The position numbers and the translations under genes are program-made. From a phage, in sequence record PX104378.1: a stretch of DNA of 64,000 nt. One strand, written 5' to 3'. This document shows positions 1-64,000 of this stretch, one piece after another. Every line of letters begins with the position of its first letter. Positions within the stretch are counted from its first letter, which is position 1. The notes under the pieces are model-generated. The model had not been told where the DNA came from, did no database searches, and saw only the letters and a list, made by a program, of their open reading frames with translations.

Positions 1-1827
<1,827 letters not shown>

Positions 1828-1858
1828 CGATAATGCATAAAAAGATGAGGAAATTCTA

Positions 1859-3853
1859 ATGACTCTATTATCACCGGGTTTCGAAACGAAAGAAACTACT
1901 CTCTCCACTACCATTGTGCAATCTGCGACTGGTCGCGCGGCGCTGGTAGGTAAATTCCAATGGGGTCCAGCTTTCCAGATTATTCAAGTAACTAATGAAG
2001 TTGAGTTAGTTAATAAATTTGGTCAGCCGGATAATAACACCGCAGACTATTTCATGAGCGGGGCTAACTTCCTCCAGTACGGTAATGATCTGCGTGTTGT
2101 TCGTGTATTGAATAAAGAAAAAGCAAAAAACGCAACTACCCTAGCTGGCAACGTAGAGTTTGAAATCACAAACGAAGGTTCAAACTATAAGGTTGGCGAT
2201 ACAATTAAAGTAAAATACAAAAATTCTGAAATTGAAACTGGCGGAAAGATTACAAAAATTTCGTCGGAAGGTAAGATCAAAGGTATTTTTATTCCAACTG
2301 GTAAACTGATTGCACATGCAAAAACAATCGGGGCATATCCAAAACTGGAAGGATACACCGTAGAAATCATTTCTGATAGCGGTAACTCAGGTGCATCGAT
2401 CACTGTATCTGGAATTGTAGTCGACTCCGGTCTTCTGTTAACTGACATGGAAACTTCCCGCGCCAATATAACGAATCAAACTTTCTTGACTAAACTCAAG
2501 AAGTATGATATGCCAGCTGTAAGCGCGATCTATGCTGGTGAGATTGGCAACTCGCTGGAAGTTGAAATTCTGTCGCGTAGTGCGTTTAAGAACACAGCAC
2601 CGGATCTGACCATGTATCCTTATGGTGGCGAGCGCACCGCAGCACGCAACCTGATTCCATATGCACCGCAGAATGATAATCAATATGCGTTCATTGTTCG
2701 TCGCGATGGTGTTGTGGTAGAATCCTATGTATTGTCCACTCTGAAAGGAGATAAAGACGTCTACGGCAATTCTATCTATATGGACGACTTCTTTTCTCGT
2801 GGTGCTAGCCAGTACATCTATGCAACCGCTCAGGGGTGGGTAGATGGCTTCAGTGGCATTATTTCTCTTGCTGGCGGTGTTTCTGCCAACGAAGCAACCG
2901 CTGGTGTTGGTGCTGACCCGTTTGTTAGTGCGATGATGCAAGGCTGGGATCTGTTTGCTGAACGTGAATCTATTCATGTAAACCTTCTGATTGCTGGTGC
3001 ATGTGCTGGTGAAGGTGATGCATTCTCTACCGTACAGAAACATGCTGTTTCTATCGGTGATGAGCGTCAGGATTGCTTAGTAATGGTTTCTCCGCCGCGT
3101 AGCACTGTTGTTAATATTCCGGTGACTACTGCAATTGATAACCTGATTGCATGGCGCGAAGGTTCGGGAAACTATAATGAAAACAACATGAACATTAATA
3201 CCACTTACGCGGTTATTGATGGTAACTACAAGTATCAGTATGACAAATATAACGATGTAAACCGTTGGGTTCCGTTGGCTGCTGATATTGCTGGCTTGTG
3301 TGCTCGTACTGATGCTGTATCCCAGCCGTGGATGAGTCCGGCAGGTTATAACCGTGGTCAGATCATGAACGTGGTTAAACTGGCTATCGAGCCTCGCAAG
3401 GCACACCGTGATCGTCTGTATCAGGCCGCAATTAACCCGGTAATCGGTGCTGGTGGTGAAGGGTTTATCCTGATGGGTGATAAAACCGCTACGACTGTTC
3501 CTAGCCCGTTTGACCGCATTAACGTTCGTCGTCTGTTTAACATGCTGAAAAAGAATATCGGCGATTCAAGCAAATACAAACTGTTTGAAAACAATGATAA
3601 CTTTACTCGCGCTTCCTTCCGTATGGAGGTTTCGCAATATCTCAGCACGATTCGCTCTCTGGGTGGCATTTATGACTTCCGAGTACAATGCGACACCACG
3701 AACAACACGCCGGATGTAATTGATCGTAACGAATTTGTTGCTAGTATGTTCATCAAACCAGCAAAATCGATCAACTATATCATGCTCAATTTCACTGCTG
3801 TTGCAACTGGTGCTGATTTTGACGAAATTATCGGTCCAGCTAACCAGGCATAA
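1859..3853 (+). CDS. 18: Contractile tail sheath protein (gp18-like)
   Basis: 664 aa vs T4 gp18 659 aa; follows terminase as in T4; ATG with SD; TATAAATA upstream. Confidence 0.92.
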   Translation: MTLLSPGFETKETTLSTTIVQSATGRAALVGKFQWGPAFQIIQVTNEVELVNKFGQPDNNTADYFMSGANFLQYGNDLRVVRVLNKEKAKNATTLAGNVEFEITNEGSNYKVGDTIKVKYKNSEIETGGKITKISSEGKIKGIFIPTGKLIAHAKTIGAYPKLEGYTVEIISDSGNSGASITVSGIVVDSGLLLTDMETSRANITNQTFLTKLKKYDMPAVSAIYAGEIGNSLEVEILSRSAFKNTAPDLTMYPYGGERTAARNLIPYAPQNDNQYAFIVRRDGVVVESYVLSTLKGDKDVYGNSIYMDDFFSRGASQYIYATAQGWVDGFSGIISLAGGVSANEATAGVGADPFVSAMMQGWDLFAERESIHVNLLIAGACAGEGDAFSTVQKHAVSIGDERQDCLVMVSPPRSTVVNIPVTTAIDNLIAWREGSGNYNENNMNINTTYAVIDGNYKYQYDKYNDVNRWVPLAADIAGLCARTDAVSQPWMSPAGYNRGQIMNVVKLAIEPRKAHRDRLYQAAINPVIGAGGEGFILMGDKTATTVPSPFDRINVRRLFNMLKKNIGDSSKYKLFENNDNFTRASFRMEVSQYLSTIRSLGGIYDFRVQCDTTNNTPDVIDRNEFVASMFIKPAKSINYIMLNFTAVATGADFDEIIGPANQA

Positions 3854-3926
3854 TCAGTAAATTAGCATAGATTAAAAGTTAAATCAAGCGGGGAGAAAAT
3901 CCCCGCTCTATTAAGGAATATCAATT

Positions 3927-4421
3927 ATGGCACTCGATTTGAATGATATTACACGCGGTTTCGAGTCTGGCGATTTTGCTCGTCCTAACCTGTTTGAAGT
4001 TGAGATCCCATATCTGGGGCAAAACTTTAAGCTGATGTGTAAAGCGGCAACTGTCCCTGCTGCTACCGTAGAAAAAATCGCTGTAGGTTATCAAAACCGT
4101 AAAATTAACATCGCTGGCGACCGTGTATACGACGACTGGACCATCACTGTATTCAACGATGACGCACACAAGATCCGTGATGCTATCGTTGCATGGAGCG
4201 ATCAGACACATGGCACTGGTTCGGCGATCACGGGTGCAACTCCTGCACAATATAAGAAACAAGCTATTGTTCGTCAACTTAACCGTAACACCGAATCAAC
4301 TAGCGAAAAAACATTGTACGGTATTTTCCCGACCAACGTTGGTGAAGTAACCCTCGATTGGGAACAAAACAACGAAGTTGAAACGTTTGAAGTTACTTTT
4401 GCTATCGATTGGGTAGAATAA
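3927..4421 (+). CDS. 19: Tail tube protein (gp19-like)
   Basis: 164 aa, same size and position as T4 gp19. Confidence 0.9.
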   Translation: MALDLNDITRGFESGDFARPNLFEVEIPYLGQNFKLMCKAATVPAATVEKIAVGYQNRKINIAGDRVYDDWTITVFNDDAHKIRDAIVAWSDQTHGTGSAITGATPAQYKKQAIVRQLNRNTESTSEKTLYGIFPTNVGEVTLDWEQNNEVETFEVTFAIDWVE

Positions 4422-4479
4422 ATATATTATCATGCGGGGAGAAGTTCCCCGCTTAATTTCTCCCAATTCGAGGTGAATA

Positions 4480-6045
4480 ATGTTTAGTAGATTAAAAATG
4501 CTTGCGCGTTGGGCTGATTTTGACAACGACAAATACGAAGAACAAATTAAAGATAAAGCAGAGTCTATCGCCGCACCTAAAAACAATGATGGTGCTACGG
4601 AAGTAGAAATTAATGATAACTCTCCGGCTAGCGCGTGGAACTCTCTTACCCAGCAATTTTACAGCACCGACCAGAAAATCAGTACAACTAAGCAATTGGT
4701 TAACACATATCGCGGTTTGATGAATAACCATGAAGTCGAAAACGCTGTACAAAATATCGTTAACGATGCGATTGTATTTGAAGAAGGTCATGACGTTGTT
4801 TCATTAAATCTTGAGGCGACTGGCTTTAGTGAATCTGTAAAAGAGCGCATTCATGAAGAATTTAAAGATCTTTTAAACACTATCCAGTTTGATAAGCGTG
4901 GTCAGGATATGTTCCGTCGCTGGTATGTCGATTCGCGTATTTTCTTCCATAAGATCATCGGTAAAAATCCAAAAGATGGTATCGTAGAATTACGCCAGCT
5001 TGATCCACGAAATCTTGAATATGTTCGCGAGATCATTACAGAAGACACACCGGAAGGTAAAATTTATAAAGCAACGAAAGAATATTTCATTTACACTGTA
5101 GGTAATAGCTCTTATTGCGCAGGTGGTCAAGTATTCTCTCCCAATAGTCGCGTTAAAATCCCGCGTAGTGCTATTACATACGCTCACAGCGGCTTGATGG
5201 ATTGTGATGATAAATATATCATTGGTTATTTGCATCGGGCGGTTAAGCCAGCAAACCAGCTTAAATTGTTGGAAGACGCAATGGTCGTTTATCGTATCAC
5301 GCGTGCACCGGAACGCCGAGTGTTCTTTATTGATACCGGAAACATGAACAACCGCAAGGCTGCACAGCACATGAACTCAGTGGCACAGTCTTTTAAAAAT
5401 CGCGTTGTTTATGATGCATCTACTGGTAAACTTAAAAACCAGCAAGCAAACCTATCAATGACAGAGGACTACTGGTTACAACGTCGAGATGGTAAAGCAA
5501 TCACCGACGTTACTACTTTACCGGGTGCATCCGGTATGAGTGATATCGATGATATTCGCTACTTTAACCGTAAATTATATGAAGCGTTGCGTGTACCATT
5601 GTCACGTAGCAATCTCTCCGATGCTAATATGGTGATCGGTGGTGACGGTTCAGAAATTACTCGCGATGAGTTGGAATTTTCGAAATTCATTAGAACTCTG
5701 CAATCACAGTTTTCGGAAGTATTGCGCGATCCGCTTAAATATAATCTGATTCTCAAAAATGTAATTACGGAAGACGATTGGGATCGTGAAATAAATAATA
5801 TCAAGGTGGTTTTCCATCGGGACTCTTATTATACAGAAGTTAAAGACGCGGAAATTTTAGAACGTCGAATCGGTCTAATCGAACGTATCGCCCCTTACAT
5901 TGGTAAGTATTTCTCTAACCAGACAGTGATGCGTGACATTCTGAAATATACCGATGACCAGATGGACACCGAGAAGAAACAGATCGAAGAAGAAGCGAAC
6001 GATCCGCGCTTTAAACAAACTCCCGATGAAATAGAGGATTTTTAA
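4480..6045 (+). CDS. 20: Portal vertex protein (gp20-like)
   Basis: 521 aa vs T4 gp20 524 aa; SD GAGGTG before ATG. Confidence 0.92.
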   Translation: MFSRLKMLARWADFDNDKYEEQIKDKAESIAAPKNNDGATEVEINDNSPASAWNSLTQQFYSTDQKISTTKQLVNTYRGLMNNHEVENAVQNIVNDAIVFEEGHDVVSLNLEATGFSESVKERIHEEFKDLLNTIQFDKRGQDMFRRWYVDSRIFFHKIIGKNPKDGIVELRQLDPRNLEYVREIITEDTPEGKIYKATKEYFIYTVGNSSYCAGGQVFSPNSRVKIPRSAITYAHSGLMDCDDKYIIGYLHRAVKPANQLKLLEDAMVVYRITRAPERRVFFIDTGNMNNRKAAQHMNSVAQSFKNRVVYDASTGKLKNQQANLSMTEDYWLQRRDGKAITDVTTLPGASGMSDIDDIRYFNRKLYEALRVPLSRSNLSDANMVIGGDGSEITRDELEFSKFIRTLQSQFSEVLRDPLKYNLILKNVITEDDWDREINNIKVVFHRDSYYTEVKDAEILERRIGLIERIAPYIGKYFSNQTVMRDILKYTDDQMDTEKKQIEEEANDPRFKQTPDEIEDF

Positions 6046-6270
6046 ATGAAACAATTTATCGAAGCAATTAAAACTCGCGATCTAACGCTGATCGAAAAAG
6101 AATTTGATAAGATCATGGAGGCTAAAAAAGCCCAGATCATCGAATCCCAGCGTGTCGAAATCGCATCCAGTGTCATGATCGAAGGTGAAGAAGAAAAAGA
6201 CCGCGATGATGAGGACGACGAAGACGAAGATCGCAAAGACGATAAAAAAGACAAAGAAGACGACGAATAA
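6046..6270 (+). CDS. 67: Prohead core protein (gp67-like) with acidic D/E-rich C-terminus
   Basis: 74 aa; TAAATG stop-start junction with gp20; position as in T4. Confidence 0.75.
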   Translation: MKQFIEAIKTRDLTLIEKEFDKIMEAKKAQIIESQRVEIASSVMIEGEEEKDRDDEDDEDEDRKDDKKDKEDDE

Positions 6271-6282
6271 TAGGAAGCCAAC

Positions 6283-6690
6283 ATGATTAAAGATTTTACT
6301 CCTAAAGCTGACTTGGAAACTTTTCTGCCGGAAGCACAGGAAAAATTGGACATGTTGGCTATGTTTGAGTCAGAAGAACTATTGAAAATCGTTGAAGGTA
6401 TCTCCGAAGATGAGCCAGAATTGGCTGTAGCAATGCTGTCTATCATCGATGGAATTACTGTAAACGAAGCAATGGTTAAACATGTAAACGCACGCGGGGA
6501 AGTTGCACGCAAGAAAGATCGCAAAACCCGTGAGCGTAATGCTTACATGACTACTGGCCTAAGCAAAGCTAAACGCCGTCAAATTGCCCGTCGTGCTGCA
6601 AAAACCAAACGTGCAAATCCATCTATCGAACGTCATGCGGAACGTAAGCGCAAAAAAGCAATGCGTAAACGTAAGGCGTTAGGATTATAA
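6283..6690 (+). CDS. 68: Prohead core protein (gp68-like), basic C-terminus
   Basis: 135 aa; position between gp67 and gp21 as in T4. Confidence 0.75.
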   Translation: MIKDFTPKADLETFLPEAQEKLDMLAMFESEELLKIVEGISEDEPELAVAMLSIIDGITVNEAMVKHVNARGEVARKKDRKTRERNAYMTTGLSKAKRRQIARRAAKTKRANPSIERHAERKRKKAMRKRKALGL

Positions 6691-6701
6691 CAGGAAACAA
6701 C

Positions 6702-7397
6702 ATGGAAAAGAACGAATTACTGATCGAACAATGGGGCGTTCCTTGTGCTCGCGGTAGTTCGTCATTGCTTGAATCATTTGATGATAAGGCTACAGGAAAT
6801 CTCTATATTCAAGGGATTTTCCTGCAAGCCGAAACAGTAAACCGTAATAAACGCTGGTATCCTCGCAGCGTTCTAGAAAATGCGGTTACTAAATACATAC
6901 ATGAACAAGTTGAGACACATCAAGCTCTAGGCGAACTTAATCACCCAGCAAGAGCAATGCCAGATCCATCTAATGCTTGCATCATAATTGAAAAATTGTG
7001 GTGGGAAGGTAATAACGTGATGGGTAAAGCCCGTGTTATTGAAGGGGATAAAGGCGCAGGGGATAAACTTGCTGCACTGATTCGCGCTGGCTGGATTCCT
7101 GGCGTTTCCTCCCGTGGGTTGGGTCGGTTGAAAGACTCTGGTCGCGGATACAATATTGTACAGGAAGGTTTTGTGTTGACGGTTGGTGTTGATGTTGTAT
7201 GGGGTCCGAGCGCACCAGATGCGTGGGTAACTCCGGTGGTTGAGTCAACGGATAGCGATTCTAGCGCGTCAGACGCACCAGAAAGCGATAAAACCGAAAA
7301 AGTGACTAACCCTACAGCCTCACAACAAAACATCGTAGAATCGAATAATAGCGCGTTTATGGCGCTCGCAGAAGCGTTATCTAAACGCTATAAATAA
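6702..7397 (+). CDS. 21: Prohead core scaffold/protease (gp21-like)
   Basis: 231 aa; position and size comparable to T4 gp21. Confidence 0.85.
   Translation: MEKNELLIEQWGVPCARGSSSLLESFDDKATGNLYIQGIFLQAETVNRNKRWYPRSVLENAVTKYIHEQVETHQALGELNHPARAMPDPSNACIIIEKLWWEGNNVMGKARVIEGDKGAGDKLAALIRAGWIPGVSSRGLGRLKDSGRGYNIVQEGFVLTVGVDVVWGPSAPDAWVTPVVESTDSDSSASDAPESDKTEKVTNPTASQQNIVESNNSAFMALAEALSKRYK
7389..7396 (+). promoter_or_regulatory. Late promoter (TATAAATA) for gp22
   Basis: Exact TATAAATA upstream of gp22. Confidence 0.6.
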
Positions 7398-7428
7398 TAA
7401 CGTCGTTATCAACAAGAAGGTTATAACC

Positions 7429-8223
7429 ATGCTTAAAGAAATGCTGCTCGAAGAAGCAAAACAGATCACCGTAGACGTTGCTCTCGATGACCTGTTTGAA
7501 TCCGTCGAACTGTCGCCGGAAGTAAAAGAAAATTTTGGTACTATCTACGCTCAAGCGGTAAAAGCTAATGCTGTTGCACTGGCAGAAAGCCACATTGAAA
7601 AAATCGCCGCTAAAGCCGATGAACTGGTAGAATCAAAGGTCGAAGAAGCACGCACCGAGATTGAAACCAAACTGTACGAAGATGCAGATAAATTCCTGAA
7701 TCACTTAGGCGCTAAATGGCTGGCAGAAAATAAAGAAGCCGTTACCCGTAATATTAAAGCGGATCTGTGCGAATCCCTGATTGGTTCTCTGAAAGATGTT
7801 TTCGTTACTCACAATGTTGTAGTACCGGAAGAATCTGTAGATGTTGTTGCTGAACTTGACGAAGCACTGAAAGAAGAAAAAGAGAAAACCGCTGAACTCT
7901 TTGACTCTAAACTGCAACTTGAAAGCGAAATTCGTGGCATGAAGCGCGAACAAGCGATCAATGAAAGCACTCGTGATCTTTCCGATACTCAGAAAGAAAA
8001 AGTAACCGCGCTGATTGAAGGTCTGGAATATAGCGAAACTTTCGATAAGAAATTAACTGCAATTGTCGAAATGGTTGCTAAGAAAGAAGACAAACCAGCG
8101 AAGATTGAAGAATCACTAAATACTGATGCCGACAAGCTGAATGTTATTGCAGAAGCTGTCGAAGAATCAGAGAAAAAGGCAACTGTAGATTCCGGCGTAT
8201 CCCGCTACCTGAATTTCATCTAA
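7429..8223 (+). CDS. 22: Prohead scaffolding protein (gp22-like), acidic coiled-coil
   Basis: 264 aa, E/K-rich helical; TATAAATA upstream; position as in T4. Confidence 0.85.
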   Translation: MLKEMLLEEAKQITVDVALDDLFESVELSPEVKENFGTIYAQAVKANAVALAESHIEKIAAKADELVESKVEEARTEIETKLYEDADKFLNHLGAKWLAENKEAVTRNIKADLCESLIGSLKDVFVTHNVVVPEESVDVVAELDEALKEEKEKTAELFDSKLQLESEIRGMKREQAINESTRDLSDTQKEKVTALIEGLEYSETFDKKLTAIVEMVAKKEDKPAKIEESLNTDADKLNVIAEAVEESEKKATVDSGVSRYLNFI

Positions 8224-8241
8224 TGTAATTCAAATCTACTT

Positions 8242-8249
8242 TATAAATA
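8242..8249 (+). promoter_or_regulatory. Late promoter (TATAAATA) for gp23
   Basis: Exact TATAAATA about 35 bp upstream of gp23 ATG. Confidence 0.65.
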
Positions 8250-8282
8250 CTTTAGGTTAACAACAAACAAGGTTTAAAGAAC

Positions 8283-9881
8283 ATGAAAACTACCAAAGAA
8301 CTGATGGAAAAATGGTCCCCGCTGCTGGAGAACGAAAAACTGCCGGAAATCGCAACTGCGTCTAAGCAGAAACTGGTTGCTAAAATTCTGGAATCTCAGG
8401 AAGCGGATTTTGCTGTAGACCCGATCTATAAAGATGAAAAAGTTGTTGAAGCATTTGGTGGCTTTATCACCGAAGCAGAAGTTGCTGGCGACCACGGTTA
8501 TGATGCATCCAAAATCGCCGCAGGTCAGACTACTGGTGCAATCACCAACGTAGGTCCGGCTGTTATCGGTATGGTTCGCCGTGCTATTCCTAACCTGATC
8601 GCATTTGATATTTGTGGCGTTCAGCCGATGAGCACCCCGACTAGCCAGATCTTTGCAATCCGTTCTGTATACGGTCCAGACCCGCTTGCAGGTGGCAATG
8701 CTCAGAATGTTCGTGAAGCATTCCATCCGATGTATTCTCCGAATGTGTTCCATAGCTCTCTGGCTGCTAAAGATGCAACCACTGGTTCCCCGACTGGTAC
8801 TGCATTCCAGCAACTCCAAATGTCACAAGCAATTCAGCCGGGAGATATTGTACACCATACTTTTGCAGAAACCGGAATTGCATATCTGCAAAACGTACAC
8901 AGTAGCGCAGTAACTCCGTCTAAAGCTGGTTCAGAATCCGAAGATGAAGTGGTCATGAAGCTGATGGAAGAAGGTAAGCTGGCTGAAATCGCTTTCGGTA
9001 TGGCTACTTCCATTGCCGAAATTCAGGAAGGTTTTAACGGTTCCAGCAATAACCCGTGGGCTGAAATGTCAATGCGTATTGACAAACAGGTTGTTGAAGC
9101 GAAATCTCGCCAACTGAAAGCCCGTTATTCTATCGAAGTTGCGCAGGATCTGCGTGCTGTACACGGTATGGATGCTGACGCTGAACTGAATGCTATCCTG
9201 GCTAACGAAGTTCTGCTGGAAATCAACCGTGAAATCGTTGACGTAATCAACTTTACCGCACAGGTTGGTAAAACTGGTATGACTCAGACCGTTGGTTCTA
9301 AAGCTGGTGTATTTGACCTGCAAGACCCGATCGATACTCGCGGTGCTCGTTGGGCTGGTGAATCCTTCAAATCTCTGATCTACCAGATCGACAAAGAAGC
9401 TGCTGAAATCGCTCGTCAGACTGGTCGCGGTGCTGGTAACTTTGTTATCGCTTCCCGTAACGTTGTAAACATTCTGGCTTCTGCTGATCAGGGTATCAGT
9501 GTTGCTATGCAGGGTGCTGCAAAAGGTCTGAATACCGACACAACTAAAGCTGTTTTCGCTGGTGTTCTGGCTGGTAAGTACAAAGTATTCATCGACCAGT
9601 ATGCTCGTCAGGACTACTTCACCGTAGGTTACAAAGGCGACAACGAAATGGATGCTGGTATCTACTATGCTCCGTATGTTGCTCTGACTCCGCTGCGTGC
9701 AACCGATCCGCAGTCTTTCCACCCGGTTCTGGGCTTCAAGACTCGCTACGGCATCGGTATTAACCCGTTTGCAGACAGCAAAACCCAGGCACCGTCCGCT
9801 CGCATCACCTCCGGTATGTTGAGCAAAGACAGCGTAGGTAAAAACGCATACTTCCGCCGTGTATGGGTTAAAGGTTGCTAA
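8283..9881 (+). CDS. 23: Major capsid protein (gp23-like)
   Basis: 532 aa; long identical stretches to T4 gp23 as recalled (MVRRAIPNLIAFDICGVQPM, GIYYAPYVALTPLR, KTRYGIGINPF). Confidence 0.97.
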   Translation: MKTTKELMEKWSPLLENEKLPEIATASKQKLVAKILESQEADFAVDPIYKDEKVVEAFGGFITEAEVAGDHGYDASKIAAGQTTGAITNVGPAVIGMVRRAIPNLIAFDICGVQPMSTPTSQIFAIRSVYGPDPLAGGNAQNVREAFHPMYSPNVFHSSLAAKDATTGSPTGTAFQQLQMSQAIQPGDIVHHTFAETGIAYLQNVHSSAVTPSKAGSESEDEVVMKLMEEGKLAEIAFGMATSIAEIQEGFNGSSNNPWAEMSMRIDKQVVEAKSRQLKARYSIEVAQDLRAVHGMDADAELNAILANEVLLEINREIVDVINFTAQVGKTGMTQTVGSKAGVFDLQDPIDTRGARWAGESFKSLIYQIDKEAAEIARQTGRGAGNFVIASRNVVNILASADQGISVAMQGAAKGLNTDTTKAVFAGVLAGKYKVFIDQYARQDYFTVGYKGDNEMDAGIYYAPYVALTPLRATDPQSFHPVLGFKTRYGIGINPFADSKTQAPSARITSGMLSKDSVGKNAYFRRVWVKGC

Positions 9882-9951
9882 TTAAACTCCGGTCGGGTGC
9901 AATGCCCGACTTATCATAAACCTTATGACAGTGTAAAGTGTTAATTCCAAA

Positions 9952-9982
9952 GGGAAGACTCGAATGGGGTCTTCCCTTTTTG
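9952..9982 (+). terminator. Intrinsic terminator after gp23
   Basis: GGGAAGAC-loop-GTCTTCCC stem followed by TTTTTG. Confidence 0.7.
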
Positions 9983-9997
9983 CGTATTATATCCCGT

Positions 9998-10005
9998 TAT
10001 AAATA
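9998..10005 (+). promoter_or_regulatory. Late promoter (TATAAATA) for the gp23-gp24 insertion genes
   Basis: Exact TATAAATA about 40 bp upstream of ORF 10044..10352, after the gp23 terminator. Confidence 0.6.
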
Positions 10006-10043
10006 AGGTTGCAAGCCTATATTCTAAGGGGAGCGAAAATTAG

Positions 10044-10352
10044 ATGCACACACTTATAAAGACCAAAACTCCAGCCGTTTCCGCGTCGGTAAACTGCGTT
10101 CATAGTACGCATATGACAGTACAGATGACCGTAGAAGGTGCGCGGGAAGGGCAAAAAGTCATTGCGGAAGCCTTGTTAGAAGGTTCCTTAGATGGCAAAG
10201 GTTGGTTCACTATTTCAGAATTGAAAGCTGATGGTAATGAATATGCAACTGATGGTGGAGCGTTTGAAACATTATGGTCATTTATTAGGGCAAAAGTAAA
10301 ATCTGTTTCCAATGATTCTACTGTAACCGTGTATCTTGCTAAACGGGGGTAA
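10044..10352 (+). CDS. Hypothetical late protein
   Basis: 102 aa ORF with ATG start directly downstream of a TATAAATA late promoter. Confidence 0.6.
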   Translation: MHTLIKTKTPAVSASVNCVHSTHMTVQMTVEGAREGQKVIAEALLEGSLDGKGWFTISELKADGNEYATDGGAFETLWSFIRAKVKSVSNDSTVTVYLAKRG

Positions 10353-10359
10353 TTATTAT

Positions 10360-12090
10360 ATGAAGCTAAATCCACAAGCTATCATTAATGCTGGTTCCGT
10401 TAGTGGTGGTTGTTCTGGTGGCGGTATTCAGATCGGAACTAACGTACCTTGCGGAATTAAAAATACTCACCGTTTCGAAAATGAAGAAGCTAGGGATGAA
10501 TATTTTACCGAACATTTTCCAGAATTGGAGAGACTAAAAACAATTATTGTTTGTGGCGAAAAACTCCAATTATGGACGGGTAAAACAGCACAATCTCCCT
10601 ACGATAAATCAAAATGGGTCGATATGACCTGGGTTATTCAGGGTGAACAGGGTATTCCTGGTGAGAAGGGCGAAAATGGACGTGGTATTGCTAGGATCGA
10701 AGCGAGATTGTCCGAGGACGACCGCAACTGGACTCTAGAAGTCACGTACTCAGACGGAACACAGGAGTCTCTTGTATTTCCAGTACCAGAAGTATTAGCT
10801 AACGTTGCGCAGCGTCTATCTGCAATTGAAGTAAAATGGACTACGACGAATCCGATTAATAATCTGGATGTAACCACATCACCCGGACGCTATCCGGTAG
10901 GTGATGCAACCTATGGCAAACCTCCAATGATGGCGAATAAGGGGTCCGCAGATGTATATGTCGTTGATGGTAGCATTCTTCAAGTGGTCCGTTCTATTGA
11001 TGGTGGTGTTTACTCTCGTATCCGACACAATGGTGCATGGCGTGAGTGGAACTCTCAAAGCGGGGAAGGAAGTGGTGGCGGTGGTTTAAATGGTGATCAG
11101 GAGGCGATGTTAACCAGTTTGGGTAAACGTCTACCTGAAATTTCACCCGAAACACTGGACCTAAACACCTTGACTAAACAAGGCCGTTTCTGTTACTTTG
11201 AGGGGTCGGCAAACCGCCCAAATGGAACACAAACACATGGTTCTGTAGATGTTCATGCATGTAAAGATCATGTATTGCAGATCGCAACAAGCATTGATGG
11301 CGTAATGTATCACCGTTCCTATACAAAGAGAACTGATCGATGGACCGAATGGTTACAGATCAGCGATCACACTGGCGGTGCTACCATTTATGCATTCCCT
11401 CGTGTATCAAGCGTGTTTACTACGGCACAAAACCTGATAGAAGTAACTAACCCAGGAACAGGGAACGGTTCATTTTATATTCCGTGGAAATATGTTATTC
11501 ATGATAACTATGGATGCACACCACAAATAAAAGAGCCACAAAGACAGGAAGACGCTGATCATTGGTGGGTCGCGCCTAAATCCGGTAGCTATGATATGGA
11601 ATTGCTTTTTGATATTGGATTTATTAAAACACAACAAACAATTCCACCAATTTTCGTAGTGACCGCATGGCACAGGACCAATGAAGGAAATGAGCGTTTA
11701 GCCGCTCGTTATAATATCGGTTTTGACGTATCAACAAAAAACCAAAAAACCAAATCTCTAAAATTGAGATTGAATCAAATACCATCCGGTGAGATGTTTC
11801 GCTGGCAAGTGACGTTTAGCGGTGGTAGTTGGTCATCAAACGATAACCCAGATGTTTCACTTGTACCATTCCGCACATTGCTGATGGTCGACGAAGTAGA
11901 ACACGACACAGCAAAACGAGTTGGTGCATTGGCGTATAACACATGGGCTAACTTCCAAGCTAAAAAAGGTCTTGCTGCAACCGTAGGTGAGGATGAACTA
12001 CAAAAAGCTCGTCTTAACGCGGTTAAATGGGGTGCTATCATCGAAAGCGTTGAAGCAACTCCGCAAGAAGGCCAGCAACCAGTGCAATAA
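10360..12090 (+). CDS. Fiber-like protein with short collagen-like G-X-Y segment and repeated knob-like modules
   Basis: Start trimmed to ATG after GGGGG SD (table start is TTG); GEQGIPGEKGENGRG segment; two related modules (ILQVVRSIDGGVYSRIRHNGAWREW and HVLQIATSIDGVMYHRSYTKRTDRWTEW); G-rich linkers. Confidence 0.7.
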   Translation: MKLNPQAIINAGSVSGGCSGGGIQIGTNVPCGIKNTHRFENEEARDEYFTEHFPELERLKTIIVCGEKLQLWTGKTAQSPYDKSKWVDMTWVIQGEQGIPGEKGENGRGIARIEARLSEDDRNWTLEVTYSDGTQESLVFPVPEVLANVAQRLSAIEVKWTTTNPINNLDVTTSPGRYPVGDATYGKPPMMANKGSADVYVVDGSILQVVRSIDGGVYSRIRHNGAWREWNSQSGEGSGGGGLNGDQEAMLTSLGKRLPEISPETLDLNTLTKQGRFCYFEGSANRPNGTQTHGSVDVHACKDHVLQIATSIDGVMYHRSYTKRTDRWTEWLQISDHTGGATIYAFPRVSSVFTTAQNLIEVTNPGTGNGSFYIPWKYVIHDNYGCTPQIKEPQRQEDADHWWVAPKSGSYDMELLFDIGFIKTQQTIPPIFVVTAWHRTNEGNERLAARYNIGFDVSTKNQKTKSLKLRLNQIPSGEMFRWQVTFSGGSWSSNDNPDVSLVPFRTLLMVDEVEHDTAKRVGALAYNTWANFQAKKGLAATVGEDELQKARLNAVKWGAIIESVEATPQEGQQPVQ

Positions 12091-12107
12091 TTAGTGAGGG
12101 GTGATCG

Positions 12108-13040
12108 ATGACCGATATTAAAGCAAAGATCAGTAAGTTGCAAAATGAGTTTGTTCAAGGTGAAATTACACATTTCACTGGTAATGAGTCTAATGCTCTA
12201 ATGGAAAGTGATGTTGAAAGAATTTCAAATTCAATAAACACTCAGTTAATTGATCCTGTAATTGATTTTGTTATTGCGTGTGATGACGTAATATCAGAAA
12301 CAGCAAGTTCGGCACACCGAACGGCAGAAGTCGCAAAAAATACGGCTGATGTTGCGGATCGAACGGCAGGGCAATCCATGAGCAAAGCAACTGATGCACT
12401 GACTAAAGCGACTACCGCAGAATCGGAAGCAGCACGAGCACACAGCCGATTGGATGGTTTGAATATTCCACAATTACCAAACCTAGACAATCAAACATGG
12501 AATTGGCTATCACGTTCATTTGATAGTGTCAGTATTAAGCCAGCCGTAGGTGTGACTCTTGTCGATCCGGTAAGCGGAAAACCACACATCACATGGACAC
12601 CAATTAGACAAAACTTTGAAACTGGTCGATATTACGTGGAAGGGCGTTTTGAGGCTAGATTTAAGGTTATGCTTATGGACTGGACACAATCTTCACAAGG
12701 TGGTCATATTCATTATCTAGGCGGTGGTCAAAGTCTGGCGTCATTTAATGGACGAGTAGAACTATCTGGTTTGTCTAACGATGTAATGAAACCAACCAAC
12801 ATACAGGTCAATGCATATACGGCAAAAGATACTCAAGTAATTTTTGGTGCATGTGCTGACGCTGCGATCTCAAATTCTAATGAGATTAAATTAGCGTTCA
12901 TGGTTGATATTGGGTCGGATCGATTTGATAGATTTACAGATCCGGTTTATGTCGACCTTGTTATGACATTCCAGCGTGACGCTAGCGGTAATTTTGGTTT
13001 TGGTACGCTGTTCCCTGAATTAACCCCAAATTCTCCATAA
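12108..13040 (+). CDS. Hypothetical structural protein, N-terminal coiled coil plus C-terminal beta-rich domain
   Basis: 310 aa ORF, ATG with SD; alanine/threonine-rich helical segment. Confidence 0.65.
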   Translation: MTDIKAKISKLQNEFVQGEITHFTGNESNALMESDVERISNSINTQLIDPVIDFVIACDDVISETASSAHRTAEVAKNTADVADRTAGQSMSKATDALTKATTAESEAARAHSRLDGLNIPQLPNLDNQTWNWLSRSFDSVSIKPAVGVTLVDPVSGKPHITWTPIRQNFETGRYYVEGRFEARFKVMLMDWTQSSQGGHIHYLGGGQSLASFNGRVELSGLSNDVMKPTNIQVNAYTAKDTQVIFGACADAAISNSNEIKLAFMVDIGSDRFDRFTDPVYVDLVMTFQRDASGNFGFGTLFPELTPNSP

Positions 13041-13050
13041 GGAGGAATGC

Positions 13051-13203
13051 ATGAGTAAGAAAGAAAACAGCTATGTTATGACTCGTAAGGAATACGACGA
13101 ATTGATGTTAGCATTAGCTTATGCAATTATTCGTTCTGATCATGCAATTAATCTGGTAAACAAAGTTAACCGTAGCGTTGATAATGTTTCTAGGAAGAAG
13201 TAA
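13051..13203 (+). CDS. Small hypothetical protein (50 aa), not in ORF table
   Basis: ATG preceded by strong SD AAGGAGG; translation MSKKENSYVMTRKEYDELMLALAYAIIRSDHAINLVNKVNRSVDNVSRKK; followed by intrinsic terminator. Confidence 0.55.
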   Translation: MSKKENSYVMTRKEYDELMLALAYAIIRSDHAINLVNKVNRSVDNVSRKK

Positions 13204-13211
13204 TTTTATTT

Positions 13212-13240
13212 GGGAATCCTTCGGGATTCCCTTTTCTTTT
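13212..13240 (+). terminator. Intrinsic terminator before gp24 late promoter
   Basis: GGGAATCC-TTCG-GGATTCCC hairpin followed by T-run. Confidence 0.7.
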
Positions 13241-13242
13241 TG

Positions 13243-13250
13243 TATAAATA
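13243..13250 (+). promoter_or_regulatory. Late promoter (TATAAATA) for gp24
   Basis: Exact TATAAATA between terminator and gp24 ATG. Confidence 0.65.
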
Positions 13251-13287
13251 TGATATATCCATTAAGGCAAATACAGGATTCATAAAC

Positions 13288-14529
13288 ATGACTCATATTT
13301 TTACTGAACTGTTGCGGGAATCTACTTCCTCAGTAGCTAACCAGACAGCGCGACCGCAACTATTATCATTAACTCGCGCGGTAAACAACCTGATTTTCTC
13401 TGATCTGGTAGCAATCCAGCCAACGGATCAACCAGTATCTGCATTGTACGGCCTACGTTATCTTAATCATGATGGTCAGATGACTTTCCGAACTGCTGCA
13501 ACCTACGGTGGCGCGGTTGGTGATCGCACAGAGATCGAAGAGTTTTCAAAAGAAAAATCTTATGAAGAAGGCGCACTGTTCAAATCAGGCGATGTTGTAT
13601 ACGAAGTTGTGACCGCTGGTACAGTCGGTGAAGATGCCGCAACTCCAGAAGCTGCGATCTTTAAAGGCGTAATGACAAACAAAATTCGTTTCTATAGCGA
13701 TTGTGCATCGGTAGAATACTTTGAAGATAAAAACACCGAAATTGCGTCTACCTCTATGCAGTTTGACAAGTGGCAAGTTAATGTAGGTTCTCGTAAACTG
13801 AAAACCTCTTTCACCACTGAATTAATGCAGGATCTTGAAGCAAGCCAAATCAACTCTGAAAACTCTGTAATTGATCTTCTGGCTACTGTCGCTTCCGAAG
13901 AGATCAACAAAGATATTATACAGAAGTTGATCACTGTATCATCTCGCTATAAAATTAAAGGGATCACCCCTGATGGCGTACTTTCTCTCGTTAGCGTTCA
14001 GGATGCACCAAAACAAGCTCGCGAACTTTACCGCTATGCTTGCGAAATGAGCAATCAAATGTTGCGGACTTCCTCCTTTGCTGGCACATACGTTTTGGCG
14101 TCTTCTCGCGTGGTTGGCCTCCTGCAATCCACCGGATGGATGGAAGAAACCGACAACGCTCTAAGCGAAGGTCGTCTACGTTGCGGTCTGGAAGTGTATG
14201 CAGACACTGTAACACCTTTCGATTATATGCTCGTTGGTTGTAAGCACATGATCGGTGATATGGAGAGTGTAGGTTCTCTGTTCTACTCCCCATACACAGA
14301 AGCCGATGGTGCTGGCGCGTATAAGAGCGTAATTGACCCTAATAGTTTCCAACATCATGTGGCTATTATGAATCGTTATTCACTCTCTGTCAACCCATAC
14401 ACATCAAAAGTTGATCAGGAAGCACACCAGATCATCAAGGGTGACGATTGGGGTAAAATGGCTGGACGTTCAGAAATGTCCTACATTTTAGGAATCGAAC
14501 TGCCACCGCTTGAGATTGACAACGCTTAA
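13288..14529 (+). CDS. 24: Capsid vertex protein (gp24-like)
   Basis: Start trimmed to ATG (MTHIF) downstream of terminator and TATAAATA; N-terminus colinear with T4 gp24 as recalled (ELLRESTxx ... IQPT.QPV). Confidence 0.92.
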   Translation: MTHIFTELLRESTSSVANQTARPQLLSLTRAVNNLIFSDLVAIQPTDQPVSALYGLRYLNHDGQMTFRTAATYGGAVGDRTEIEEFSKEKSYEEGALFKSGDVVYEVVTAGTVGEDAATPEAAIFKGVMTNKIRFYSDCASVEYFEDKNTEIASTSMQFDKWQVNVGSRKLKTSFTTELMQDLEASQINSENSVIDLLATVASEEINKDIIQKLITVSSRYKIKGITPDGVLSLVSVQDAPKQARELYRYACEMSNQMLRTSSFAGTYVLASSRVVGLLQSTGWMEETDNALSEGRLRCGLEVYADTVTPFDYMLVGCKHMIGDMESVGSLFYSPYTEADGAGAYKSVIDPNSFQHHVAIMNRYSLSVNPYTSKVDQEAHQIIKGDDWGKMAGRSEMSYILGIELPPLEIDNA

Positions 14530-15117
14530 CTAAATATCTAACCAAGACAAGTCAGATCCGCCCAAGATTTTTTCGACGGCGGATCTATTTTCTTGATGAT
14601 ATAAGTTAAAACATGGTATCCCATGTCTACGGGCAACATAAACAGCAATTCGAGTTCCTCCAGAAACAATCCCATTAACTTCTTTCGCCCAAAATAACAC
14701 ACAATCTACAGGATCATCAAGTGTCTCACCTAAGACTTGAGCAACATTTCTAGAAAACAGATTTTGCATGTATAACGGTATAGAACGAGGATTATCATAA
14801 ACGTGTTCTAATTCATCCATCGCCAGATCTTTTTGTTCTAAGGTTTGCCATGCGATCACATCATGACCGTTATGCTTGTGGTCATAAAACTTCCAATTTG
14901 GAATGAAGATTTTTCTATAATCTGGATCGTAATACTTCATGAAAGCATTGTCCATACCGTAAGCCCCTCCAGAATGCGCTACAACGCGATTTTCTGACAA
15001 TACCCTCCCAATGGTACTAGCCATTATCAAAATGTCGCTAGGCGCTTTTCTAGAGCCTATTAAAGCACATCTACGAAGTGGTTTTACTCCAAATAGATCT
15101 TGTAACTGGTCAAACAT
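14530..15117 (-). CDS. Rossmann-fold DprA/Smf/LOG-like (SLOG superfamily-like) protein
   Basis: 195 aa; GSRKAPS ... VVAHSGGAYGMDNAF resembles the DprA/SLOG nucleotide-binding motif; family assignment from motif only. Confidence 0.55.
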   Translation of the reverse strand: MFDQLQDLFGVKPLRRCALIGSRKAPSDILIMASTIGRVLSENRVVAHSGGAYGMDNAFMKYYDPDYRKIFIPNWKFYDHKHNGHDVIAWQTLEQKDLAMDELEHVYDNPRSIPLYMQNLFSRNVAQVLGETLDDPVDCVLFWAKEVNGIVSGGTRIAVYVARRHGIPCFNLYHQENRSAVEKILGGSDLSWLDI

Positions 15118-15500
15118 AATATTTCCTCCATAGAAAGCAATATCATACTACAAGTTAATAACAAATACAAGTATCCGCGTAGCGGAAGCGAGCACAGCGA
15201 GCAATAAAACACTTCCAGTAATTGATTAATAAATGTTCGAAACAAATTTTTATTATTCTATAAGATAAGTCTTCGTTTTGATCATAATTTAATCATACAT
15301 GTAAAAACTACACAAAAGGATATCGCTTCGCGAACTCCTACGGAGTATAACATTTGTGTTACAATATGTATTGATTAATAATTAATCAAAGATACATTTT
15401 CTATGTTCTAAAGATCTTTCTTCGTTTTGATCATAATTTAATCAAACAGTATTAATATTGTGCACATGTAAACTAAAATTATGTCAATAATAGATACGAA

Positions 15501-15528
15501 AAAGCCGCCCCAAAGGACGGCTAATGTT
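15501..15528 (-). terminator. Intrinsic terminator after 15531..15968
   Basis: Minus-strand hairpin GCCGTCC-TTTG-GGGCGGC followed by T-run. Confidence 0.6.
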
Positions 15529-15530
15529 AA

Positions 15531-15968
15531 TTATTTGTTGATAACGATCTGATTTCGGCGAATGGTAACATTACTCTTAGGGATGATCAGATCATCCGGC
15601 ACTACGTTAGTTTTGTATGGCTGGAAGCGAACAAGCATCTGATTGCGTTTAGATCCTTCCTTAATCTTGATTTCCATCTGGATATTGTTGCCTACGTGAG
15701 CAACCGCAATTTCACCTTTATTCTCATAGACCCACTTGCTGGTAACGTCGCCAGCGAAAGCCTTAATAACTTGCAATGCTTCGTCGTATGCGGTAGAGCT
15801 GTGAACGTTCAGAAGACCAGCCGTCGCCAGACGTGAGCAAGTGATCGCCGGAGATTGCCAAACATCAACATTAATTTGCTCAATCAGAGTAACACCGCCC
15901 TGATCAACTGCTTTGAATGCTTCGAACATTGCTTTTTTCATTGCTACGTGGTTTTTACGGAATTTCAT
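15531..15968 (-). CDS. Hypothetical protein
   Basis: 145 aa ORF; ATG with SD AGGTGA; intrinsic terminator downstream. Confidence 0.6.
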   Translation of the reverse strand: MKFRKNHVAMKKAMFEAFKAVDQGGVTLIEQINVDVWQSPAITCSRLATAGLLNVHSSTAYDEALQVIKAFAGDVTSKWVYENKGEIAVAHVGNNIQMEIKIKEGSKRNQMLVRFQPYKTNVVPDDLIIPKSNVTIRRNQIVINK

Positions 15969-16014
15969 AATTAGTCACCTCTATTGATTAGTTATTCAGA
16001 ATATTAATTACAAA

Positions 16015-16290
16015 TTAGGACATTGCCCGTTTGAATGCGTCCATTATAACAGTGTTATTTGGCTTGTCAACACGTTTTTGAACTTTATTTTTAAATTTTT
16101 TGTTGATGTGGTGTTTACGATAAACAACCTTTTCACGGTTGGCGTAAGCCTCTCGTGCATCTTTTACCATCAACCATGCCTTAGCCGCATCTTGTCCGCT
16201 GATCCCGCCAATCTTTTTAGCAATATCAACAAAATTAAGACCGTGGTCTTCGCGTAGCATGTAAACCATTAACGCTGTTTTCTTGTCCAT
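16015..16290 (-). CDS. Hypothetical basic protein, possible helix-turn-helix
   Basis: Start trimmed to ATG (MDKKTAL); its ATG overlaps the stop of the upstream 65-aa gene by 1 nt. Confidence 0.5.
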   Translation of the reverse strand: MDKKTALMVYMLREDHGLNFVDIAKKIGGISGQDAAKAWLMVKDAREAYANREKVVYRKHHINKKFKNKVQKRVDKPNNTVIMDAFKRAMS

Positions 16291-16487
16291 CACTTCGCCC
16301 CATTGACGATTAACAGGATAGTGATCAGTACCGGAAACTGGATCATGACAGTACCAATAAACCGGATAAACGCATTTTCTGACTTCCACACATGACATGC
16401 GACTAGCTGATAGACCATTGTTGCAACCAAAGCCAGAAAATACATCTCGATTGGTGCTTCTTTGATCAATCGTACAATCTCATTCAT
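16290..16487 (-). CDS. Small membrane protein (two hydrophobic segments)
   Basis: 65 aa; ATG with SD GAGGTGA; downstream of a TTGACA/TATAAT promoter. Confidence 0.55.
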   Translation of the reverse strand: MNEIVRLIKEAPIEMYFLALVATMVYQLVACHVWKSENAFIRFIGTVMIQFPVLITILLIVNGAK

Positions 16488-16607
16488 ACTTCACCTCATA
16501 CATTCATAAACACAACAACGAATAGGACAGTAACAGTTATTAAAGCCATTTTCAACCCCATATTCATAATATTTTCCTCATACGGTAACACCCTGTTGTT
16601 GTGTGCC

Positions 16608-16635
16608 ATTATAAGCCACTAAATCACACTGTCAA
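16608..16635 (-). promoter_or_regulatory. Sigma70-like early promoter (TTGACA-N16-TATAAT)
   Basis: Minus strand TTGACA ... TATAAT upstream of the 16290..16487 gene; coords +/-2. Confidence 0.5.
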
Positions 16636-16644
16636 GCACTAAAA

Positions 16645-16672
16645 ACAAAAAAGCCACCCCGAAGGATGGCTG
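16645..16672 (-). terminator. Intrinsic terminator after hoc
   Basis: Minus-strand hairpin GCCATCC-TTCG-GGGTGGC followed by TTTTTTG. Confidence 0.55.
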
Positions 16673-16682
16673 ATAGATTTCA

Positions 16683-17909
16683 TTAAGCAGGAGGCGTTTC
16701 ACGAATGCGTAGAACTCTCTCTAACGTCTCTCGGTCCAGCTTGTGGAACTCTTTGGACTGATACATGAAACCATTGCGAGATTCCATGCAAGTGCAATCA
16801 CTATATTTTTCTTCCGCTGCCGCGATTGTCTCCAGATCTTTGGCGTACTTGCTGGTTGAATAAACTTCTCGGTGACGCCACTCTAAACCAGCCTCATTGA
16901 ATTTAACAATCTCGTCAAATACCCACCATCCAATATAGATGAATGAAGTTTTGCGCCACGGGATCGGGTGCACGTAACGGAACATTTTATGAAGAGATTC
17001 AACAACTTCCATTGAACACTTTCTGCTTGTACGTGCTGCAAGTTCTACTGTTGCGTCTTCGATCTGTTGATATAGTTTAGCAACACACCAGAATTTGGCT
17101 GTATCATCGTAAGTAGCACGCTCTTTGAACAGATGACCGTCTGGCATGATAGAAAATCCTTCCAGTGCTTCTCCGACCTCACTACCGATTAGAGTCGGTG
17201 ACGGTTGCCCTTCGCGCTGCAAATACCAGTTATGTTTGATCGACAATTTAGGCATACCGCTAGAATCGCCTACAATGTCCTCTGACACAACATAATTAAG
17301 TAAGATCTCCTTACCTAGTGCTACGGTCTTTGATTCCACCACATCCTGTTCTACGCTCATTGTTGCCAGCATGATTTTAGTTGATGCGCTATCGGCTGAA
17401 TCTTCCGATTCGCCCCATACTTTGACAGTATACACGCCGTTGTTATCTGCTGTAAATTCTTGGATCGTGATATCCTGTGTCGTGTCTATAACTTCTTCGC
17501 CCTTGCTCCAGCTATAGTGCAATTCATAGTTGTCTGCTGGAGTCTTCCCACCAGAAAATTTTACTGTTGCATGTAATTCTACGTCTGTTTGTGTTGGTAC
17601 GTAGAATTGCGGCGGTTCGGTGATCTTAACGATTAATTCAGCTTCTTCCATACGGAAAACGTCAGATTCTACAGATTCCCCGCTATCGGTATCTTGTACA
17701 GTGACTTTATAGTTACCCGCATTTTCACTTGTTGCACCTGCTACGGTTAGCGTAGCTGTGTTATTTTCGTGTGGTTTGTTGTCTTTTGTCCATGTATAGG
17801 TCAAATTGCTGGGTAATGGTTCGTCACCTGCTATAGTCGCTGTTAAGGTGAAACCATCTCCAGCAAGAAAACATCTTTTGTTAGATTTAATTGATACTGT
17901 GAAAGCCAT
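16683..17909 (-). CDS. hoc: Hoc-like outer capsid protein, Ig-like repeats plus capsid-binding C-terminal domain
   Basis: Start set at MAFTV (T4 Hoc begins M.FTV); C-terminal YVHPIPWRKTSFIYIGWWVFDEI matches T4 Hoc capsid-binding region as recalled. Confidence 0.85.
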   Translation of the reverse strand: MAFTVSIKSNKRCFLAGDGFTLTATIAGDEPLPSNLTYTWTKDNKPHENNTATLTVAGATSENAGNYKVTVQDTDSGESVESDVFRMEEAELIVKITEPPQFYVPTQTDVELHATVKFSGGKTPADNYELHYSWSKGEEVIDTTQDITIQEFTADNNGVYTVKVWGESEDSADSASTKIMLATMSVEQDVVESKTVALGKEILLNYVVSEDIVGDSSGMPKLSIKHNWYLQREGQPSPTLIGSEVGEALEGFSIMPDGHLFKERATYDDTAKFWCVAKLYQQIEDATVELAARTSRKCSMEVVESLHKMFRYVHPIPWRKTSFIYIGWWVFDEIVKFNEAGLEWRHREVYSTSKYAKDLETIAAAEEKYSDCTCMESRNGFMYQSKEFHKLDRETLERVLRIRETPPA

Positions 17910-17922
17910 ATAAAGCCACTCC

Positions 17923-17948
17923 ATAGAAAAGCCGACCCGAAGGTCGGC
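17923..17948 (-). terminator. Intrinsic terminator after the large Hoc paralog
   Basis: Minus-strand hairpin GCCGACC-TTCG-GGTCGGC followed by T-run. Confidence 0.6.
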
Positions 17949-17958
17949 ATTTAATTAA

Positions 17959-20499
17959 TTAAAATAGTTGAGTACCATCGACCAGATAACCATTACGAGA
18001 TTCCAATACATGAGTATTAGAATAGTGATGCAACGAGGCTGCAATAGTCTCGATCTCGTCTGGGTATTTGGTGTGTTCAAAGTCTTCTAACCAGTTAAGC
18101 CCTTCGCGGTTGCAACGATCAATTTCATCAAGTACCCAATAGCCTTGATACTGGAACGAAGTACGACGCCACGGAATCGGGTGTACATAGCGTTTTAATT
18201 TCGCGGTAGTAAACACCACACGAACTTTTTCACTATGTTTAACATGTCCTTCGTCGTCAGTAATTTCTGCATAATAGGTTGCTTGATGTGCATTCTTGCT
18301 AATTCGATCTTGCGGGATAGTATATACCCTATCATTAGCACCTTCAATAACAGTATCCTTACCGCCCTGAATTTTATGCCATTTCCATTGAACTTCTTTT
18401 TCATCATCAACGTGTTCGGCATGAGCTTCTAAGGTAATATCCTGTTTCTGCCCTTCTTTAGCAACCACATCCACCGGATGTTTCAGAATATTGATATTTG
18501 AATGATGAGTCATTGTCACTAATGCAGGATTAGATTCAATGGTATTCTCACCAGCCGTAATTACCGCTGTGTAGCTGCCTACGTCAGACGGTTTTGCGTG
18601 TTCAATGATCAATACATCTGAATTTGCGCCAGGAATAATCTCACCGTCTTTTTTCCATTGATATGATGGTTTAATACCAATAGATGTTTGTGCGGCAGCG
18701 TGTAACATAATTTTTTCATTATATTTCACATGCGCATCTTGTGGGTGAGTTGTGACCTCTAGGTCATTTGGAACAACCGTCACATCGTCGGAGATCAGCA
18801 CACGAACAGCATCCGACATTTTAGAAACTCGATGTTCACCGAATCCAGCCGATACACGGCATGTATAAACGCCAGTAGATGTTAATTGTGCATGGTCTTC
18901 GCCATATACGTTTCGTTGTTCAATTCCTGCCGGGAAAAGATCCACACCATCTTTAAACCAACGGTAGCGAACTGGCAAAGCATCATTAGACGTTGCTGTG
19001 ATGGTCAGCGCCCACTGTCCACCTGAACGAACTTTAACTGCTTTCGGTTGCACAGTGATTTCAAGATTTGCTCTTGAGTTGTCTACCGTCACCTGAACTT
19101 CGTTAGATTCCTTAGAAATACGATGATTCTGTATACCCATAGAAACCTTACATTTATAACGTCCTTCGTCAGATTTGGCGATTGAAGAGAAATGTAATGT
19201 TTTCGAAGTTTTTCCTGGTAACAATTCATCGTCTTTATACCACTGATAATCAAGTTTATAATGCTCATAGGTAGTTTCTGCCTCACAAATTAAAGTTTGT
19301 GAAGAACTAACGCGAACGTTATTGATTGCTTGTGGTTGTTTTGTGATTCTAATTTCAGGAGCGGCACCAACTAAAAGATCGGCCTCGTCCGATTCCGCAA
19401 CCTGATTATCACCGTAAGTCACCTTAGCCTTATATTTCGCCTGACTTAAATCTTGCGTGGCAGGGACAATGTGAAGATCTTTATTAGTTGCGCCAACAAT
19501 TGGTTTAAATTCATCTTCACCATTTTTCTTGATGTACCATTGAACTTTTACCGGTTCGTAGTTGGTTGCAAAATCAACACTGAACAAACCTAAAGCACCC
19601 GCACCCACATTTAACGGTTGTGGTTGTTTAGTGAAGCGGAAAAACGCTCGTCCTTGTATTGTAACATGACAATCTTTTGAATAGATCGTAGTTTCTGCTT
19701 GACGAACTTCAAGACGCCAGACACCCTCATCTTTTTTTGTAACATGCGGTATAATCAGTGCGGTCCCGTCTTGATCCAGTACCATCCTGTCATTATGAAT
19801 CCACACGTAAGACAATGGTCGCGTTTTGTCGTCGGTTGTGACAGACACTTCAAGATCCAATCGCGTGTCCTCTGCCACTGTAACCGCTGATGGGTAATGT
19901 TCCTGAATATGAACTTTAGGAGCATCTTTATTTTGTTCCACTACTACCGGACTGATCCAATAGTGAGAACGTGCATCATCGGTAACAAATACCTTACAAG
20001 TATAGTTACCAAAATCCTCATAACCAACTCGATCTACATGGACATTTTTTTCTCTAACTTTATTAGGATCTAACTGAATATGGTTTTTATACCAAATAGT
20101 ATCAAACTCTTTATCATCTTCGATGAACGGAGTAACAAAAATATCCAATTCTTCGCCTAAACGCTTATAAATGTAGGTAGGAGATTGATCATGTGGTGCA
20201 AGGAAGGTGCGACGTTCAACAAGAATAGGCTTAATATCAACCGATTCAAGCGGATTATCTTTCAGCTTAACTTTCGCTGTATATGTTCCGAATTGATCTT
20301 GAGTCATTTCAGCAATATACAGAGATTGATCTGGTTCTGCAACCTGATCTGATGGTACGCTTTGACCGTTTAGCTTCCATTCTACGATATAGTCTTTAAA
20401 ATCTGCGGTACTTACTACGAGCTTAAGAACAAGTTCATGTCCTACAGACGCGTAGACCGGACCCATAGTTTGATGTAAAATATTGATTTTATCAGACAT
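17959..20499 (-). CDS. Large Hoc paralog (846 aa) with about eight Ig-like repeats and Hoc capsid-binding C-terminus
   Basis: Repeated ~90-aa units with W..Y/C-x-A motifs; C-terminus YVHPIPWRRTSFQYQGYWVLDEI paralogous to adjacent hoc. Confidence 0.8.
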   Translation of the reverse strand: MSDKINILHQTMGPVYASVGHELVLKLVVSTADFKDYIVEWKLNGQSVPSDQVAEPDQSLYIAEMTQDQFGTYTAKVKLKDNPLESVDIKPILVERRTFLAPHDQSPTYIYKRLGEELDIFVTPFIEDDKEFDTIWYKNHIQLDPNKVREKNVHVDRVGYEDFGNYTCKVFVTDDARSHYWISPVVVEQNKDAPKVHIQEHYPSAVTVAEDTRLDLEVSVTTDDKTRPLSYVWIHNDRMVLDQDGTALIIPHVTKKDEGVWRLEVRQAETTIYSKDCHVTIQGRAFFRFTKQPQPLNVGAGALGLFSVDFATNYEPVKVQWYIKKNGEDEFKPIVGATNKDLHIVPATQDLSQAKYKAKVTYGDNQVAESDEADLLVGAAPEIRITKQPQAINNVRVSSSQTLICEAETTYEHYKLDYQWYKDDELLPGKTSKTLHFSSIAKSDEGRYKCKVSMGIQNHRISKESNEVQVTVDNSRANLEITVQPKAVKVRSGGQWALTITATSNDALPVRYRWFKDGVDLFPAGIEQRNVYGEDHAQLTSTGVYTCRVSAGFGEHRVSKMSDAVRVLISDDVTVVPNDLEVTTHPQDAHVKYNEKIMLHAAAQTSIGIKPSYQWKKDGEIIPGANSDVLIIEHAKPSDVGSYTAVITAGENTIESNPALVTMTHHSNINILKHPVDVVAKEGQKQDITLEAHAEHVDDEKEVQWKWHKIQGGKDTVIEGANDRVYTIPQDRISKNAHQATYYAEITDDEGHVKHSEKVRVVFTTAKLKRYVHPIPWRRTSFQYQGYWVLDEIDRCNREGLNWLEDFEHTKYPDEIETIAASLHHYSNTHVLESRNGYLVDGTQLF

Positions 20500-20577
20500 G
20501 TAATATCCTCTTTTTTAATTGCATAACGGAACTACAATTAAAAACATAACAAATATTTCACAACTTTTACACTCTTA

Positions 20578-21303
20578 TTATTTAAGAGTGTGGAATTGGC
20601 TGTGTTTAGTCTCTCTCACCTTGACAGACCCATCGCGTTTGATATAATAGATCAGTGACTTGAGGGTGTCGTGTACATACGCGTGCGGGAAACGCTCTGG
20701 GTACTTCTTCCAATCTGGGGTATTAACGATCCAGTCGAAAATCCACCACGGGCAGGAGTAGTAACCACGACCGCCACCGATCAAGCAAATGGTCGGACGG
20801 AAACCAGTAAGATCACAAAATGAATCAGTGTCATGTGCTGGGGAACGATGCTCTGCTTCGTCAGAGAAAATGTTGGCTACCGGAGATTCCACTTTAACTT
20901 CCGGTGCTTCTTCAACATCTGACTTAACTTCTTCGACCACTGATTCAACTGCCGGAGATTCTTCTTTTGTTTCTTCAATGACGATCTCAGGTTCTTTCAT
21001 TGCTTCAACCAGAGACGGATCAACTTCGTCGAATACCACTTTATCATCTGCGGTATCTGCTGCCAGAATAAGATCGTTAATACTGGTTCCTTCTGCCGGA
21101 GTTTCTTCTTCCATTTCGGAAGCCAGTTTAGTTAATTCGGTTTCTACGAACTCGATCATGTTCTCTAGTGATAGCGTCTTTTTGACCTTGATATCAAATT
21201 GTTTTGCGTAGTCAGCTAATTCTGTTTTAGCTGTTTTCTGTGCTTCTTTGTCGTCGGACGCCGCAATAGCGCGGAGTTCTTCGAAATATTCTTTATCAAA
21301 CAT
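20578..21303 (-). CDS. Acidic hypothetical protein (position of T4 inh region)
   Basis: 241 aa; E-rich central region, Cys/Trp-rich C-terminus; ATG with SD AGGAGA. Confidence 0.6.
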   Translation of the reverse strand: MFDKEYFEELRAIAASDDKEAQKTAKTELADYAKQFDIKVKKTLSLENMIEFVETELTKLASEMEEETPAEGTSINDLILAADTADDKVVFDEVDPSLVEAMKEPEIVIEETKEESPAVESVVEEVKSDVEEAPEVKVESPVANIFSDEAEHRSPAHDTDSFCDLTGFRPTICLIGGGRGYYSCPWWIFDWIVNTPDWKKYPERFPHAYVHDTLKSLIYYIKRDGSVKVRETKHSQFHTLK

Positions 21304-21329
21304 GTTATTCTCCTGATTGGGGGTGTTTG

Positions 21330-21337
21330 TATAAATA
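21330..21337 (+). promoter_or_regulatory. Late promoter (TATAAATA) for uvsW
   Basis: Exact TATAAATA about 35 bp upstream of uvsW ATG. Confidence 0.55.
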
Positions 21338-21373
21338 TTTGTATACTGTATTTATTGAGTGAGGCTATTCGCT

Positions 21374-22876
21374 ATGCAAGATATTAAAATTCACTTTCTG
21401 AACTACTCCCATGTTCAAATTGAATGTAGCGATTCAATTTTATTAGAAATGCGAGATTATTTTAGTTTTGAAGTCGAGGGAGCGCGGTTTCAAAAGCGAG
21501 TAAAATACGGCGGCTGGGATGGGCGTATTCGTCTTTTAGATTACAATGGAAAGTTGCCAATCGGCCTAACTAAAACCGTGGGAATCTTCGCTAAAAATAT
21601 GGGCTATAGCGTATGGGTAGACCCTCGCTTATTCGAAAAAGAACAAGTTACAGAAGAAGAAATTACAAAATGGTGTAATGATCTGGAATTATATTCCGGT
21701 GCTAACAGGATCACCCCGCATTGGTATCAATCAAAGGCTGTCTTTGAAGGTATTCATCATAAACGCCGTATGTTAGTTTTGCCTACGTCCGCTGGTAAAT
21801 CTGCGATTGCTTGTATGTTGTCTCGTTGGTACTTAGAGAACTACGAAGGGAAAGTGCTGATCATCGTTCCTACCACGTCGCTAGTGCTGCAAATGCGTGA
21901 TGATTTTGTTGATTATCGCCAGTTTCCTTATGAAGCAATTCATACTATCATGAGCGGTACTAGTAAACACGTAGGTGATCGCCTGATCGTTGTTAGTACG
22001 TGGCAATCGGCATGTAAACAGCCTCGTGAGTGGTTCCAACAATTCGGGATGGTTATTGTTGACGAATGTCACAAGGCCACTGCTAAAAACCTGCTAAACA
22101 TCGTTACTGACATGGATCATTGCCAATTTAAGATCGGCATGACTGGTTCCCCTCGTGACGGGAAAGCTAACATGATGCAGTATGTCGGGCTTTTCGGTGA
22201 TATTTCTAAGATCGTGAGTATTGACCGCCTGATGGAAGAAGGGCAGGTGACAAAACTGAAAATTAACTGTCTTTTCCTTCGTTATACCGATGAGGAATGT
22301 AGCGCGGTTAAGGGGCGAGAATATGCGGAAGAGATCAAGTATATTACATCTAACCCACGACGAAATAAGTTTGCTTGTAATTTGGCGCTAAAACTCGCTA
22401 AGAAGGGCGAAAACGTATTCCTTATGTTCCGCAATACTAAGCACGGAAAACTTATGTATGACGCGTTACAGAAGGTACACGACAAGGTTTATTATATTGA
22501 CGGTGGAGTTAAGACAGAAGAACGTGATGAATTTAAGAAAATGGCGGAGGGTGACACCGGGATCATTTGTGTTGCGTCTTATGGTGTGTTCTCTACTGGT
22601 GTTTCAATTAAGAATTTGCATCATGTTATTTTCGGTCATCCAGTGAAGGAATCAACTATCGTTCGTCAGAGTATCGGTCGTGCATTGCGTAAACATGGTT
22701 CTAAAGACATTGCAACGGTCTGGGATCTTATCGATCATTTGGCGGTTAAGACAAAGAGCAAGAATGCTAAGAAACAGTTTAGCCACCTTAATTATGCTCT
22801 TAAACATGCCCTTGAAAGAATAAAAATTTACAACACCGATCGCTTCGAATATGTAACGAAAACTATCGAGATTTAA
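21374..22876 (+). CDS. uvsW: UvsW helicase (SF2)
   Basis: Start trimmed to ATG (MQDIKIHF); near-colinear with T4 UvsW as recalled (GRIRLLDYNGKLP, LPTSAGKS, VDECH, GKANMMQYVG, KIYNTDRFEYVTKTI). Confidence 0.95.
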   Translation: MQDIKIHFLNYSHVQIECSDSILLEMRDYFSFEVEGARFQKRVKYGGWDGRIRLLDYNGKLPIGLTKTVGIFAKNMGYSVWVDPRLFEKEQVTEEEITKWCNDLELYSGANRITPHWYQSKAVFEGIHHKRRMLVLPTSAGKSAIACMLSRWYLENYEGKVLIIVPTTSLVLQMRDDFVDYRQFPYEAIHTIMSGTSKHVGDRLIVVSTWQSACKQPREWFQQFGMVIVDECHKATAKNLLNIVTDMDHCQFKIGMTGSPRDGKANMMQYVGLFGDISKIVSIDRLMEEGQVTKLKINCLFLRYTDEECSAVKGREYAEEIKYITSNPRRNKFACNLALKLAKKGENVFLMFRNTKHGKLMYDALQKVHDKVYYIDGGVKTEERDEFKKMAEGDTGIICVASYGVFSTGVSIKNLHHVIFGHPVKESTIVRQSIGRALRKHGSKDIATVWDLIDHLAVKTKSKNAKKQFSHLNYALKHALERIKIYNTDRFEYVTKTIEI

Positions 22877-22882
22877 TAAATA

Positions 22883-22905
22883 GGGGCTTTAATGCCCCTT
22901 TATTC
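22883..22905 (+). terminator. Putative terminator after uvsW
   Basis: AGGGGC-TTTAAT-GCCCCT hairpin followed by TTATTC. Confidence 0.5.
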
Positions 22906-22919
22906 TACGGAGATTAAAA

Positions 22920-23156
22920 ATGATTAGCTTTAAACGTTTTTTGGTTGAGGCCGCTATTGACGGTTTTATGAGTAAGATTTATTCTTGTAATACTATCGAG
23001 GGATTAAATGAACTTGAGGCATATTATGAGAAGCGCAAGAAAGAAACAGAATTGAAACCTGCTGATGATATTTCGATCCGTGATGCTATCGCTGGACGCC
23101 GTAAGCAATTGGAAGCGGACAACGAGCCAGAAGAGGAGCCGGAAGAGGATTTTTAA
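22920..23156 (+). CDS. uvsW.1: UvsW.1-like small protein
   Basis: 78 aa immediately after uvsW as in T4. Confidence 0.7.
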   Translation: MISFKRFLVEAAIDGFMSKIYSCNTIEGLNELEAYYEKRKKETELKPADDISIRDAIAGRRKQLEADNEPEEEPEEDF

Positions 23157-23160
23157 GATA

Positions 23161-23186
23161 TAAAAAAGCCCCATCAATGATGGGGC
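23161..23186 (-). terminator. Intrinsic terminator after uvsY operon
   Basis: Minus-strand hairpin GCCCCATC-ATTGA-TGGGGC followed by TTTTTT. Confidence 0.6.
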
Positions 23187-23219
23187 AAAATAAACCAATT
23201 AAAATCGGTTATCAACAAA

Positions 23220-23396
23220 TTACATTAACAGCATTGTTTGCTCTACGAGTTGTTCTTGTTCTTCGCCGTTCGCATCTTCACTAATCGAACGTTCTGTTAC
23301 TAGCTGTAAGCAGTAGCCAGTGTGAACAACGCCGTTTTCTGTCTGGACGGCTAACGCATCCTCGACAGGTTGTTTACAACAAATACAGATTTTCAT
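23220..23396 (-). CDS. Small Cys-containing protein (58 aa), not in ORF table; position of T4 uvsY.-1/.-2
   Basis: ATG with SD AGGAGG; MKICICCKQPVEDALAVQTENGVVHTGYC...; terminator downstream. Confidence 0.55.
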   Translation of the reverse strand: MKICICCKQPVEDALAVQTENGVVHTGYCLQLVTERSISEDANGEEQEQLVEQTMLLM

Positions 23397-23416
23397 AAAA
23401 TTCCTCCTGCATGTAT

Positions 23417-23824
23417 TTAGCGACCAGATTCCAGCATACGCAATTCTATAGCATTCTTGATCGCAAATCCACGAGATTTAACGATATCAAGTGCGCGACC
23501 AGCGAAATCCATTACCATCTGGTAATATGCAATTTTCGTATCAAGTGGCAAGATCTCGTCGTCTGCTGCCATGACAACTTTCAATTCTGATTTCTCATAT
23601 TCAGCGCGACACCAGTCATCACTACGGTTAGTGTAAAAGTCAAGACGATTTTTCATAGCCTTTTTCTTTTTAGCCTCAAGAGCAATCGTCTCTCTTTTCG
23701 CCTCGCTGTAAATCCTTAACCACTTTGAGTATACTACCGGATTATTCAGCGCCTCCCATTGCAACTTAGTCGCATCGATCTTCATGTCAGCTTCTAATTG
23801 TTCTTTCAAATCGTTTAGGTCCAT
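23417..23824 (-). CDS. uvsY: UvsY recombination mediator
   Basis: 135 aa; colinear with T4 UvsY as recalled (KLQWEA.NN...YSKWL; KSRGFAIK). Confidence 0.93.
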   Translation of the reverse strand: MDLNDLKEQLEADMKIDATKLQWEALNNPVVYSKWLRIYSEAKRETIALEAKKKKAMKNRLDFYTNRSDDWCRAEYEKSELKVVMAADDEILPLDTKIAYYQMVMDFAGRALDIVKSRGFAIKNAIELRMLESGR

Positions 23825-23871
23825 AATATCCCCTTATTCACACTAAGACCTATATCATATCACACACAAAA

Positions 23872-24258
23872 TCACTTTGCAAGTCTTATGCGTAGTTGTT
23901 CAAGATCATCTGGGTTATCTATTACTGAAAAGTAGATTGATACTATGATTGAATTATCGTCGTACTGCGGAGTTACTTCTACTGTCAGGTTTCGGACCCG
24001 TGGTTCATAGTTTCGGATCGCCTCATTGATGTTTTTTGATAAGGTATCCACCGTCAGTGGGTTCATGTTCTCAAACAGTGATTTATTGAGATCACATCCA
24101 AACAGTGGATCAAATGGACGAGATCCCTTGCGAGTAGTAACGATCAGTAGAATAGAATCCTTAACCGCTTTAATCCCTATGTTCTTTTTAACGTCGTTAT
24201 TCCACGATCTGGATATATTGAGATCCAAATCAGTATACATCTGATTAATAGTTGCCAT
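23872..24258 (-). CDS. 25: Baseplate wedge protein gp25-like
   Basis: Start trimmed to ATG (MATINQ; table start is TTG); TTRKGSRPFDP.FGCDL matches T4 gp25 as recalled. Confidence 0.92.
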   Translation of the reverse strand: MATINQMYTDLDLNISRSWNNDVKKNIGIKAVKDSILLIVTTRKGSRPFDPLFGCDLNKSLFENMNPLTVDTLSKNINEAIRNYEPRVRNLTVEVTPQYDDNSIIVSIYFSVIDNPDDLEQLRIRLAK

Positions 24259-24266
24259 GTTATACC

Positions 24267-24896
24267 TCAAAGAATTTTAAGGAAACTGGATAGACCTGAT
24301 AATGAATATACACCAGATTCCCCGCATTCGCACTTGATCGGTACTGCCAGTGTGATTTGATTTCTTGTTAGCTCGTCGATCACTTCTTCCACTTTATCCG
24401 TGGTAAGCATATCCAGCACGCGGTCAAAGTCCTGTGCGTTCAGGTCGTCTATATTGAATTGCTGATCGCCGATCACGATATATTCGATACATGCAATTAC
24501 CATCTGCATAATATCAACATCTTCTGTAAATTTAGGTTGACGAAACTTGATTTTTACTTGTCCTAAGTCCAGAATATACGGTTCAACTTCTGGTATCTGT
24601 GTGCGTGAAACATCAAGAGAATATACTTTCTCTTTATTGCATACACCACATACCCAAGTAGCATCAATTTTCATCTTATTGAGGCTGTGACACCATAAGA
24701 GAAGAAAAATATATTCTGCTTCACATTTCTCTAGCTCTAATGCATTGATCCCCGTACATTCATGTATGATCTCTATAACAACCTCTGACAGCTTGCCAGT
24801 CTCTTTTGCTGCTACCAGTTTTTGAAATTCGCCGAAGGTGAAAGCACGGGCGTGTATCAACTTTTCGCCTAATTGGATCTTGAAAAAGTATTGCAT
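24267..24896 (-). CDS. 26: Baseplate hub protein gp26-like
   Basis: 209 aa vs T4 gp26 208 aa; position between gp25 and gp51. Confidence 0.8.
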   Translation of the reverse strand: MQYFFKIQLGEKLIHARAFTFGEFQKLVAAKETGKLSEVVIEIIHECTGINALELEKCEAEYIFLLLWCHSLNKMKIDATWVCGVCNKEKVYSLDVSRTQIPEVEPYILDLGQVKIKFRQPKFTEDVDIMQMVIACIEYIVIGDQQFNIDDLNAQDFDRVLDMLTTDKVEEVIDELTRNQITLAVPIKCECGESGVYSLSGLSSFLKIL

Positions 24897-24938
24897 AATA
24901 AAACACCCTTTATAAACACATAGAATTATTTAGTATTT

Positions 24939-24946
24939 TATAAATA
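24939..24946 (+). promoter_or_regulatory. Late promoter (TATAAATA) for gp51
   Basis: Exact TATAAATA about 22 bp upstream of gp51 ATG. Confidence 0.55.
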
Positions 24947-24967
24947 CCCGAAAGGGGGGATTATACC

Positions 24968-25738
24968 ATGAATATTATCCGAATAAAACTGCCGGAAGGT
25001 GTGCAGAGATTTAAACCATTCACGGTAAAAGATTATAGAGATTTCCTTCTGGTGTCAACTGAAATTAAGATGAATCCAGAAGAAGAACAAACTATCCTGG
25101 ATGAGCTACTAGAAGAAATATATCCAGATGTAGACCCTGCATTTCGTGAATACATTTTCCTGAACGTTTTTACTAGCTCAATTGGTAAAACTAAGATACC
25201 ACTTTGCTTTACTTGTCCGACTTGCAACAAAGAAAGAAAAATGTTGCTCAACTTACAGGTCGAAGCACTAAAACCAATCGTTCTGGAGGCCGCAGGGCTT
25301 AAAATAACTTTCCGGTATGTTAAACCATCAACCGACTATGCAAAAACGTTTCTGGATGCGATAGAGCGTGTATCTGATGGTATTAATGATTATCTATGGA
25401 CTGAATTACCGGAAGAAGTTAGAGAACAGGTTATCGATTCAATCTCATTTGCTGAATTTGAAGAAGTTGTTAAGCAGATGCACACGATCAAGATCGAACA
25501 AAAGATATCTTGTTGTGAAAGTCATGACCTGAAATACATAGGTCTTCTTCCATTATTCAAATTGTTGTTGAATCCAGATGAGTTATTCATCTTTTATCGA
25601 ATAAACCATCTATTGGCAAAATCAAATTATTCTATCAGTGATCTTATGGATATGTTACCCGTCGAGAGAAACATTGCACTGACACTGGTCGAGAAAGACG
25701 TAAAAGAGGCAAACAATGCAAAGAACGGGGTTTCCTAA
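24968..25738 (+). CDS. 51: Baseplate hub assembly protein gp51-like
   Basis: 256 aa; divergent from gp26 as in T4; TATAAATA upstream. Confidence 0.8.
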   Translation: MNIIRIKLPEGVQRFKPFTVKDYRDFLLVSTEIKMNPEEEQTILDELLEEIYPDVDPAFREYIFLNVFTSSIGKTKIPLCFTCPTCNKERKMLLNLQVEALKPIVLEAAGLKITFRYVKPSTDYAKTFLDAIERVSDGINDYLWTELPEEVREQVIDSISFAEFEEVVKQMHTIKIEQKISCCESHDLKYIGLLPLFKLLLNPDELFIFYRINHLLAKSNYSISDLMDMLPVERNIALTLVEKDVKEANNAKNGVS

Positions 25739-26825
25739 TGTCTCAATAAAACTTTATCAGGATTATGAGGCATTTCTAAATCATCGCTTTATAGAATTGG
25801 GTGCTACCTTTGTTACAATGACTCTGCGTGATTCGATTCGTGGGGTGAACGAAGGATTGTTGCAATTCTATGATAATAAGGCGATGCATACAAAATTAAA
25901 CGGGAGAGAGATCATTCAGATTTCGCTATCCACTGCTAATACAGATGAAGTGTTTAACCGAATCTATGGGATCTCTCATAGTAATGTAACAATTGACCAA
26001 AAATCCGACAACATTTTAACATTCCAGTTAAAGAGCTATCACGAAACACTAAACCTTAAATTTTCTCGCTCATTAACAAATAACGCTGTTAATAACGTAA
26101 CTAGCATGATTGATGCCATCTATAAGGAAGTTCCTTTATGGAAACCTAGTATAAAGGGTGATAACGTTGTTATTCCTCGTTGTCCGTGGGTTAGTACCAT
26201 AAATGACTATATGGATTTTGTGAGGGCATACGGGCAAAGCGTAGAAACCGAGTCTTTCGTGTATTGCTGGGAAGATTTTGATGGTATAACGATCGCTGGA
26301 CACGATACAATATTAAAAAATGAGCCAATACCAGCTATAATCTGTGAGCCTAGACTCATGGGGCAATTTATTGATATGTCGCCTAATCTGATGGTTTTTA
26401 ATTTCGAGTGGCAGACTAAGAGCAATGCTAAAGTTAAAAATTCATTTAGCAATGTGACATACACAGCTATTGATTTTGTTACTAAGCAGTATAATAAAAT
26501 TGTTGTTGGTAATGGGGATAATATTGCACACTTTGCTCATGGTGGCGCTTACGGCGATTTAACTTATAAGAATGCGTTTTTGGAAGGTTCTAAACTTGCC
26601 ACAATAGAACAATATGATTCGTATGCTACCGCCGTGTGTCACGGTAATTTTTCGTTGCGCCCGGGTATGGTTATTCGATTCTTTGATGAGAAACAACAAG
26701 CACGCAATGATTTTATTGTTGACGAAGTTGTGCATGAAATTAGCCGAGAGCAATCATTAACTCACCTGTATATGATCGGTAACAGCGAAGAATTACAGGA
26801 AGTCAAATTTGAAGGTAAGATATAA
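25716..26825 (+). CDS. 27: Baseplate hub protein gp27-like
   Basis: 369 aa; N-terminus MQRTGFPNVSIKL and long blocks match T4 gp27 as recalled. Confidence 0.92.
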   Translation: MQRTGFPNVSIKLYQDYEAFLNHRFIELGATFVTMTLRDSIRGVNEGLLQFYDNKAMHTKLNGREIIQISLSTANTDEVFNRIYGISHSNVTIDQKSDNILTFQLKSYHETLNLKFSRSLTNNAVNNVTSMIDAIYKEVPLWKPSIKGDNVVIPRCPWVSTINDYMDFVRAYGQSVETESFVYCWEDFDGITIAGHDTILKNEPIPAIICEPRLMGQFIDMSPNLMVFNFEWQTKSNAKVKNSFSNVTYTAIDFVTKQYNKIVVGNGDNIAHFAHGGAYGDLTYKNAFLEGSKLATIEQYDSYATAVCHGNFSLRPGMVIRFFDEKQQARNDFIVDEVVHEISREQSLTHLYMIGNSEELQEVKFEGKI

Positions 26826-27343
26826 TGACAGAAACTAAACCTATGTTAAAATTTGTTGTTCCTGTAAAAAAATTAGAGATAAACGGGAAACATATCAAGA
26901 TCCCAAAAATGGGGATTAAGCAACATCGATTATTAAAAGATGTTCGTAGCTGTGATGAAACATTAAAGATTCTTCTTGATTCAATCTGTCCTGGGTTAAA
27001 CGCTGCCGAGTCTGAATTGGTTATGCTTAACCTTTGTGCGTTTAATGGTAAGTGTCTGGAAGAAAAAGATGGTCTTAAGCTGTCTGATGTGTATATTTGT
27101 ACAGAGACGGAATTTACTTTAAATGGTAAAGTCTTTAAATTTAAAAATCCAATGTATACTTCTGACCCCATTATCGATGACGCTGATTTCTTGAGTCATC
27201 ATTATCACGATCCTAGTGTAGACTTCCATGATTTCCCAGCTTTTATTATGGATTGGGCTACAGGATTAAGAAAAACTATTGCACTGGATACACCGGAAGG
27301 TACTATCTATGGTGGAATTAACATATTGGATCGCCTATCATGA
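26825..27343 (+). CDS. 28: Baseplate hub distal subunit gp28-like
   Basis: 172 aa vs T4 177 aa; ATGA start-stop coupling with gp27. Confidence 0.8.
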   Translation: MTETKPMLKFVVPVKKLEINGKHIKIPKMGIKQHRLLKDVRSCDETLKILLDSICPGLNAAESELVMLNLCAFNGKCLEEKDGLKLSDVYICTETEFTLNGKVFKFKNPMYTSDPIIDDADFLSHHYHDPSVDFHDFPAFIMDWATGLRKTIALDTPEGTIYGGINILDRLS

Positions 27344-29073
27344 ATGACGCATTAACATCATTTCGCGGGATGCGCAAGGAAGCGGAAGAAAACCCGATTG
27401 ATAAACTTAACAAATTAGATAAACTTGATTCTATTGATAATTTGCAAGCCGCTACCGAATTGGTGGCGGAGACAGTAGAACAAAAATCTAATGAAGTTGT
27501 TGGTGCGGTAGAGGATAACACCGCAGCCAATGAATTGACGGCAGAGAATACCCAATCTACCGCGGGCAATACCCAAAAAACTTATGAAGAATTGCAAAAA
27601 CTCAATAATTTCTCTTCTCAGATGAATGAGAAATTACGTGGTTTTGGTGTTATGATGGAACGTAGATTTGGTGTTGTCAGTAAAATGGCTAGCGGTATTG
27701 GTGCGATTGAAGAAGCACTGAAAAAACCGGAACAACCGCAAACAATGCCATCACCTCAGCCAGTTTTGCCTACTGTACCGGAACAGCCTAATAATGACAA
27801 CTATCAAGGTCTTCCAAAGAAAAAACCAGATGTTGAGGAACGGAAGAAAAAGAATGCCGCAGATAAGCGCAATGCGGATTCTATGGAAAATCTTCTTAAA
27901 GTTGTTCGTGGAGGATTTAAAGAAACCATAGGTATCTCTAATAAGGTCTTAGGGATGTTATTTAAGATCACCTTGACCGCTATGGCAGAAGCTGCAAAAT
28001 GGGGCGCTATTTTGATGGGTATTGTTTTTGCCATCGACACCCTTATGATTCATTTCAGATATTGGAGTGATTTATTCGAAACAAAATTCGATGAATTTAT
28101 GGATAAGGCCGGAGAATGGGCTGGACCAATTAGTGATATTCTAACAACTATTCGTCAAGTTCGAGATTATTGGTCTAAAGGTGAATATGGAGAATTAATT
28201 AAATCTCTTGTTATGGGTATTGGTGATGCATTCTATAAAACCTTTATACAACTTGATCGAATTATCACTACTGGTATTGCTAAAATTCTTCGCATGATCC
28301 CTGGTATGGGTGATTATGCCGATAAGTTAGAATATGGTGCTTTAAAATCTGCTGTCGCTCAAGGCTATACGCCAAATGAAAGAGAACTCGAATTAATGGA
28401 TAAGGTCGAGTCTGAACACGAAGAGGACAAATACGGGGAGCGTACTGGTTGGACCGGAAAAGCCCGTGATATTGGCGAAGCTATCGGTGATTCTATTAAG
28501 GATAAAGTTAACGAAGGTCTTGTTAGTCTGGGCTGGAGAGATCAAAAGGATGTTGACGCAGAGAAGCGACAAGAAGAATTAAAACGCGGGGAATATGAGT
28601 CTGTTTCTGCTGAACAACGATCTGCTAGTCGTAAACTTAGAATTAAAAGCGAGGGCGCGATCAATAATATTAATGAAGTTATGGAGAACTTGAGCGGTGA
28701 TTATGACAAAGAAAGAATGGGAGAGTTGAAGAAGGATATTGATGTTTACCGTGAGAAAGTTCAAGATCCTACATTAGTTGAAAGTGATCGTTCTCAGTTA
28801 GAGCGTCTTATTGAAAAATTTGATGAGATGTATGCTGATAAAACTAAGGGTGTGGTTCCAGCTAAACCTGTTCCTGCAACTGAAACGGAAACAGCAAAAC
28901 AAGCGGACCGTACTGAACAAATGCAGAAACAAGCTGCAATCCAGCAACAAACGACAAATCAGACCTCAAACGTAAATAATACACAAATTGTAACAAACAA
29001 TAGAACTATTAAACAGGGTGCACCAACAACTAGAATTGATGCCCCCGGTACAATTAATATGGGGAACTTTTAA
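27340..29073 (+). CDS. 29: Tail tube tape measure/baseplate hub protein gp29-like
   Basis: 577 aa vs T4 590 aa; position. Confidence 0.8.
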   Translation: MNDALTSFRGMRKEAEENPIDKLNKLDKLDSIDNLQAATELVAETVEQKSNEVVGAVEDNTAANELTAENTQSTAGNTQKTYEELQKLNNFSSQMNEKLRGFGVMMERRFGVVSKMASGIGAIEEALKKPEQPQTMPSPQPVLPTVPEQPNNDNYQGLPKKKPDVEERKKKNAADKRNADSMENLLKVVRGGFKETIGISNKVLGMLFKITLTAMAEAAKWGAILMGIVFAIDTLMIHFRYWSDLFETKFDEFMDKAGEWAGPISDILTTIRQVRDYWSKGEYGELIKSLVMGIGDAFYKTFIQLDRIITTGIAKILRMIPGMGDYADKLEYGALKSAVAQGYTPNERELELMDKVESEHEEDKYGERTGWTGKARDIGEAIGDSIKDKVNEGLVSLGWRDQKDVDAEKRQEELKRGEYESVSAEQRSASRKLRIKSEGAINNINEVMENLSGDYDKERMGELKKDIDVYREKVQDPTLVESDRSQLERLIEKFDEMYADKTKGVVPAKPVPATETETAKQADRTEQMQKQAAIQQQTTNQTSNVNNTQIVTNNRTIKQGAPTTRIDAPGTINMGNF

Positions 29074-30131
29074 TGAAAATTAGTGTTATCAATGATGCCG
29101 TTGATAGCTTTAAAGCGGGGGTTAAAACCTCCGCTGGTTTTACCTCAAAAAATAAAGGGAAAACATTAACCGCTCAATTCCCCGCTGAACGTGCTAGCGG
29201 TAATGATGCTAGCGGTTATTATATCAACGACTTATATAATAATGGTCTGTTATTCACTGCATACGATTACACATCTCGTACTACTGGATCGCTGCGTGAT
29301 TTCAGGAAAAAGAAAAATGTTGCTAGCGGTTTTGGTGGTAGTGTTAATATCGCTGGTTTTGATTTAAATTTGGGAGGGAGAAATGCTGCATTTGACCGCG
29401 AGGCAATTGCTAATATTCTTCTTCCTCGTAGTCAATCTGACGTTGACGCTGCTAGCCATAAGTTTAATGATGTTGGTGAATCTGTTATTTCTCGCGGCGG
29501 TGGTACTTTAGGCGGTGCTCTTTCTAATATGGCATCTACTGCCGTTTTTGGTGGTATCGAAAGTATTACTGGTGGATACCTTGCCGATCACGGTGAACAG
29601 ATTTATAATACTGCAAGAAGCATGTATGCTGGTGCTGACTCACGAACTAAAAACTACGTATGGCATCTAACCCCACGTAGTATTGAAGACCTTCGTAATA
29701 TTCTGATCATATACGAAACGTTTTTAGAATTGTCTTATGGTTCTAGTGGTATTTCCAGCACCGCAAAAGAATTAAAAGCGGAAGTTGATGCGTGGTATAA
29801 AAATACACTATTGAGAAAATCCACCCCAGAGGAAGCGAAGAGAAATGATACTCTGTTTGAAGGGATCACCGATTTTCTATCAAACGTAATTACTGTATCT
29901 AACCCGACAATATGGATGATCTCTAACTTCGGCAAGCGTACATCGTTTGAAGGGCGTAGCGATGCATTTGGTCCCGCTCAGATCTCAAGTGTACGTCTGG
30001 ACAAGTCGCCGGATGGTAAGTTTAATGGCCTTGCTATTTCTCCTAACTTGCCTAGTACATTTGTTCTGGAAGTATCATTTAGAGAGATCTTGACACTTTC
30101 CCGTGGTACTATATTTGGGAGTGCGGCATAA
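29073..30131 (+). CDS. 48: Baseplate tail tube cap gp48-like
   Basis: 352 aa vs T4 364 aa; coupled to gp29 and gp54. Confidence 0.8.
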   Translation: MKISVINDAVDSFKAGVKTSAGFTSKNKGKTLTAQFPAERASGNDASGYYINDLYNNGLLFTAYDYTSRTTGSLRDFRKKKNVASGFGGSVNIAGFDLNLGGRNAAFDREAIANILLPRSQSDVDAASHKFNDVGESVISRGGGTLGGALSNMASTAVFGGIESITGGYLADHGEQIYNTARSMYAGADSRTKNYVWHLTPRSIEDLRNILIIYETFLELSYGSSGISSTAKELKAEVDAWYKNTLLRKSTPEEAKRNDTLFEGITDFLSNVITVSNPTIWMISNFGKRTSFEGRSDAFGPAQISSVRLDKSPDGKFNGLAISPNLPSTFVLEVSFREILTLSRGTIFGSAA

Positions 30132-31063
30132 TGTTTGATTTAAATGACTTTAACGAACAAGCCGCTAACCTTGACTTTCAGCGATCGAACTTATTCAGCG
30201 TGGCATTTGCCACCACTCCAAGTAATAAGACACAAGCGATCCTAGAAAGTATGGGCGGTGCGGTATATGATATTATACCAAATGCATTAAATGACTATTT
30301 CGGGATTACTCGTGGTGATTATACTGACGCATTAACAAATCTTGCTGTACAGGGTGTTAGGCGTGCTGTTGATTCATCCGGTGTCAAAAAGTATCTTTTA
30401 GGTGCAATGTCATCCCGCGTAGTTCAATCTCTTCTGGGGCAATTTGATGTTGGTACATATGCGCTTGACTGGTTCAATATGGCATATAAGACAAGCGGTC
30501 TTCTGGTGTATGCTGTTAAGGTTCCAGAAAACAGATTGAGTTATGAAATGGACCGTAACCACAATGCGCCAAACATTCGAATTACCGGACGTGATTTTGA
30601 TCCGCTTGTATTGAGCTTTAGAATGGACTCTAGCGCATCAAACTATAGAGCAATGCAGGATTGGGTTAACTCAGTAGAAGACCCTGTTACAGGGCTTCGT
30701 GCGCTTCCTGTTGACGTTGAAGCAGATATTCAGGTTAATTTACATAACCGAATGGGAGTTCCTCACACGATCATGATGTTTAATGGTTGTGTTCCTGTTG
30801 GTGTGAGTGCACCGGAATTAACCTATGAAAATAACAACGAAATCACAACATTCGATGTTACTTTCGCATATCGTTCTATGCAAACTGGTGCTGTAGGAGA
30901 GCAAGCCGCGCGAGAATGGATTGAGGATAAGGCAATAAACGCAATAACAAACACTTTCGGCAATAATTTACTTGATAGTGGGTTATCTGCTGCTGGTAAT
31001 GCTTTATCGCGTCTAAATGGCGTTGGTGGGCGTGTGGTGAATACTGTAACTAACTGGTTCTGA
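30131..31063 (+). CDS. 54: Baseplate tail tube initiator gp54-like
   Basis: 310 aa vs T4 320 aa; terminator follows. Confidence 0.8.
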   Translation: MFDLNDFNEQAANLDFQRSNLFSVAFATTPSNKTQAILESMGGAVYDIIPNALNDYFGITRGDYTDALTNLAVQGVRRAVDSSGVKKYLLGAMSSRVVQSLLGQFDVGTYALDWFNMAYKTSGLLVYAVKVPENRLSYEMDRNHNAPNIRITGRDFDPLVLSFRMDSSASNYRAMQDWVNSVEDPVTGLRALPVDVEADIQVNLHNRMGVPHTIMMFNGCVPVGVSAPELTYENNNEITTFDVTFAYRSMQTGAVGEQAAREWIEDKAINAITNTFGNNLLDSGLSAAGNALSRLNGVGGRVVNTVTNWF

Positions 31064-31068
31064 TAAGC

Positions 31069-31099
31069 GAAAGGCGGGGATTATCCCCGCCTTTTTATT
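31069..31099 (+). terminator. Intrinsic terminator after gp54 (convergent junction)
   Basis: GGCGGGGA-TTAT-CCCCGCC hairpin followed by TTTTTATTTT. Confidence 0.65.
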
Positions 31100-31580
31100 T
31101 TGCTAAATCATTGCAATATTTTAGTGCCTTAGCTTGAAATTCTGCGCTGTTAAGTTCTTCATAACGGGCATAATCACCGTTTAATGCTGCCTTTCTTGCT
31201 TCTTGCTCTATCTGCATGTCAGACATGATAATACACCGATCCCGTGCTTTCATCTTCTCAAGTTGTATAGACTCTTCTTTCTGCTTGCGCAATTCTTCTT
31301 GACGCTTCTTTTCTTCTCGTGCTTTCTCTTCACGCGCTTCTTTGATTGCATCCTTGAACATCTGCGTTTGTGGTGATAAACCAACTTTAACGCGATCCAC
31401 GTCTCGACGTTCCATTTTAGAAATAAAGCACGATTCGATCTGACCATCGCTTGCATATGCTGCTTTACATTCACGAAGCAAGAAAACCGGATCTGATTTA
31501 GCATTCATCATAGCTTCCATGTTAGCACAACCAGTAAGCATGAATGCAGCCGCAAGACCAATCAGTTTAATAATTTTCAT
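31095..31580 (-). CDS. Predicted lipoprotein, charged coiled-coil rich
   Basis: Signal peptide MKIIKLIGLAAAFMLTGC with lipobox LTGC; ATGA overlap with upstream ADP-ribosyltransferase paralog. Confidence 0.65.
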   Translation of the reverse strand: MKIIKLIGLAAAFMLTGCANMEAMMNAKSDPVFLLRECKAAYASDGQIESCFISKMERRDVDRVKVGLSPQTQMFKDAIKEAREEKAREEKKRQEELRKQKEESIQLEKMKARDRCIIMSDMQIEQEARKAALNGDYARYEELNSAEFQAKALKYCNDLAK

Positions 31581-32401
31581 TTAGTCACCTCACCGAAAAT
31601 TGTAAATTGTCTACGATTCTCATCGCCGAAGGATTCTACTACGTCGTTTACCTTTATGCAAGTCCCGCGCGGTAAAATTACTTCACATTCGCAAGGATTC
31701 CACGCAATCGACCCAACAACAAAACCTTTATGATCTTTTACATCAATTACCCATGATACATTACAAGAATGTTGCATCTTTCCGGTCATCGATTCATATC
31801 GATTCTCACAATAAAGGCTAGTGCTGTTTGAAAGCCATCCTCCAAAGATGATCGGTGTCATGCTGGTCGACACAAAGTTTTTAAAGGTAAACTCCTTATC
31901 TTCAATGATACGCTCTATTGTCTGAATGTCAAGATGTTGACCGCGATAAAGAGTACCGTTTAACTTTTCGGTTTTATCCATGACGCAATCCATCAAATCA
32001 ACAATTTCTGATATCTCGTCGGTCATGTCTTCTTCCCCTAAGAGAGCACCATTTACCCATTCGTATTGTTCAGACACATAATCACAGATTGCATTATATT
32101 CTGCTGGGGTTATGTTGTTATGTTTGTAATATTTGAATACATTATCTCCAAAATCTTCGGAGTGTACTTCATACATCACATTAATGATTTTCTTGACAAA
32201 TCCATAATCTTGTGTCTCGCGCTCAAGGAAGCGGATAATCTTCACATAATCATCAAAGTTAATCTGATCGCTGATCATCTCAGTGATCATGTAACCATTA
32301 ATACCCTCAATGCCATATGTTTCGATGTAATTATCCATACGTTCCATCATTGATTCGCGTGAATCTTCTGAAAGACGAAAATCCTGTAATTGTTTGAACA
32401 T
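31577..32401 (-). CDS. Short ADP-ribosyltransferase (Alt paralog, ModA/ModB-sized)
   Basis: 274 aa; C-terminal region paralogous to the adjacent Alt catalytic domain: LYRGQ, FKNFVSTS, IFGGW, ECEVILPRG. Confidence 0.8.
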   Translation of the reverse strand: MFKQLQDFRLSEDSRESMMERMDNYIETYGIEGINGYMITEMISDQINFDDYVKIIRFLERETQDYGFVKKIINVMYEVHSEDFGDNVFKYYKHNNITPAEYNAICDYVSEQYEWVNGALLGEEDMTDEISEIVDLMDCVMDKTEKLNGTLYRGQHLDIQTIERIIEDKEFTFKNFVSTSMTPIIFGGWLSNSTSLYCENRYESMTGKMQHSCNVSWVIDVKDHKGFVVGSIAWNPCECEVILPRGTCIKVNDVVESFGDENRRQFTIFGEVTK

Positions 32402-32420
32402 TTTAAACCTCCCATATAAC

Positions 32421-32453
32421 AGAAAACGGGGCTAGTATAAAACTAGTCCCCGT
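32421..32453 (-). terminator. Intrinsic terminator after alt
   Basis: Minus-strand hairpin AACGGGGACTAGT-loop-ACTAGCCCCGTT followed by T-run. Confidence 0.6.
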
Positions 32454-32479
32454 TTGAGTCAACCATTATTTCTTAAAAA

Positions 32480-34531
32480 TTACATTTTAAATTTATCTGG
32501 CATTGCGTCTACAGATACCAGATCAGCGATAAGCTGACGTAGAGTTGCCTTATCTGCTTTCTTACGTTCGGTTTTAGCTTCGGTAATAAAGCTGGAGAAA
32601 GACAGGTCAGAAGCAGGTTTAACAACACCTTCACGGATGAATGCATCACCGTCCGCGATCATCTCGCCAGATTCTTGTAATGCTGCCAGTTCATTTTTGT
32701 TCATAATATGTGCCTCAATGTAATAAGTTTCTTGTGAATCCGTCGATGCCGTAGCACGAGTTACCGTATCAAAGGATAACACAACACCGCGAGGAAGTAA
32801 AATCTCGCATTCTTTGTAAGCAAATGCTTTGTTACCTACTGGCAATACGGGGATGTTTTCCGCGCCAGCAATGGAGAAAGCAACATTAGCGCCACCTTCA
32901 CCGCGAGATCCAGCCATAGAATCTACACCAGCAACGGCACTAGCCACGTTTGCATTCCAGCCGCCAAAAATGTTAGGTGCAAGGGAAGTGCTCACATAGT
33001 TTTTAAAGTAAAACGCTTTTTGCTTACGTGCAGTTTCCCACATTTGCGACCGGAAGTCCATACCACGATACAGAATAGTACCAGGATCAAGTTTAACGCC
33101 ATAGTTGGAGAAGGCATTATCCAGTGCATCGCACATCTTGACCAATTCTTCTGGATCTGCGATGCCTTCAAACTCTTCCAGCTTACGGTCGGTTAGGAAG
33201 TTGTTCATATTGATGTATGCTGCATCGGCATATTCGCTCAACACAAAACCTTCCGCGCCCGGCAGATCAAGATCAATATCTGCCATCATTTCACCCATGT
33301 TGCTAGCAATTGCTTCAAACATACCGGAAGCAACATTACGTAGGGCATCGGTTTTAATCTGTGTGATGTGACTACGCAGCATTTCAGCTTTTACATCTGC
33401 TGGCATAGACTGGTCTACTCGATCCATTGCCAGGGCGGTGATCTTGTTTTCGAATACTTCCTCGCTCATGATTTCTTTTAAGCGTTTGATTGATGCTGCG
33501 ATAACTTCCGCAGACAACGGATCATATTGATCCTGAACTTTTACCAGTTCGCTTACTGCATATTTTGCATCGGCTTCGCTTTCAAAAATAGTACGCATGA
33601 AACCATAGCGAGTGATAATATCACTTGTCCAGTCATTCAGAGAACGAGCGGTTGAACGTTCTAAGGCTTGACGATCAATCAGAGTATTAAACTGTTTCTT
33701 AGGTTCGGCTTCGGTGATATCTTCTTCTGGTTTAAGATTAATTTTTTCTGGATGATTCACGTAGTCGCTGTTATATGTCGCTTGAGTTTTCAGCATTTCT
33801 TCTTTAGTCAAACGAGATTTAGCCGCTACGCGTTGTTCCGCTTCCGCGTTTCGTTCTTCTTCTGACACAAGACTAGCCGCATACGCCTCATCTTTAGTCA
33901 GAGATTCACCAGTAGCCTTAGATACCCAGCGATCACCTAAATCACTTTCTACTTTAGTGAACAAGGATTCATCAAGTTTAATCCCTTTAATCTTATCAAT
34001 CGCCATCCCGCGACGCTTGACAACAACTAAAGCGATCTTTTTGCTGGTCATTACTTCCTGCTGGAATACTTCAAACTTCGGTGTACGACGCACCAAACGC
34101 TCTATAACGCGCTTAACCAGTTCGGTCTTACCTTTCATGCGGGATACGTTAAAACGGAACATAACAGCGTCTAATTGCGCTTTACGGGCTGTTTCCATAA
34201 CCACATCAAAAGCACTTGCCATAACTGCAATCGGGTTATCGCCTAGACCATTTTTAAGCTGTACAATACGACCGCTTTTGTTCATTTCGCACAGTACAAC
34301 ATGTGCGGTCTTGTCACCCATACGAATGATTTTAGGTGTTTTGTTGGTGAAGTTACAAAGACGGACAATCACATCTTTATCGCGTGTCTGTACTGCAAAA
34401 AGCTGTTTAGGATTCTGCTTAGGCTTTAAGCACTGTACCGGAGCAATACTGCCAAAGTTTTCTTCCTCTTCCGTCAACAGCCATTTCTCGAAAGATTCAA
34501 TCATTAGATCGTCGATTTCTAAGTTAAACAT
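32480..34531 (-). CDS. alt: ADP-ribosyltransferase Alt
   Basis: 683 aa vs T4 Alt 682 aa; position after gp54; R-S-E motifs YRGM, YVSTS, ECEILLPRG. Confidence 0.88.
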   Translation of the reverse strand: MFNLEIDDLMIESFEKWLLTEEEENFGSIAPVQCLKPKQNPKQLFAVQTRDKDVIVRLCNFTNKTPKIIRMGDKTAHVVLCEMNKSGRIVQLKNGLGDNPIAVMASAFDVVMETARKAQLDAVMFRFNVSRMKGKTELVKRVIERLVRRTPKFEVFQQEVMTSKKIALVVVKRRGMAIDKIKGIKLDESLFTKVESDLGDRWVSKATGESLTKDEAYAASLVSEEERNAEAEQRVAAKSRLTKEEMLKTQATYNSDYVNHPEKINLKPEEDITEAEPKKQFNTLIDRQALERSTARSLNDWTSDIITRYGFMRTIFESEADAKYAVSELVKVQDQYDPLSAEVIAASIKRLKEIMSEEVFENKITALAMDRVDQSMPADVKAEMLRSHITQIKTDALRNVASGMFEAIASNMGEMMADIDLDLPGAEGFVLSEYADAAYINMNNFLTDRKLEEFEGIADPEELVKMCDALDNAFSNYGVKLDPGTILYRGMDFRSQMWETARKQKAFYFKNYVSTSLAPNIFGGWNANVASAVAGVDSMAGSRGEGGANVAFSIAGAENIPVLPVGNKAFAYKECEILLPRGVVLSFDTVTRATASTDSQETYYIEAHIMNKNELAALQESGEMIADGDAFIREGVVKPASDLSFSSFITEAKTERKKADKATLRQLIADLVSVDAMPDKFKM

Positions 34532-34571
34532 TTTATATCCTCTAGTTGATAACCTATAAACCTATATTTAT

Positions 34572-34593
34572 GAAAAAGGGGCTTTACGCCCCT
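34572..34593 (-). terminator. Intrinsic terminator after 34598..34810
   Basis: Minus-strand hairpin AGGGGCG-TAAA-GCCCCT followed by TTTTT. Confidence 0.55.
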
Positions 34594-34597
34594 TTTA

Positions 34598-34810
34598 TTA
34601 TAATGCACCATCAAGCAATTGCTCTAAGGTGTATCCTGAATAGTCTTTTTCAATCAGGATATATTTTCCTACTCGTTTAATCCAGCCACGCATTTCAACG
34701 TATTCTGCGTAGTTGATGGTACGAGTTGTTCCATCTTCCAGTAATGCAGTACCGATTTCGTTGATGCGGTCATAAGTTACGTCGGTAATGATGATTTCGA
34801 TGTTAGCCAT
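34598..34810 (-). CDS. Small early protein
   Basis: 70 aa; ATG with SD directly downstream of promoter cassette; terminator downstream. Confidence 0.6.
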   Translation of the reverse strand: MANIEIIITDVTYDRINEIGTALLEDGTTRTINYAEYVEMRGWIKRVGKYILIEKDYSGYTLEQLLDGAL

Positions 34811-34846
34811 TTGATACTCCTTAGTAGTTCGTTTCGGTATGTGTGC

Positions 34847-34875
34847 ATTATAGGGGATCGATGATCCCCTGTCAA
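34847..34875 (-). promoter_or_regulatory. Early promoter cassette P1 (TTGACA-N17-TATAAT, GC palindrome in spacer)
   Basis: Minus strand TTGACAggggatcatcgatccccTATAAT then conserved leader gcacacataccgaaacgaa; drives 34598..34810. Confidence 0.6.
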
Positions 34876-34882
34876 CAACTTT

Positions 34883-35401
34883 TTAGTTATTTTTTAATTG
34901 CTCATCTTGCAATAAAGCAATCACATGCTGGCGATGTTCTTCCGATTGAGGCACACCGAAAAAGTTTGTTTTGTAGAAATACTCTAATCGGTCTTCTCGT
35001 GTGCTCTCTTCCATCATGATCGCGGGTAGTCCGAGATTTCGGAAACGTCGCTTTTCTGCTGGCGTAAAATCGCTGTAATACAGCATAGAATCATCATTAC
35101 CAGCAATGCTAAACTCATCCTTCATGAAGGAGAATATTGCGTTTAAACGCTGTTTACCGTCCACTATTTCGATTTCATAGCGAGAGCCATCATCAATCTT
35201 AGCCATTGCGATAGCACCAACCGGAAAATCATTAATCAGGTTTTCGATAAACATACGTTTGTTTTCGGTGTCCCATACCAAAGGACGCTGATAATCTGGG
35301 TTCATGTTGATATAGCCATCTTCTAACCACGCCTCATAAACAGAGATGACAAAGTTTTTAGTATTGGTATAGTAACGGCGTTTAGGAGTTAAACGGTTCA
35401 T
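34883..35401 (-). CDS. DUF262/ParB-like (GmrSD N-terminal domain-like) protein
   Basis: 172 aa; motifs PDYQRPLVWD and VDGKQRLNA (DGQQR-type); ATGA overlap with upstream ORF. Confidence 0.7.
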   Translation of the reverse strand: MNRLTPKRRYYTNTKNFVISVYEAWLEDGYINMNPDYQRPLVWDTENKRMFIENLINDFPVGAIAMAKIDDGSRYEIEIVDGKQRLNAIFSFMKDEFSIAGNDDSMLYYSDFTPAEKRRFRNLGLPAIMMEESTREDRLEYFYKTNFFGVPQSEEHRQHVIALLQDEQLKNN

Positions 35402-35577
35402 AGTGTGCTTACCTTTTCAATATATGCGTCCGCATACTGGCGAATGCTCATTTCTTCTCGTACTGCTGCTACAAATTCTTTCATGGATTCAAACCATTTG
35501 TAGGTGTCGCGATACATGACCAACTCTTCCCAAGTAAGATCGCAAATCTCTTTACCGTGTAGTTGTGGTGTTATCAT
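35398..35577 (-). CDS. Small hypothetical protein (59 aa), not in ORF table
   Basis: ATG overlaps stop of zinc-ribbon gene (ATGA) and its stop overlaps ATG of DUF262 gene; translation MITPQLHGKEICDLTWEELVMYRDTYKWFESMKEFVAAVREEMSIRQYADAYIEKVSTL. Confidence 0.5.
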   Translation of the reverse strand: MITPQLHGKEICDLTWEELVMYRDTYKWFESMKEFVAAVREEMSIRQYADAYIEKVSTL

Positions 35578-35912
35578 AATATAGTTCTCCTGAATGGATC
35601 ATCACGTAAATCAATATCTTTTAAGAACTCATCCCATGAATAGCGGATATTGTTCTTAATTCTCCAGATAAGCGCAGGGATTGAACGCTCTCCCATCTGG
35701 AAGTATGGATCGTATGATCCGTATGCCCAATATGCTACTACAATTCCACAATCAGCGCAATAGTATTCTATTTCACTTGCTGGCGACAAAAGTCCATCAA
35801 TATGATCAGTGATCTTGCTTTCGATGTTATGGCTATGACAATCAGGGCAACGGATGCAATGACCTTGTTTATCGTAATTTGACGTTAGCGAATACTTAAA
35901 CAATCTCATCAT
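35574..35912 (-). CDS. Zinc-ribbon protein
   Basis: 112 aa; CIRCPDCHSH ... YYCADCG; ATGA overlap with upstream methyltransferase-like gene. Confidence 0.65.
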   Translation of the reverse strand: MMRLFKYSLTSNYDKQGHCIRCPDCHSHNIESKITDHIDGLLSPASEIEYYCADCGIVVAYWAYGSYDPYFQMGERSIPALIWRIKNNIRYSWDEFLKDIDLRDDPFRRTIL

Positions 35913-36625
35913 AGATCCTTATTGGCTTCAAATACTGCCTTTGCGAATCCTCGCGGGGTAAGTGACCTGATAGTCTTTGTTCTGGTTCCTTTCCCGCCTA
36001 GCTTAGAATGCTGTTTACTGTACCCTTTCTCAATCGGCAACGGTTTCTTTTCTGGCATTATAAAGCCTTGTCCGGTCCATAAGCAAGTCTTTTTCGGGTA
36101 CATATCACGGGCGGCAATATACTCAGGAAACGTAGGATGTATATCATCTTCCGGCAAATAACCGCCATATTCCCACGGGTGGAACATGTAATCAGGCTTA
36201 CGCCACATGCTAGAGATAACGCTTACAGGATTCTCTATCATGTAGGGAACTCCTAGCCATTCACCCAAATAAGCGGTTATTTTAGCTGCCCGTACATCAT
36301 GAACTTGAATTAATGGTCCTTGCTCTCGTTTCTTTCGTTCAAAGTGTGCAGCGCCACTAACAGCTAAATTGGTACACGGTGGGAATGCAAAGATAATATC
36401 CGGTTTCCCCCATTCAAGGTCCATTGCTCTTTCCAGCCAATTCAAATCAATCCATGTGTTTACATAGGTAATGTTTGGATGTTCAAATCGGGTATTATAT
36501 TTTTTGTATGTACCGTGGTCGCCGTCGTCAGCATTGAAGCAGATCACCTTATGACCTGCTTTAGCCCATTCTAGCCCCATTATCCCCGATCCGTCAAAGT
36601 TGCAGAATATTAATTTTTGTTTCAT
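35909..36625 (-). CDS. C5-pyrimidine methyltransferase-fold protein (Dcm-like catalytic core, no obvious target-recognition domain)
   Basis: 238 aa; motif I-like FDGSGIMG, motif IV-like FPPCTNLAVSG (Pro-Cys), ENV-like IENPV. Confidence 0.6.
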   Translation of the reverse strand: MKQKLIFCNFDGSGIMGLEWAKAGHKVICFNADDGDHGTYKKYNTRFEHPNITYVNTWIDLNWLERAMDLEWGKPDIIFAFPPCTNLAVSGAAHFERKKREQGPLIQVHDVRAAKITAYLGEWLGVPYMIENPVSVISSMWRKPDYMFHPWEYGGYLPEDDIHPTFPEYIAARDMYPKKTCLWTGQGFIMPEKKPLPIEKGYSKQHSKLGGKGTRTKTIRSLTPRGFAKAVFEANKDL

Positions 36626-36867
36626 ATACGCCCCTTTAACCCAACACAGATTTTAGAAGGTTCTTTACCGTGCCACATTAAGTAAAGTCCGTTAGTGCGG
36701 CCTTGTTTTGTATATGATTCTTTTCTAATCTTCTTATAGTGTCGTGCTTCCTCAACCGATTGTTTAGAATACCAATCATAAAGGAAGATGAACAAAGGCC
36801 AACCATTAGCGGCCTTAATGCAGTTATTAAGAAATTCCTTATTGCGTTTAATTAATTTTCTTTTCAC
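36622..36867 (-). CDS. Small basic hypothetical protein
   Basis: 81 aa ORF; apparent GTG start overlapping stop of upstream gene; start uncertain. Confidence 0.45.
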   Translation of the reverse strand: MKRKLIKRNKEFLNNCIKAANGWPLFIFLYDWYSKQSVEEARHYKKIRKESYTKQGRTNGLYLMWHGKEPSKICVGLKGRI

Positions 36868-37115
36868 GCTGCCCCCGTTGGTTTGATAGTAACAGAATCT
36901 AAAAGACCTTTGTTAGCCAGTTCGCGGCAAGTTTTCAGATCCGCAACTTCCCAGCCAGCCGCAATCAGGTTATCTATGAGGCTGTTAGCAACTTCCTCGC
37001 TCATGAAAGAGCACTGTTTGCCGATGGTGTAGCGTACACGCTGTAATTTCAGTTTACGGAAGCCTTTAACGTTCAGGTCTTTAGCGATTTTCTTTGCGGT
37101 TTCGATGTTAGCCAT
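36864..37115 (-). CDS. Small early protein
   Basis: 83 aa; ATG with SD downstream of promoter cassette. Confidence 0.6.
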   Translation of the reverse strand: MANIETAKKIAKDLNVKGFRKLKLQRVRYTIGKQCSFMSEEVANSLIDNLIAAGWEVADLKTCRELANKGLLDSVTIKPTGAA

Positions 37116-37155
37116 TGTTTGATTCTCCTAAGTGGTATCTCGTCTTGATGGTTGT

Positions 37156-37184
37156 ATTGTAGGGGAGTTATCCTCCCCTGTCAA
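37156..37184 (-). promoter_or_regulatory. Early promoter cassette P2 (TTGACA-N17-TACAAT, palindromic spacer)
   Basis: Same architecture upstream of 36864..37115; coords +/-2. Confidence 0.55.
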
Positions 37185-37198
37185 CACTTTTTATAAAA

Positions 37199-37366
37199 TT
37201 ATTTGTTAATTTCTGGTGCGTTGCTAGGATAGTAACCTTCTTTAACTCCGAGGTATTTCGCAACCATCCCTACAATCTTCTGTGCTACTACAATGTCAAA
37301 TTTCAGATAATCTTCGCCGTGGGTTTCAATGATATATGCTTCACATGCTGCTTTAGTCTCGAACAT
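37199..37366 (-). CDS. Small early protein (55 aa), copy A of a duplicated gene; not in ORF table
   Basis: MFETKAACEAYIIETHGEDYLKFDIVVAQKIVGMVAKYLGVKEGYYPSNAPEINK; about 85-90 percent identical to 40461..40628; promoter cassette upstream. Confidence 0.6.
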   Translation of the reverse strand: MFETKAACEAYIIETHGEDYLKFDIVVAQKIVGMVAKYLGVKEGYYPSNAPEINK

Positions 37367-37399
37367 TTTGATTCTCCTATTTCGTTTCGGTATGTGTGT

Positions 37400-37428
37400 A
37401 TTATAGGGGATCTCCCGATCCCCGTCAA
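37400..37428 (-). promoter_or_regulatory. Early promoter cassette P3 (TTGACG-N17-TATAAT, palindromic spacer)
   Basis: Upstream of 37199..37366; conserved leader. Confidence 0.55.
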
Positions 37429-37442
37429 CAACTTTTTTAAAA

Positions 37443-37724
37443 TTATTCGTGATTAGTTTCGATGTTGTACATTTTGCACCAGTTCAGCCAATCGCCCAGA
37501 TCTTGATAGTTGATGCTTTTATCTGCGGCCATCGTTTTTGTCTTGATACCCATATGTGCGTTATGAGTAAGCATTTTTACAGTGAACTCAATTTTATCGC
37601 CTTTAGCTTTAACATCAACCAGTTTGGTCCACTGGCTACCAGCACCGCGAATGTTCATACCAACGATGTTTCCGATGTATGCTTCTTTGTTTTTCAGGAT
37701 TTCGGTTGCTTTGATGAATTTCAT
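37443..37724 (-). CDS. Small early protein
   Basis: 93 aa; ATG with SD downstream of promoter cassette. Confidence 0.6.
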   Translation of the reverse strand: MKFIKATEILKNKEAYIGNIVGMNIRGAGSQWTKLVDVKAKGDKIEFTVKMLTHNAHMGIKTKTMAADKSINYQDLGDWLNWCKMYNIETNHE

Positions 37725-37757
37725 TTTTGATTCTCCAGTTCGTTTCGGTATGTGTGT

Positions 37758-37786
37758 ATTATGCTATGTTCTTACTTTGGTGTCAA
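37758..37786 (-). promoter_or_regulatory. Early promoter cassette P4 (TTGACA-N17-CATAAT)
   Basis: Upstream of 37443..37724; conserved leader; no palindrome. Confidence 0.55.
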
Positions 37787-37795
37787 CAACTTTTT

Positions 37796-38065
37796 TTAGA
37801 TATTTTCAGAAATAAATTTTAAAACTTGACGTAAATGTTTCTCATCTTTGATGGTAGCCGGAAGTTCTTCTTTTACTTCCTGTGCAAGATAGATATTTCC
37901 GTTCCAAGTGAAAGATCCGTCTTCGTTTACTCGATAGCTGAACATCCACTCGCAATCATTTTCGATTTCATATACACACAGAAGGGTGTAATCGTTAAAG
38001 CTATTGATTTCAAGGTCGAAGCCGTGACGTTTTGCAAAGTTGGTAGTGGTTTTAGTCAGTGCCAT
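37796..38065 (-). CDS. Small early protein
   Basis: 89 aa; ATG with SD downstream of promoter cassette. Confidence 0.6.
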   Translation of the reverse strand: MALTKTTTNFAKRHGFDLEINSFNDYTLLCVYEIENDCEWMFSYRVNEDGSFTWNGNIYLAQEVKEELPATIKDEKHLRQVLKFISENI

Positions 38066-38105
38066 TGTTTGATTCTCCTAAGTGGTATCTCGTTTCGATG
38101 TGTGT

Positions 38106-38134
38106 ATTATGCTATAGGCTAGACCAGGTGTCAA
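38106..38134 (-). promoter_or_regulatory. Early promoter cassette P5 (TTGACA-N17-CATAAT)
   Basis: Upstream of 37796..38065. Confidence 0.55.
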
Positions 38135-38160
38135 CAACTTTTTTTAATTTTTTTGGAAAT

Positions 38161-38184
38161 AAAAAAGCCGACGCTAAGGTCGGC
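38161..38184 (-). terminator. Intrinsic terminator after 38193..38501
   Basis: Minus-strand hairpin GCCGACC-TTAGC-GTCGGC followed by TTTTTT. Confidence 0.6.
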
Positions 38185-38192
38185 TAATAAAA

Positions 38193-38501
38193 TCATTTAG
38201 ACAAATAATCATTCTGTGCAATCCGGTCGGCGTATGCTGGTGTTACGTCAATCGCAATCACTTTAACGCGTGCTTTCTTGCGACCTGGGTTTTCTCGTAA
38301 CCAGTGCTCATGACCGTGAACATTTTTATACTGCGATGCTTCTTCGAAGGTACGGATCGGACCTGGGTAATCAGCGTAAAGGATCTCTAGATCTTCGGTG
38401 ATGTAAAAATATACATCGTAATTGCTGTTCTCTAGCTTAAGCAGAGACTTTCGGAACATTGGGAGATTTTCGCGGGTAAATTCAAAGATATTATCTTTCA
38501 T
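38193..38501 (-). CDS. HxHxHW-family small protein (paralog 1 of 6)
   Basis: 102 aa; YDVYFYITEDL ... HGHEHWL ... VIAIDV; terminator downstream. Confidence 0.65.
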   Translation of the reverse strand: MKDNIFEFTRENLPMFRKSLLKLENSNYDVYFYITEDLEILYADYPGPIRTFEEASQYKNVHGHEHWLRENPGRKKARVKVIAIDVTPAYADRIAQNDYLSK

Positions 38502-38524
38502 AGTATTATCCTCAATAGTTGGAT

Positions 38525-38546
38525 GAAAAGGGGGCTTAACGCCCCC
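38525..38546 (-). terminator. Intrinsic terminator after 38552..38839
   Basis: Minus-strand hairpin GGGGGCG-TTAA-GCCCCC followed by TTTTC. Confidence 0.55.
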
Positions 38547-38551
38547 ATATA

Positions 38552-38839
38552 TTAAAACAGTCCTTCTTGTACGCCGTAGTAGAGTTCGTCGCTGATAATT
38601 TCATTAATGCGACGGTGTGCATATTCCTGATTTGCGAAGTTGTCAGCAAGTTCTACTTTAGTTTCGCCGTCATGAGTCCATTTAGTGATAACTTTACCAT
38701 CTGCAAATTTGAAGTTGAACTCTTTAGCTACTGCATCGCGTACCAGACGTGCAAACTTGTTGTTACGGATTGCATTATCGGTTTCGTGTGCAGCGTGAGC
38801 AAATTTGTTAACTTTCAGCGTGATAGTGATGTATGCCAT
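38552..38839 (-). CDS. Small early protein
   Basis: 95 aa; ATG with SD downstream of promoter cassette; terminator downstream. Confidence 0.6.
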   Translation of the reverse strand: MAYITITLKVNKFAHAAHETDNAIRNNKFARLVRDAVAKEFNFKFADGKVITKWTHDGETKVELADNFANQEYAHRRINEIISDELYYGVQEGLF

Positions 38840-38885
38840 AATTTGATTCTCCTAGTTAGAAAGTGTATCTCGTTTCGATGGGTGT

Positions 38886-38914
38886 ATTATGCTATACACC
38901 CGATCTTATGTCAA
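38886..38914 (-). promoter_or_regulatory. Early promoter cassette P6 (TTGACA-N17-CATAAT)
   Basis: Upstream of 38552..38839. Confidence 0.55.
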
Positions 38915-38920
38915 CACTTT

Positions 38921-39199
38921 TTATAAAATAATTTTTTGATATTTTTCTATGATGTTCGTGTAATCCACATCAACCGCTATCACCGTTGCTTCGAATCCAC
39001 CGTTTAGCCAATGGCTATGGTCATGATCGTGAAAGAAACCAAGACCAGTACGAAGACCTTCTTTATATTCGGCGCGTACATTTAGATCATCATCGATAAA
39101 CAGATAAAACCATGAATTTTTACTAGGATTGATGATACAACCTTTCAGATTAGGGAGAATATCACGACTAAGAATAAACTTATCACCTACTTTGAACAT
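38921..39199 (-). CDS. HxHxHW-family small protein (paralog 2)
   Basis: Start trimmed to ATG with SD GAGGA (table start is GTG); WFYLFIDDDL ... HDHDHSHWL ... VIAVDV. Confidence 0.65.
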   Translation of the reverse strand: MFKVGDKFILSRDILPNLKGCIINPSKNSWFYLFIDDDLNVRAEYKEGLRTGLGFFHDHDHSHWLNGGFEATVIAVDVDYTNIIEKYQKIIL

Positions 39200-39203
39200 A
39201 ATA

Positions 39204-39524
39204 TTAGTCCTCACTTATAAGGTCAAACCAATTGTTTTTCGCATAATGCTTAATGCGTGCTTGATCTGCTTCTGCTGGTGATAGATTCCATGCAACCACT
39301 ACAACTTCTGACGCATCGTCATCCGTTTCTGATACCCAATGATTATGATTCATACAATTGTTTGCTATCGCGTGAGCAAATGATTTCATCACTGGAGACG
39401 TATAATCATAGTAACGGATTTTCAGATTTTCATCAACGTACAAATAGATCGTATAAGGTTTATATTCAGTAACCAGTAACAGACAGTTACGCAATTCTGG
39501 GAAAATATTTTTAGTTAATTTCAT
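39204..39524 (-). CDS. HxHxHW-family small protein (paralog 3)
   Basis: 106 aa; TIYLYVDENL ... NHNHWV ... VVVAWN; ATGA coupling to upstream gene. Confidence 0.6.
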   Translation of the reverse strand: MKLTKNIFPELRNCLLLVTEYKPYTIYLYVDENLKIRYYDYTSPVMKSFAHAIANNCMNHNHWVSETDDDASEVVVVAWNLSPAEADQARIKHYAKNNWFDLISED

Positions 39525-39727
39525 ATTCTAGTTCTCCGTAATACACGGTAATCCATTTTTTCTTCATACTTTGTATCTTTCCAACACACAATCCCGTTTA
39601 CTGTGCAATCTTTGGAATTGACGAATGATTCATATTGTTCTGCATCTTCCATCATTGCATGAGCGGTCTTTTCATCGAATATATCGCAGATCGCTTTATA
39701 TGCTCGATAATCTTTAAATTTGCTCAT
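39521..39727 (-). CDS. MSKFKDY-family small protein (tandem paralog B)
   Basis: Start trimmed to MSKFKDYRAY; paralogous to adjacent 39730..39939. Confidence 0.55.
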   Translation of the reverse strand: MSKFKDYRAYKAICDIFDEKTAHAMMEDAEQYESFVNSKDCTVNGIVCWKDTKYEEKMDYRVLRRTRI

Positions 39728-39729
39728 AA

Positions 39730-39939
39730 TTAAGACCACTCAAGAGTTTTTGAAAACACATCTATCCATTGTTGAGTATATGCGGTTTCTTTCCATGATA
39801 CAATACCAGTCGAATAATGGTTTTTGTTTCCAGAAAAGGACGGGCATTTTGAGGCATCTTCCATCATCTTTTCGGCGAACTCTGGTTCGTATACTCGCAA
39901 GATCTGTTGATATGCTTTATAATCTTTAAATTTGCTCAT
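39730..39939 (-). CDS. MSKFKDY-family small protein (tandem paralog A)
   Basis: 69 aa; MSKFKDYKAYQQIL..EKMMEDAS; overlaps stop of upstream gene. Confidence 0.55.
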   Translation of the reverse strand: MSKFKDYKAYQQILRVYEPEFAEKMMEDASKCPSFSGNKNHYSTGIVSWKETAYTQQWIDVFSKTLEWS

Positions 39940-40204
39940 AATTGTTAACTACCTTATCAGCTTCTTTTATTGTTTTTACATCAACTGCGATAATCCGTAA
40001 AGGTTCGTCGAAGGTCCACCAATGATCGTGATTATCAGCTTGTGATTTATCACCAAAGGAATCACGAATATCATTTTTACATTTATAGCTAATGTGACCT
40101 TCATAGTCAACATAAAGGTAATTATCAAAAATCGGCGTTTTTAAGATCATACCGAAAAATCTTTCTTTGTGTGTCTTATCCAGCGTTGCAGTAATTCGCA
40201 TCAT
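39926..40204 (-). CDS. HxHxHW-family small protein (paralog 4)
   Basis: 92 aa; NYLYVDYEGH ... DNHDHWW ... IIAVDV. Confidence 0.65.
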   Translation of the reverse strand: MMRITATLDKTHKERFFGMILKTPIFDNYLYVDYEGHISYKCKNDIRDSFGDKSQADNHDHWWTFDEPLRIIAVDVKTIKEADKVVNNYEQI

Positions 40205-40216
40205 AATATATTCCTC

Positions 40217-40396
40217 TTAGAAAGGGATGGTCATTTCTTGAGCTTGTACATTCTCGTTAGGATTAAACTTCATCCAACCGATATTGTCTACCAGCATATG
40301 CACATTTTTATCATATCCTACGTGAGTAGTCAATACTGTATGTGCTTTACCTTCAACGATGATTTCCATGTACTTCTGAACTTCGATAGCTTTCAT
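40217..40396 (-). CDS. Small early protein (59 aa), not in ORF table
   Basis: ATG with SD downstream of promoter-like cassette; MKAIEVQKYMEIIVEGKAHTVLTTHVGYDKNVHMLVDNIGWMKFNPNENVQAQEMTIPF. Confidence 0.5.
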   Translation of the reverse strand: MKAIEVQKYMEIIVEGKAHTVLTTHVGYDKNVHMLVDNIGWMKFNPNENVQAQEMTIPF

Positions 40397-40428
40397 TTTG
40401 ATTCTCCGTTTGTTGTCTTGATGGGAGT

Positions 40429-40457
40429 ATCTTACTACTCCCTTTAATCATTGTCAA
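40429..40457 (-). promoter_or_regulatory. Promoter-like cassette P7 (TTGACA, weak -10 TAAGAT, palindromic spacer)
   Basis: Upstream of 40217..40396; degenerate -10. Confidence 0.4.
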
Positions 40458-40460
40458 CGA

Positions 40461-40628
40461 TTATTTGTTAATTTCCGGTGCGTTGCTTGGATAGTAACCT
40501 TCTTTAACACCCAGATATTTTGCAACCATTCCGGTGATCTTCTGTGCTACTACGATATCGAATTTCAGGTAGTCTTCACCGTGGTTTGCTACAATGTATG
40601 CTTCGCATTCTGCTTTAGTCTGGAACAT
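40461..40628 (-). CDS. Small early protein (55 aa), copy B of duplicated gene
   Basis: Start trimmed to MFQTKAECEAY (table start lies inside the promoter); near-identical to 37199..37366. Confidence 0.6.
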   Translation of the reverse strand: MFQTKAECEAYIVANHGEDYLKFDIVVAQKITGMVAKYLGVKEGYYPSNAPEINK

Positions 40629-40662
40629 TTTTGATTCTCCTATATCTCGTTGGTATGTGTGC

Positions 40663-40692
40663 ATTATAGGGGATCGGTGACCCCCCTGTCAA
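40663..40692 (-). promoter_or_regulatory. Early promoter cassette P8 (TTGACA-N18-TATAAT, GC-rich spacer)
   Basis: Upstream of 40461..40628; conserved leader. Confidence 0.55.
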
Positions 40693-40699
40693 CAACTTT

Positions 40700-41002
40700 T
40701 TATTCTTCGTCTTTATCTTTATATGCGTATTTCATAAATTTGTCTGCCACTTCGTCCGCGTTTTCAGGTTCTACGTCTGACGCTAGGACAACAGCTAGTT
40801 CGGTTTTGTCGTTTCCATCATACCAATGATTATGAGTGTCGTTTTCTTCGATATAAAACGAATCATTTGGATATGGGCGACAATATACGTCTAAATTCCC
40901 ATCGATATAAAAGATCCAATCCGAATACAAAATGATTGTTTTAGCCAGATTTTTATTGTCTCTTACAAAAGGTTCCGCGACAAATAGCTTAGTTTGTTCC
41001 AT
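40700..41002 (-). CDS. HxHxHW-family small protein (paralog 5)
   Basis: Start trimmed to ATG after SD GAGGAG (MEQTKLF); IFYIDGNLDV ... DTHNHWY ... VVLASDV. Confidence 0.6.
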   Translation of the reverse strand: MEQTKLFVAEPFVRDNKNLAKTIILYSDWIFYIDGNLDVYCRPYPNDSFYIEENDTHNHWYDGNDKTELAVVLASDVEPENADEVADKFMKYAYKDKDEE

Positions 41003-41018
41003 AGTAATCTCCTCAAAA

Positions 41019-41210
41019 TTATACAACTTCGTAAACTTCCCAATGTCCAACACCGGAACGCTTAACGAAAAGGTTTTCTTTGATGTTATTCATAAACGTC
41101 TGGATGGATTTAATGCGGTTGGAAGGTTTCCAGTCTTCGTTGGCATTGCGGCGATACATAATAACATTACCAGTTCTCTTATATTCAGCAACCATTTTAA
41201 GACCACACAT
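41019..41210 (-). CDS. Small hypothetical protein
   Basis: 63 aa; ATG with SD GAGGA. Confidence 0.45.
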   Translation of the reverse strand: MCGLKMVAEYKRTGNVIMYRRNANEDWKPSNRIKSIQTFMNNIKENLFVKRSGVGHWEVYEVV

Positions 41211-41267
41211 AATATTATCCTCAATTTATGGGAGAGTATTACCCCTCCCAATGATTGTTATATTACA

Positions 41268-41588
41268 TCACACAAAATGGCGTTTCAATGCTTCTTTTGC
41301 GGTTCCGCTAAGACTTTCGATCTCGCCTGGCATAACATCAACTGCCAGAACTTCTACAACATCCTCTGACCCCAACCAGTGAGTATGACCTTTGTAGAAC
41401 TTGATAACCAGACTACCTTCCTCATCCCATTTAACGCTATCGCTAGCCCACCACACATCACCGTCGATAAAGTTGATGTAAAGCACACTACGCCACATTG
41501 AATTAATTACTTTCAATACTGCGCCTTTCATATCTTCCACGGTGTGGTCTTCCATTTTGAAGACCTCGCCTACCTGAACTTTTGCCAT
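41268..41588 (-). CDS. HxHxHW-family small protein (paralog 6)
   Basis: 106 aa; LYINFIDGDV ... GHTHWL ... VLAVDV; ATG with SD AGGTGA. Confidence 0.65.
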   Translation of the reverse strand: MAKVQVGEVFKMEDHTVEDMKGAVLKVINSMWRSVLYINFIDGDVWWASDSVKWDEEGSLVIKFYKGHTHWLGSEDVVEVLAVDVMPGEIESLSGTAKEALKRHFV

Positions 41589-41605
41589 TTAGTCACCTCT
41601 CTTTA

Positions 41606-41785
41606 TTACATAACAATCACGCCAGCCGTTGAAAGTTGATGTTTCAACTGAGCATTTTCTGCTACTGTCAAATCAATGATTTCTTGTGACGCTGCAATCA
41701 TATAACCATTGGTGATATTGTTTTGCATCAGTTCAATGGTTTCTTCGTTGTAGCGGATTTTAGCGATGATTTCGTTGAAGTTCAT
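41606..41785 (-). CDS. Small early protein (59 aa), not in ORF table
   Basis: ATG with SD downstream of promoter cassette; MNFNEIIAKIRYNEETIELMQNNITNGYMIAASQEIIDLTVAENAQLKHQLSTAGVIVM. Confidence 0.5.
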   Translation of the reverse strand: MNFNEIIAKIRYNEETIELMQNNITNGYMIAASQEIIDLTVAENAQLKHQLSTAGVIVM

Positions 41786-41819
41786 GTTTGATTCTCCTAG
41801 TTCGTTTCGGTATGTGTGT

Positions 41820-41848
41820 AGTATAGGGGATCACCGATCCCCTGTCAA
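41820..41848 (-). promoter_or_regulatory. Early promoter cassette P9 (TTGACA-N17-TATACT, palindromic spacer)
   Basis: Upstream of 41606..41785; conserved leader. Confidence 0.55.
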
Positions 41849-41861
41849 CAACTTTTTTGAA

Positions 41862-42338
41862 TTATTTTTCTTGATGCTCGCGCTCGTACTTTTCGAAATA
41901 AAATTCTACTGGCTGGTCGTGGATTGACAGTAAGCCAAAGCGTTTAGCCGCTCGCAACCCCATATTGCGCTGAATGTACTTCTGGAAGTTCTCGCGTATA
42001 CACTTACGCCAGTATTCTAAGCCCATACAGCTTTTATAAAGATTGCATTGCACACACGCCGGATTCATGTTATCAAGTATATCATGCTCCGGTTTATGCA
42101 TTCCTACAACCTTATACTTCCACGATCCATCATCATTACGGGCAATTCGTCCATTTTCATCATAGACTACTTTTGAGCGTCGTAATACTGGTTTGATGTG
42201 GTCTGCGTGCCAGCGATCCCCTAGTTCCTCGCCACAATAGGCACAACGTCCACCATATTTCATTTTCAGGATCTGGCGTTGCTCTTTCTTTGACAATTTT
42301 TTAGGTTTAGGGGCTTTCGCCCCTTCATTATCACACAT
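41862..42338 (-). CDS. HNH endonuclease
   Basis: 158 aa; CAYCGEEL ... HADHIKPV ... CVQCNLYK; 8-nt overlap with DNA ligase stop. Confidence 0.75.
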   Translation of the reverse strand: MCDNEGAKAPKPKKLSKKEQRQILKMKYGGRCAYCGEELGDRWHADHIKPVLRRSKVVYDENGRIARNDDGSWKYKVVGMHKPEHDILDNMNPACVQCNLYKSCMGLEYWRKCIRENFQKYIQRNMGLRAAKRFGLLSIHDQPVEFYFEKYEREHQEK

Positions 42339-43833
42339 CGAATACCTCTTTTACTGTATTTGCAGTGGTCTTGTCGTAGCGAATACGTTTGATGATCGGG
42401 AGAAATAAAGAGAACTCCGGTTCATCTTCTTTACGTGATTTGCTGCGGATATACCCGTTGCATGTCATCTCAATGACTTTTCCAATCAGGTTATGACGGT
42501 CAGCCCATAACATTTCTCGGTCAAGTTCATTTCGACGATCGAACGGAATTACACGTTCGATACCATCATCACCTTTTTCGGTTGTAGTGTCGGTTAATCC
42601 CGATCCGGTGTTAGTCATCATTCGTCCACACGCACTACGGACAGTAAAACCGCCTACCTTATTGGGGTCTTTACTATGCGGATATACATCAACAATTTCC
42701 GCGTCGAAGTCAATCACTTCTTTAAATTTAACCTGATCTTTACTACGGCGATCTTCAAATACACCATGCAGATTTTTAAGGATAATACCTTCTAAGCCCA
42801 TGTTTACATAGCGATGATATACTTCGCGAGCTTCATCGATATTGTTAACTACAGTATTTTCGATTATCTGAACACGAGGATCGTTAAGTTCTTCAACAAT
42901 CTGTTTTAGTTCTTCGAATCGATCTTTATATTGCTTCGTTGCTCTCTCGTTTCCGTAATACACATCACGGTCGATAACATCCCAGACAGTGTAAACAATA
43001 CATTGGGCTTCTTCTTTTGGAATAGTTCCTTTCAGTGATTTGTTGAGGATACCATTTCCGGTCTGACGATCCGCAACAACGGATTCTTTTACTGCTTCCG
43101 CTACTGGCGTTAATGGTATTTCCTCTTCTTCAAATATCCATGACAGAGTACCATCATAAACGCTCTCAACGAAGTTCTGCGCTGGTGTTTGCGAAAGGGT
43201 AGGCATATATACCAATTCGCCATCTAGAACAATTCCACGGCCTCGTAGACGCTCTAAAACAGAAAACAAATCATCCAGCCCCTGGTAGGTATTACCTGAA
43301 CGGGTATAGATTGCTAATGTTTCCCCGTCAATATCAGCCATACCACGAGCGCCATCACTTTTAAGCTGTGCATATGCCGGATATTTGATATTAGCAATAG
43401 CCTTATCAGAATATGACGATGCAAGGTGGCATGGTTGCTGGGGGATCAGTTTCTTCCATACCTTGTTTGCAGTGGTAGCGGAACAACCGCATTCCAGATC
43501 ACGATTCAGGACCATCATTGCAACTTTAGCATCATCTTCTGACAAGCAAGTCAGAGTATCGGTAACTAGCTGTAATGCTGCATTACCAGTTACTTGACGC
43601 GTGGCAAGTTTATTTTTAAAGACCTGCAATGCACCGGATAAAGACAATACAGACGAATAGCGCGATGGTTTATCGTATTTCTTTACGCCAAACGTAACCT
43701 GTTTGCAATATGCCAGATAAAAGCATTCTTTCAGCGTTTCATTGCTTGCAGATTCTTTCAGGATCTTTTCTTTCAGCGATGTTTTGTCGGTCGCTGCAAG
43801 CTGGTTAATGATATTAAGAATTGACATTTTCAC
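42331..43833 (-). CDS. 30: ATP-dependent DNA ligase (gp30-like)
   Basis: 500 aa vs T4 487 aa; adenylation motif KSDGAR (KxDGxR); N-terminus colinear with T4 gp30 as recalled. Confidence 0.9.
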   Translation of the reverse strand: MKMSILNIINQLAATDKTSLKEKILKESASNETLKECFYLAYCKQVTFGVKKYDKPSRYSSVLSLSGALQVFKNKLATRQVTGNAALQLVTDTLTCLSEDDAKVAMMVLNRDLECGCSATTANKVWKKLIPQQPCHLASSYSDKAIANIKYPAYAQLKSDGARGMADIDGETLAIYTRSGNTYQGLDDLFSVLERLRGRGIVLDGELVYMPTLSQTPAQNFVESVYDGTLSWIFEEEEIPLTPVAEAVKESVVADRQTGNGILNKSLKGTIPKEEAQCIVYTVWDVIDRDVYYGNERATKQYKDRFEELKQIVEELNDPRVQIIENTVVNNIDEAREVYHRYVNMGLEGIILKNLHGVFEDRRSKDQVKFKEVIDFDAEIVDVYPHSKDPNKVGGFTVRSACGRMMTNTGSGLTDTTTEKGDDGIERVIPFDRRNELDREMLWADRHNLIGKVIEMTCNGYIRSKSRKEDEPEFSLFLPIIKRIRYDKTTANTVKEVFDV

Positions 43834-44293
43834 CTCGTTTTGTTAAACGTTCACGAATATCATTGAGGATACTACAAAATTCCGATTCGGTCAATATGGT
43901 CTTTAACGGATCAGTTCCACCTATGCTATGACGCAATTTCTTATTTCCGGTAGCGAGTAATGCTTTACAAAATTCTGGGTTATTCCGTGCCATCGTAACA
44001 AATGCCAGATGTACCAGTCTGTAATAATGCTCACTCATTCTATGAATCGGGCGACCCTGAAAATATAGCATGTGATTCTCTATCTTTTCAGCCCTTCCGG
44101 TTCTTTTTGCTTTGCCACCGTGCATCAAAAAGATTTCTCTTTGTCTCTGAGGGTTCTTAAATCTTAGCCCCTGTAAAAATCCTTCTGTGCTGTTAATATC
44201 GCAACCAAATAGACGGAATGGTCTTTTATTGAAATTACTCAATTCACCCGATGGATAAGGTCCACCCGCATAGATATCAATTTCAGAAGTCAT
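43814..44293 (-). CDS. NADAR (YbiA-like) domain protein
   Basis: 159 aa; GELSNF..PF..G..FLQGLRF pattern typical of NADAR/DUF1768 N-glycosidase fold. Confidence 0.6.
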   Translation of the reverse strand: MTSEIDIYAGGPYPSGELSNFNKRPFRLFGCDINSTEGFLQGLRFKNPQRQREIFLMHGGKAKRTGRAEKIENHMLYFQGRPIHRMSEHYYRLVHLAFVTMARNNPEFCKALLATGNKKLRHSIGGTDPLKTILTESEFCSILNDIRERLTKRGENVNS

Positions 44294-44447
44294 TGAAACT
44301 AATCTCGCTAATCATAGAGAACGGATCATAATCGTCATGAGGAATATCGATAGTAATCGAATGAGGATTTACCCATACACCAAACTGGTCTTCTTCGGTG
44401 AATACTTCGGTATGGATTTCGTGGATGTTTACATTCATAGTTTTCAT
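44283..44447 (-). CDS. Small hypothetical protein (54 aa), not in ORF table
   Basis: ATG with SD AAGGA; overlaps NADAR start by about 11 nt; MKTMNVNIHEIHTEVFTEEDQFGVWVNPHS... Confidence 0.4.
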   Translation of the reverse strand: MKTMNVNIHEIHTEVFTEEDQFGVWVNPHSITIDIPHDDYDPFSMISEISFNDF

Positions 44448-44529
44448 AATAAAATTCCTTAATAATCAATAACTTACAAAATCATATAGCCAAAATATAG
44501 GCGGGATTATTTCCCGCCGTTTAAAATCA

Positions 44530-44853
44530 TTAACCGTAAACTACCACAATATTCTGTTTGTGCGTTACAGTCCATTTCAGGTCGATCTCTTCTTCCTTCT
44601 TAACGCCGTTAATAACGTCTGGATGAGGAACTTTATTCATCTTGCCATGTGGCAGTAGAACAATTTTACCCAGCAATTCTTTATCTACAGTTTCACCAAT
44701 ATCAATAATCTTACCTACCAGCGGAATCTCGCCCATAGTGCGCTTTTGCTCAATAATGATCCCCATAGAGCTTTTTACTTCGGTCCCTGCGCTTTCTGCT
44801 TTAGCTTCGATAATTACATAATCACCAAGTGCTTTAGGAGTTTTAACGGTCAT
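44530..44853 (-). CDS. 31: Co-chaperonin GroES-like (gp31-like)
   Basis: 107 aa vs T4 gp31 111 aa; GroES-like length and position next to cd. Confidence 0.75.
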   Translation of the reverse strand: MTVKTPKALGDYVIIEAKAESAGTEVKSSMGIIIEQKRTMGEIPLVGKIIDIGETVDKELLGKIVLLPHGKMNKVPHPDVINGVKKEEEIDLKWTVTHKQNIVVVYG

Positions 44854-44894
44854 AATTTTATTACCTCTTCAAATCAATACAGTTTAATGATGAA

Positions 44895-45209
44895 TTATTT
44901 ATAAATTTCGACGATCTGCGCTGGAGTCAGCCCGTCTACATTAATCAGACTATCAAGCCCAAAACTACGGAAACCTTCAACTGCAATTTCATATACTGGC
45001 AAAGATGTTTCTGATTCTTTACGCGGTTTTTCAACATTCGGAACTAACCACTTTTCGTATGTTTCAAACGGCATCAGTGCCGGATCTCTCGTAGCGATCA
45101 TCTCGCGGACAGTACCATCTTTCTTAGTAAACTGCAAAGAGTGAGTACCGACCGAAAACATTTTCTTTAGTGCTTCACGAAGTGCGATATTATCAATTTG
45201 TTCGGTCAT
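44895..45209 (-). CDS. Hypothetical protein
   Basis: Start trimmed to ATG (MTEQI; table start is TTG). Confidence 0.5.
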   Translation of the reverse strand: MTEQIDNIALREALKKMFSVGTHSLQFTKKDGTVREMIATRDPALMPFETYEKWLVPNVEKPRKESETSLPVYEIAVEGFRSFGLDSLINVDGLTPAQIVEIYK

Positions 45210-45708
45210 TATCAATACCCTTCAAATCAGTCAATAATGCTTTTGGAATACGCGTGATCGTAATATCTGCATTATTAAGAATATCAGCCCAATCACGCCC
45301 ACCATTTCGATCATATGTGTCGCAATAGTATAGATGTTTAATTCCACTGTTTGCAATTGCTTTAGCGCAATCTGGACACGGTGAAGCAGTACACCACATA
45401 CTAGCACCTTCAATCGATACACCGCTACGGGCAGCAAACAAAATAGCATTTAATTCAGCATGGATCTCGTTTTTCTGTGACCATGCACTATGTTCTGGTC
45501 GTTTTTCTGGGATCATTTTGCCGTCATCATCCAGCCAACCGCTTTTATGTGCATGACAGCTACAATTTACTTGCCCTGCTGGAGTGCCGTTAAATCCAGT
45601 AGAAATGATTCGCCCGTCTTTTTCAATTAGTGCGCCTACCTTCCACGAAACGCATTTAGAGTTCTTTGCGATTAGATAGGCGATCTGCATGTAAGTTTGT
45701 GACAACAT
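45193..45708 (-). CDS. cd: dCMP deaminase
   Basis: 171 aa; zinc-binding HAE (EIHAELNAI) and PCxxC (SPCPDCAKAI); N-terminus QIAYLIAKNSKC..SWKVGALIEK matches T4 Cd as recalled. Confidence 0.92.
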   Translation of the reverse strand: MLSQTYMQIAYLIAKNSKCVSWKVGALIEKDGRIISTGFNGTPAGQVNCSCHAHKSGWLDDDGKMIPEKRPEHSAWSQKNEIHAELNAILFAARSGVSIEGASMWCTASPCPDCAKAIANSGIKHLYYCDTYDRNGGRDWADILNNADITITRIPKALLTDLKGIDNDRTN

Positions 45709-45729
45709 AATATAATCCTCACATATTAA

Positions 45730-45933
45730 TTAACCGTATACGCGAAAGTATTCTACTGATCCGTCGCTATACTGTTTTACATTGAATGTATTCACACCAT
45801 GATCATTGCTCATAATGACATATACACTACGACGCTCATCACCAAACGGGTTAACTGGTGCGGGTTCAATTTCAACATTAAAACCACGTTTAGCAAGTGC
45901 TTCGCCTAATTGCTTGAGTTTATCGGTAAACAT
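45730..45933 (-). CDS. Small hypothetical protein
   Basis: 67 aa ORF, ATG; 1-nt overlap with pseT stop. Confidence 0.5.
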   Translation of the reverse strand: MFTDKLKQLGEALAKRGFNVEIEPAPVNPFGDERRSVYVIMSNDHGVNTFNVKQYSDGSVEYFRVYG

Positions 45934-46811
45934 TAAAAGTCTCCGTAGTTAACCTGAAAACATTCTACACCAATTGATCGGTACATGTCAACCACTTGAT
46001 CACGGTCATCTACTGCCAACACAACATGATAACGCGGTGCAATTTCAGAGAAGAAAATCTCTTTCTTCACTTCATGATCAGGACGACGATCATTAGTTTC
46101 ACGTTGAAAGTGATCACTAGGTTCGATACCTTGTTCACGCAACCATTGCAGCGTATCTTCCTCGCAAACATCCTCACGTCCTGAGCACGTAATGATACGA
46201 TAGCCATTATCACGATACAGTTTAAGCATTTCGATCACTTGCGGACGCGGTTTATCTTCTTTGACCTTTGTCCAGTCAAACGGATGACGACCGCCCTTAT
46301 CCGCTAATGTTCCATCAATATCAAAGATCACTGCCTTCGGCAGCATGGTATTCGGTTTGTATACTTCTTGACCCATATATTCCTGCATCAGATAAAATTG
46401 GTTACGCAAATGAGAAAGTGGAATTGCTTTCTCGCCGCGATAGAAATTACGTTTCTTTAGTGTCTCAAATGATTCATTGAACACTTGTTCAGTATACACC
46501 GCGTTAAATTCTTTTGCAAGTTCTTTGTAGAATACACGATGTTTTTCTTTCAGGTTGGTATCGGAGATAATGATACTCAATCCGCGTGATAGAGTCTCAC
46601 GAGCAATCATTCTCTGAATAGACTCTACCAGCTTTTCTTTTTCCTTAGTATACTTGTATTTCAAAAGTGAGTCAACACCAAACAACATAAGACGAAGATC
46701 ATCGCGATTCACATTACGATAATTACTAAACCGTTTACATGTTTCCATAGCCCATGTAGTTTTACCGGACCCAGAACAACCAACGGTTAAAATCACTTCA
46801 CATTTCGGCAT
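45933..46811 (-). CDS. pseT: Polynucleotide 5'-kinase/3'-phosphatase
   Basis: Start trimmed to ATG (MPKCEV) with SD; P-loop GCSGSGKTTWA; HAD phosphatase motif VIFDIDGTLA; C-terminus GVECFQVNYGDF as in T4 PseT as recalled. Confidence 0.92.
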   Translation of the reverse strand: MPKCEVILTVGCSGSGKTTWAMETCKRFSNYRNVNRDDLRLMLFGVDSLLKYKYTKEKEKLVESIQRMIARETLSRGLSIIISDTNLKEKHRVFYKELAKEFNAVYTEQVFNESFETLKKRNFYRGEKAIPLSHLRNQFYLMQEYMGQEVYKPNTMLPKAVIFDIDGTLADKGGRHPFDWTKVKEDKPRPQVIEMLKLYRDNGYRIITCSGREDVCEEDTLQWLREQGIEPSDHFQRETNDRRPDHEVKKEIFFSEIAPRYHVVLAVDDRDQVVDMYRSIGVECFQVNYGDF

Positions 46812-47263
46812 TATTTCTCCTTCGGTTTGCACCGTTCCTCATTAAGTTCTTTGCGATAATAACACATGATCAACTTACTTTCAAGTGTATATCTCTTAAT
46901 ATCCGCAAGCCAGACTCTGAATTTTTGGGAGTCCTCCCACGACATAGAAACTCTAGGTTTACCGTCTATTGTATCCACTTTCAGGTTAATGTCAACTTTT
47001 TCTATTGGTGCTGGTAGTGGAGGATGTAATTTCGGTTCCTGTGAATAATGGTCCATTGTACACGAAGAAAGAGCAAATACAATAGGCACAGCGAAGACAT
47101 GGATTATGGCGGTCTGAAAATTCTTATGTGCTTTCTTAAACATCCAGTGTATCACGAAAATTGAAAACACCATAAGGATAATAATGCTTGCACCTATCCC
47201 CAGATAATCAACCAGATTAAAATTGCTTATCTGCTCTTGCGTAGGCAATATTTCTATGCTCAT
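46811..47263 (-). CDS. Membrane/lipoprotein, probable o-spanin (possible internal start near 47143)
   Basis: Hydrophobic segment then lipobox-like ALSSC; ATGA coupling with upstream i-spanin candidate; T4 has pseT.3/pseT.2 spanins at this position. Confidence 0.45.
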   Translation of the reverse strand: MSIEILPTQEQISNFNLVDYLGIGASIIILMVFSIFVIHWMFKKAHKNFQTAIIHVFAVPIVFALSSCTMDHYSQEPKLHPPLPAPIEKVDINLKVDTIDGKPRVSMSWEDSQKFRVWLADIKRYTLESKLIMCYYRKELNEERCKPKEK

Positions 47264-47583
47264 TTAGTAGCCTCCTTTAATTCTTCGGTAAACTCCTTAA
47301 ATGAATCATTAAGCTGTTTCTCTACCAACTTGGGTTTTTGTGCTACTACATAGCCTCGTGTAGCGTCTTTCATTGCTTTGTTTTGTTCTTCGGCAAACTT
47401 AGTTCTTATTCCGTACATCTCCTTTTGTAGTGAGTCTACGACCTTCATCTTTTCATCTGTCTTTTTCTTATACTCTGTAAATTCCTGATTCAGTCGATCT
47501 ACCTCCTTTTTATTTTCCCACCACATATTGCCACCTATCCCCAACAACACAGATATGATAACAATGTATATCAGCTTTGACAT
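47260..47583 (-). CDS. Probable i-spanin (N-terminal TM plus coiled coil)
   Basis: Start trimmed to ATG (MSKLIYIVIISVLLGIGG) with SD GGGGG; charged helical C-terminal part. Confidence 0.5.
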   Translation of the reverse strand: MSKLIYIVIISVLLGIGGNMWWENKKEVDRLNQEFTEYKKKTDEKMKVVDSLQKEMYGIRTKFAEEQNKAMKDATRGYVVAQKPKLVEKQLNDSFKEFTEELKEATK

Positions 47584-47596
47584 ATTACCCCCAACG

Positions 47597-47621
47597 ACAA
47601 AAGGCGGGGAACTAGCCCCGC
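47597..47621 (-). terminator. Intrinsic terminator after rnlA
   Basis: Minus-strand hairpin GCGGGGC-TAGT-TCCCCGC followed by CTTTTG. Confidence 0.55.
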
Positions 47622-47627
47622 TTATTA

Positions 47628-48797
47628 TTACCAATCAATCTTATCAGCCGGAATTAGTTTCTTATAATTCCGTAGATAGTAAGTTTTCATTGAAGCCAGA
47701 ATACGGTCATAATCAAGACCATCAAATGCAATCATCAGACACATGAAAATATATGCTTGTGCATCACCATGTTTACGTGATTCGATAGTCGCATTGGATG
47801 CATATGTCTTTCTGTCTTCTCCCGCGTGTGCGTTATAAAATTCTGTTGCTGTCGTAAAGGCATTGCGAAGAATGGACCTGAATGCTTCCTCGAATAGCTC
47901 GATTCGTTCCAGTGCTTCCGGTTCGCCTTCATATGCAGCACGCAAATCATCGGTTTCGCTTTCTACGACATAGTAGATCAGGTTATTAGGAAACATCGAT
48001 GTGTTTTTAATGTTATGCACACCAATATACCATTCACTCTTCACCTTGAACATTTGACCGTCTTTAGTGCGTGCAACAATTCCTTCGATACCTTCTGCGG
48101 TCCTAACTTCATCAAGAATATTGCTAAAACGCGCTGAATCAACCTGTAACGCATTTACCATATGAGGACGTAGGATTGCATCAGCAAATAGCATTTGATG
48201 CGGTACATACTCTCCTGTGACGTTATGGCGTACATTCAGAAGTGTCAGCGACGGTTCAGAATATTCTACAACAATTCGGTTGCTGGGTGCTGTATATTCA
48301 AAGTTGAAAGTATAATCAGACCCAATATCGGCGATCTTAGCGCGTAGATCCGCATACTTCTCTGAATACAGAAGACCGTTTGCTCTCTCTGCCTGGCTTG
48401 AGTACAAGGCCGCTTTAGACTTCAACTGAACATAGCCGTTATCAATGTATGTGCTTACTAGACTACCGTCCATTTTGTCCATGACCATTTCCACATCTTC
48501 CGGCTTAAAGCGAGCGCGATCATTCTCACCCAAATTAAAAAACTTCTCCATAGGACGAGATGCAATGCGGACCGGACGACCTTTATCGTCAATTTCAAAC
48601 ATGATCCCGCGACACTCTAACGCATCTGGTTTATTCCACATTTCCGGTTTGCTCAAGTACAGATAGCTAAAAATGCGCATACGGGTTTGCATCGCCGTAA
48701 TTTCATCTTTGTAATAGAACGTATCAGATCCGTCACATAGTGCCATCAGATTTTTGAACAATGCTAAAATTTTTTTGTTGTTTTCTTTTGTTGACAT
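47628..48797 (-). CDS. rnlA: RNA ligase 1
   Basis: 389 aa; ligase motif KMDGSL; long identical block PDALECRGIMFE...VRIASRPMEKFFNL to T4 Rnl1 as recalled. Confidence 0.92.
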   Translation of the reverse strand: MSTKENNKKILALFKNLMALCDGSDTFYYKDEITAMQTRMRIFSYLYLSKPEMWNKPDALECRGIMFEIDDKGRPVRIASRPMEKFFNLGENDRARFKPEDVEMVMDKMDGSLVSTYIDNGYVQLKSKAALYSSQAERANGLLYSEKYADLRAKIADIGSDYTFNFEYTAPSNRIVVEYSEPSLTLLNVRHNVTGEYVPHQMLFADAILRPHMVNALQVDSARFSNILDEVRTAEGIEGIVARTKDGQMFKVKSEWYIGVHNIKNTSMFPNNLIYYVVESETDDLRAAYEGEPEALERIELFEEAFRSILRNAFTTATEFYNAHAGEDRKTYASNATIESRKHGDAQAYIFMCLMIAFDGLDYDRILASMKTYYLRNYKKLIPADKIDW

Positions 48798-49194
48798 AAT
48801 TTGTGTTCCATTCCGGTTTAAATTTGGTGATCAAAACAGGTTCTTCGATATCGGCAGTGCTTATAATATCTTTACCCGTTGGATTCTCTATGTACAACTC
48901 AAAGCACTGGCGGTAATAGAATGTTACTGTCTTCCCTTCCTCTAGCGCCTTATGAATATTCTTACTCTTGCGAGTATCCGCCGTTGGTGTCTGTCTGTTA
49001 ATGCTAGTCCGGTAATAGTTGATCCGCTTTCTGAGATTAACAGTCTGACCAATATATACCAGTTCATCATCAACCACAATAGCGTAAAGAACATTTAAAC
49101 GGTTCTTCTGAGGCGGTAGAATCACATCACCATCTTTACACTCTAAACATGAATATTTAACGAATCCATAGTTTTCTATTAGCTCATTAATCAT
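48733..49194 (-). CDS. denA: Endonuclease II (GIY-YIG)
   Basis: 153 aa; VLYAIVVDDELVYIGQTVNLRKRINYYRT matches T4 EndoII GIY-YIG core as recalled; C-terminal extension overlaps rnlA start. Confidence 0.9.
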   Translation of the reverse strand: MINELIENYGFVKYSCLECKDGDVILPPQKNRLNVLYAIVVDDELVYIGQTVNLRKRINYYRTSINRQTPTADTRKSKNIHKALEEGKTVTFYYRQCFELYIENPTGKDIISTADIEEPVLITKFKPEWNTNYVNKRKQQKNFSIVQKSDGTM

Positions 49195-49214
49195 TATCCT
49201 TTCCTCACGTCACA

Positions 49215-49238
49215 ACAAAGGCGGGATTTCTCCCGCCC
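49215..49238 (-). terminator. Intrinsic terminator after 49245..49643
   Basis: Minus-strand hairpin GGCGGGA-GAAA-TCCCGCC followed by TTTGTTG. Confidence 0.55.
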
Positions 49239-49244
49239 ACCTTA

Positions 49245-49643
49245 TTAACTTTCCAGAATATCGCGAGCTTCGTTACGCTCCTTGATGATTTTCAGGACAA
49301 ATTCCAGTTTTTCTTTGTTCAGTGTTCCGTTTTCCATTGCTTCTTTGACGGTAAACACTCCGCCACCTTGCCCGTATACAGTGACAGTGATTTCACCTAA
49401 CATCGTGGTATGAAAACCGCCAATTTTCGGTGATTCGAAAGAAACAATTACCTCGCGGACAGTATTACCGTCGTTGATTTCTGAGAGGGTAATGTCGTTT
49501 TTGTAGGCGGTTGCTTTAACCATACGGATCAGCATAGTCTGATCTGGGGAGATGGTCATTTTGTCCATTGCATGTTGCAATGCAGCGTAACCGAAAACTT
49601 TAACGAAATCCAGAACGTCTTTGCGAGTTTGAAATTTAATCAT
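49245..49643 (-). CDS. Hypothetical early protein
   Basis: 132 aa; ATG with SD downstream of promoter cassette; terminator downstream. Confidence 0.6.
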   Translation of the reverse strand: MIKFQTRKDVLDFVKVFGYAALQHAMDKMTISPDQTMLIRMVKATAYKNDITLSEINDGNTVREVIVSFESPKIGGFHTTMLGEITVTVYGQGGGVFTVKEAMENGTLNKEKLEFVLKIIKERNEARDILES

Positions 49644-49684
49644 CTTGATACTCCTTAGTAAGTTAGTTTCGTTTCGATGGGGGT

Positions 49685-49713
49685 ATATTACTACCCCCGT
49701 TCCATGCTGTCAA
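49685..49713 (-). promoter_or_regulatory. Early promoter cassette P10 (TTGACA-N17-TAATAT, palindromic spacer)
   Basis: Upstream of 49245..49643; -35 abuts stop codon of upstream gene. Confidence 0.5.
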
Positions 49714-49932
49714 CTACTTTTTAATGACAAGTTCGAATTTTGCTACCTTGCGTCCTCTTTTATTGAAAGCAACCCACGGACGGTTTTCAATGTAGAACAA
49801 TTCTTCGCCAATAAAGAATACTGGCTGATTGTAAAGGCGACCCATCAGGTCACGCTGGCGAATGGTAGTAGATTCGTATACTTCTCCTACTACAAAGTGT
49901 TTGCTGATAGAGTCGGTGCAAGTAAATTTCAT
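49714..49932 (-). CDS. Small early protein
   Basis: 72 aa; promoter cassette upstream. Confidence 0.55.
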   Translation of the reverse strand: MKFTCTDSISKHFVVGEVYESTTIRQRDLMGRLYNQPVFFIGEELFYIENRPWVAFNKRGRKVAKFELVIKK

Positions 49933-49965
49933 TTTGATTCTCCTTTGTTTCTTTTCGATGGGGGT

Positions 49966-49994
49966 ATATTACTACCCCCGTTATTCAGTGTCAA
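49966..49994 (-). promoter_or_regulatory. Early promoter cassette P11 (near copy of P10)
   Basis: Upstream of 49714..49932. Confidence 0.5.
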
Positions 49995-50001
49995 CTACTT
50001 T

Positions 50002-50220
50002 TTACTTGTTGTATTCATTCCACCATTGGGTGAGCTTATCAATTATTTTTGTGTTTCTATCCAACTTATCCCACCGTTTTCGAGGGTTTATCAACCGGAA
50101 TAGGTAAGGTGTACTTGTTAAGTGGACTCGGTCAATATAGTGATTGATGTACTGTTTTTCGATTCTAAGTTTCATCTTTTTACGATGAAAATATGCAATG
50201 ACTTGTTCTTCTGTTTCCAT
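50002..50220 (-). CDS. Small early protein
   Basis: 72 aa; promoter cassette upstream. Confidence 0.55.
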   Translation of the reverse strand: METEEQVIAYFHRKKMKLRIEKQYINHYIDRVHLTSTPYLFRLINPRKRWDKLDRNTKIIDKLTQWWNEYNK

Positions 50221-50244
50221 ATGTTCCTCCGTTTCGATGTGCGT

Positions 50245-50273
50245 ATTATGCTATGGCAAGATCCTATTGTCAA
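50245..50273 (-). promoter_or_regulatory. Early promoter cassette P12 (TTGACA-N17-CATAAT)
   Basis: Upstream of 50002..50220. Confidence 0.5.
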
Positions 50274-50284
50274 CACCCAATAAC

Positions 50285-50308
50285 AAAAAAGTCGCCACTA
50301 TGGGCGAC
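50285..50308 (-). terminator. Intrinsic terminator after 50321..50797
   Basis: Minus-strand hairpin GTCGCCC-ATAG-TGGCGAC followed by TTTTTT. Confidence 0.6.
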
Positions 50309-50320
50309 TTTGAACAAACA

Positions 50321-50797
50321 TTAATCATGACCGTGATTTGCAATATCCGCTCGCGTCGTATCTTTGTGATTTCCTACGTCAAAGACACGATAACCATTTT
50401 CACGCAAAACTTTAATCACTTCTGGGTTATCTTCGAATACTCCCACCACTTCATCTTTATCAAATGATTTAATTACTTCCAGTTTGATGTGATAGTCTTT
50501 ACGGGAATCGGTACGGCCTCTCATAAAGATTTTATCAAAACACACCCCGTTAGAAATTAACCAATCCAGTGTTTCCATGTAAGCATGTGAACTTCGTCCG
50601 GTGAGGATGTAAATCAAATGCCCGTTGTCGGAAAGAGCATTGATAACACGGATTACATCGTAAATGGGGGAATCTCCCCCACATGCCTTGTTATATTCGA
50701 TCCATGACTCGACTTTATCAAGATTTTCGGTTGGCATCTTTGCTAGTCGATGCGTTGGATCTGTGATCGTAAAATCTAAATCGACAAAATATATCAT
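50321..50797 (-). CDS. HAD-like phosphatase/nucleotidase-like protein
   Basis: 158 aa; N-terminal VDLDFTITD resembles HAD motif I; ATGA coupling to nrdB. Confidence 0.45.
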   Translation of the reverse strand: MIYFVDLDFTITDPTHRLAKMPTENLDKVESWIEYNKACGGDSPIYDVIRVINALSDNGHLIYILTGRSSHAYMETLDWLISNGVCFDKIFMRGRTDSRKDYHIKLEVIKSFDKDEVVGVFEDNPEVIKVLRENGYRVFDVGNHKDTTRADIANHGHD

Positions 50798-51954
50798 AGA
50801 TATTTCCCGAATCGGTTGTAGTCGTCGTCTGTTAAATCGGTATTAACCTGAGATACCAGATACATGATCTCTACTTCTTGCGCCGCGTTTTGAACTTCGT
50901 CAGAGTTTAACCACTTACGCATCCACGGTAAAGGATGACGACGAACACTAAACGGGCTTTTCAGTCCGGCAGCACGCATACGGGAATCTGCCAGGTATTC
51001 TACATAGGTTTTCAGAATTTCCGGTGACAGATTAGGAATTGCCCCCATTGCGAATAAGTGATCTACCCATTCTTTTTCTTGCTCGACAACATCCAGAAAG
51101 ATTTTCGTTGCTTCGTCTTCAAGTTCTTCCGCAATCTGTTTCCACTCATCACCATCAGCCCCCGTTTGCCATTGACGAATAATGTATTGTGTGCCTTTTA
51201 AGTGAAGTTGTTCATCACGCGCAATAAATTTCATGATCTTCGCGTTGCCTTCCAGTAAACCACGTTCGGCAAAGCTGAAAGTACACGCAAAGGACACATA
51301 AAAACGGATTGCTTCCAGTGCATTGACGCAGTGTGCACACAGATAAATCGAAGCCATCAGATCTCGTTTTGTATCTTCAAAAAATCTTCTTGCATCATCT
51401 AATGCTGTCGGGTCGTCTCGTTCTTCCCAATAGCGGAGATCTTCTTTTGCGTTCTCATACTTACGAATCCAATAGAGAACATCATCATAATATTGCCCGA
51501 TAGATTCTGCTCGCTTCATGATAGCCGGGTTATCGATGATCTGGTCGAACTCACTAGCCGGATCAATGAAACAGTTACGCATAATGTGAGTATAACTGCG
51601 GCTATGAATCGTTTCGCTGAATGTCCATGTTTGCAACCATGTATCAAGAGTCGGATCGGATACAATTGGACCAAATGCTGCGGACGGTGCGCGACCTTGA
51701 ATAGAATCAAGTAATGTCTGATACTTCAAGTTTTCTGTGAAGAAACGCTTTTCAACGTCACCCATATTAAGATATTGAATACGGTCGGTTGCAAGTGAAA
51801 TTTCTTCGGGACGCCAGAAAAATGACAGAGATTTTTCGATCAGTTCTTCAAATACTTGATGACGCTGAATATCATAGCGAGCGATACCCAACCCACTACC
51901 CAGAAACATCGGTTCGTTCATAATATCAACATGTTCGCGGTTAAATACGCTCAT
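50794..51954 (-). CDS. nrdB: Ribonucleotide reductase beta subunit
   Basis: 386 aa vs T4 NrdB 388 aa; ferritin-like fold; position before nrdA. Confidence 0.88.
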   Translation of the reverse strand: MSVFNREHVDIMNEPMFLGSGLGIARYDIQRHQVFEELIEKSLSFFWRPEEISLATDRIQYLNMGDVEKRFFTENLKYQTLLDSIQGRAPSAAFGPIVSDPTLDTWLQTWTFSETIHSRSYTHIMRNCFIDPASEFDQIIDNPAIMKRAESIGQYYDDVLYWIRKYENAKEDLRYWEERDDPTALDDARRFFEDTKRDLMASIYLCAHCVNALEAIRFYVSFACTFSFAERGLLEGNAKIMKFIARDEQLHLKGTQYIIRQWQTGADGDEWKQIAEELEDEATKIFLDVVEQEKEWVDHLFAMGAIPNLSPEILKTYVEYLADSRMRAAGLKSPFSVRRHPLPWMRKWLNSDEVQNAAQEVEIMYLVSQVNTDLTDDDYNRFGKYL

Positions 51955-51969
51955 TAATTCACCTCACTA

Positions 51970-52137
51970 TCACTTTTTAACACAAAAGAACTTAGTATTT
52001 CTGTTTATTTCGTTATCCTGTTGCAATTCCTGCACGGCTTCAAAACAACTTTGATGTGATGAAAACTCCACGCTGGTAACAGTTCCTTTATTATATAAGC
52101 CTACGCTAACGGAAAGCAATAACCATATTGTGGCCAT
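51970..52137 (-). CDS. Small protein (55 aa), tandem paralog; not in ORF table
   Basis: MATIWLLLSVSVGLYNKGTVTSVEFSSHQSCFEAVQELQQDNEINRNTKFFCVKK; start overlaps stop of upstream paralog. Confidence 0.5.
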   Translation of the reverse strand: MATIWLLLSVSVGLYNKGTVTSVEFSSHQSCFEAVQELQQDNEINRNTKFFCVKK

Positions 52138-52310
52138 TAGTTCACCTTCTGCTTTTCAACACAGTACAGATTCATAAAGCGTTTATTGTCTTCGCGGATA
52201 ATCTCGCGAGCTTTAACGCAATCCTGCTTTGTTGCAAATTCAATGCTTGACATATTTCCGTAATTATACATTGAATTGCTGATTGCAATCAATAACCATA
52301 CAGTAGCCAT
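52137..52310 (-). CDS. Small protein (57 aa), tandem paralog; not in ORF table
   Basis: MATVWLLIAISNSMYNYGNMSSIEFATKQDCVKAREIIREDNKRFMNLYCVEKQKVN; hydrophobic N-terminus. Confidence 0.5.
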   Translation of the reverse strand: MATVWLLIAISNSMYNYGNMSSIEFATKQDCVKAREIIREDNKRFMNLYCVEKQKVN

Positions 52311-52477
52311 TATTCGACAACCTCAAAGCATTTATCATCAGGAAGAATAGCCCATTCTACGCCGTATTCATCCTCAACGTAGTAGCAAGCCCCATCATGT
52401 CGAGCATCATATACATCACCGACAACAAAGCTATCGGCTAGTTCAAAATCTACAGCAACACATTTTAATTTGATCAT
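52310..52477 (-). CDS. Small protein (55 aa)
   Basis: Start trimmed to ATG (MIKLKCVAVDF) with SD GAGGA; promoter-like element upstream. Confidence 0.5.
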   Translation of the reverse strand: MIKLKCVAVDFELADSFVVGDVYDARHDGACYYVEDEYGVEWAILPDDKCFEVVE

Positions 52478-52508
52478 AATAAAATCCTCACTTGTTTTTG
52501 ATGGTTGA

Positions 52509-52537
52509 ATTATAGCGGGGATTTCTCCCCGCGTCAA
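52509..52537 (-). promoter_or_regulatory. Promoter-like cassette P15 (TTGACG-N17-TATAAT, palindromic spacer) just after nrdA stop
   Basis: Upstream of 52310..52477; the hairpin may double as a post-nrdA structure. Confidence 0.45.
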
Positions 52538-52545
52538 CACTTATT

Positions 52546-54789
52546 TTACAGCTTGCAAGATGAACATTCGCTAGCGTCTTCCGTACCATCAGCACCATCA
52601 CGCACGTTAGCGTAATACAGTGTCTTGAGGCCGTAATATTGAGCAAACAACATATCATCTAATACATCAGCAATATCGACTTTACCAGTCTTATAAGTGC
52701 TTGGATCGTAGGATGTATTGGAACTAATCGCCTGATCTACAAACTTCTGCATGATCGCTGCCAGTGTCAGATAAGGCTTGTTACCTTTCTTGATCAGTGT
52801 CCAAAGCAGGTCAATAACATCAGCATTATTCTCTACGTTCGGAATAACCTGATTAAATTGCCCTTCTTTCGATCCTTTAACCGATACAATCCCGCGAGGC
52901 GGTTCAATACCGTTTGTACTGTTAGACACCTGAGAAGACGACTCACAAGGCATCAGCGCCGAAAGCGTACTGTTACGAATGCCATATTTTTTCAGGTCTT
53001 CGCGCAGTTCTTCCCAATCCATCTCATACACCGGGTCAACCAGTTCATCTACTGTCTTTTTGTACCAGTCGATAGGCAGTTCACCGCGTCCATAACGTGT
53101 TTCGTGTATCAGTTCGCAAGCACCTTTCTCTTTAGCCAGTTGCACACTAGCCTTAATCAGAGCATATTGCAAGCGTTCAAACGTTTTATGCGTAAACTCG
53201 TTAGCGTCTTCATATGTGAAGAAATTATCCGCCAGATATGATGCAAAGTTAGTCACACCAACACCCAGAGAGCGACGTTTTTTGGCTGTCAGAGCTTGTT
53301 CTACAGGATAATCCTGATAATCTAACAGGTTGTCAAGTGCACGCACCATAACCATAGCGATCCGCTCTACTTCTTCCATATTTTCGATATCGAAATTACC
53401 TAAAACATATGCTGCCAAAGTACATAGGCTGATCTCTGAATCATCACGACCCATCGGTTTTGTCGGCAGAGCAATTTCACAACACAGGTTAGATTGTTTA
53501 ATCGGTGCTACATTACGAATAAACGCCCCGTGATTGTTCATGTTGTCTGTGAACGCTGGATAGATTCGACCAGTGTTAAAACGTTCAATTGCCACCGCTA
53601 AAAACAGGTCTTCGGCTTTAACACGAGTTTTACGAACACTCGGATCTTTTTCCAGTTTTTCGTAAAGCTGGCGGAAACCTTCCTCATCTCGGAAGTACAG
53701 ATCCCACAACAAGCCACCCGCAACATCTGGACTAAACAGAGTAATGTAATCCCGTTTAAGGAATCGCTCTACCATCAGGTTATTAATCTGTACGCCGTAG
53801 TCAAGATGGCGAATGCGGTTATCTTCCACGCCCTTATTGTTCTTTAACACAATCAGACTTTCAAACTCTAAATGCCACATTGGGTAATAGAGTGTCGCTG
53901 CCCCGCCACGAATACCGCCTTGTGAGCATGACTTAACGGCAGTCTGAAAATGTTTCCAGAATGGGATAACGCCAGTATGACGAACTTCACCATGCCCGAT
54001 CTTAGATCCTTCCGCGCGAATCATACCAGCATTGATACCGATGCCAGCACGCTTGCTAATATACTTGATGATTGCATTTGCGGTTTCATTAATACCCTGC
54101 AATGAATCATCAGATTCGATCACCACACACGAACTAAATTGTCGTGTTGGAGTACGCACACCAGCCATAATCGGAGTAGGCAGAGAGATTTGCTTATTCG
54201 CAACAGCATTATAAAAATCAATCACATGTTCAAGTCGATTTTCTGTCTCTTCTTGATGCAAGCACATACCGATCAGCATATACGCAAATTGCGGTGTTTC
54301 GATGATTTTCTTAGTGCTGCGATCCTGAACAAGATACTTCTCTTTTAACTGCATTGCACCCGCATAGGTCATTTTAAAATCAAGTTTATGGTCGATGAAT
54401 TTCTCCAGATATTCCACTTCTTCACGGGAATATTTTTGCAGAATTTCGCGATCATATTTTCCGGTTGCAATATTACGCTCAATATGGCTATAAAAATCAA
54501 TAGGTTGGAATTGACCGTATACTGATTTACGAAGTGCGAACATTGCAAGGTTACTTGCTACATATTGATAATCAGGTGTTTCTACAGTAATGTTATCTGC
54601 GGCGACCTTAATCAATACTTTCTGGATATCATTGGTAGACATACCTTCTGTCAGAAGTGGTTCAACCATATCAAACAATTCATATGGATCAACGTTATGA
54701 CCTTCGGCTGCCGCTTCCAGAATTTTCATTACTTTTTCTTTTTCAAACGGAACAGTCAGACCGGAAGACTTAACAACATTTTTAATCAT
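52546..54789 (-). CDS. nrdA: Ribonucleotide reductase alpha subunit
   Basis: 747 aa vs T4 NrdA 754 aa; ATP-cone N-terminus; C-terminal CSSCKL redox tail. Confidence 0.92.
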   Translation of the reverse strand: MIKNVVKSSGLTVPFEKEKVMKILEAAAEGHNVDPYELFDMVEPLLTEGMSTNDIQKVLIKVAADNITVETPDYQYVASNLAMFALRKSVYGQFQPIDFYSHIERNIATGKYDREILQKYSREEVEYLEKFIDHKLDFKMTYAGAMQLKEKYLVQDRSTKKIIETPQFAYMLIGMCLHQEETENRLEHVIDFYNAVANKQISLPTPIMAGVRTPTRQFSSCVVIESDDSLQGINETANAIIKYISKRAGIGINAGMIRAEGSKIGHGEVRHTGVIPFWKHFQTAVKSCSQGGIRGGAATLYYPMWHLEFESLIVLKNNKGVEDNRIRHLDYGVQINNLMVERFLKRDYITLFSPDVAGGLLWDLYFRDEEGFRQLYEKLEKDPSVRKTRVKAEDLFLAVAIERFNTGRIYPAFTDNMNNHGAFIRNVAPIKQSNLCCEIALPTKPMGRDDSEISLCTLAAYVLGNFDIENMEEVERIAMVMVRALDNLLDYQDYPVEQALTAKKRRSLGVGVTNFASYLADNFFTYEDANEFTHKTFERLQYALIKASVQLAKEKGACELIHETRYGRGELPIDWYKKTVDELVDPVYEMDWEELREDLKKYGIRNSTLSALMPCESSSQVSNSTNGIEPPRGIVSVKGSKEGQFNQVIPNVENNADVIDLLWTLIKKGNKPYLTLAAIMQKFVDQAISSNTSYDPSTYKTGKVDIADVLDDMLFAQYYGLKTLYYANVRDGADGTEDASECSSCKL

Positions 54790-54859
54790 ATTACCTCACT
54801 TCATATTTTAGCAGGAACAAGTTTATCCTCCATATTGGGGGGCTTTCGCCCCCTTTTGT

Positions 54860-56092
54860 TTATACTGCCATTTGAGCGGTGATTGCTGGATGGCTTTGAT
54901 AGTTGTGAATTTTAAAGTCTTTCGGAGTCTTTGTCAATACCTCATCTAAAGATTTAAATTCCGGCAACTCAATTGTTGGTTTATCAAACGGAACACGGCT
55001 TAACTGTTCAATAACTTGATCAAAATGGTTTTTGTAAATGTGAGTATCTCCACCAGAGAAAATCAGTTCTCCTACCTCAAGATCACACATTTTCGCTATG
55101 ATGTGAGTTAACAGCGCATAGCTGGCAACATTAAAGGGCAAGCCCAAAAAGCTGTCTACGCTTCGCTGAAACCACATACAAGACAGTTTACCTTCATTGA
55201 CATAGAATTGCACGAACGGATGACATACACCTAATACAGCATTATGTGTTCCTTGTACGTTCCATGAGTCAATAATGATCCGGCGATCCGTTGGATTGTT
55301 TTTAATTTGTTCAATCACGTTTTGTAATTGGTCTTCCCAAATCTTCGGGCGATAGACATATTCTTCATCGTCTTTAGTGCTCGATGTGTCTACGTCCATA
55401 CTAGCAAAAATCGTGGTATCTGGTGCTAAAATATCCCCACCCAGATAATCACTATCAAGTAGATAACCGAAATAACCATCATCTACCCATTCCTGGAATC
55501 CCCACAAGCAATATGCATCATTAACAAAATTAGATTGAGTCTTCCAGTGGTCTGCTACTAAGAATAGATTATATTCAGAATCAAACTCTTCATAACGCAT
55601 ACCACGCCAGATAGCACATAAACGGTCTTCTGTGTCGTTGGTTGGCGTAAAGTCTTCTACCCACGGGTGTTTAAATGTATGTGTATATTTGCTCTTAACG
55701 CGCTTAATTTTGATTTCACCGTGTGGGTGAATCGGTTTGCGTCGCCACGCCATACCATACATATTGCCGACATTATAACCATTGAATCGCAAAGGATTCT
55801 TTTCTTTCATATCAAGACAGTTGCCGCGCCAAATGTCGAAGGCTTCTTCGTCAAACTTACCGCGTGTAATTTCCTGTAAGCGACGGCGGTCAAGTGATCC
55901 CTCCATAAACCATATCAACTCGCCAATTACAGAGGCTGTAGCCATCTTTTTAGTGGTCAGTAAGGGGAAACCCTTTCTTAAATCAATTCGCATCTCTGCG
56001 CCGAATTTAGAGAGCGTACCTACCCCCGTGCGGTCTTCACGAGGCCAGCCATTATCAAGAACATCACGCAACAGTTTCAAATATTCTTTCAT
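54860..56092 (-). CDS. td: Thymidylate synthase with about 130-aa internal insertion
   Basis: 410 aa; TS motifs DRTGVGT, ELIWFMEG, RRIIIDSWN, VCHPFVQFYV, SVDSFLGLPFNVASYALL, GDTHIYKNH; insertion between MYGMAWRR and DQLQNVIEQ. Confidence 0.9.
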   Translation of the reverse strand: MKEYLKLLRDVLDNGWPREDRTGVGTLSKFGAEMRIDLRKGFPLLTTKKMATASVIGELIWFMEGSLDRRRLQEITRGKFDEEAFDIWRGNCLDMKEKNPLRFNGYNVGNMYGMAWRRKPIHPHGEIKIKRVKSKYTHTFKHPWVEDFTPTNDTEDRLCAIWRGMRYEEFDSEYNLFLVADHWKTQSNFVNDAYCLWGFQEWVDDGYFGYLLDSDYLGGDILAPDTTIFASMDVDTSSTKDDEEYVYRPKIWEDQLQNVIEQIKNNPTDRRIIIDSWNVQGTHNAVLGVCHPFVQFYVNEGKLSCMWFQRSVDSFLGLPFNVASYALLTHIIAKMCDLEVGELIFSGGDTHIYKNHFDQVIEQLSRVPFDKPTIELPEFKSLDEVLTKTPKDFKIHNYQSHPAITAQMAV

Positions 56093-56333
56093 CCCACATC
56101 ACCTTTTTCTTATTGATTGCTTTCTTACGCAGTTTTGCGACTGTCTCGTCAATATCGATAAAGACAACGCCAGGATCGAATACAGTAACAGGTCTTGAAA
56201 TGTCGCTATTTTCCTGTACTGGAAGCCATGACGCTTTAGCTTCATCATAGAGATATTGTAACCCGTAATAATCTACGGCTACTGCGTAGTTTTCACTGGT
56301 AGCTGACCATAATTGAATAATGGTTATTTTCAT
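56064..56333 (-). CDS. Hypothetical protein (frd.x-like position)
   Basis: Start trimmed to ATG (MKITIIQLW); overlaps td start by 29 nt. Confidence 0.45.
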   Translation of the reverse strand: MKITIIQLWSATSENYAVAVDYYGLQYLYDEAKASWLPVQENSDISRPVTVFDPGVVFIDIDETVAKLRKKAINKKKVMWDERIFETVA

Positions 56334-56425
56334 TATTGTTCCCGTCCACAATGTAAACACCGACTACCAGCAAACATCAAAGATTCACCACAATGTTTGC
56401 ACTCATAATCTGTCAGAATTTTCAT
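56333..56425 (-). CDS. Mini zinc-ribbon ORF (30 aa), not in ORF table
   Basis: MKILTDYECKHCGESLMFAGSRCLHCGREQ with two CxxC pairs; sits between frd stop and next ATG with 1-nt overlap. Confidence 0.35.
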   Translation of the reverse strand: MKILTDYECKHCGESLMFAGSRCLHCGREQ

Positions 56426-56426
56426 G

Positions 56427-56996
56427 TTACGCCTTCTTACGTTCCAAAATTTGCTCACTGATCAGGTAATTATCAAGGAAGTAATTATGTTCTTCTTTGG
56501 TTACAAAGTCAAAATATAATTCCTGAATCATTTCCTTAGAGATACCAACATCATATTCAAATGGATCGTTGATTCCTGAACGTTGAACATACGTTAACAC
56601 AATACGGTCCGAAAAGTCAACCGCTTTTTCAATCAGGGAAGGTCCACCGATAACACTTACCAAACCTTGCGTTTTCTCCAGGACTTTTAACAGATCCTTT
56701 AATTCAATTCCAGTATACACATCTGGTTGGTCGCCGTTTTTGGCTTTCGGTGTCGGCTTGCTGGCATCGGTACTAATAACCACATTCACACGACCTTCCA
56801 GTGCTTTAGGAAGACTTTCAAAGGTATTACGTCCCATTACAACCGCCGCAAGACCAACATCTCCCATAGTGCGCATTTTAAAGTTTTCCATATCTTTTTT
56901 GATTGGACGACCCCACGGTAAACCGCCTTTAAAACCAAACGCCCAATTTTCATCTGACATTTTAGTGTCACCAATCGCAAATACACATTGAATCAT
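56427..56996 (-). CDS. frd: Dihydrofolate reductase
   Basis: 189 aa vs T4 Frd 193 aa; DHFR hallmarks LPW, VVMGRNTFESLP, VIGGPSL. Confidence 0.9.
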   Translation of the reverse strand: MIQCVFAIGDTKMSDENWAFGFKGGLPWGRPIKKDMENFKMRTMGDVGLAAVVMGRNTFESLPKALEGRVNVVISTDASKPTPKAKNGDQPDVYTGIELKDLLKVLEKTQGLVSVIGGPSLIEKAVDFSDRIVLTYVQRSGINDPFEYDVGISKEMIQELYFDFVTKEEHNYFLDNYLISEQILERKKA

Positions 56997-57009
56997 AATA
57001 TATCTCCTA

Positions 57010-57339
57010 TCAGATCATTTTAAAGTAGTTTTCGTTAACGTTTTCTTCATTAATTTCTGATTTAAACACTGTGCCATCATCAGGACAGACATAATATCGT
57101 TCTGAATAGTCACGATACTTTTTCAGTAGGCTGACACCAACGTTAACACCATTTTCCCAGAAACGAAAGATAATTTTATCGGCAGTGTAACGATAATCAC
57201 TTTGAATCAGGCTACCATCACCGCGACGAGACTCATAAATTGTAATACAATTGCGGTTGGCTGTATTAAGACATTCCTCAATAGTACCACAAGACAGAAT
57301 TTCGATTGATCCGTTAACTTCTTGTTCTACAGTCCACAT
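57010..57339 (-). CDS. Hypothetical protein
   Basis: 109 aa ORF. Confidence 0.5.
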   Translation of the reverse strand: MWTVEQEVNGSIEILSCGTIEECLNTANRNCITIYESRRGDGSLIQSDYRYTADKIIFRFWENGVNVGVSLLKKYRDYSERYYVCPDDGTVFKSEINEENVNENYFKMI

Positions 57340-57361
57340 AATGTAATCCTCACTTTGTATT

Positions 57362-57685
57362 TCACTGTTTTTTGCTCATATTATATGCTTCTAGTGACAG
57401 GTCGTCAACCATCGAAGAAATCTCATTAAGAAAATCTTTTTCCATATATGCCATCAAAGAGTTTGATTCTTTGATATGTTGTATAGCAGTCTCACTTAGA
57501 ACTCCTTCCCCTAAAAATAATGCAACAAGAACACTATCTGGGATATGAATCTCATCATAATCATCGATTCCTTTCTGTACTCGAATAGTGGCTTTTGTTG
57601 TGTTGTGTGTCATGTCTAATTTTGAGAAAAGTTCTACGTTCGGATACTTGTTACTTTTCTTATGCAGTGTCGCGTTCAATAACAT
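57362..57685 (-). CDS. Hypothetical early protein
   Basis: Start trimmed to ATG (MLLNATL; table start is TTG) with SD GGAGGA; promoter cassette upstream. Confidence 0.55.
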   Translation of the reverse strand: MLLNATLHKKSNKYPNVELFSKLDMTHNTTKATIRVQKGIDDYDEIHIPDSVLVALFLGEGVLSETAIQHIKESNSLMAYMEKDFLNEISSMVDDLSLEAYNMSKKQ

Positions 57686-57715
57686 AGGCAAGTTCCTCCA
57701 TTGTTTCGATGTTTG

Positions 57716-57744
57716 TATTATACAATACTATGTTACTTTGTCAA
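57716..57744 (-). promoter_or_regulatory. Early promoter cassette P13
   Basis: TTGACA with TAATAC/ATAATA-like -10 upstream of 57362..57685. Confidence 0.45.
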
Positions 57745-58323
57745 CTCTTTTTCAAAAGATTTTACGATATACATGATAGTGCTCAATTCGGACGGTGCTA
57801 CTGTTTCTGTGTAGCCATCCGGCATATCTTTTTTTGAGATATAGGAAGTTTTACCTTTCATCGCTTCCTTGATCTTGTTCTCTAATTCTAAGATCTTTTG
57901 ACCGTCTTGTAAAGTCAATTCATAAAAGATCTCATGGTCGAATTTAGAAACACGAGATTGGTCTTTCATTCGTGCTTTAGTTGTTAAGTTAGTTATTCCA
58001 AATTTAACACCAACAAAATTATTATTGTTGATTAGTCTCTGGATATACAGAGTTCCAATTTTTAATGTATTGTATCCATAGTGGGCACATTTAGGGCAAC
58101 GTCTTCCTTTCTGAAACTCCATTATTGGTTGAGTGTATGTATGCCCTTCGCTACATGTCAAATTTAATTTTGTCTTATTACCTTTCCATTCTCCAATGAA
58201 TCCATTGAAGGTTATATTTTCTTTTTCAAAGACTGGTTTCAATCTTTCATAATATTCAATTGGCGATATAGAACGATTGCTTTTTCTTACCCATTCAATC
58301 TCATGTGCTTGACGTACTAACAT
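57733..58323 (-). CDS. Hypothetical protein with zinc-finger-like CxxC...CPKC and possible degenerate GIY-YIG-like segment
   Basis: Start trimmed to ATG (MLVRQ) with SD GGAGGA because the longer table start lies inside the promoter -10/-35; KIGTLYIQRL..FVGVKFGITN. Confidence 0.5.
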   Translation of the reverse strand: MLVRQAHEIEWVRKSNRSISPIEYYERLKPVFEKENITFNGFIGEWKGNKTKLNLTCSEGHTYTQPIMEFQKGRRCPKCAHYGYNTLKIGTLYIQRLINNNNFVGVKFGITNLTTKARMKDQSRVSKFDHEIFYELTLQDGQKILELENKIKEAMKGKTSYISKKDMPDGYTETVAPSELSTIMYIVKSFEKELTK

Positions 58324-58353
58324 AATTTTATCCTCCGTTGTTTCGATGAGTTC

Positions 58354-58381
58354 ATTATACATTACCTCGCCAACATGTCAA
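58354..58381 (-). promoter_or_regulatory. Early promoter cassette P14 (TTGACA-N16-TATAAT)
   Basis: Upstream of 57733..58323; overlaps the longer table ORF start, which was therefore rejected. Confidence 0.5.
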
Positions 58382-58407
58382 CACCTTTTTCATAAATTTT
58401 TAGGCAA

Positions 58408-58432
58408 TAAAAAAGCCTCCCCGAAGGGAGGC
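58408..58432 (-). terminator. Intrinsic terminator after gene 32
   Basis: Minus-strand hairpin GCCTCCC-TTCG-GGGAGGC followed by TTTTTT. Confidence 0.65.
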
Positions 58433-58443
58433 TGTAAAATTCA

Positions 58444-59391
58444 TTACATCGCTAACAGAGAGTCCAGGTCATCCAGATCAGAAGCGGAGGAAGTACCGCC
58501 ACCCAGGTCCAGAGATGCCATCAGATCATCAGCGGAAGAATCGGATGTTGTGCTAGTTGCGGTAGTACCAGCGTCGAATGCATTCATCTGTGCATCGAAA
58601 TCGTCAAGCTGGTTGTTAATCGCTGCCGCAGCACCAGAAGCCGCAGCACCAGCTACCAGGCTTACACCTTTAACTTTCTTAAATTTAGCATCCAGTTCCT
58701 CGAAAGATTTAAACTGGTCTTTTGCTACGATAACATCAATATCTACCATGTTTTCGAACAGATATTTCTGGAATGCTTCATCTTCGATGTTCGGAATCGC
58801 TGATTGCTGCATGAAACGTGAATCATCGTAGTTCAGGAATTTATCTACTTTCTTAGCTTTCAGAAGGAAGTTAGCGCCTTCGAACGGACATACGATGTTT
58901 ACAGGTTTTTCGCCCAATTCCGTGTTTACGTTGCTCATTGCCAGAATCTTATCATAAATTTTCTTACCGAAGCGGTATTTAAATACTTTACCTTCGTTTT
59001 CCGGCGCTTTCGGATCTTTCATTACCAGAATGTTTGCGAAGTAAGAAGATTTACGCTTAACATCTTGATATTCTTTATTGTTGGTGTTGTACAGATCATT
59101 TTCGCTAATGTATTTGCACACAGGGCAAGAATCAAAATCACCGTGGGTGCTAGGGCAGTTTTCCCAATAATACTTACCATTTACTTTGAAAGAATGGTTT
59201 ACAAGGTTGATGATCGGTAAACCGTCTTCGGTGCGTGCTGGAAGAAAACGAATCACCGCTTCACCGTTACCCGCCGCGTCAGTTTTAATCTTCCACTCTT
59301 TCGGATCTTCTTTGGAGAAGCCGTTGCTACCTTTCAGTGCTGCCAGTTGAGCTTGCAGTTTGGAAGAATCTTGACGACGAAAAATGTTCAT
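58444..59391 (-). CDS. 32: Single-stranded DNA-binding protein gp32
   Basis: Start set at MNIF with SD AAGAGG; extensive identity to T4 gp32 as recalled ([31 protein letters not shown]); acidic C-terminus; terminator downstream. Confidence 0.95.
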
Positions 59392-59457
59392 AATTATACC
59401 TCTTTTATACATTAACTATTAATTTGCTAGACTATTATACAGATTTAAATTTACTTG
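59392..59457 (-). promoter_or_regulatory. AU-rich 5' leader of gene 32 (candidate translational operator)
   Basis: 66-bp strongly A/T-rich region between gp59 stop and gp32 ATG, ending in SD AAGAGG. Confidence 0.4.
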
Positions 59458-60138
59458 TCAACTATTTGTTTCGGCTTTTAATTGAGATATTTCTTTACAC
59501 TCTTTAACTACTTTAACAAATAATGCTCTTGCTTTTGCGGCGTCAATAACAAGTAGTTTCTTGTACGCCTTCATTTTAACACTATAAGTTTGCCAAATCA
59601 AGTCTTTGGCTACCTTGTCGTGTTCGTCGATTATATTTAGAAAGCTATCTAACAACATAAACGACTCAAACGATATAATCCGATTTTGCAGTAGTTTAAA
59701 GATACCGCTAGTTTCGGTTGCGGGATTGTATGTAATTAGCTCTTTAAGAGTAACCCCGCGTTTCTCTGAGAAGTATACCAGACTTTTAATGTCATCGTCA
59801 AATCGTGTTGCAGCATCAGTGATCTTACCGATATACTCCATGTAAAATCCGTATGCGTCAACATCGGTGATTTCACCTACCCATGCATCGGTATTAGCTA
59901 CCAGATTGCTTAGGAATAGGAAGTATAATTCTCTTAGATTGTACTTTTCCGCTAATTTTGCGAAATAATACTTATCTCTGCGTTTATTGAATGCGGCATC
60001 AGACAACCGCATCCTCCAATTGTATTTTACGCAATCATAACGCCCGTTCATATGAGCTTTCATCATGCAATATAACATATACACAGATTTAGCATTAATT
60101 CGCATATCTGGATCTGGAGGAAGACGGTTTCTGATCAT
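59458..60138 (-). CDS. 59: Helicase loader gp59
   Basis: 226 aa; colinear with T4 gp59 as recalled (KSVY.LY.M.K.HMNG.YD..KYNW.MR.SDAA..KRRDKY.F.KL.EKY; IISFE.F.LLDSFLNIID). Confidence 0.92.
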   Translation of the reverse strand: MIRNRLPPDPDMRINAKSVYMLYCMMKAHMNGRYDCVKYNWRMRLSDAAFNKRRDKYYFAKLAEKYNLRELYFLFLSNLVANTDAWVGEITDVDAYGFYMEYIGKITDAATRFDDDIKSLVYFSEKRGVTLKELITYNPATETSGIFKLLQNRIISFESFMLLDSFLNIIDEHDKVAKDLIWQTYSVKMKAYKKLLVIDAAKARALFVKVVKECKEISQLKAETNS

Positions 60139-60147
60139 ACATACCCC

Positions 60148-60417
60148 TTAAATATCGAGAGTGTTGGTCGGTTCGTCGATCACTCCCTTCCTGAGCGTTC
60201 TATTCACTATACATTCTTGTGTGATCTTGTCAATAATGGACACCGGAATATACTTCTGATAGTGACCATATTCTATAGAGTTTTCCTCTACAAACTGAGT
60301 TGTCGCTTCAAGATAAGTCAATCCCTCTTCAACAACCAGTTTTTCGATTGCAAGACCGTTTGCTGTTTTATTCGCGGCTTTTACCGCATGTTCATTAAGC
60401 ATTGAACACCCGATCAT
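60148..60417 (-). CDS. 33: Late transcription co-activator gp33-like
   Basis: C-terminal YLEATT.F.EENSI and position after gp59 as in T4; start uncertain (alternative ATG at 60402). Confidence 0.75.
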   Translation of the reverse strand: MIGCSMLNEHAVKAANKTANGLAIEKLVVEEGLTYLEATTQFVEENSIEYGHYQKYIPVSIIDKITQECIVNRTLRKGVIDEPTNTLDI

Positions 60418-60670
60418 AGAGTTCTACCGCTTCATCGCGTTCTGCTTCGAAGGTTTCTCGCTGTTGCTGGTGATACAGTTTAAACAGAATGCCCCACATT
60501 TTACCATCTACGCCTAATTCTTCTTTAGCACGCTGTTTGATCTCTTTGATCTTATCGCCATATGCTTCTTGAATGGTTTTCTGATCGCTGGCTTCTTTAA
60601 TCAGTTGTGCCAGGGTATTTCCGTGCACTGCTTCGTCAAATACTACTTTTTCTTTTTTCTGTTCAGTCAT
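60395..60670 (-). CDS. dsbA: Small protein at dsbA position (dsDNA-binding protein DsbA-like)
   Basis: 91 aa, charged helical; assignment by size and position only. Confidence 0.5.
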   Translation of the reverse strand: MTEQKKEKVVFDEAVHGNTLAQLIKEASDQKTIQEAYGDKIKEIKQRAKEELGVDGKMWGILFKLYHQQQRETFEAERDEAVELYDRVFNA

Positions 60671-60674
60671 AATA

Positions 60675-61274
60675 TTAACCCTCTTTAGTCATTAATTGAA
60701 AACCACGTTCAGCTTTTGAGATTTCGCTAGGACTTAAATCGTCACCCACATATTCTAGCATCATTTCTCGGATAATGTCAAGTGCTTTTTCATCACCTGA
60801 TTTTAACTCGAACTCAAGTTCATAATGAGCAGTGTCGCCCAATCCTTCGCCTACTTTGCCATAATAGAAAGTGTCTTTGCACATTTCCACTATACCGCAA
60901 CCCATATCTAGAGTCAATGACTTGCGATATGTCATTACTTGCATTATTGTAGTGATATAGTCGGAGTTTACCCCTAGACTATCAATAAAATGGACGAACT
61001 CATCCCAATTTGAAAATGTCATTTCCTCGCGGTTGAATAGTCCAGATTCATTATCACCCATTTTGACCATGATCTCTGATTTTCGACAGTCAAGTCGTGC
61101 ATAAATTCCTTTTTGACGTAGCGCATGATCTTCGGTATCATAATAAAATTCGTGTTTTAGAATGTTATCACGGTCTACGAGATTGTACCCGTCATACATT
61201 GCTACCCACAAATCACAGATGGTTTCGACGCCAATTTGTGAGTGTGCATAGTATTTTAATTCAAGTTCTTTCAT
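60675..61274 (-). CDS. CYTH-like (triphosphate tunnel metalloenzyme-like) protein
   Basis: 199 aa; N-terminal ELELKY (ExExK) and C-terminal YELEFEL (ExExE) acidic-strand motifs typical of CYTH domains; motif-based only. Confidence 0.5.
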   Translation of the reverse strand: MKELELKYYAHSQIGVETICDLWVAMYDGYNLVDRDNILKHEFYYDTEDHALRQKGIYARLDCRKSEIMVKMGDNESGLFNREEMTFSNWDEFVHFIDSLGVNSDYITTIMQVMTYRKSLTLDMGCGIVEMCKDTFYYGKVGEGLGDTAHYELEFELKSGDEKALDIIREMMLEYVGDDLSPSEISKAERGFQLMTKEG

Positions 61275-61284
61275 GTGTCAACCC

Positions 61285-62232
61285 TTAGAACTCACCAATT
61301 TTCTGCAACATTTTAACTAACGCATTTGTTACAAAATAGTTATAAATTTTACCGCGTGGTGCTGGTTTAGATTTTTCCCATGACTCCAGAATCTGATTCT
61401 GAATATTGTCTGGGATGTAATCGAAATCAATAAGTTCGCGGTTTTCATCAAATCGACGTGCTTCTTCCTCTGTCATCAAAGACTTTGGATCTTCGGCATC
61501 GAAGATTTGCTCTAACCATTTGGTCGCAACTGGTTTAGCTCGTTCACCTTCCAATCGAGAGATAATAAAATCACTACGGCACTTGACAGAAGCTACACCG
61601 TCTTTTGCGTCACCCTTAACACATTTTACCATAAGGTCTTTGTACGGGCTACCGTATTTGCATTTCTTCCATGCTTTTTGTACTGGTGCCCACTGCTTCA
61701 CATTTTTGTATTTGTGCAACTGTGTGTAGTCACCATCGCCGGAGTTGATCAGCACCTGACGACCTTCTACAGAAAACTTTTTAGTTAGCACAGCGATTAT
61801 ATCATCCGCTTCAACTTTGTCAACCTTAATAACGTGATAAGGCATGTTCTCTTTAAACTCTTCGGTGATCTTATTGATCGCAGCAAAGATCATCTCCCAA
61901 TCACGCGGATCTGCGTCTCGTTTTTCCTTACGGTTGCGTTTATAGTAAGGGGCGATATCACGTCGCCAGTAACCTTTGCTTGAATCAAAAGCAAGTACCG
62001 TAATAGGGTATTGCTCTTTGAATTTTGTCATATTATAACGCATGGTGTCAAGAATAAGATGACGGATCATGCCTTCACTAATAGGATCTTCCGGTTTAAA
62101 GGTATGCGAGATAGTAGCAATCATAAGCTGCGACATATCAATCAAATGCACACCTTCCGGTAGTTTATCTTCTGGGTCATCGAAGAAATCATTAAGTGTA
62201 GCGGTAGTTTTTGTAAACGGGTTATACGTCAT
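61285..62232 (-). CDS. rnh: RNase H (5'-3' exonuclease/flap endonuclease)
   Basis: 315 aa vs T4 RNase H 305 aa; blocks YMPY.V...DK.EADD.IAVL.KKFS.EG, DGD.TQLHKY.NVKQW.P, VKVRSDF, IDFDYIPDNI match T4 as recalled. Confidence 0.93.
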   Translation of the reverse strand: MTYNPFTKTTATLNDFFDDPEDKLPEGVHLIDMSQLMIATISHTFKPEDPISEGMIRHLILDTMRYNMTKFKEQYPITVLAFDSSKGYWRRDIAPYYKRNRKEKRDADPRDWEMIFAAINKITEEFKENMPYHVIKVDKVEADDIIAVLTKKFSVEGRQVLINSGDGDYTQLHKYKNVKQWAPVQKAWKKCKYGSPYKDLMVKCVKGDAKDGVASVKCRSDFIISRLEGERAKPVATKWLEQIFDAEDPKSLMTEEEARRFDENRELIDFDYIPDNIQNQILESWEKSKPAPRGKIYNYFVTNALVKMLQKIGEF

Positions 62233-62234
62233 AA

Positions 62235-62420
62235 TTAAGTTCTCTCCACTCTCACAACAACATATTCGCCAAACGAGTTAGATACTTCACGATCATAACC
62301 GTACTTCTCCATAACTCGCAGAATTGCATTGTTTAATTCGGCACGGAAATAATTGTAATCCTTATCTGGGATTCTGTCAACTATCCATTTTGCACCGTCT
62401 GACAAATCAACTTTAACCAT
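62235..62420 (-). CDS. Small hypothetical protein
   Basis: 61 aa ORF immediately downstream of rnh. Confidence 0.45.
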   Translation of the reverse strand: MVKVDLSDGAKWIVDRIPDKDYNYFRAELNNAILRVMEKYGYDREVSNSFGEYVVVRVERT

Positions 62421-62458
62421 AATATATCATCCTCTTTTGTTTCTATCAAGCCTTATTT

Positions 62459-62466
62459 TATAAATA
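62459..62466 (+). promoter_or_regulatory. Late promoter (TATAAATA) for gp34
   Basis: Exact TATAAATA about 30 bp upstream of gp34 ATG. Confidence 0.6.
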
Positions 62467-62494
62467 TGAACATACTATAAAAGGAGACCCAATA

Positions 62495-64000
62495 ATGGCA
62501 GATTTTTCTCAACATTTCAAGGCCACATTTGGCTTTGACGCTGGTAATGAAAAGGTCGTCAATGTAGCATTGGCTGATAAGAATGTCAACACCGATGCGG
62601 TCAACGTTGAATTTTTCAATTACCATAATGGTATTACTCAGTATGACACAACTCGCGGTTATGATCAATACGGAACTACAATCTATCAAAACCGTCCGTA
62701 TTATGCAAAAGAAGATATCACAAAGCCAGCAGGTGATTTTGACCCGACTAAATGGCAAGCACTGCGCACCGATCCACGTTGGGATTATATTGCAGCAACT
62801 TCCGGTGATACTCCTTTAAAGTCTGGTGATTATATCGCAGCAGATGGTCAATTTGCAAACTTGACTTTCTCCATGCCAAACAAACCAGCAGAGGGAGACA
62901 CTATAACAGTAAAAGATATCGGTGGCAAGTGTGGTGTTAATGAATTATCGTTCTTGAGTTCAGGTCATGAGTTTTATCATAACGGTAATGTGTATAACCG
63001 CAAATGGTATTGCACTACCCCGTATGCAATGAACTATTTCATCTTTGTTCGTAATCGTTGGCATGTTTATCAGACAGGAACAGAGCCACGCGGTGTGTAC
63101 GCACAGCCAGCGATTGATGCTATTCAAATGCAGAATGGTGATCAGGTATTTCGTCGTAGTTCGTTGGGTAATATTACCTTAGTGCTTCCTAAGTTTGCCA
63201 ACAATGGCGACATGATCCAGACCACAGACCTTGACGGGTTAACCGCAACCAACCACGTTACGGTTAAAGTTCATGAGCACGCAGAAGAACAATCAATTGG
63301 CACGTTCGGATTAAAAGAGATTATCGGTAAGCGTAGCGGTCATGGTGTATTCATCTTTGATAAGCCTGAAAACTTATGGCGTGTGTGGGATGGTGATCAG
63401 TCTGTTCGTCTTAAACCGATCATCGATGACACTCGCTTGCAACCTAATAGTTATGTTGCTGTATTTGGTGATCATGATGTTACTCTGACGCTACCGACCA
63501 ATGTCGAGCCGGGTGATCGTATTCAAGTTTCTATGCAGTATATGCACGGAAACCAGAATTGCCGTATTATCACCGCCGCAGAGGATACAAAAATCCTTAT
63601 GCAGAAAAATATGGTTCAGTTTCCTAAGCGTAGCGAGTACCCATTCAACGGGACCGAGACATGGAAGGAAGTGTCTGAATTGTCGTTCAATGCGGCTAGT
63701 GATTATGTACCTTATCTGGAGTTCTCTTATTCAGAAGGTGATGATGGTAAAAAACACTGGTTGGTAGCACATGCTCACCCGATTGTAGAACGAGTAGATC
63801 CGACTCGTAAAGCGCGTGTTGGTGTAATTGCACTGGCTACCCAGACTGAAACGAATAAAAACCATGAAGAGAATCCTAGCGACGAAGTTGCAGTAACACC
63901 AAAAATGCTGGCTAATAAAACCGCCAACGAAACTCGACGCGGTATTGCTCGCATTGCGACTCAGGAGGAAACGCATCAAGATACTGGTTCCAGCTTCCTG
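62495..64000 (+). CDS. 34: Long tail fiber proximal subunit gp34 (5' partial, runs off window end)
   Basis: Not in ORF table because no stop in window; SD AAGGAG then ATG; translation MADFSQHFKATFGFDAGNEKVVNVALADKNVNTDAVNVEF... colinear with T4 gp34 N-terminus as recalled, ending TETRRGIARIATQEE; TATAAATA upstream. Confidence 0.9.
   Translation, partial: MADFSQHFKATFGFDAGNEKVVNVALADKNVNTDAVNVEFFNYHNGITQYDTTRGYDQYGTTIYQNRPYYAKEDITKPAGDFDPTKWQALRTDPRWDYIAATSGDTPLKSGDYIAADGQFANLTFSMPNKPAEGDTITVKDIGGKCGVNELSFLSSGHEFYHNGNVYNRKWYCTTPYAMNYFIFVRNRWHVYQTGTEPRGVYAQPAIDAIQMQNGDQVFRRSSLGNITLVLPKFANNGDMIQTTDLDGLTATNHVTVKVHEHAEEQSIGTFGLKEIIGKRSGHGVFIFDKPENLWRVWDGDQSVRLKPIIDDTRLQPNSYVAVFGDHDVTLTLPTNVEPGDRIQVSMQYMHGNQNCRIITAAEDTKILMQKNMVQFPKRSEYPFNGTETWKEVSELSFNAASDYVPYLEFSYSEGDDGKKHWLVAHAHPIVERVDPTRKARVGVIALATQTETNKNHEENPSDEVAVTPKMLANKTANETRRGIARIATQEETHQDTGSSFL

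What the first reader, a model, noticed from the sequence alone, without database searches (positions are those of the whole stretch)
34883..37115. Translationally coupled six-gene early operon: C5-methyltransferase-fold protein, zinc-ribbon protein and DUF262/ParB-like protein
Six consecutive minus-strand genes (36864..37115, 36622..36867, 35909..36625, 35574..35912, 35398..35577, 34883..35401) are linked by ATGA/GTGA start-stop overlaps at every junction, behind one promoter cassette. The 238-aa protein has C5-methyltransferase motifs (FDGSGIMG, FPPCTNLAVSG with the catalytic Pro-Cys, IENPV) but no room for a normal target-recognition domain, and Thr replaces Gln of the canonical PCQ. The last gene has DUF262 motifs (PDYQRPLVWD, DGKQRLNA) and no attached DUF1524/HNH nuclease domain. 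One possibility is a DNA or nucleotide C5-modification module; another is a decoy or dominant-negative inhibitor of GmrSD-like type IV restriction.
Basis: partly seen in the sequence, partly recalled or inferred. Interest (0 to 1): 0.8.

Follow-up and report, generated by a model that had tools for sequence, protein, structure and literature searches.

The report
Krischvirus early operon: mini methyltransferase, DUF262
This is a real, tightly coupled early gene cassette of an RB49-like coliphage that carries a very small cytosine-C5 methyltransferase-like enzyme and a nuclease-less DUF262 protein, but these genes travel separately in other phages and phages carrying the cassette have ordinary cytosine DNA, so it is an interesting yet largely ordinary accessory cassette and not a demonstrated DNA-modification machine.

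Summary
Six minus-strand ORFs at 34883-37115 are joined by GTGA/ATGA 4-nt overlaps. This is the only run of such junctions in the window. The ORFs lie between two consensus sigma-70 promoter plus stem-loop cassettes, which are the published PeSL elements of RB49-type phages.

The window is a Krischvirus, 97-98% identical to kaaroe, GEC-3S and RB49.

The 172-aa protein is a complete DUF262 (GmrS/ParB-like) core with no nuclease. It is under strong purifying selection.

The 'module' reading is weak. In 78 other phage loci the methyltransferase never sits near a DUF262 or this zinc-ribbon gene, and DUF262-only genes in RB43 and Slopekvirus phages have no methyltransferase nearby. The 59-aa gene is an ORFan insertion seen in only two other phages. 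Published data show canonical cytosines in RB49 and TB34, which carry the operon.

Best reading: a mosaic PeSL accessory cassette with an orphan, sparse-site C5 methyltransferase. Biochemical function is untested.

The parts
37156..37184 (-). PeSL promoter cassette driving the operon (TTGACA-17-TACAAT with the GGGGAG...CTCCCC stem-loop in the spacer; AT-rich stretch upstream to about 37205)
   Evidence: 11/12 match to sigma-70 consensus; stem-loop -19.4 kcal/mol, z -4.75; matches published PeSL elements (PMC2839356); annotated as a promoter in GEC-3S
36864..37115 (-). gene 1, 83 aa, unknown function (PHROG 14908)
   Evidence: ORF; PHROG 14908 at 2.5e-58; weak PADLOC hit to the RT_UG35 C-terminal region, 2.5e-5; dN/dS 0-0.29
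36622..36867 (-). gene 2, 81 aa, GTG start, unknown function (PHROG 7065); missing in JSE-type Krischviruses
   Evidence: ORF and GTGA overlap; PHROG 7065 at 3.5e-37; absent from L003/L009 and from the 83%-coverage records
35909..36625 (-). gene 3, 238 aa, compact C5-cytosine DNA methyltransferase-fold protein (PHROG 757). Motif I F10-G14, Pro-Cys C84, ENP E131, motif IX R220; about 33-residue stand-in for a target-recognition domain (residues 186-218)
35574..35912 (-). gene 4, 112 aa (109 aa in most Krischviruses), CxxC...CxxC zinc-ribbon protein, PHROG 2993
   Evidence: Pfam Zn_Ribbon_TF 1.1e-4, below cut-off; PHROG 2993 at 2e-33; homologs in Nonagvirus and Felixounavirus phages, none within 5 kb of the methyltransferase in the 78 methyltransferase-centred loci
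35398..35577 (-). gene 5, 59 aa ORFan, an insertion present only in this window, kaaroe and FL04
   Evidence: No Pfam, PHROG, NCBIfam or PADLOC hit; tblastn finds 2 of 50,697 phage records; insertion borders share ACTAT..ATGA
34883..35401 (-). gene 6, 172 aa, stand-alone DUF262 (GmrS-like, ParB/Srx-fold) core with the YQRxxVW, DGKQR and NFxGVPQSEEH motifs; no nuclease domain
   Evidence: Pfam PF03235 at 4.1e-20, 73.2 bits against cut-off 33.2; PADLOC NsnA 1.1e-20 and PD-T4-2_A 4.9e-12; invariant motifs; Foldseek top hits Noc, ParB, DndI, BrxU; dN/dS 0.00-0.06
34847..34875 (-). downstream PeSL cassette (TTGACA-17-TATAAT with the GGGGATC...GATCCCC stem-loop). It ends the operon and drives the next 70-aa gene
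   Evidence: 12/12 consensus match; stem-loop -16.8 kcal/mol, z -4.76; PeSL stem-loops shown to terminate transcription (PMC2839356)

Best explanation
The locus is a PeSL-bounded accessory cassette in a hyperplastic region of a Krischvirus (RB49-like) genome, next to the alt gene. Host sigma-70 RNA polymerase transcribes it as one early mRNA, and the genes are translated by start/stop coupling. The cassette is a mosaic of independently mobile accessory genes, not a dedicated machine. Its largest gene encodes an orphan, ultra-compact DNA cytosine-C5 methyltransferase of a very large phage-only family. The catalytic core is intact (SAM pocket, Pro-Cys nucleophile, ENP glutamate), and a short DNMT3-like loop replaces the target-recognition domain. 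Most likely it methylates a sparse set of short sites on replicating phage DNA as protection against some host restriction enzymes. The last gene encodes a complete DUF262 nucleotide-binding core without an effector. It is strongly conserved and probably has its own, separate role, possibly interfering with or mimicking DUF262-containing host nucleases. Shown here: gene structure, coupling, promoter cassettes, folds, family sizes, lack of co-occurrence, purifying selection. Inferred: early timing, methyl-transfer activity, DNA as substrate, sparse sites, anti-restriction role, and any role of DUF262.
Against: No member of this compact family has a demonstrated activity. Motif VIII (QxRxR) is replaced by Y-x-K-x-T. 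Pfam PF00145 is below threshold. Truncated phage C5-MT-like proteins with disrupted motifs VIII-X were inactive when tested (PMC8256090). The BASEL study found no link between such genes and restriction resistance (PMC8594841). No 5-methyl-dC was detected in TB34. The tight coupling of methyltransferase, zinc-ribbon and DUF262 genes in every Krischvirus could still reflect a lineage-specific partnership that comparison among near-identical genomes cannot reveal.
Confidence: 0.5

Rival explanations
1. Partner-dependent modifier. The methyltransferase, which lacks a target-recognition domain, is inactive on duplex DNA by itself. The DUF262 ParB-like nucleotide-binding protein and/or the zinc-ribbon protein load, activate or target it, so genes 3, 4 and 6 form one post-replicative cytosine-C5 modification machine.
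For: The three genes are contiguous and translationally coupled in all Krischviruses examined. The enzyme has only about 33 residues where the target-recognition domain should be. A phage ParB nucleotide-binding protein lacking a DNA-binding domain activates a T-dioxygenase specifically on dsDNA (PMC13229309). Two family members carry an N-terminal CxxC...CxxC extension (P0195, P0234), and a Cys-rich small protein lies two genes upstream in Dhillonvirus-type loci.
Against: No DUF262 ORF and no homolog of the 112-aa protein occurs within 5 kb of the methyltransferase in 78 other lineages. No ParB family hit appears among the recurrent neighbours scanned. DUF262-only genes occur without the methyltransferase in many T4-type phages. 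The fused zinc ribbons are not homologous to the 112-aa protein. TB34 and RB49 DNA is unmodified in bulk.
Confidence: 0.12
2. Decoy. The stand-alone DUF262 protein is an anti-defence factor that pairs with or mimics the DUF262 domain of host nucleases (GmrSD/BrxU, SspE-like, PD-T4-2, Nsn) and poisons them. It may guard against type IV attack on DNA that the neighbouring methyltransferase has methylated.
For: It is a complete DUF262 core with all three motifs and no effector domain. Its closest defence-system profiles are NsnA and PD-T4-2_A. A DUF262-only GmrS1 works together with GmrSD2, so such domains can pair between proteins (PMC12373910). It is expressed early from a sigma-70 promoter. 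dN/dS is 0.00-0.06. BrxU cuts 5-methyl-dC DNA.
Against: The nucleotide-binding motifs are invariant, which a passive decoy would not need. The family is found in RB43-like, Slopekvirus and related phages and is absent from Tequatrovirus and Mosigvirus, the GmrSD targets. Purified TB34 DNA is not cut by BrxU in vitro, so there is no methylation to protect. No experiment bears on it.
Confidence: 0.15
3. The 238-aa protein is not a DNA methyltransferase in practice. It either acts on another substrate (for example tRNA or rRNA cytosine, as DNMT2 does, or host DNA only) or is a catalytically idle SAM- or DNA-binding protein.
Against: Cys84, Glu131 and the SAM-pocket residues are conserved across a family of more than 1,000 clusters. 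The best structural matches are DNA enzymes, not RNA enzymes. The gene sits among DNA replication genes and next to Dam in other phages.
Confidence: 0.2
4. Bulk C5 hypermodification module acting on all cytosines or on nucleotides. It might underlie the 5-hmdC and glycosylated cytosines reported for Krischvirus SAP.
For: It is the only C5-pyrimidine-modifying fold found here in a genus said to lack hmC synthase. SAP is reported as fully modified, with no known pathway.
Against: The operon coding sequences of SAP and unmodified TB34 are identical. RB49 is cut by HpaII and NheI. The authors found no hmC/hoC synthase homolog or DNA glucosyltransferase in Krischvirus. SAP's modification profile equals that of co-isolated Tequatroviruses, which suggests to me a mixed stock.
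Confidence: 0.03

Closest known systems
PeSL (promoter-early stem-loop) ORFan cassettes of RB49/phi1 hyperplastic regions (Arbiol et al. 2010, PMC2839356; Comeau et al. 2014, PMC4122927)
   Same: Consensus sigma-70 promoter with an AT-rich upstream stretch and a G-run/C-run stem-loop. They flank non-essential genes of unknown function in a hyperplastic region. Neighbouring cassettes differ between closely related phages by insertion and deletion.
   Different: Most described PeSL cassettes carry a single ORFan. This one carries five or six coupled genes. The 59-aa insertion inside it is not PeSL-flanked: it sits at a coupling junction with ACTAT..ATGA at both borders.
DNA cytosine-C5 methyltransferases (PF00145: M.HhaI, M.HaeIII, DNMT3A/B catalytic domain)
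   Different: 238 aa against 291 for the DNMT3B catalytic-domain chain and 327 for M.HhaI (chain lengths). About 33 residues lie between motifs VIII and IX. Motif VIII is Y-x-K-x-T instead of QxRxR. Pfam score is below the gathering cut-off. No activity or recognition site is known for any family member.
Phage C5-MTs that feed TET/5mYOX hypermodification pathways (Burke et al. 2021, PMC8256090) and the C5-carboxymethyltransferase CmoX (PDB 8yf3; PMC12783734)
   Different: The authors report no hmC/hoC synthase homolog or DNA glucosyltransferase in Krischvirus. I did not scan the genome for a TET/5mYOX gene. The operon's hosts have canonical cytosine. I did not test relatedness to the clades of that paper.
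GmrSD / BrxU type IV restriction enzymes and split GmrS-GmrD or GmrS1-GmrSD2 systems
   Same: The N-terminal DUF262 domain with the YQRxxxW, DGxQR and FxxxN motifs is present and scores well above the Pfam cut-off. A DUF262-only partner protein (GmrS1) is a known arrangement (PMC12373910).
   Different: There is no DUF1524/HNH nuclease in the protein or in the operon. It is encoded by a lytic phage, not a host island. At 172 aa it is about the bare domain.
ParB nucleotide-binding-domain activators of phage T-dioxygenases (O'Toole et al. 2026, PMC13229309)
   Same: A small ParB/Srx-fold nucleotide-binding protein without a DNA-binding domain, encoded beside a post-replicative DNA base-modifying enzyme in a phage.
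   Different: Those are PF02195 ParB proteins with a C-terminal dimerisation domain, and they co-occur with their enzyme across lineages. Here the domain is DUF262 (PF03235), and the pairing with the methyltransferase is confined to one genus.

Membership tests
DNA cytosine-C5 methyltransferase (PF00145 type) | Class I SAM-methyltransferase fold whose nearest structural relatives are C5-DNA methyltransferases | tested here: met
DNA cytosine-C5 methyltransferase (PF00145 type) | Motif IV Pro-Cys nucleophile and motif VI ENV glutamate | tested here: met
   PPC at residues 82-84 and ENP at 131-133. C84 is conserved in 96%, E131 in 100% and P133 in 99% of 115 diverse family representatives.
DNA cytosine-C5 methyltransferase (PF00145 type) | Motif I FxGxG and an acidic residue at the end of strand 2 for SAM binding | tested here: inconclusive
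   FDGSG is present here. In the wider family the first Gly is usually Y, R, H or F. Position 31 is Asp in 106 of 115 members but Asn in this subclade, with Asp33/34/36 nearby.
DNA cytosine-C5 methyltransferase (PF00145 type) | Motif VIII QxRxR | tested here: not met
   The position reads Y176-P-K178-K-T180. K178 is 97% and T180 is 95% conserved. The canonical motif is recalled from knowledge of M.HhaI.
DNA cytosine-C5 methyltransferase (PF00145 type) | Target-recognition domain between motifs VIII and IX | tested here: not met
   Only residues 186-218 (about 33 aa, pLDDT 72-78) separate strand 180-185 from the R220-S-L-T-P-R motif.
DNA cytosine-C5 methyltransferase (PF00145 type) | Sequence score above the curated family threshold | tested here: not met
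   PF00145 scores 13.4 bits against a cut-off of 22, covering residues 10-100 only. NCBIfam gives no hit. A family profile against PDB gives HaeIII E 0.43. PHROG 757 'DNA methyltransferase' gives 1e-90.
DNA cytosine-C5 methyltransferase (PF00145 type) | Transfers a methyl group to C5 of cytosine in DNA | not testable with these tools
   Indirect evidence only. TB34, which carries the gene, shows no modified nucleoside and is not cut by BrxU. RB49 is cut by HpaII and NheI.
[quoted passage not shown] | N-terminal DUF262 (PF03235) domain with the conserved motifs | tested here: met
   73.2 bits against cut-off 33.2. Y37-Q-R, D81-G-K-Q-R and N146..G-V-P-Q-S-E-E-H are invariant in seven homologs.
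[quoted passage not shown] | C-terminal DUF1524/HNH nuclease domain, fused or encoded alongside | tested here: not met
   The protein ends at residue 172. No nuclease family hit appears in any of the six proteins.
ParB/Srx-fold nucleotide-binding domain | Structural similarity to ParB-type CTPase N-terminal domains | tested here: inconclusive
   The model has mean pLDDT 71, with most core blocks at 71-93. Foldseek top hits are Noc, ParB, DndI, KorB, PadC and BrxU, but with weak E-values (4e-3 to 0.1) and TM about 0.4.
PeSL regulatory cassette (RB49/phi1) | Consensus sigma-70 promoter plus stable G/C-run stem-loop and AT-rich upstream stretch, flanking accessory genes in a hyperplastic region | tested here: met
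   The description is in PMC2839356. The same sites are annotated as promoters in GEC-3S.
Enzyme plus ParB-like activator pair (as for ParB-dependent 5mYOX) | The two genes co-occur across independent lineages | tested here: not met
   None of 78 non-Krischvirus methyltransferase loci has a DUF262 ORF within 5 kb (HMM; tblastn). None of 7 DUF262-only loci outside Krischvirus has the methyltransferase.

The most novel reading that the evidence does not exclude
The compact methyltransferase lacks a target-recognition domain because recognition or loading on duplex DNA is supplied in trans. In this reading the zinc-ribbon protein and the DUF262 ParB-like nucleotide-binding protein are its targeting and activation subunits, making a three-part, nucleotide-gated cytosine-C5 modifier. 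That would be a new kind of DNA methyltransferase organisation, parallel to the ParB-dependent phage T-dioxygenases. A conditional on/off state of such a system could relate to the unexplained difference between Krischvirus SAP (modified) and TB34 (unmodified).
Probability: 0.07. Interest if true: 0.75.

Novelty: new member of a known kind. Interest (0 to 1): 0.38.

Why it matters
The operon itself is an ordinary PeSL accessory cassette, and public records already label its main genes. Two open questions remain.

First, the 238-aa protein represents a family of more than 7,000 database proteins, found in about 3% of sequenced phage genomes. These are the smallest C5-methyltransferase-like proteins I am aware of, and none has a known activity or site. 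One expression and EM-seq experiment would show whether a roughly 33-residue loop is enough for sequence recognition, and whether these genes explain any restriction resistance.

Second, effector-less DUF262 proteins are strongly conserved in RB43-like, Slopekvirus and related T4-type phages and absent from the hmC-type genera. Their role is unknown and easy to test: anti-defence, exclusion of other phages, or a nucleotide-gated DNA factor.

Tried and rejected
- A single-sequence scan of viral contigs found only two near-identical loci. An alignment-based scan was needed.
- phmmer against PDB gave nothing for the 238-aa protein and only spurious sliding-clamp hits for the 172-aa protein. NCBIfam gave no useful hit.
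- I looked for a conserved module by tblastn, phmmer and a custom DUF262 HMM over 93 fetched loci and found none outside Krischvirus. Pfam scans of 17 recurrent neighbours of the methyltransferase found helicase, Dam, DUF3987 primase and DUFs, but no ParB or DUF262.
- I tested whether the 109-aa gene upstream of DUF262 in Lw1 and Slopekvirus is the zinc-ribbon homolog. It is not.
- I tested whether the 304-319-aa protein coupled to DUF262 in those phages exists in this window. It does not, and it has no Pfam family.
- I tested whether the extra 59-aa gene downstream in GEC-3S is the window's 59-aa gene moved elsewhere. It is not.
- I tested whether differences between SAP and TB34 fall in the operon. 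The coding sequences are identical. SAP has a 79-nt PeSL duplication downstream and two 1-nt indels upstream.
- The apparent 900-nt 'insertions' in kaaroe, ELT3 and FL37 in the BLAST tables are joined PeSL repeats, not operon insertions.
- Literature searches found no experimental characterisation of this compact methyltransferase family or of phage DUF262-only proteins.
Full report
**Origin and observation.** The window is a Krischvirus, an RB49-like T4-type coliphage. The region is 97-98% identical to phages kaaroe, FL04, GEC-3S, ECD7, RB49 and about 55 others. All six minus-strand ORFs exist as described, and every junction is a 4-nt start/stop overlap: one GTGA and four ATGA. A crude gene call over the 64-kb window gives 76 same-strand junctions. 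Ten are 4-nt overlaps. Five of those form this run and the rest are isolated, so the coupling is real and unusual even for this genome. A near-consensus sigma-70 promoter with a GC stem-loop in its spacer lies upstream (37184-37156), and a perfect one follows the last stop codon (34875-34847). The stem-loops fold at -19.4 and -16.8 kcal/mol, z about -4.75, and promoter-like matches inside the operon are no more frequent than in shuffles. These are the published PeSL (promoter-early stem-loop) cassettes of RB49 and phi1. PeSLs act as early promoters and terminators and mediate shuffling of accessory genes in hyperplastic regions (PMC2839356; PMC4122927). The 683-aa neighbour is the Alt-like ADP-ribosyltransferase.

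**The operon is plastic.** Most Krischviruses have five genes. The 59-aa gene is missing, and the zinc-ribbon gene then ends one base before the DUF262 start. JSE-type phages also lack the 81-aa gene. The 59-aa gene is an ORFan found in only two of 50,697 phage records. Both of its insertion borders read ACTAT..ATGA. The window in turn lacks a PeSL-plus-59-aa-gene unit that sits downstream of the DUF262 gene in GEC-3S, TB34 and kaaroe. Within the genus all the genes are under purifying selection. The DUF262 gene is the most constrained (dN/dS 0.00-0.06, like Alt), followed by the 238-aa gene (about 0.10), the zinc-ribbon gene (0.09-0.24) and the 81-aa gene (0.16-0.59).

**The 238-aa protein.** Sequence methods barely see a methyltransferase. 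Pfam PF00145 scores 13.4 bits against a cut-off of 22 and covers residues 10-100 only. NCBIfam gives nothing. phmmer against PDB gives nothing. A family profile against PDB gives HaeIII at E 0.43 and DNMT3B at E 1.2, aligned over motifs I-IV. PHROG 757 'DNA methyltransferase' matches at 1e-90, and public records already call the gene DNA methyltransferase, Dcm or putative C-5 cytosine methylase.

The family is very large and uniformly small. It has 7,322 hits in the 90%-clustered database and 1,170 clusters at 50% identity. Members occur in 1,526 phage genomes, including Drexlerviridae, Dhillonvirus, Vequintavirinae and Klebsiella siphoviruses. Across 115 diverse members the Pro-Cys cysteine (96%), the ENP glutamate (100%) and proline (99%), K178, T180, W183 and R220 are conserved. 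Thr after Pro-Cys is the family norm (88%), and DNMT3B itself has PCN.

What departs from canonical enzymes: motif VIII is Y-x-K-x-T instead of QxRxR. Only about 33 residues (186-218) lie where the target-recognition domain should be. The glycine-rich motif I is FDGSG only in this subclade, while the wider family reads LFDYTG. Activity remains unproven.

**The 172-aa protein.** Pfam GmrSD_N (DUF262) matches at 4.1e-20, with 73 bits against a cut-off of 33. The nearest defence-system profiles are NsnA and PD-T4-2_A. Seven close homologs are all 161-176 aa, apart from one of 282 aa. They share invariant YQR..VW, DGKQR and NF.GVPQSEEH motifs, which are the three DUF262 signature motifs, so this is a complete nucleotide-binding core and nothing else. 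The model is moderate (pLDDT 71). Its best structural matches are ParB-family CTPases (Noc, ParB, KorB, PadC), DndI and BrxU, at weak scores. No nuclease domain is found in it or in any operon protein.

**Is it a module?** I fetched 78 loci from other phage lineages that encode a 52-65% identical homolog of the methyltransferase, with 5 kb on each side. None contains a homolog of any of the other five genes by tblastn, phmmer or a purpose-built DUF262 HMM. In those phages the methyltransferase sits in replication modules, next to an SNF2 helicase, DNA polymerase A, a DUF3987 primase or a Dam-type adenine methylase.

Conversely, full-length DUF262-only homologs (35-39% identity) occur in 268 other phage records. 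These are mainly RB43/Lw1, Slopekvirus, Enterobacter, Cronobacter and Citrobacter T4-type phages, plus a P22-like phage. They are not found in Tequatrovirus or Mosigvirus. There the gene is coupled to an unknown 304-319-aa protein, with no methyltransferase or zinc ribbon nearby. Homologs of the zinc-ribbon protein occur in Nonagvirus and Felixounavirus phages, and none lies within 5 kb of the methyltransferase in the 78 methyltransferase-centred loci. Each named gene thus has its own distribution. Their linkage is a Krischvirus-specific arrangement, and comparison among 97%-identical genomes cannot show it to be functional.

**What the DNA of these phages looks like.** RB49, which carries the operon, is cut by HpaII and NheI. 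Both enzymes are blocked by cytosine methylation, and RB49 is used as an unmodified-cytosine control (PMC4041780). TB34 also carries an intact five-gene operon. It shows no detectable modified nucleoside by HPLC/MS, is not restricted by BrxU in vivo, and its purified DNA is not cut by BrxU in vitro, although BrxU cuts 5-methyl-dC DNA (PMC13390438). This rules out bulk C5 modification and leaves at most sparse, site-specific methylation.

The same paper reports that phage SAP is 99.96% identical to TB34 yet carries 5-hmdC and glycosylated derivatives by an unknown route. I compared the two over this locus. The operon coding sequences are identical. SAP differs by a 79-nt PeSL duplication just downstream of the DUF262 stop codon and by two 1-nt indels upstream. 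The operon therefore does not explain that difference. SAP's modification profile equals that of Tequatroviruses isolated in the same collection. In my view, and this is inference only, that calls for excluding a mixed stock.

**Best explanation and rivals.** I commit to a mosaic PeSL accessory cassette expressed early, whose main enzyme is an orphan compact C5-DNA methyltransferase acting on sparse short sites, with an independently acting DUF262 core (confidence 0.5).

The main rivals are:
- a partner-dependent modifier (0.12), made more plausible by the 2026 finding that a ParB nucleotide-binding protein without a DNA-binding domain activates a phage T-dioxygenase on duplex DNA (PMC13229309);
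- a DUF262 decoy against host DUF262 nucleases (0.15; DUF262-only GmrS1 pairs with GmrSD2, PMC12373910);
- a protein that does not methylate DNA at all (0.2; truncated phage C5-MTs with disrupted motifs VIII-X were inactive, PMC8256090; the BASEL study found no link between such genes and restriction resistance, PMC8594841);
- a bulk hypermodification module (0.03).

**Verdict.** However, the promoter cassettes are published, the two key genes are already annotated in public records, the 'module' is not conserved, and phages that carry it have canonical DNA. Interest is moderate. It rests on two uncharacterised but very widespread protein families, not on the operon itself.

Noticed in passing
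window 35398-35577 (minus) and borders at about 35578-35590 and 35398-35410: The 59-aa ORFan is an insertion at the zinc-ribbon/DUF262 junction. It is present in only 2 of 50,697 phage records (kaaroe, FL04). Both borders read ACTAT..ATGA, which suggests recombination at the translational-coupling sequence and not at PeSLs.
   Followed up: partly
L090 (SAP) 532-611 against L089 (TB34) 532: SAP, reported to have modified cytosine, differs from TB34, which is unmodified, by a 79-nt tandem PeSL duplication immediately downstream of the DUF262 stop codon and by two 1-nt T indels in upstream intergenic PeSL regions. The operon coding sequences are identical.
   Followed up: partly
window 34811-34882, compared with L001 2612-2931: The window lacks a PeSL plus 59-aa gene (phi1p186-like) that lies between the DUF262 gene and the 70-aa gene in GEC-3S, TB34 and kaaroe. 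This is a PeSL-type deletion of one cassette.
   Followed up: partly
window 36864-37115 (minus): The 83-aa first gene gives a weak PADLOC match (2.5e-5) to positions 722-785 of the RT_UG35 (DRT) reverse-transcriptase profile. Significance is unknown.
   Followed up: no
proteins P0195 and P0234; L026 3008-3316: Two members of the compact methyltransferase family carry an N-terminal CxxC...CxxC zinc-ribbon extension. P0195 has also lost the Pro-Cys (it reads PEYM). A similar Cys-rich 102-aa protein lies two genes upstream of the methyltransferase in Dhillonvirus-type loci. This is a loose, non-homologous echo of the zinc-ribbon neighbour in Krischvirus.
   Followed up: partly
L091 (Lw1) 3474-4963; L092 (phT4A) 3480-4918: In Pseudotevenvirus and Slopekvirus the DUF262-only gene overlaps by 4 nt with a conserved 304-319-aa protein that has no Pfam family and no homolog in this window. 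It is a possible partner worth studying.
   Followed up: partly
window 32480-34531 (minus): A 683-aa Alt-like ADP-ribosyltransferase lies immediately downstream of the cassette region. Its dN/dS of about 0.02 served as the yardstick for constraint.
   Followed up: partly
window 37400-37428, 40663-40692, 52509-52537 (minus): Further PeSL-type cassettes (TTGAC-GGGG...CCCC-TATAAT) punctuate this hyperplastic region. A small 55-aa gene next to the operon is duplicated at 91% identity in ECD7 (L002 2002-2166 and 5260-5424).
   Followed up: no

What the first reader, a model, noticed from the sequence alone, without database searches (positions are those of the whole stretch)
37199..40628. Near-identical duplicated 55-aa gene at two loci 3.2 kb apart, each with its own promoter cassette
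37199..37366 (MFETKAACEAYIIETHGEDYLKFDIVVAQKIVGMVAKYLGVKEGYYPSNAPEINK) and 40461..40628 (MFQTKAECEAYIVANHGEDYLKFDIVVAQKITGMVAKYLGVKEGYYPSNAPEINK) are about 85-90 percent identical in protein and DNA, far more conserved than neighbouring paralogs. That implies a recent duplication, gene conversion, or strong purifying selection. Copy A is below the ORF-table size cutoff and copy B's table start is an over-extension into the promoter.
Basis: seen in the sequence. Interest (0 to 1): 0.45.

Follow-up and report, generated by a model that had tools for sequence, protein, structure and literature searches.

The report
Old duplicated phage early gene cassette
Two copies of a tiny early gene in an RB49-like (T4-type) coliphage are real, but they are an old, selectively maintained pair sitting in already-described mobile promoter cassettes, not a recent duplication, and what the protein does is still unknown.

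Summary
Copy A (37199-37366, minus strand) and copy B (40461-40628, minus strand) are 49/55 aa and 142/168 nt identical, and they are the only two copies in the window. The window is a Krischvirus (RB49-like). The copies are the orthologues of RB49 ORF191 and ORF205, both in PHROG 8009 (function unknown).

The "promoter cassettes" are PeSLs (promoter-early stem-loops; Arbiol et al. 2010). That paper tested PeSL206/205 as a promoter and recovered ORF191 in a recombination mini-circle.

The duplication is not recent. dS is about 1.05, dN 0.055 and dN/dS about 0.05, against a dS of about 0.1 between orthologues. All 59 full Krischvirus records carry at least one copy: 52 carry both, 5 only B and 2 only A. 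Strong purifying selection explains the similarity. Short gene-conversion tracts exist (PHI p<0.001) but do not homogenise the pair.

Homology specific to A and B is confined to the CDS. Each flanking PeSL is closer to a PeSL elsewhere in the window. Recombination within PeSLs has removed A cleanly in some phages and, at least twice independently, removed the whole inter-copy block together with B.

Homologues occur in siphoviruses and Salmonella prophages. AlphaFold2 gives a confident small alpha/beta fold with no solved relative. This is an ordinary locus in a known system, with some new detail.

The parts
37199..37366 (-). Copy A: 55-aa CDS, orthologue of RB49p191 (ORF191); PHROG 8009
   Evidence: Translation. 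98-100% identical to RB49p191 and its orthologues. phrog_8009 E=7e-38.
37367..37450 (-). PeSL upstream of A. It has an AT-rich tract holding the stop codon of the upstream gene, -35 TTGACG (37428), hairpin GGGGATC-GGGA-GATCCCC between the boxes, -10 TATAAT (ends 37400), an AGGAGA Shine-Dalgarno sequence and the ATG
   Evidence: Promoter scan 11/12. RNA fold shows a 7-bp G/C stem. Its closest relative in the window is the PeSL at 41858-41787 (93% over 73 nt), not B's PeSL.
37116..37198 (-). PeSL downstream of A. It is the promoter for the 83-aa RB49p190 homologue, and its hairpin GGGGAGG-ATAAC-TCCCC is the likely attenuator ending A's transcript
   Evidence: Promoter TTGACA-17-TACAAT. Fold -20.5 kcal/mol, z=-3.7. 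Its 3' half is the recombination partner in the A-deletion junction of JK32, Brandy and UPWr_E1.
40461..40628 (-). Copy B: 55-aa CDS, orthologue of RB49p205 (ORF205); PHROG 8009
   Evidence: Translation. 100% identical to RB49p205. phrog_8009 E=1e-38.
40629..40712 (-). PeSL upstream of B, equivalent to PeSL206/205 of RB49/phi1. It has -35 TTGACA (40692), an 8-bp hairpin between the boxes, -10 TATAAT (ends 40663), a Shine-Dalgarno sequence and the ATG
   Evidence: 12/12 consensus promoter. Fold. Closest relative is the PeSL at 34885-34836 (94% over 51 nt). PeSL206/205 gave about 13,000 Miller units in a lacZ fusion (PMC2839356).
40397..40460 (-). PeSL downstream of B, of a different subclass with the hairpin overlapping the -10 box. 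It is the promoter for the 59-aa RB49p204 homologue
   Evidence: TTGACA-17-TAAGAT. Hairpin GGGAGTA-gtaaga-TACTCCC, -15.2 kcal/mol, z=-3.8.
37443..40396 (-). Inter-copy block of 10 small genes of unknown function (homologues of RB49p193-p204). It is variable between phages, and Cognac and FL04 lack it together with the B CDS
   Evidence: ORFs and PHROG hits, all of unknown function. Cognac and FL04 gene maps and junction alignments.

Best explanation
The window is a Krischvirus (RB49-like T4-type) genome. The two ORFs are the orthologues of RB49 ORF191 and ORF205. They form an ancient paralogous pair of monocistronic early-gene cassettes in hyperplastic region 3.

How each cassette is built and expressed. 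Each CDS is bracketed by PeSLs (promoter-early stem-loop elements). The upstream PeSL supplies a near-consensus sigma-70 promoter with an embedded G/C hairpin and a strong Shine-Dalgarno sequence. Unmodified host RNA polymerase would therefore transcribe the gene immediately after infection. The hairpin of the next PeSL attenuates read-through. These expression steps are inferred here; they were shown experimentally for PeSL206/205 and other PeSLs by Arbiol et al. 2010.

Why the copies are so similar. Both proteins are under strong purifying selection (dN/dS about 0.05), while synonymous sites have diverged almost to saturation. The duplication, or a double acquisition, therefore predates the radiation of the known Krischviruses. 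Six amino-acid differences at positions 3, 7, 13-15 and 32 are largely fixed per paralog.

What recombination does at the locus. The PeSLs, and to a lesser extent the 168-nt CDS repeat, act as recombination substrates. They produce:
- short ectopic gene-conversion tracts between A and B;
- clean excision of A, leaving a chimeric PeSL;
- recurrent deletion of everything from B's CDS up to A's start.
This matches the published PeSL mini-circle model. A dispersed duplicate whose specific homology stops at the ORF boundaries is what excision and re-integration of a PeSL-ORF circle at another PeSL would produce (inferred).

The protein. It is a compact 55-aa alpha/beta domain with no recognisable enzymatic or DNA-binding signature. 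My working hypothesis, held at roughly 40%, is that it binds an enterobacterial host factor early in infection, for host take-over or counter-defence, and that A and B are partly redundant variants. Three points motivate it: every one of the 59 Krischvirus genome records keeps at least one copy, either copy can be lost, and relatives occur only in phages and prophages of Escherichia and Salmonella.
For: Identity of the locus:
- 93-96% DNA identity to Krischvirus genomes.
- RB49p191 and RB49p205 lie at the orthologous positions.

PeSL anatomy and published experiments:
- Anatomy.
- The paper reports PeSL206/205 promoter activity and a mini-circle containing ORFs 191-194 (PMC2839356).

Age and selection:
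- dS=1.05, dN=0.055, omega=0.053. Orthologue dS is 0.09-0.12.
- Census: 59/59 full genome records carry at least one copy. 52 carry both, 5 only B and 2 only A.

Extent of the duplicated unit:
- A's PeSL is closest to the PeSL at 41858-41787 and B's to the one at 34885-34836.
- Downstream similarity ends at the stop codon.

Gene conversion:
- Diagnostic-site table. B of Brandy and PTE-Eco09 is A-like at six consecutive sites (nt 51-75). A of kaaroe, G2494 and Cognac is B-like at nt 108-153. A of PTE-Eco09 is B-like at nt 7-24.
- PHI p<=0.0008. The chance that six switched sites out of 26 are consecutive is 9e-5.

Deletions:
- JK32, Brandy and UPWr_E1 carry a chimeric PeSL with the crossover between the -10 box and the Shine-Dalgarno sequence.
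- MIZ5 has a larger PeSL-to-PeSL deletion.
- Cognac (crossover between the 5'UTR and the ATG) and FL04 (crossover in the AT-rich/-35 part) lost the block independently.

Protein:
- The AlphaFold2 model built from a 14-sequence alignment has pLDDT 95, pTM 0.75.
- Homologues occur in Swiduovirus, Sashavirus and Salmonella lambdoid prophages.
Against: - No expression, transcription-start or protein data were examined for this phage. Promoter and terminator activity is extrapolated from RB49/phi1 experiments on orthologous or similar PeSLs.
- The dS estimate rests on only about 34 synonymous sites.
- With 55 residues, the phylogeny cannot separate an in-genome duplication from two separate acquisitions.
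- The functional hypothesis has no direct support. There are no hits in Pfam, NCBIfam, PADLOC or PDB sequences and no fold relatives.
- 'At least one copy always retained' is based on 59 closely related and partly redundant records, and on only about four independent deletion events.
Confidence: 0.8

Rival explanations
1. Recent tandem or dispersed duplication: the two copies are similar because too little time has passed for them to diverge.
For: High protein identity (89%). Both copies lie in a region known for rapid rearrangement (PMC2839356).
Against: 19 of about 34 synonymous sites differ (dS about 1.05), roughly ten times the divergence between orthologues. A-type and B-type genes are separately conserved in 52 of 59 genome records. 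The flanking PeSLs are not each other's closest relatives.
Confidence: 0.02
2. Concerted evolution: ongoing gene conversion between A and B is the main force keeping them alike.
For: Clear mosaic tracts in several phages and a significant PHI test.
Against: Conversion would also homogenise synonymous sites, yet 26 nucleotide differences persist and are shared by orthologues across the genus. Tracts are short (about 15-40 nt) and lineage-specific. Within-genome A-B dS stays between 0.33 and 1.18.
Confidence: 0.06
3. Xenologs rather than paralogs: A and B were acquired separately as PeSL-ORF cassettes (for example mini-circles) from different donor phages, not copied within one genome.
For: - A/B-specific homology is limited to the ORF, and each copy sits between generic PeSLs.
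- The family circulates among unrelated phages. A Salmonella prophage allele (P0003) is 83% identical to A and 78% to B, with 76% nt identity to A.
- Prophage variants carry the gene on either side of a p194-like gene.
Against: A and B are closer to each other (89%) than either is to any outside homologue found (83% at most). That is the pattern expected for duplication within the lineage. No donor with a B-type allele was found.
Confidence: 0.2
4. The repeats are not protein-coding genes but repeated regulatory or RNA elements that happen to contain ORFs.
For: The ORFs are very short, and copy A falls below common ORF cut-offs.
Against: - Differences are concentrated at third-codon positions (omega 0.05).
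- A strong Shine-Dalgarno sequence lies at the correct spacing.
- The reading frame is conserved at 40-72% aa identity in unrelated phages whose DNA has diverged.
- The predicted fold is confident.
Confidence: 0.01

Closest known systems
PeSL (promoter-early stem-loop) ORFan cassettes of phages RB49 and phi1 (Arbiol, Comeau, Kutateladze, Adamia, Krisch 2010, Genome Biol Evol 2:140; PMC2839356)
   Same: - Same genus, same hyperplastic region and the same genes. ORF191 is copy A and ORF205 is copy B.
- Same architecture: AT-rich tract, sigma-70 consensus promoter, G/C hairpin, Shine-Dalgarno sequence and ATG.
- The deletions seen here have crossovers between the -10 box and the ATG or in the AT-rich part, as that paper reported.
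   Different: The 2010 and 2014 papers do not mention that ORF191 and ORF205 are paralogs (text searches). They also do not describe gene conversion between them or the retention of at least one copy. The window lacks ORF192, as phi1 does, and also lacks ORF195 and ORF196.
PHROG 8009 (phage protein family of unknown function)
   Same: Both copies match the 55-position profile end to end (E about 1e-38).
   Different: The family carries no functional annotation, so membership says nothing about mechanism.
'Morons' of lambdoid phages: an autonomous promoter-ORF-terminator unit inserted between conserved genes (concept from Hendrix and colleagues, cited from my own knowledge)
   Same: The cassette is a self-contained transcription unit carrying a small accessory gene. 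Homologues in Swiduovirus and Sashavirus sit in a small opposite-strand island next to the terminase gene with their own sigma-70 promoter. In Salmonella prophages they lie near the prophage end or in the nin region.
   Different: In Krischvirus the units are arrayed head to tail by the dozen, and their near-identical regulatory ends act as the recombination sites.
Integron gene cassettes
   Same: A small circular intermediate carries one or a few ORFs and re-inserts at a conserved site in an array.
   Different: No integrase or attC site is involved. PeSL exchange is thought to rely on homologous recombination at promoter sequences, and each cassette brings its own promoter.

Membership tests
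PeSL cassette (Arbiol et al. 2010) | Near-consensus sigma-70 -35 and -10 boxes with a spacer of about 17 nt | tested here: met
   A: TTGACG-17-TATAAT (11/12). B: TTGACA-18-TATAAT (12/12). The downstream PeSLs score 11/12 and 10/12.
PeSL cassette (Arbiol et al. 2010) | A G/C-rich stem-loop (polyG...polyC) within or next to the promoter | tested here: met
   [quoted passage not shown] The downstream PeSLs have a hairpin between the boxes (A) or overlapping the -10 box (B). Whole-segment z-scores are modest for the two upstream PeSLs (-1.3 and -1.7) and stronger for the downstream ones (-3.7 and -3.8).
PeSL cassette (Arbiol et al. 2010) | An AT-rich tract upstream of the -35 box that contains the stop codon of the preceding gene, and a Shine-Dalgarno sequence plus start codon at the 3' end | tested here: met
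   Read directly from the sequence...TAATTTTAAAAAAGTTGTTGAC... and ...TAGGAGAATCAAAATG.
PeSL cassette (Arbiol et al. 2010) | Repeated many times in a hyperplastic region, flanking ORFans | tested here: met
   Nine such promoters lie on the minus strand in 34.5-42.5 kb, and 12 were aligned from the window. All flanked genes hit PHROGs of unknown function.
PeSL cassette (Arbiol et al. 2010) | Mediates insertion or deletion of the flanked ORFs by PeSL-PeSL recombination | tested here: met
   Chimeric PeSL junctions in JK32, Brandy, UPWr_E1, MIZ5, Cognac and FL04.
PeSL cassette (Arbiol et al. 2010) | Promoter and terminator activity in vivo | not testable with these tools
   Shown for PeSL206/205 (promoter, about 13,000 Miller units) and PeSL211/210 (terminator) of RB49/phi1 in PMC2839356. 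It was not measured for this phage.
PHROG 8009 | A full-length significant match to the family profile | tested here: met
   E=6.8e-38 for A and 1.2e-38 for B, covering positions 1-55 of 55.
Recent segmental duplication | Low synonymous divergence, and homology that extends into the unique flanks | tested here: not met
   dS=1.05. Specific homology stops at the CDS ends.
Paralogs undergoing ectopic gene conversion | Runs of adjacent paralog-diagnostic sites switched to the other paralog's state, plus a significant recombination test | tested here: met
   (tracts of 3-6 consecutive sites in at least six sequences). (PHI p=0.0006, 0.0008 and <0.0002, i.e. 0 of 5000 permutations, for the three window sizes).
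Known anti-defence or defence proteins (PADLOC-DB), Pfam, NCBIfam, PDB | A sequence or fold match to a characterised family | tested here: not met

The most novel reading that the evidence does not exclude
The 55-aa protein may be a previously unrecognised small fold that acts on an enterobacterial host factor and that Krischviruses cannot do without, since at least one of the two diverged copies is kept in every genome. Its cassette, together with the neighbouring ORF193-like and ORF194-like genes and PeSL-like promoters, may belong to a gene pool exchanged between virulent T4-type phages, virulent siphoviruses and temperate lambdoid Salmonella prophages. That would extend PeSL-type cassette mobility beyond the T4 superfamily.
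Probability: 0.25. Interest if true: 0.55.

Novelty: new member of a known kind. Interest (0 to 1): 0.28.

Why it matters
The locus illustrates how the hyperplastic regions of T4-type phages evolve. The regulatory ends of the cassettes (PeSLs) are exchanged and homogenised faster than the genes they carry. A small gene can persist as two diverged copies for the whole history of a genus, and the same elements cause recurrent block deletions.

The practical value is modest:
- It flags ORF191/ORF205 (PHROG 8009) as one of the few ORFans in this region that appears to be under selection for retention. That makes it a reasonable candidate for knockout and interaction studies of early host take-over or counter-defence.
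- It corrects gene-calling artefacts, namely the 67-77 aa over-extended starts for copy B.

It does not open a new class of system.

Tried and rejected
- Function by sequence. Pfam, NCBIfam and PADLOC gave nothing. The only extra PHROG hit was weak (phrog_485, E=0.01). A PDB sequence-profile search gave nothing.
- Exhaustive HMMER search of 1.84 billion representatives. It found only five hits, all family members, fragments or a repeat-protein false positive.
- The conserved partner gene of the siphovirus homologues (swi2 'next' gene, Sasha gp03). Its only window match (27965-27876, E=9e-4) lies antisense inside a 577-aa plus-strand ORF, so I rejected it as chance.
- Whether the prophage promoters are true PeSLs. 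A nucleotide HMM built from 12 window PeSLs matches the region upstream of the prophage homologue only weakly (E about 0.007-0.1). The result is suggestive but not accepted.
- Whether the A-B promoter similarity marks the duplication boundary. It does not, because each PeSL has a closer relative elsewhere in the window.
- Literature search for an earlier description of the paralogy or of a function. Nothing was found in the searchable library.


Full report
**1. Observation**

- They share 49/55 residues (BLASTP E=1e-37) and 142/168 nucleotides.
- tblastn of either protein against the whole window finds only these two loci.
- Of the 23 differing codons, 17 are purely synonymous and 6 change the residue, at positions 3, 7, 13, 14, 15 and 32.
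- The neighbouring paralog families are much more diverged. The six-member 'HxHW' family is 25-33% identical and the tandem pair at 39521-39939 is 46% identical.
- The mechanical ORF for copy B (67 aa, 40461-40664) starts at an ATG overlapping the -10 hexamer (TATAATG). The annotated RB49 orthologue is 168 nt. The comment about over-extension is also correct.

**2. What the window is**

The 4.3-kb region matches 59 phage records at 93-96% identity, all Krischvirus (RB49-like Straboviridae). In RB49 the copies are RB49p191 (A) and RB49p205 (B), both annotated as hypothetical proteins. Both belong to PHROG 8009, which has no known function.

**3. The 'promoter cassettes' are PeSLs**

Each copy is preceded by the same set of elements:
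- an AT-rich tract containing the stop codon of the upstream gene;
- a near-perfect sigma-70 promoter (A: TTGACG-17-TATAAT; B: TTGACA-18-TATAAT);
- the sequence ...TAGGAGAATCAAA(A)ATG.

Each copy is also followed directly by another such element (37184-37156 and 40457-40429). This is the promoter-early stem-loop (PeSL) described for RB49 and phi1 (PMC2839356).

That paper used this very neighbourhood as its worked example:
- ORF192, which is absent from this window as it is from phi1, sits between ORF191 and ORF193.
- A sequenced mini-circle contained ORFs 191-194.
- The cloned PeSL206/205, the element upstream of copy B, gave about 13,000 Miller units.

Neither that paper nor the 2014 follow-up mentions that ORF191 and ORF205 are paralogs.

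**4. Extent of the duplicated unit**

The upstream similarity between A and B is not specific to the pair:
- A's PeSL is 93% identical over 73 nt to the PeSL at 41858-41787, which drives an unrelated 59-aa gene.
- B's PeSL is 94% identical over 51 nt to the one at 34885-34836.
- A's and B's PeSLs match each other only at 87% over the 3' 46 nt.

Downstream, the alignment collapses right after the stop codon. Pair-specific homology therefore equals the CDS. The regulatory ends evolve in concert with other PeSLs and are now more alike than the coding repeats.

**5. Age and selection**

Nei-Gojobori estimates for A versus B are S=33.7, Sd=19, dS=1.05, N=131.3, Nd=7, dN=0.055 and omega=0.053. Among 10 A orthologues and 13 B orthologues, mean dS is 0.09 and 0.12.

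Census of the phage collection:
- The ligase gene identifies 59 full Krischvirus records plus one 1.5-kb fragment.
- All 59 carry at least one copy.
- 52 carry both.
- 5 carry only B (MIZ4, MIZ5, JK32, Brandy, UPWr_E1).
- 2 carry only A (Cognac, FL04).

The pair therefore predates the sampled genus. The similarity reflects constraint on the protein, not youth.

**6. Gene conversion**

At the 26 A/B-diagnostic sites, several sequences carry runs of the other paralog's state:
- B of Brandy and PTE-Eco09 is A-like at six consecutive sites (nt 51-75).
- A of kaaroe (nt 108-120), G2494 (nt 117-153) and Cognac (nt 114-120) is B-like.
- A of PTE-Eco09 is B-like at nt 7-24, which converts residues 3 and 7.

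A PHI-type permutation test on 27 informative sites gives p=0.0006, 0.0008 and <0.0002 (0 of 5000 permutations) for the three window sizes. The chance that six switched sites out of 26 are consecutive is 9e-5. Conversion is real but comes in short patches, and most tracts fall where the two proteins are identical.

**7. Structural variants generated at the locus**

- JK32, Brandy and UPWr_E1. ORF193 is followed by a single chimeric PeSL. It has the 5' half of PeSL193/191, including A's hairpin, and the 3' half of PeSL191/190. The crossover lies between the -10 box and the Shine-Dalgarno sequence, so A was excised as a cassette.
- MIZ5. A larger deletion runs from the same upstream PeSL to the PeSL equivalent to 34875.
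- Cognac and FL04. Both keep B's upstream neighbours, an A-type CDS and A's downstream neighbours, and both lack the whole inter-copy block.
  - In Cognac the 5'UTR is B-type and the switch lies in the Shine-Dalgarno/ATG stretch.
  - In FL04 the hairpin and 5'UTR are A-type and the switch lies in the AT-rich/-35 part.
  - These are therefore two independent events with the same outcome.

None of the observed events removed both copies.

**8. Relatives elsewhere**

- tblastn finds 68-72% identical homologues in Swiduovirus-like siphoviruses and about 40% identical ones in Sashavirus-like phages. There the gene heads a small opposite-strand island next to the large terminase gene. It has its own sigma-70 promoter and a conserved partner gene.
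- A profile search adds Salmonella prophage alleles.
  - In one lambdoid prophage the homologue (P0005) is followed by homologues of Krischvirus ORF193 (60% identity, E=2e-35) and ORF194 (40%, E=1e-20).
  - In a related prophage an allele 83% identical to A (76% at the nucleotide level) follows the ORF194-like gene with overlapping stop and start codons.
  - Another homologue sits beside ninG.
- The prophage units carry AT-rich/TTGACA/TAATAT promoters with G/C hairpins and GGAGAATCAAAG-ATG. A PeSL nucleotide HMM matches them only weakly (E about 0.007).

The family is thus a mobile accessory gene of phages that infect Escherichia and Salmonella.

**9. The protein**

- With a 14-sequence alignment, AlphaFold2 gives a confident model (pLDDT 95.2, pTM 0.75). 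The elements are a short N-terminal strand, helices at 5-16 and 18-22, a strand at 28-31, a helix at 33-39, a strand at 44-47 and a C-terminal turn.
- Invariant residues are F2, T4, K5, C8, E9, Y11, I12, G17, A28, Y45, S48 and N49.
- Function is therefore unknown.

I commit, at about 40%, to a host-factor-binding role early in infection, with A and B as partly redundant variants. The supporting points are:
- an immediate-early promoter;
- small size with no catalytic or DNA-binding signature, and a mildly acidic composition as read from the sequence;
- restriction to phages of enterobacteria;
- retention of at least one copy in every genome;
- paralog-specific residues that stay fixed.

**10. 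Verdict**

The system (PeSL cassettes in RB49 hyperplastic region 3) is already described. What is new is limited to the following:
- recognition of the ORF191/ORF205 paralogy;
- its conversion tracts;
- the recurrent PeSL-mediated deletions around it;
- its retention in every genome;
- its spread across phage families;
- a confident fold prediction without known relatives.

Interest is low to moderate.

Noticed in passing
window 38193-38501, 38921-39199, 39204-39524, 39926-40204, 40700-41053, 41268-41588 (all minus strand): A six-member paralog family of proteins of about 92-117 aa shares a central H-x-H-W motif (HGHEHWL, HDHSHWL, NHNHWV, NHDHWW, THNHWY, GHTHWL) and a downstream 'V.A.DV' segment. 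The members are 25-33% identical and hit PHROGs 9345, 17255 and 15972, all of unknown function.
   Followed up: partly
window 39521-39727 and 39730-39939 (minus strand): Tandem paralogs that both start MSKFKDY(K/R)AY. They are 46% identical and both fall in PHROG 8471.
   Followed up: partly
window 41858-41787, 37450-37367, 34885-34828, 37762-37726: A sub-family of PeSLs is 93-97% identical in front of unrelated genes. These regulatory cassettes are more alike than the duplicated coding sequences (84.5%), which points to concerted evolution or frequent exchange of PeSLs.
   Followed up: partly
window 37115-37100 and about 34810-34795 (minus strand): The 83-aa gene downstream of copy A and the gene downstream of the PeSL at 34875 share their first five codons (ATGGCTAACATCGAAA, MANIE) although the proteins then diverge. 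PeSL homology appears to run into the 5' end of these CDSs. MIZ5's deletion joins exactly these contexts.
   Followed up: no
L018 8001-8855 and L021 5484-5926 (Salmonella enterica prophages): Homologues of three neighbouring Krischvirus genes (ORF191, ORF193, ORF194) are also adjacent in lambdoid Salmonella prophages, but in different orders. Each unit is preceded by AT-rich/TTGACA/TAATAT promoters with G/C hairpins.
   Followed up: partly
L015 4001-4358 (Swiduovirus swi2) and L016 3992-4625 (Sashavirus Sasha): In two siphovirus genera the homologue heads a small opposite-strand island beside the large terminase gene. It is followed by a conserved helical partner protein of about 70 aa (MxxxPKCLREIPK...). 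No credible counterpart of this partner was found in the window.
   Followed up: partly
protein P0006 (73 aa, ENA contig of 2334 nt): The first 22 residues are identical to copy B and are fused to a histidine-kinase ATPase fragment (PF02518). This is most likely an assembly or gene-calling chimera.
   Followed up: no
window 38166-38185 and 38530-38546 (minus strand): Two classical intrinsic-terminator-like hairpins with T-runs lie inside the inter-copy block, after the genes at 38193-38501 and 38552-38839. These spots have no PeSL, so not every unit in the array is bounded by one.
   Followed up: no
window 41862-42338 (minus strand): A 158-aa ORF lies between the DNA ligase gene and the ORFan array. 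Its counterparts in relatives are annotated as an HNH endonuclease, so a possible mobile element sits at the border of the hyperplastic region.
   Followed up: no

Follow-up and report, generated by a model that had tools for sequence, protein, structure and literature searches.

Krischviruses are common coliphages that are used in therapy cocktails, and roughly one in four of their genes is found in a hyperplastic region and has no assigned function. T4 likewise carries small early genes near DNA ligase and alt: alt.1 occupies the equivalent interval, and the 30.x genes lie beyond the ligase gene. However, the only T4 gene between ligase and alt is alt.1, which encodes 62 aa and belongs to the Pfam family Phage_blade, and the Pfam families of the 30.x genes are unrelated to the proteins described here. 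Another parallel is the locus of phi1 ORFs 197-208, where early ORFan cassettes flanked by PeSLs were described in the hyperplastic regions of RB49 and phi1, a region type that is recombination-prone and rich in ORFans (Arbiol et al. 2010, PMC2839356). That paper makes no individual mention of the ORFs considered below.

We analyzed a 64,000-nt stretch of phage DNA (PX104378.1; hereafter the window), which belongs to an RB49-like Krischvirus and not to T4. Its hyperplastic region from the DNA ligase gene to alt carries, on the minus strand, six genes for proteins of 92-106 aa, which the original prediction had grouped into a six-member paralog family. The coordinates given below are exact for all six ORFs; a stop codon closes each of them, and a Shine-Dalgarno-like GAGG or GGAG precedes every one (6/6). 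The paralogy was borne out by leave-one-out searches, in which a profile built from five members was run over the 593 six-frame ORFs of the window. Every omitted member was retrieved with an E-value between 2e-6 and 1e-13, and the best non-member reached 0.015. Pairwise identities among the paralogs are 24-31%, and the paralog nearest to p38193 is p39204 (pairwise E 2e-12). Each window gene also matches a PHROG end to end (E 1e-49 to 1e-71), always in a family of "unknown function", and all six reach phrog_9345 through PHROG cross-hits. A natural protein of 203 aa is a tandem fusion of two family domains.

Neither the leave-one-out profiles nor hhalign comparison of the neighbouring genes revealed a seventh member within the window. 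The candidate at 37796-38065, an 89-aa ORF that lacks the motif, obtained an hhalign probability of 0.3%, and the 93-aa and 95-aa neighbours were likewise rejected by hhalign; a PHROGs scan returned "unknown function" for all neighbouring small genes. The JSE protein C4MZ33, which we take to be the ortholog of the 89-aa ORF as a guess from gene order, gave a borderline BFVD match (E 0.03). An exhaustive search also brought up P0097 and P0098 (E 8e-5 and 2e-4), long, repetitive proteins that matched in five stretches each; since these scores are repeat-summed, we treated the matches as spurious and the two as unrelated repeat proteins. Repeating the word-index search with the enlarged alignment added no further relatives, and an IMG/VR scan with the p40700-type alignment gave only two matches, both on Krischvirus-like contigs.

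The six genes and their control elements, all on the minus strand, are described here in the direction of transcription. A PeSL early-promoter cassette of repeat family D2 at 41787..41861 is composed of TTGACA, the stem-loop GGGGATCGGTGATCCCC, TATACT and a Shine-Dalgarno sequence (11/12 promoter match), and it would drive a 59-aa gene, followed by p41268, a 63-aa gene and p40700. The first paralog, p41268 (41268..41588; 106 aa; HTHW at 41376-41387), is the ortholog of phi1 ORF208, matches phrog_16486 at E 4e-71 and occurs in 56 phage records with a dN/dS of 0.10. The second, p40700 (40700..41002; 100 aa, pI 4.3; HNHW at 40823-40834), is the ortholog of phi1 ORF206 and belongs to phrog_15965, with 56 records in two allele classes and a dN/dS of 0.20. 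It has an acidic C-terminal tail and only two His in total, and its type is the commonest match among distant metagenomic relatives. Directly 3' of its stop, a PeSL cassette at 40630..40704 with a 12/12 sigma-70 match is the equivalent of phi1 PeSL206/205, which yielded about 13,000 Miller units in a reporter assay (PMC2839356). A variant promoter-plus-hairpin at 40429..40457 (10/12 match) stands 5' of the 59-aa gene that precedes p39926 (39926..40204; 92 aa; HDHW at 40019-40030; phrog_15972; dN/dS 0.15), whose counterpart by position, phi1 ORF203, is an allele with 54% identity.

The start codon of p39204 (39204..39524; 106 aa; HNHW at 39336-39347; phi1 ORF200 ortholog; phrog_9345; dN/dS 0.22) and the stop codon of the gene upstream of it overlap in ATGA. 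Four nucleotides past the p39204 stop begins p38921 (38921..39199; 92 aa; HSHW at 39008-39019, with HDHD before it), the ortholog of phi1 ORF199 and RB49p199 (phrog_17255; dN/dS 0.21). Directly 3' of the p38921 stop, a PeSL cassette of repeat family D1 (38865..38934; 11/12 match) is predicted to drive a 95-aa gene and, by read-through, p38193 (38193..38501; 102 aa; HEHW at 38301-38312; phi1 ORF197 ortholog; phrog_9345; dN/dS 0.25). A terminator-like G+C hairpin with a T run at 38530..38546 separates these two genes, and another terminator-like hairpin lies directly 3' of p38193 (38166..38185). The p38193 ortholog is annotated as a shorter protein of 85 aa in kvi and carries a frameshift in JSE, where its loss shows that at least this copy is dispensable in the laboratory. 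Overall, three or four transcription units share out the six genes, and the window cassettes, with promoter matches of 10-12/12, place a G+C hairpin between -35 and -10. The placement of the genes in an early region is supported by the sigma-70 PeSL promoters found here and by the reporter activity of phi1 PeSL206/205 (PMC2839356); the promoter type and that assay in a related phage suggest early expression.

The family had been named for an H-x-H-x-H-W signature. Every motif string quoted in its support is present in its gene, but only H-x-H-W is common to all six, and the third His occurs in two of the six paralogs, which carry the extra alternating His of HGHEHW and HDHDHSHW. The pattern H.HW occurs six times in the 52,011 ORF residues of the window, once per family gene, versus 0.55 expected from composition. 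Across 101 family sequences, which provide 66 distinct contexts, conservation reaches 100% for the second His and for the Trp and 95% for the first His (Ser twice, Asp once), with N, D, E, S or T between the two His. The "third" His at -4 appears in 17% of contexts and changes among H, Y, F and Q within the orthologs of a single gene. No Cys or acidic residue is invariant in the family alignment. Regarding the flanking blocks, Y-x-Y/F-[IV]-D is present, but its Asp is replaced by Thr or Asn in two paralogs, and the [IV]-[IV]-A-[IV]-D-V block reads VVAWNL in one paralog.

The models predict an alpha/beta fold common to the family. AF2 gave confident models for p38193 (pLDDT 82.8, pTM 0.79) and p38921 (pLDDT 85.6, pTM 0.79), two independent predictions with an identical order of secondary-structure elements, and BFVD models of other paralogs agreed at TM 0.67-0.75 (E 9e-8 to 4e-4). 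The predicted chain begins with an N-terminal beta-meander of four strands, passes through a variable loop or helix to the H-x-H-W turn, and ends with a fifth strand (VIAVDV) followed by a C-terminal helix. Variation within the ortholog groups falls on the chain ends, the loop and the surfaces of the helices, sparing the core strands and the motif. The proteins are soluble, mostly acidic (pI 4.3-6.3) and about 90-110 aa long, with no obvious hydrophobic stretch in their sequences that could serve as a membrane-spanning or signal segment.

The genes themselves had been regarded as hypervariable, and this part of the original prediction did not stand, although the surrounding region is indeed a hyperplastic region. 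GenBank has 54-57 Krischvirus records with each paralog type, the complete set of six was found in 7/7 genomes inspected, and dN/dS is 0.10-0.25 across the six ortholog groups. In the same seven genomes and 54-57 records, no presence/absence polymorphism was seen, only allele replacement and occasional frameshifts. The types are older than the split from sister lineages. Distant metagenomic relatives each assign to one single paralog type; the duplications are therefore old and the copies stably kept. A T4-like contig of only about 72% DNA identity carries members in the same ligase-to-alt interval, and a sister-lineage contig has only two members there. The family originated by old tandem duplications within the ligase-to-alt hyperplastic region of Krischvirus, and each type is held by purifying selection in nearly every Krischvirus genome.

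The prediction that the proteins fall outside the T4 protein families was upheld, since a profile search of 1.84 billion proteins returned no T4 homolog and the family profile reached a best E of only 3.7 at the T4 ligase/alt locus. A match to Pfam T4_Y03C (E 0.1, in 1 of 24 members) is at chance level, and the T4 genes near ligase are not in T4_Y03C. The alternating His before a hydrophobic residue (HGHEHWL and HDHSHWL here) in a small alpha+beta protein also recall HIT proteins. The hallmarks of the HIT superfamily are the H-phi-H-phi-H-phi-phi motif and the HIT fold, and the family does not show this combination. Metallo-beta-lactamases combine an H-x-H-x-D-H motif with an alpha-beta/beta-alpha sandwich that takes some 200 aa or more, and the family does not have this fold. 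Comparisons extended to small inhibitor or immunity proteins of about 80-100 aa (the Tis1 immunity protein 6ox6_B, AcrIIA7 8kbi_A and Tad2 9eib_A), and searches with the predicted models gave no significant structural match. There was likewise no match in PDB sequence-profile searches or among enzyme families (including HIT, cupin, MBL and 2H), and PADLOC defence-system models matched 0 of 24 members. Our literature search found nothing relevant on the family, on Krischvirus paralogs or on Krischvirus anti-defence genes. No relative of known function is detectable, and because the paralogy is true and such relatives are not detected, we consider the family real and undescribed.

We propose, with a probability of roughly 45%, that the six genes, as one ancient, lineage-restricted paralog family under purifying selection, encode early non-enzymatic binding proteins with separate partners. 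The proteins would be made in the first minutes of infection and act as binders. The H-x-H-W turn, together with the hydrophobic strands that are conserved, would provide a scaffold or shared contact site, and every paralog would owe its particular host or phage partner to its diverged surfaces and to the variable loop beside the motif. The outcome would be a standing, rather than fast-evolving, set of accessory host-modulating or counter-defence factors; the host-takeover or anti-defence role that had been suggested is a reasonable guess. The low dN/dS argues against this proposal, being atypical of a classic arms-race effector, as does the broken p38193 of JSE, and the invariant H-x-H might equally mark a metal or catalytic site. 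However, the strictly invariant residues are a single His and a single Trp, and the first His is replaceable, a conservation pattern that disfavours a catalytic site and that we counted for non-enzymatic binders. We counted for them, too, the acidic pI, the lack of obvious membrane or signal segments, the absence of enzyme-family matches and the variation that spares the core strands and the motif. By conjecture, the two His may bind a metal ion or ligand, perhaps at the interface of a dimer.

The metal-binding His cluster of the original prediction has shrunk to two His, of which one can give way to Ser or Asp, and the other potential ligands are not invariant; for these reasons, metal binding by the H-x-H pair is possible but not indicated. 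A metal-binding protein would be expected to keep at least three invariant ligands. It is possible, if doubtful, that the proteins are metalloproteins whose H-x-H pair coordinates Zn, Ni or Fe with the help of a second subunit or the VDV-strand Asp, and that they work as small enzymes dependent on the metal or serve to sequester or deliver it. His at i and i+2 beside a conserved turn, the extra His of two paralogs, D or H at -4 in 26/66 contexts and a mostly conserved Asp in the strand after the motif would fit such a role. However, the first His is lost in three contexts, the extra His varies among orthologs, the strand Asp becomes Asn or Gly in many members, and p40700 manages with its two His and no conserved Cys; moreover, a metallo-beta-lactamase match was not reproduced with a second model, 100 aa is too small for that fold, and the enzyme families named above gave no match. 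Rather improbable, in our estimation, is a hetero-oligomer, such as a ring built of small beta-barrel domains, in which a fixed set of six would be kept together because the paralogs are subunits of one assembly. Across the genus, the six types do not vary in number, order or presence, two family domains are fused in nature, and only 4 nt separate the neighbours p39204 and p38921; nevertheless, the sister-lineage contig makes do with two members, the disrupted p38193 of JSE and the shortened one of kvi leave the other members retained, the genes are split over several transcription units, and the structural matches are not significant.

Nucleic-acid binding through a KOW/SH3-like N-terminal barrel, with action on transcription or RNA, seems very unlikely. 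A metagenome pipeline named the ortholog P0067 "KOW2-KOW3 domains of Spt5", and the "VGDxF...LKGxI" N-termini of p38921 and p41268 look KOW-motif-like by eye. Yet the Pfam KOW profile matched 0/24 members even at E <=5, PDB sequence profiles did not reproduce the label either, no significant structural match links the family to a KOW barrel (NusG/Spt5), the VGD motif is missing in 4/6 paralogs, and the proteins are acidic. The recombination-prone, ORFan-rich setting (PMC2839356) and the low pairwise identities could also suggest an artefact, namely chance motifs in unrelated ORFs or filler ORFs spread by PeSL recombination; the leave-one-out E-values, the motif count, the dN/dS of all six groups, the presence in 54-57 genomes and the concordant, confident AF2 models reduce this to a negligible chance. 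A bolder reading, which we regard as a long shot, is a new fold whose His/Trp site holds a metal ion or a nucleotide-type signal, the six paralogs forming a multi-target counter-defence or host-takeover battery peculiar to RB49-like T4-type phages. The paralogs might then pair with each other, as the tandem fusion suggests.

As six anciently diverged copies under purifying selection, each gene is arguably useful, which makes the array a compact and tractable object for deletion and defence-panel screening. Should the family turn out to be a ligand- or metal-binding scaffold with a new fold, it would represent a new class of small phage effectors; otherwise, it is a well-delimited piece of phage dark matter. 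Either way, six "hypothetical proteins" that PHROGs lists under five unrelated entries become one defined family, with H-x-H-W as a testable invariant site, confident models, ortholog groups that separate clearly and a probable window of early expression. In PHROGs, these very proteins constitute phrog_9345, phrog_17255, phrog_15972, phrog_15965 and phrog_16486, five separate unannotated families, whereas here they form one family with an H-x-H-W core and six stable paralog types, which now includes relatives outside the cultured genus. The locus and the promoter/stem-loop cassettes between the genes are the same as those described by Arbiol et al. 2010 (PMC2839356). However, that paper treats its ORFs as unrelated mobile ORFans, and the word "paralog" is absent from its text. 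In contrast to such ORFans, the six genes are mutually related, near-universal in the genus and syntenic, residents of the locus rather than shuffled cargo.

The six genes that the original prediction had joined as paralogs were all found as minus-strand open reading frames, together with every motif string it had quoted from them. Named by their lower coordinates, p41268 (41268-41588, 106 aa), p40700 (40700-41002, 100 aa), p39926 (39926-40204, 92 aa), p39204 (39204-39524, 106 aa), p38921 (38921-39199, 92 aa) and p38193 (38193-38501, 102 aa) map to ORF208, ORF206, ORF203, ORF200, ORF199 and ORF197 of the related phage phi1, respectively. A GAGG/GGAG-type ribosome-binding site lies upstream of each gene, the p39204 start overlaps the stop of the preceding gene (ATGA), and a gap of 4 nt separates the end of p39204 from the start of p38921. 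Most of the proteins are acidic (pI 4.3-6.3), their cysteines are few and unconserved, and nothing in the six sequences stands out as a hydrophobic membrane-spanning or signal segment.

Identity among the six is 24-31% in a MAFFT alignment, and their status as one paralog family was borne out by profile searches, a motif count and database cross-hits. Against the 593 six-frame ORFs of the window, a profile built from five members recovered the sixth at E values of 2e-6 to 1e-13, compared with 0.015 for the top non-member. These ORFs (52,011 residues) contain the string H.HW six times versus 0.55 times expected from composition, and all six occurrences lie in the six genes. PHROGs places the genes in five families, all of 'unknown function', and cross-hits to phrog_9345 join them. 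The profile searches found no seventh member within the window, and hhalign comparisons with three neighbouring small ORFs were negative.

The H-x-H-x-H-W signature proposed for the family was not upheld in that form. A census covering 101 family sequences gave 66 distinct contexts, in which the second histidine and the tryptophan are invariant, the first histidine is 95% conserved (Ser in two cases and Asp in one), the residue between the two is N, T, D, E or S (Ile once), and a hydrophobic residue follows the tryptophan. The 'third' histidine, at position -4, is found in 17% of contexts and in two of the six paralogs, and orthologs of a single gene differ at this position (H/Y/F/Q). Because the -4 histidine is rare and variable in the census, we take H-x-H-W as the family signature. 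Fair conservation is also seen in two strands, the aromatic Y-L-Y-I-D and V-I-A-V-D-V, and in an A-D pair of the C-terminal helix, with no invariant polar residue among them; across the family, two or three positions are invariant. AlphaFold2 models of p38193 (pLDDT 82.8, pTM 0.79) and p38921 (pLDDT 85.6, pTM 0.79) have the same topology, and BFVD models of other paralogs superpose at TM scores of 0.67-0.75. In the predicted fold, a short strand and helix lead to three strands and a variable segment, loop or helix, with lower confidence; H-x-H-W opens a short helical turn, and strand five (VIAVDV) and the C-terminal helix complete the fold. Searches of PDB sequence profiles, of Pfam and NCBIfam (with 24 members) and of PADLOC gave no consistent match for the family.

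A word-index search over 5.8 billion proteins matched orthologs on Krischvirus-sized contigs only. Exhaustive profile searching with HMMER across 1.84 billion cluster representatives gave 22 hits at E <= 1e-3, of which 20 are genuine members, namely proteins of 68-128 aa and one 203-aa two-domain tandem fusion. The others, P0097 (1034 aa, E 8e-5) and P0098 (1425 aa, E 2e-4), are long repeat proteins with five weak repeat matches each and were rejected as spurious; one of them has 'GHSHTWKD' units, and P0097 repeats, curiously, a strand/H-x-H-x-W/strand pattern. IMG/VR added two Krischvirus-like contigs and nothing more. By tblastn, each of the six types occurs in 54-57 GenBank phage records, all named Escherichia, Shigella, Enterobacteria or Krischvirus, a set that overlaps the DNA-search matches. 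Older allele classes exist for p40700 (60-80% identical, 35 records), p39926 (54%, 5 records including phi1) and p39204 (54%, 3 records including JSE). In the seven genomes inspected, all six types stand in the same order, with a median dN/dS of 0.10-0.25. Each distant metagenomic member scores clearly best against one paralog type (p40700 for 6, p39204 for 4, p41268 for 2 and p39926 for 1). Metagenomic arrays also exist: a 2.1-kb contig holds five family domains, and the 203-aa fusion, with HNHW in each domain (L002 823-1434, metagenome contig SRR8048117_15661), sits beside three more single-domain members. On a 20-kb T4-like contig with ~72% DNA identity to Krischvirus, the same ligase-to-alt interval holds two members. 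From this distribution, the dN/dS values and the mapping of distant members to single types, we conclude that the duplications predate the genus Krischvirus and that the copies have been stably retained. Therefore, the description of a hypervariable early region does not hold for the genes themselves, in spite of active recombination around them. Occasional copies are broken: JSE has a frameshift in the p38193 type, kvi has a shorter version of it, and a few metagenomic copies are truncated. Two database entries deserve mention. The annotation of Escherichia phage FL04 joins the 63-aa gene upstream of p40700 in frame to the p40700 ortholog (P0150, 172 aa), through a genuine frameshift fusion or through an error of sequencing or annotation. 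NCBI files under Bacillus atrophaeus a p41268 ortholog (P0159, WP_239815954.1) from a contig of 163 kb, which is almost certainly a Krischvirus genome contaminating that assembly.

The array region is 92-98% identical to genomes of Krischvirus (RB49-like T4-type coliphages), among them JK32, Brandy, PHB13, phi1, GEC-3S and ECD7, and all genes under the match are annotated 'hypothetical'. The minus-strand order begins with gp31 co-chaperonin, a 30.3-like gene, DNA ligase and a 158-aa HNH-motif protein (41862-42338), whose start overlaps the end of the ligase gene; some 20 small genes follow, including the six paralogs, then a C5-cytosine DNA methyltransferase (35909-36625; PPC motif, annotated Dcm in relatives) and the Alt ADP-ribosyltransferase. 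Across the whole ligase-to-methylase interval, intergenic cassettes of 70-75 nt recur on the minus strand (37135-37204, 37367-37441, 37725-37806, 38085-38154, 38865-38934, 40630-40704 and 41787-41861). Each combines an AT-rich tract and a GGAGAATCAAA Shine-Dalgarno with TTGACA and a -10 hexamer, and its G+C stem-loop lies between -35 and -10. Such cassettes have been described in RB49 and phi1 as PeSL (promoter-early stem-loop) elements (PMC2839356). By phi1 ORF mapping, the cassette at 40630-40704 corresponds to PeSL206/205 of phi1, which gave ~13,000 Miller units of lacZ (PMC2839356), and we infer from this, with good support, that the six-gene array is expressed early. The promoterless p38193 is bracketed by terminator-like G+C hairpins with T runs (38530-38546 and 38166-38185, minus strand), so its expression would need read-through from the PeSL at 38865-38934.

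Other genes of the interval are also repeated. A 55-aa gene (phrog_8009) occurs at 37199-37366 and 40461-40631 (85% identity over 172 nt), each copy directly behind a PeSL, which looks like a fairly recent PeSL-mediated duplication within the region. An unrelated tandem pair (39521-39727 and 39730-39939; 68/69 aa, phrog_8471, both starting MSKFKDY) lies between p39926 and p39204. In phi1, kvi, PHB13 and SAP, an extra 312-nt gene, phi1 ORF210 (L011 2028-2339), stands between the HNH and 59-aa genes, where the window has a PeSL alone (41786-41861); the ORF210 cassette forms 'PeSL210 mini-circles' (Arbiol et al. 2010, PMC2839356).

Orthologs of one type differ at their termini, in the loop that precedes the motif and on the helix surfaces, and the core strands and H-x-H-W are unchanged. 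Because invariant positions are few, variation lies in surfaces and loops, selection is purifying and a natural fusion exists, a binding-protein scaffold fits the family better than an enzyme, and on this ground we favour early non-enzymatic modulators. The six proteins may carry diversified surfaces on a conserved scaffold and bind different partners among host or phage macromolecules, with the H-x-H-W turn as a structural keystone or a common ligand or metal site. We give this reading as a whole a probability of roughly 45%; its descriptive part is nearly certain, and our confidence in the mechanism is low.

A metalloprotein is suggested by the H-x-H geometry and the local enrichment in His and Asp, but the first histidine is replaceable, the third variable and the aspartates non-invariant, which leaves this alternative doubtful. 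The fixed set of six, the two-domain fusion and the adjacent gene pair would suit a hetero-oligomer assembled from the paralogs; however, a sister lineage has two members only and p38193 is dispensable, and we consider such an assembly improbable. Pfam and the acidity of the proteins contradict a KOW-like nucleic-acid binder, favoured only by the label of an annotation pipeline and by resemblance at the N-terminus, and we hold it to be highly improbable. Chance or junk was refuted and retains practically no probability.

The GenBank entries of the six genes date back to the sequencing of RB49, and we found no paper joining them as one family or giving them a function. The PeSL study (PMC2839356) does not use the word 'paralog' and gives the six ORFs no individual discussion. 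We regard the family as a solid, well-delimited lead for experiment that will not surprise a phage genomicist. In T4, the ligase-alt interval holds one 62-aa gene, alt.1, and the family profile found no match at the T4 locus (best E 3.7). As a kind, small early accessory genes among PeSL cassettes in a T4-type hyperplastic region are already known. What is new is the recognition that five 'unknown function' groups, unrelated in PHROGs, make up one anciently duplicated, near-core family of six types that has a fold of its own and an invariant H-x-H-W.
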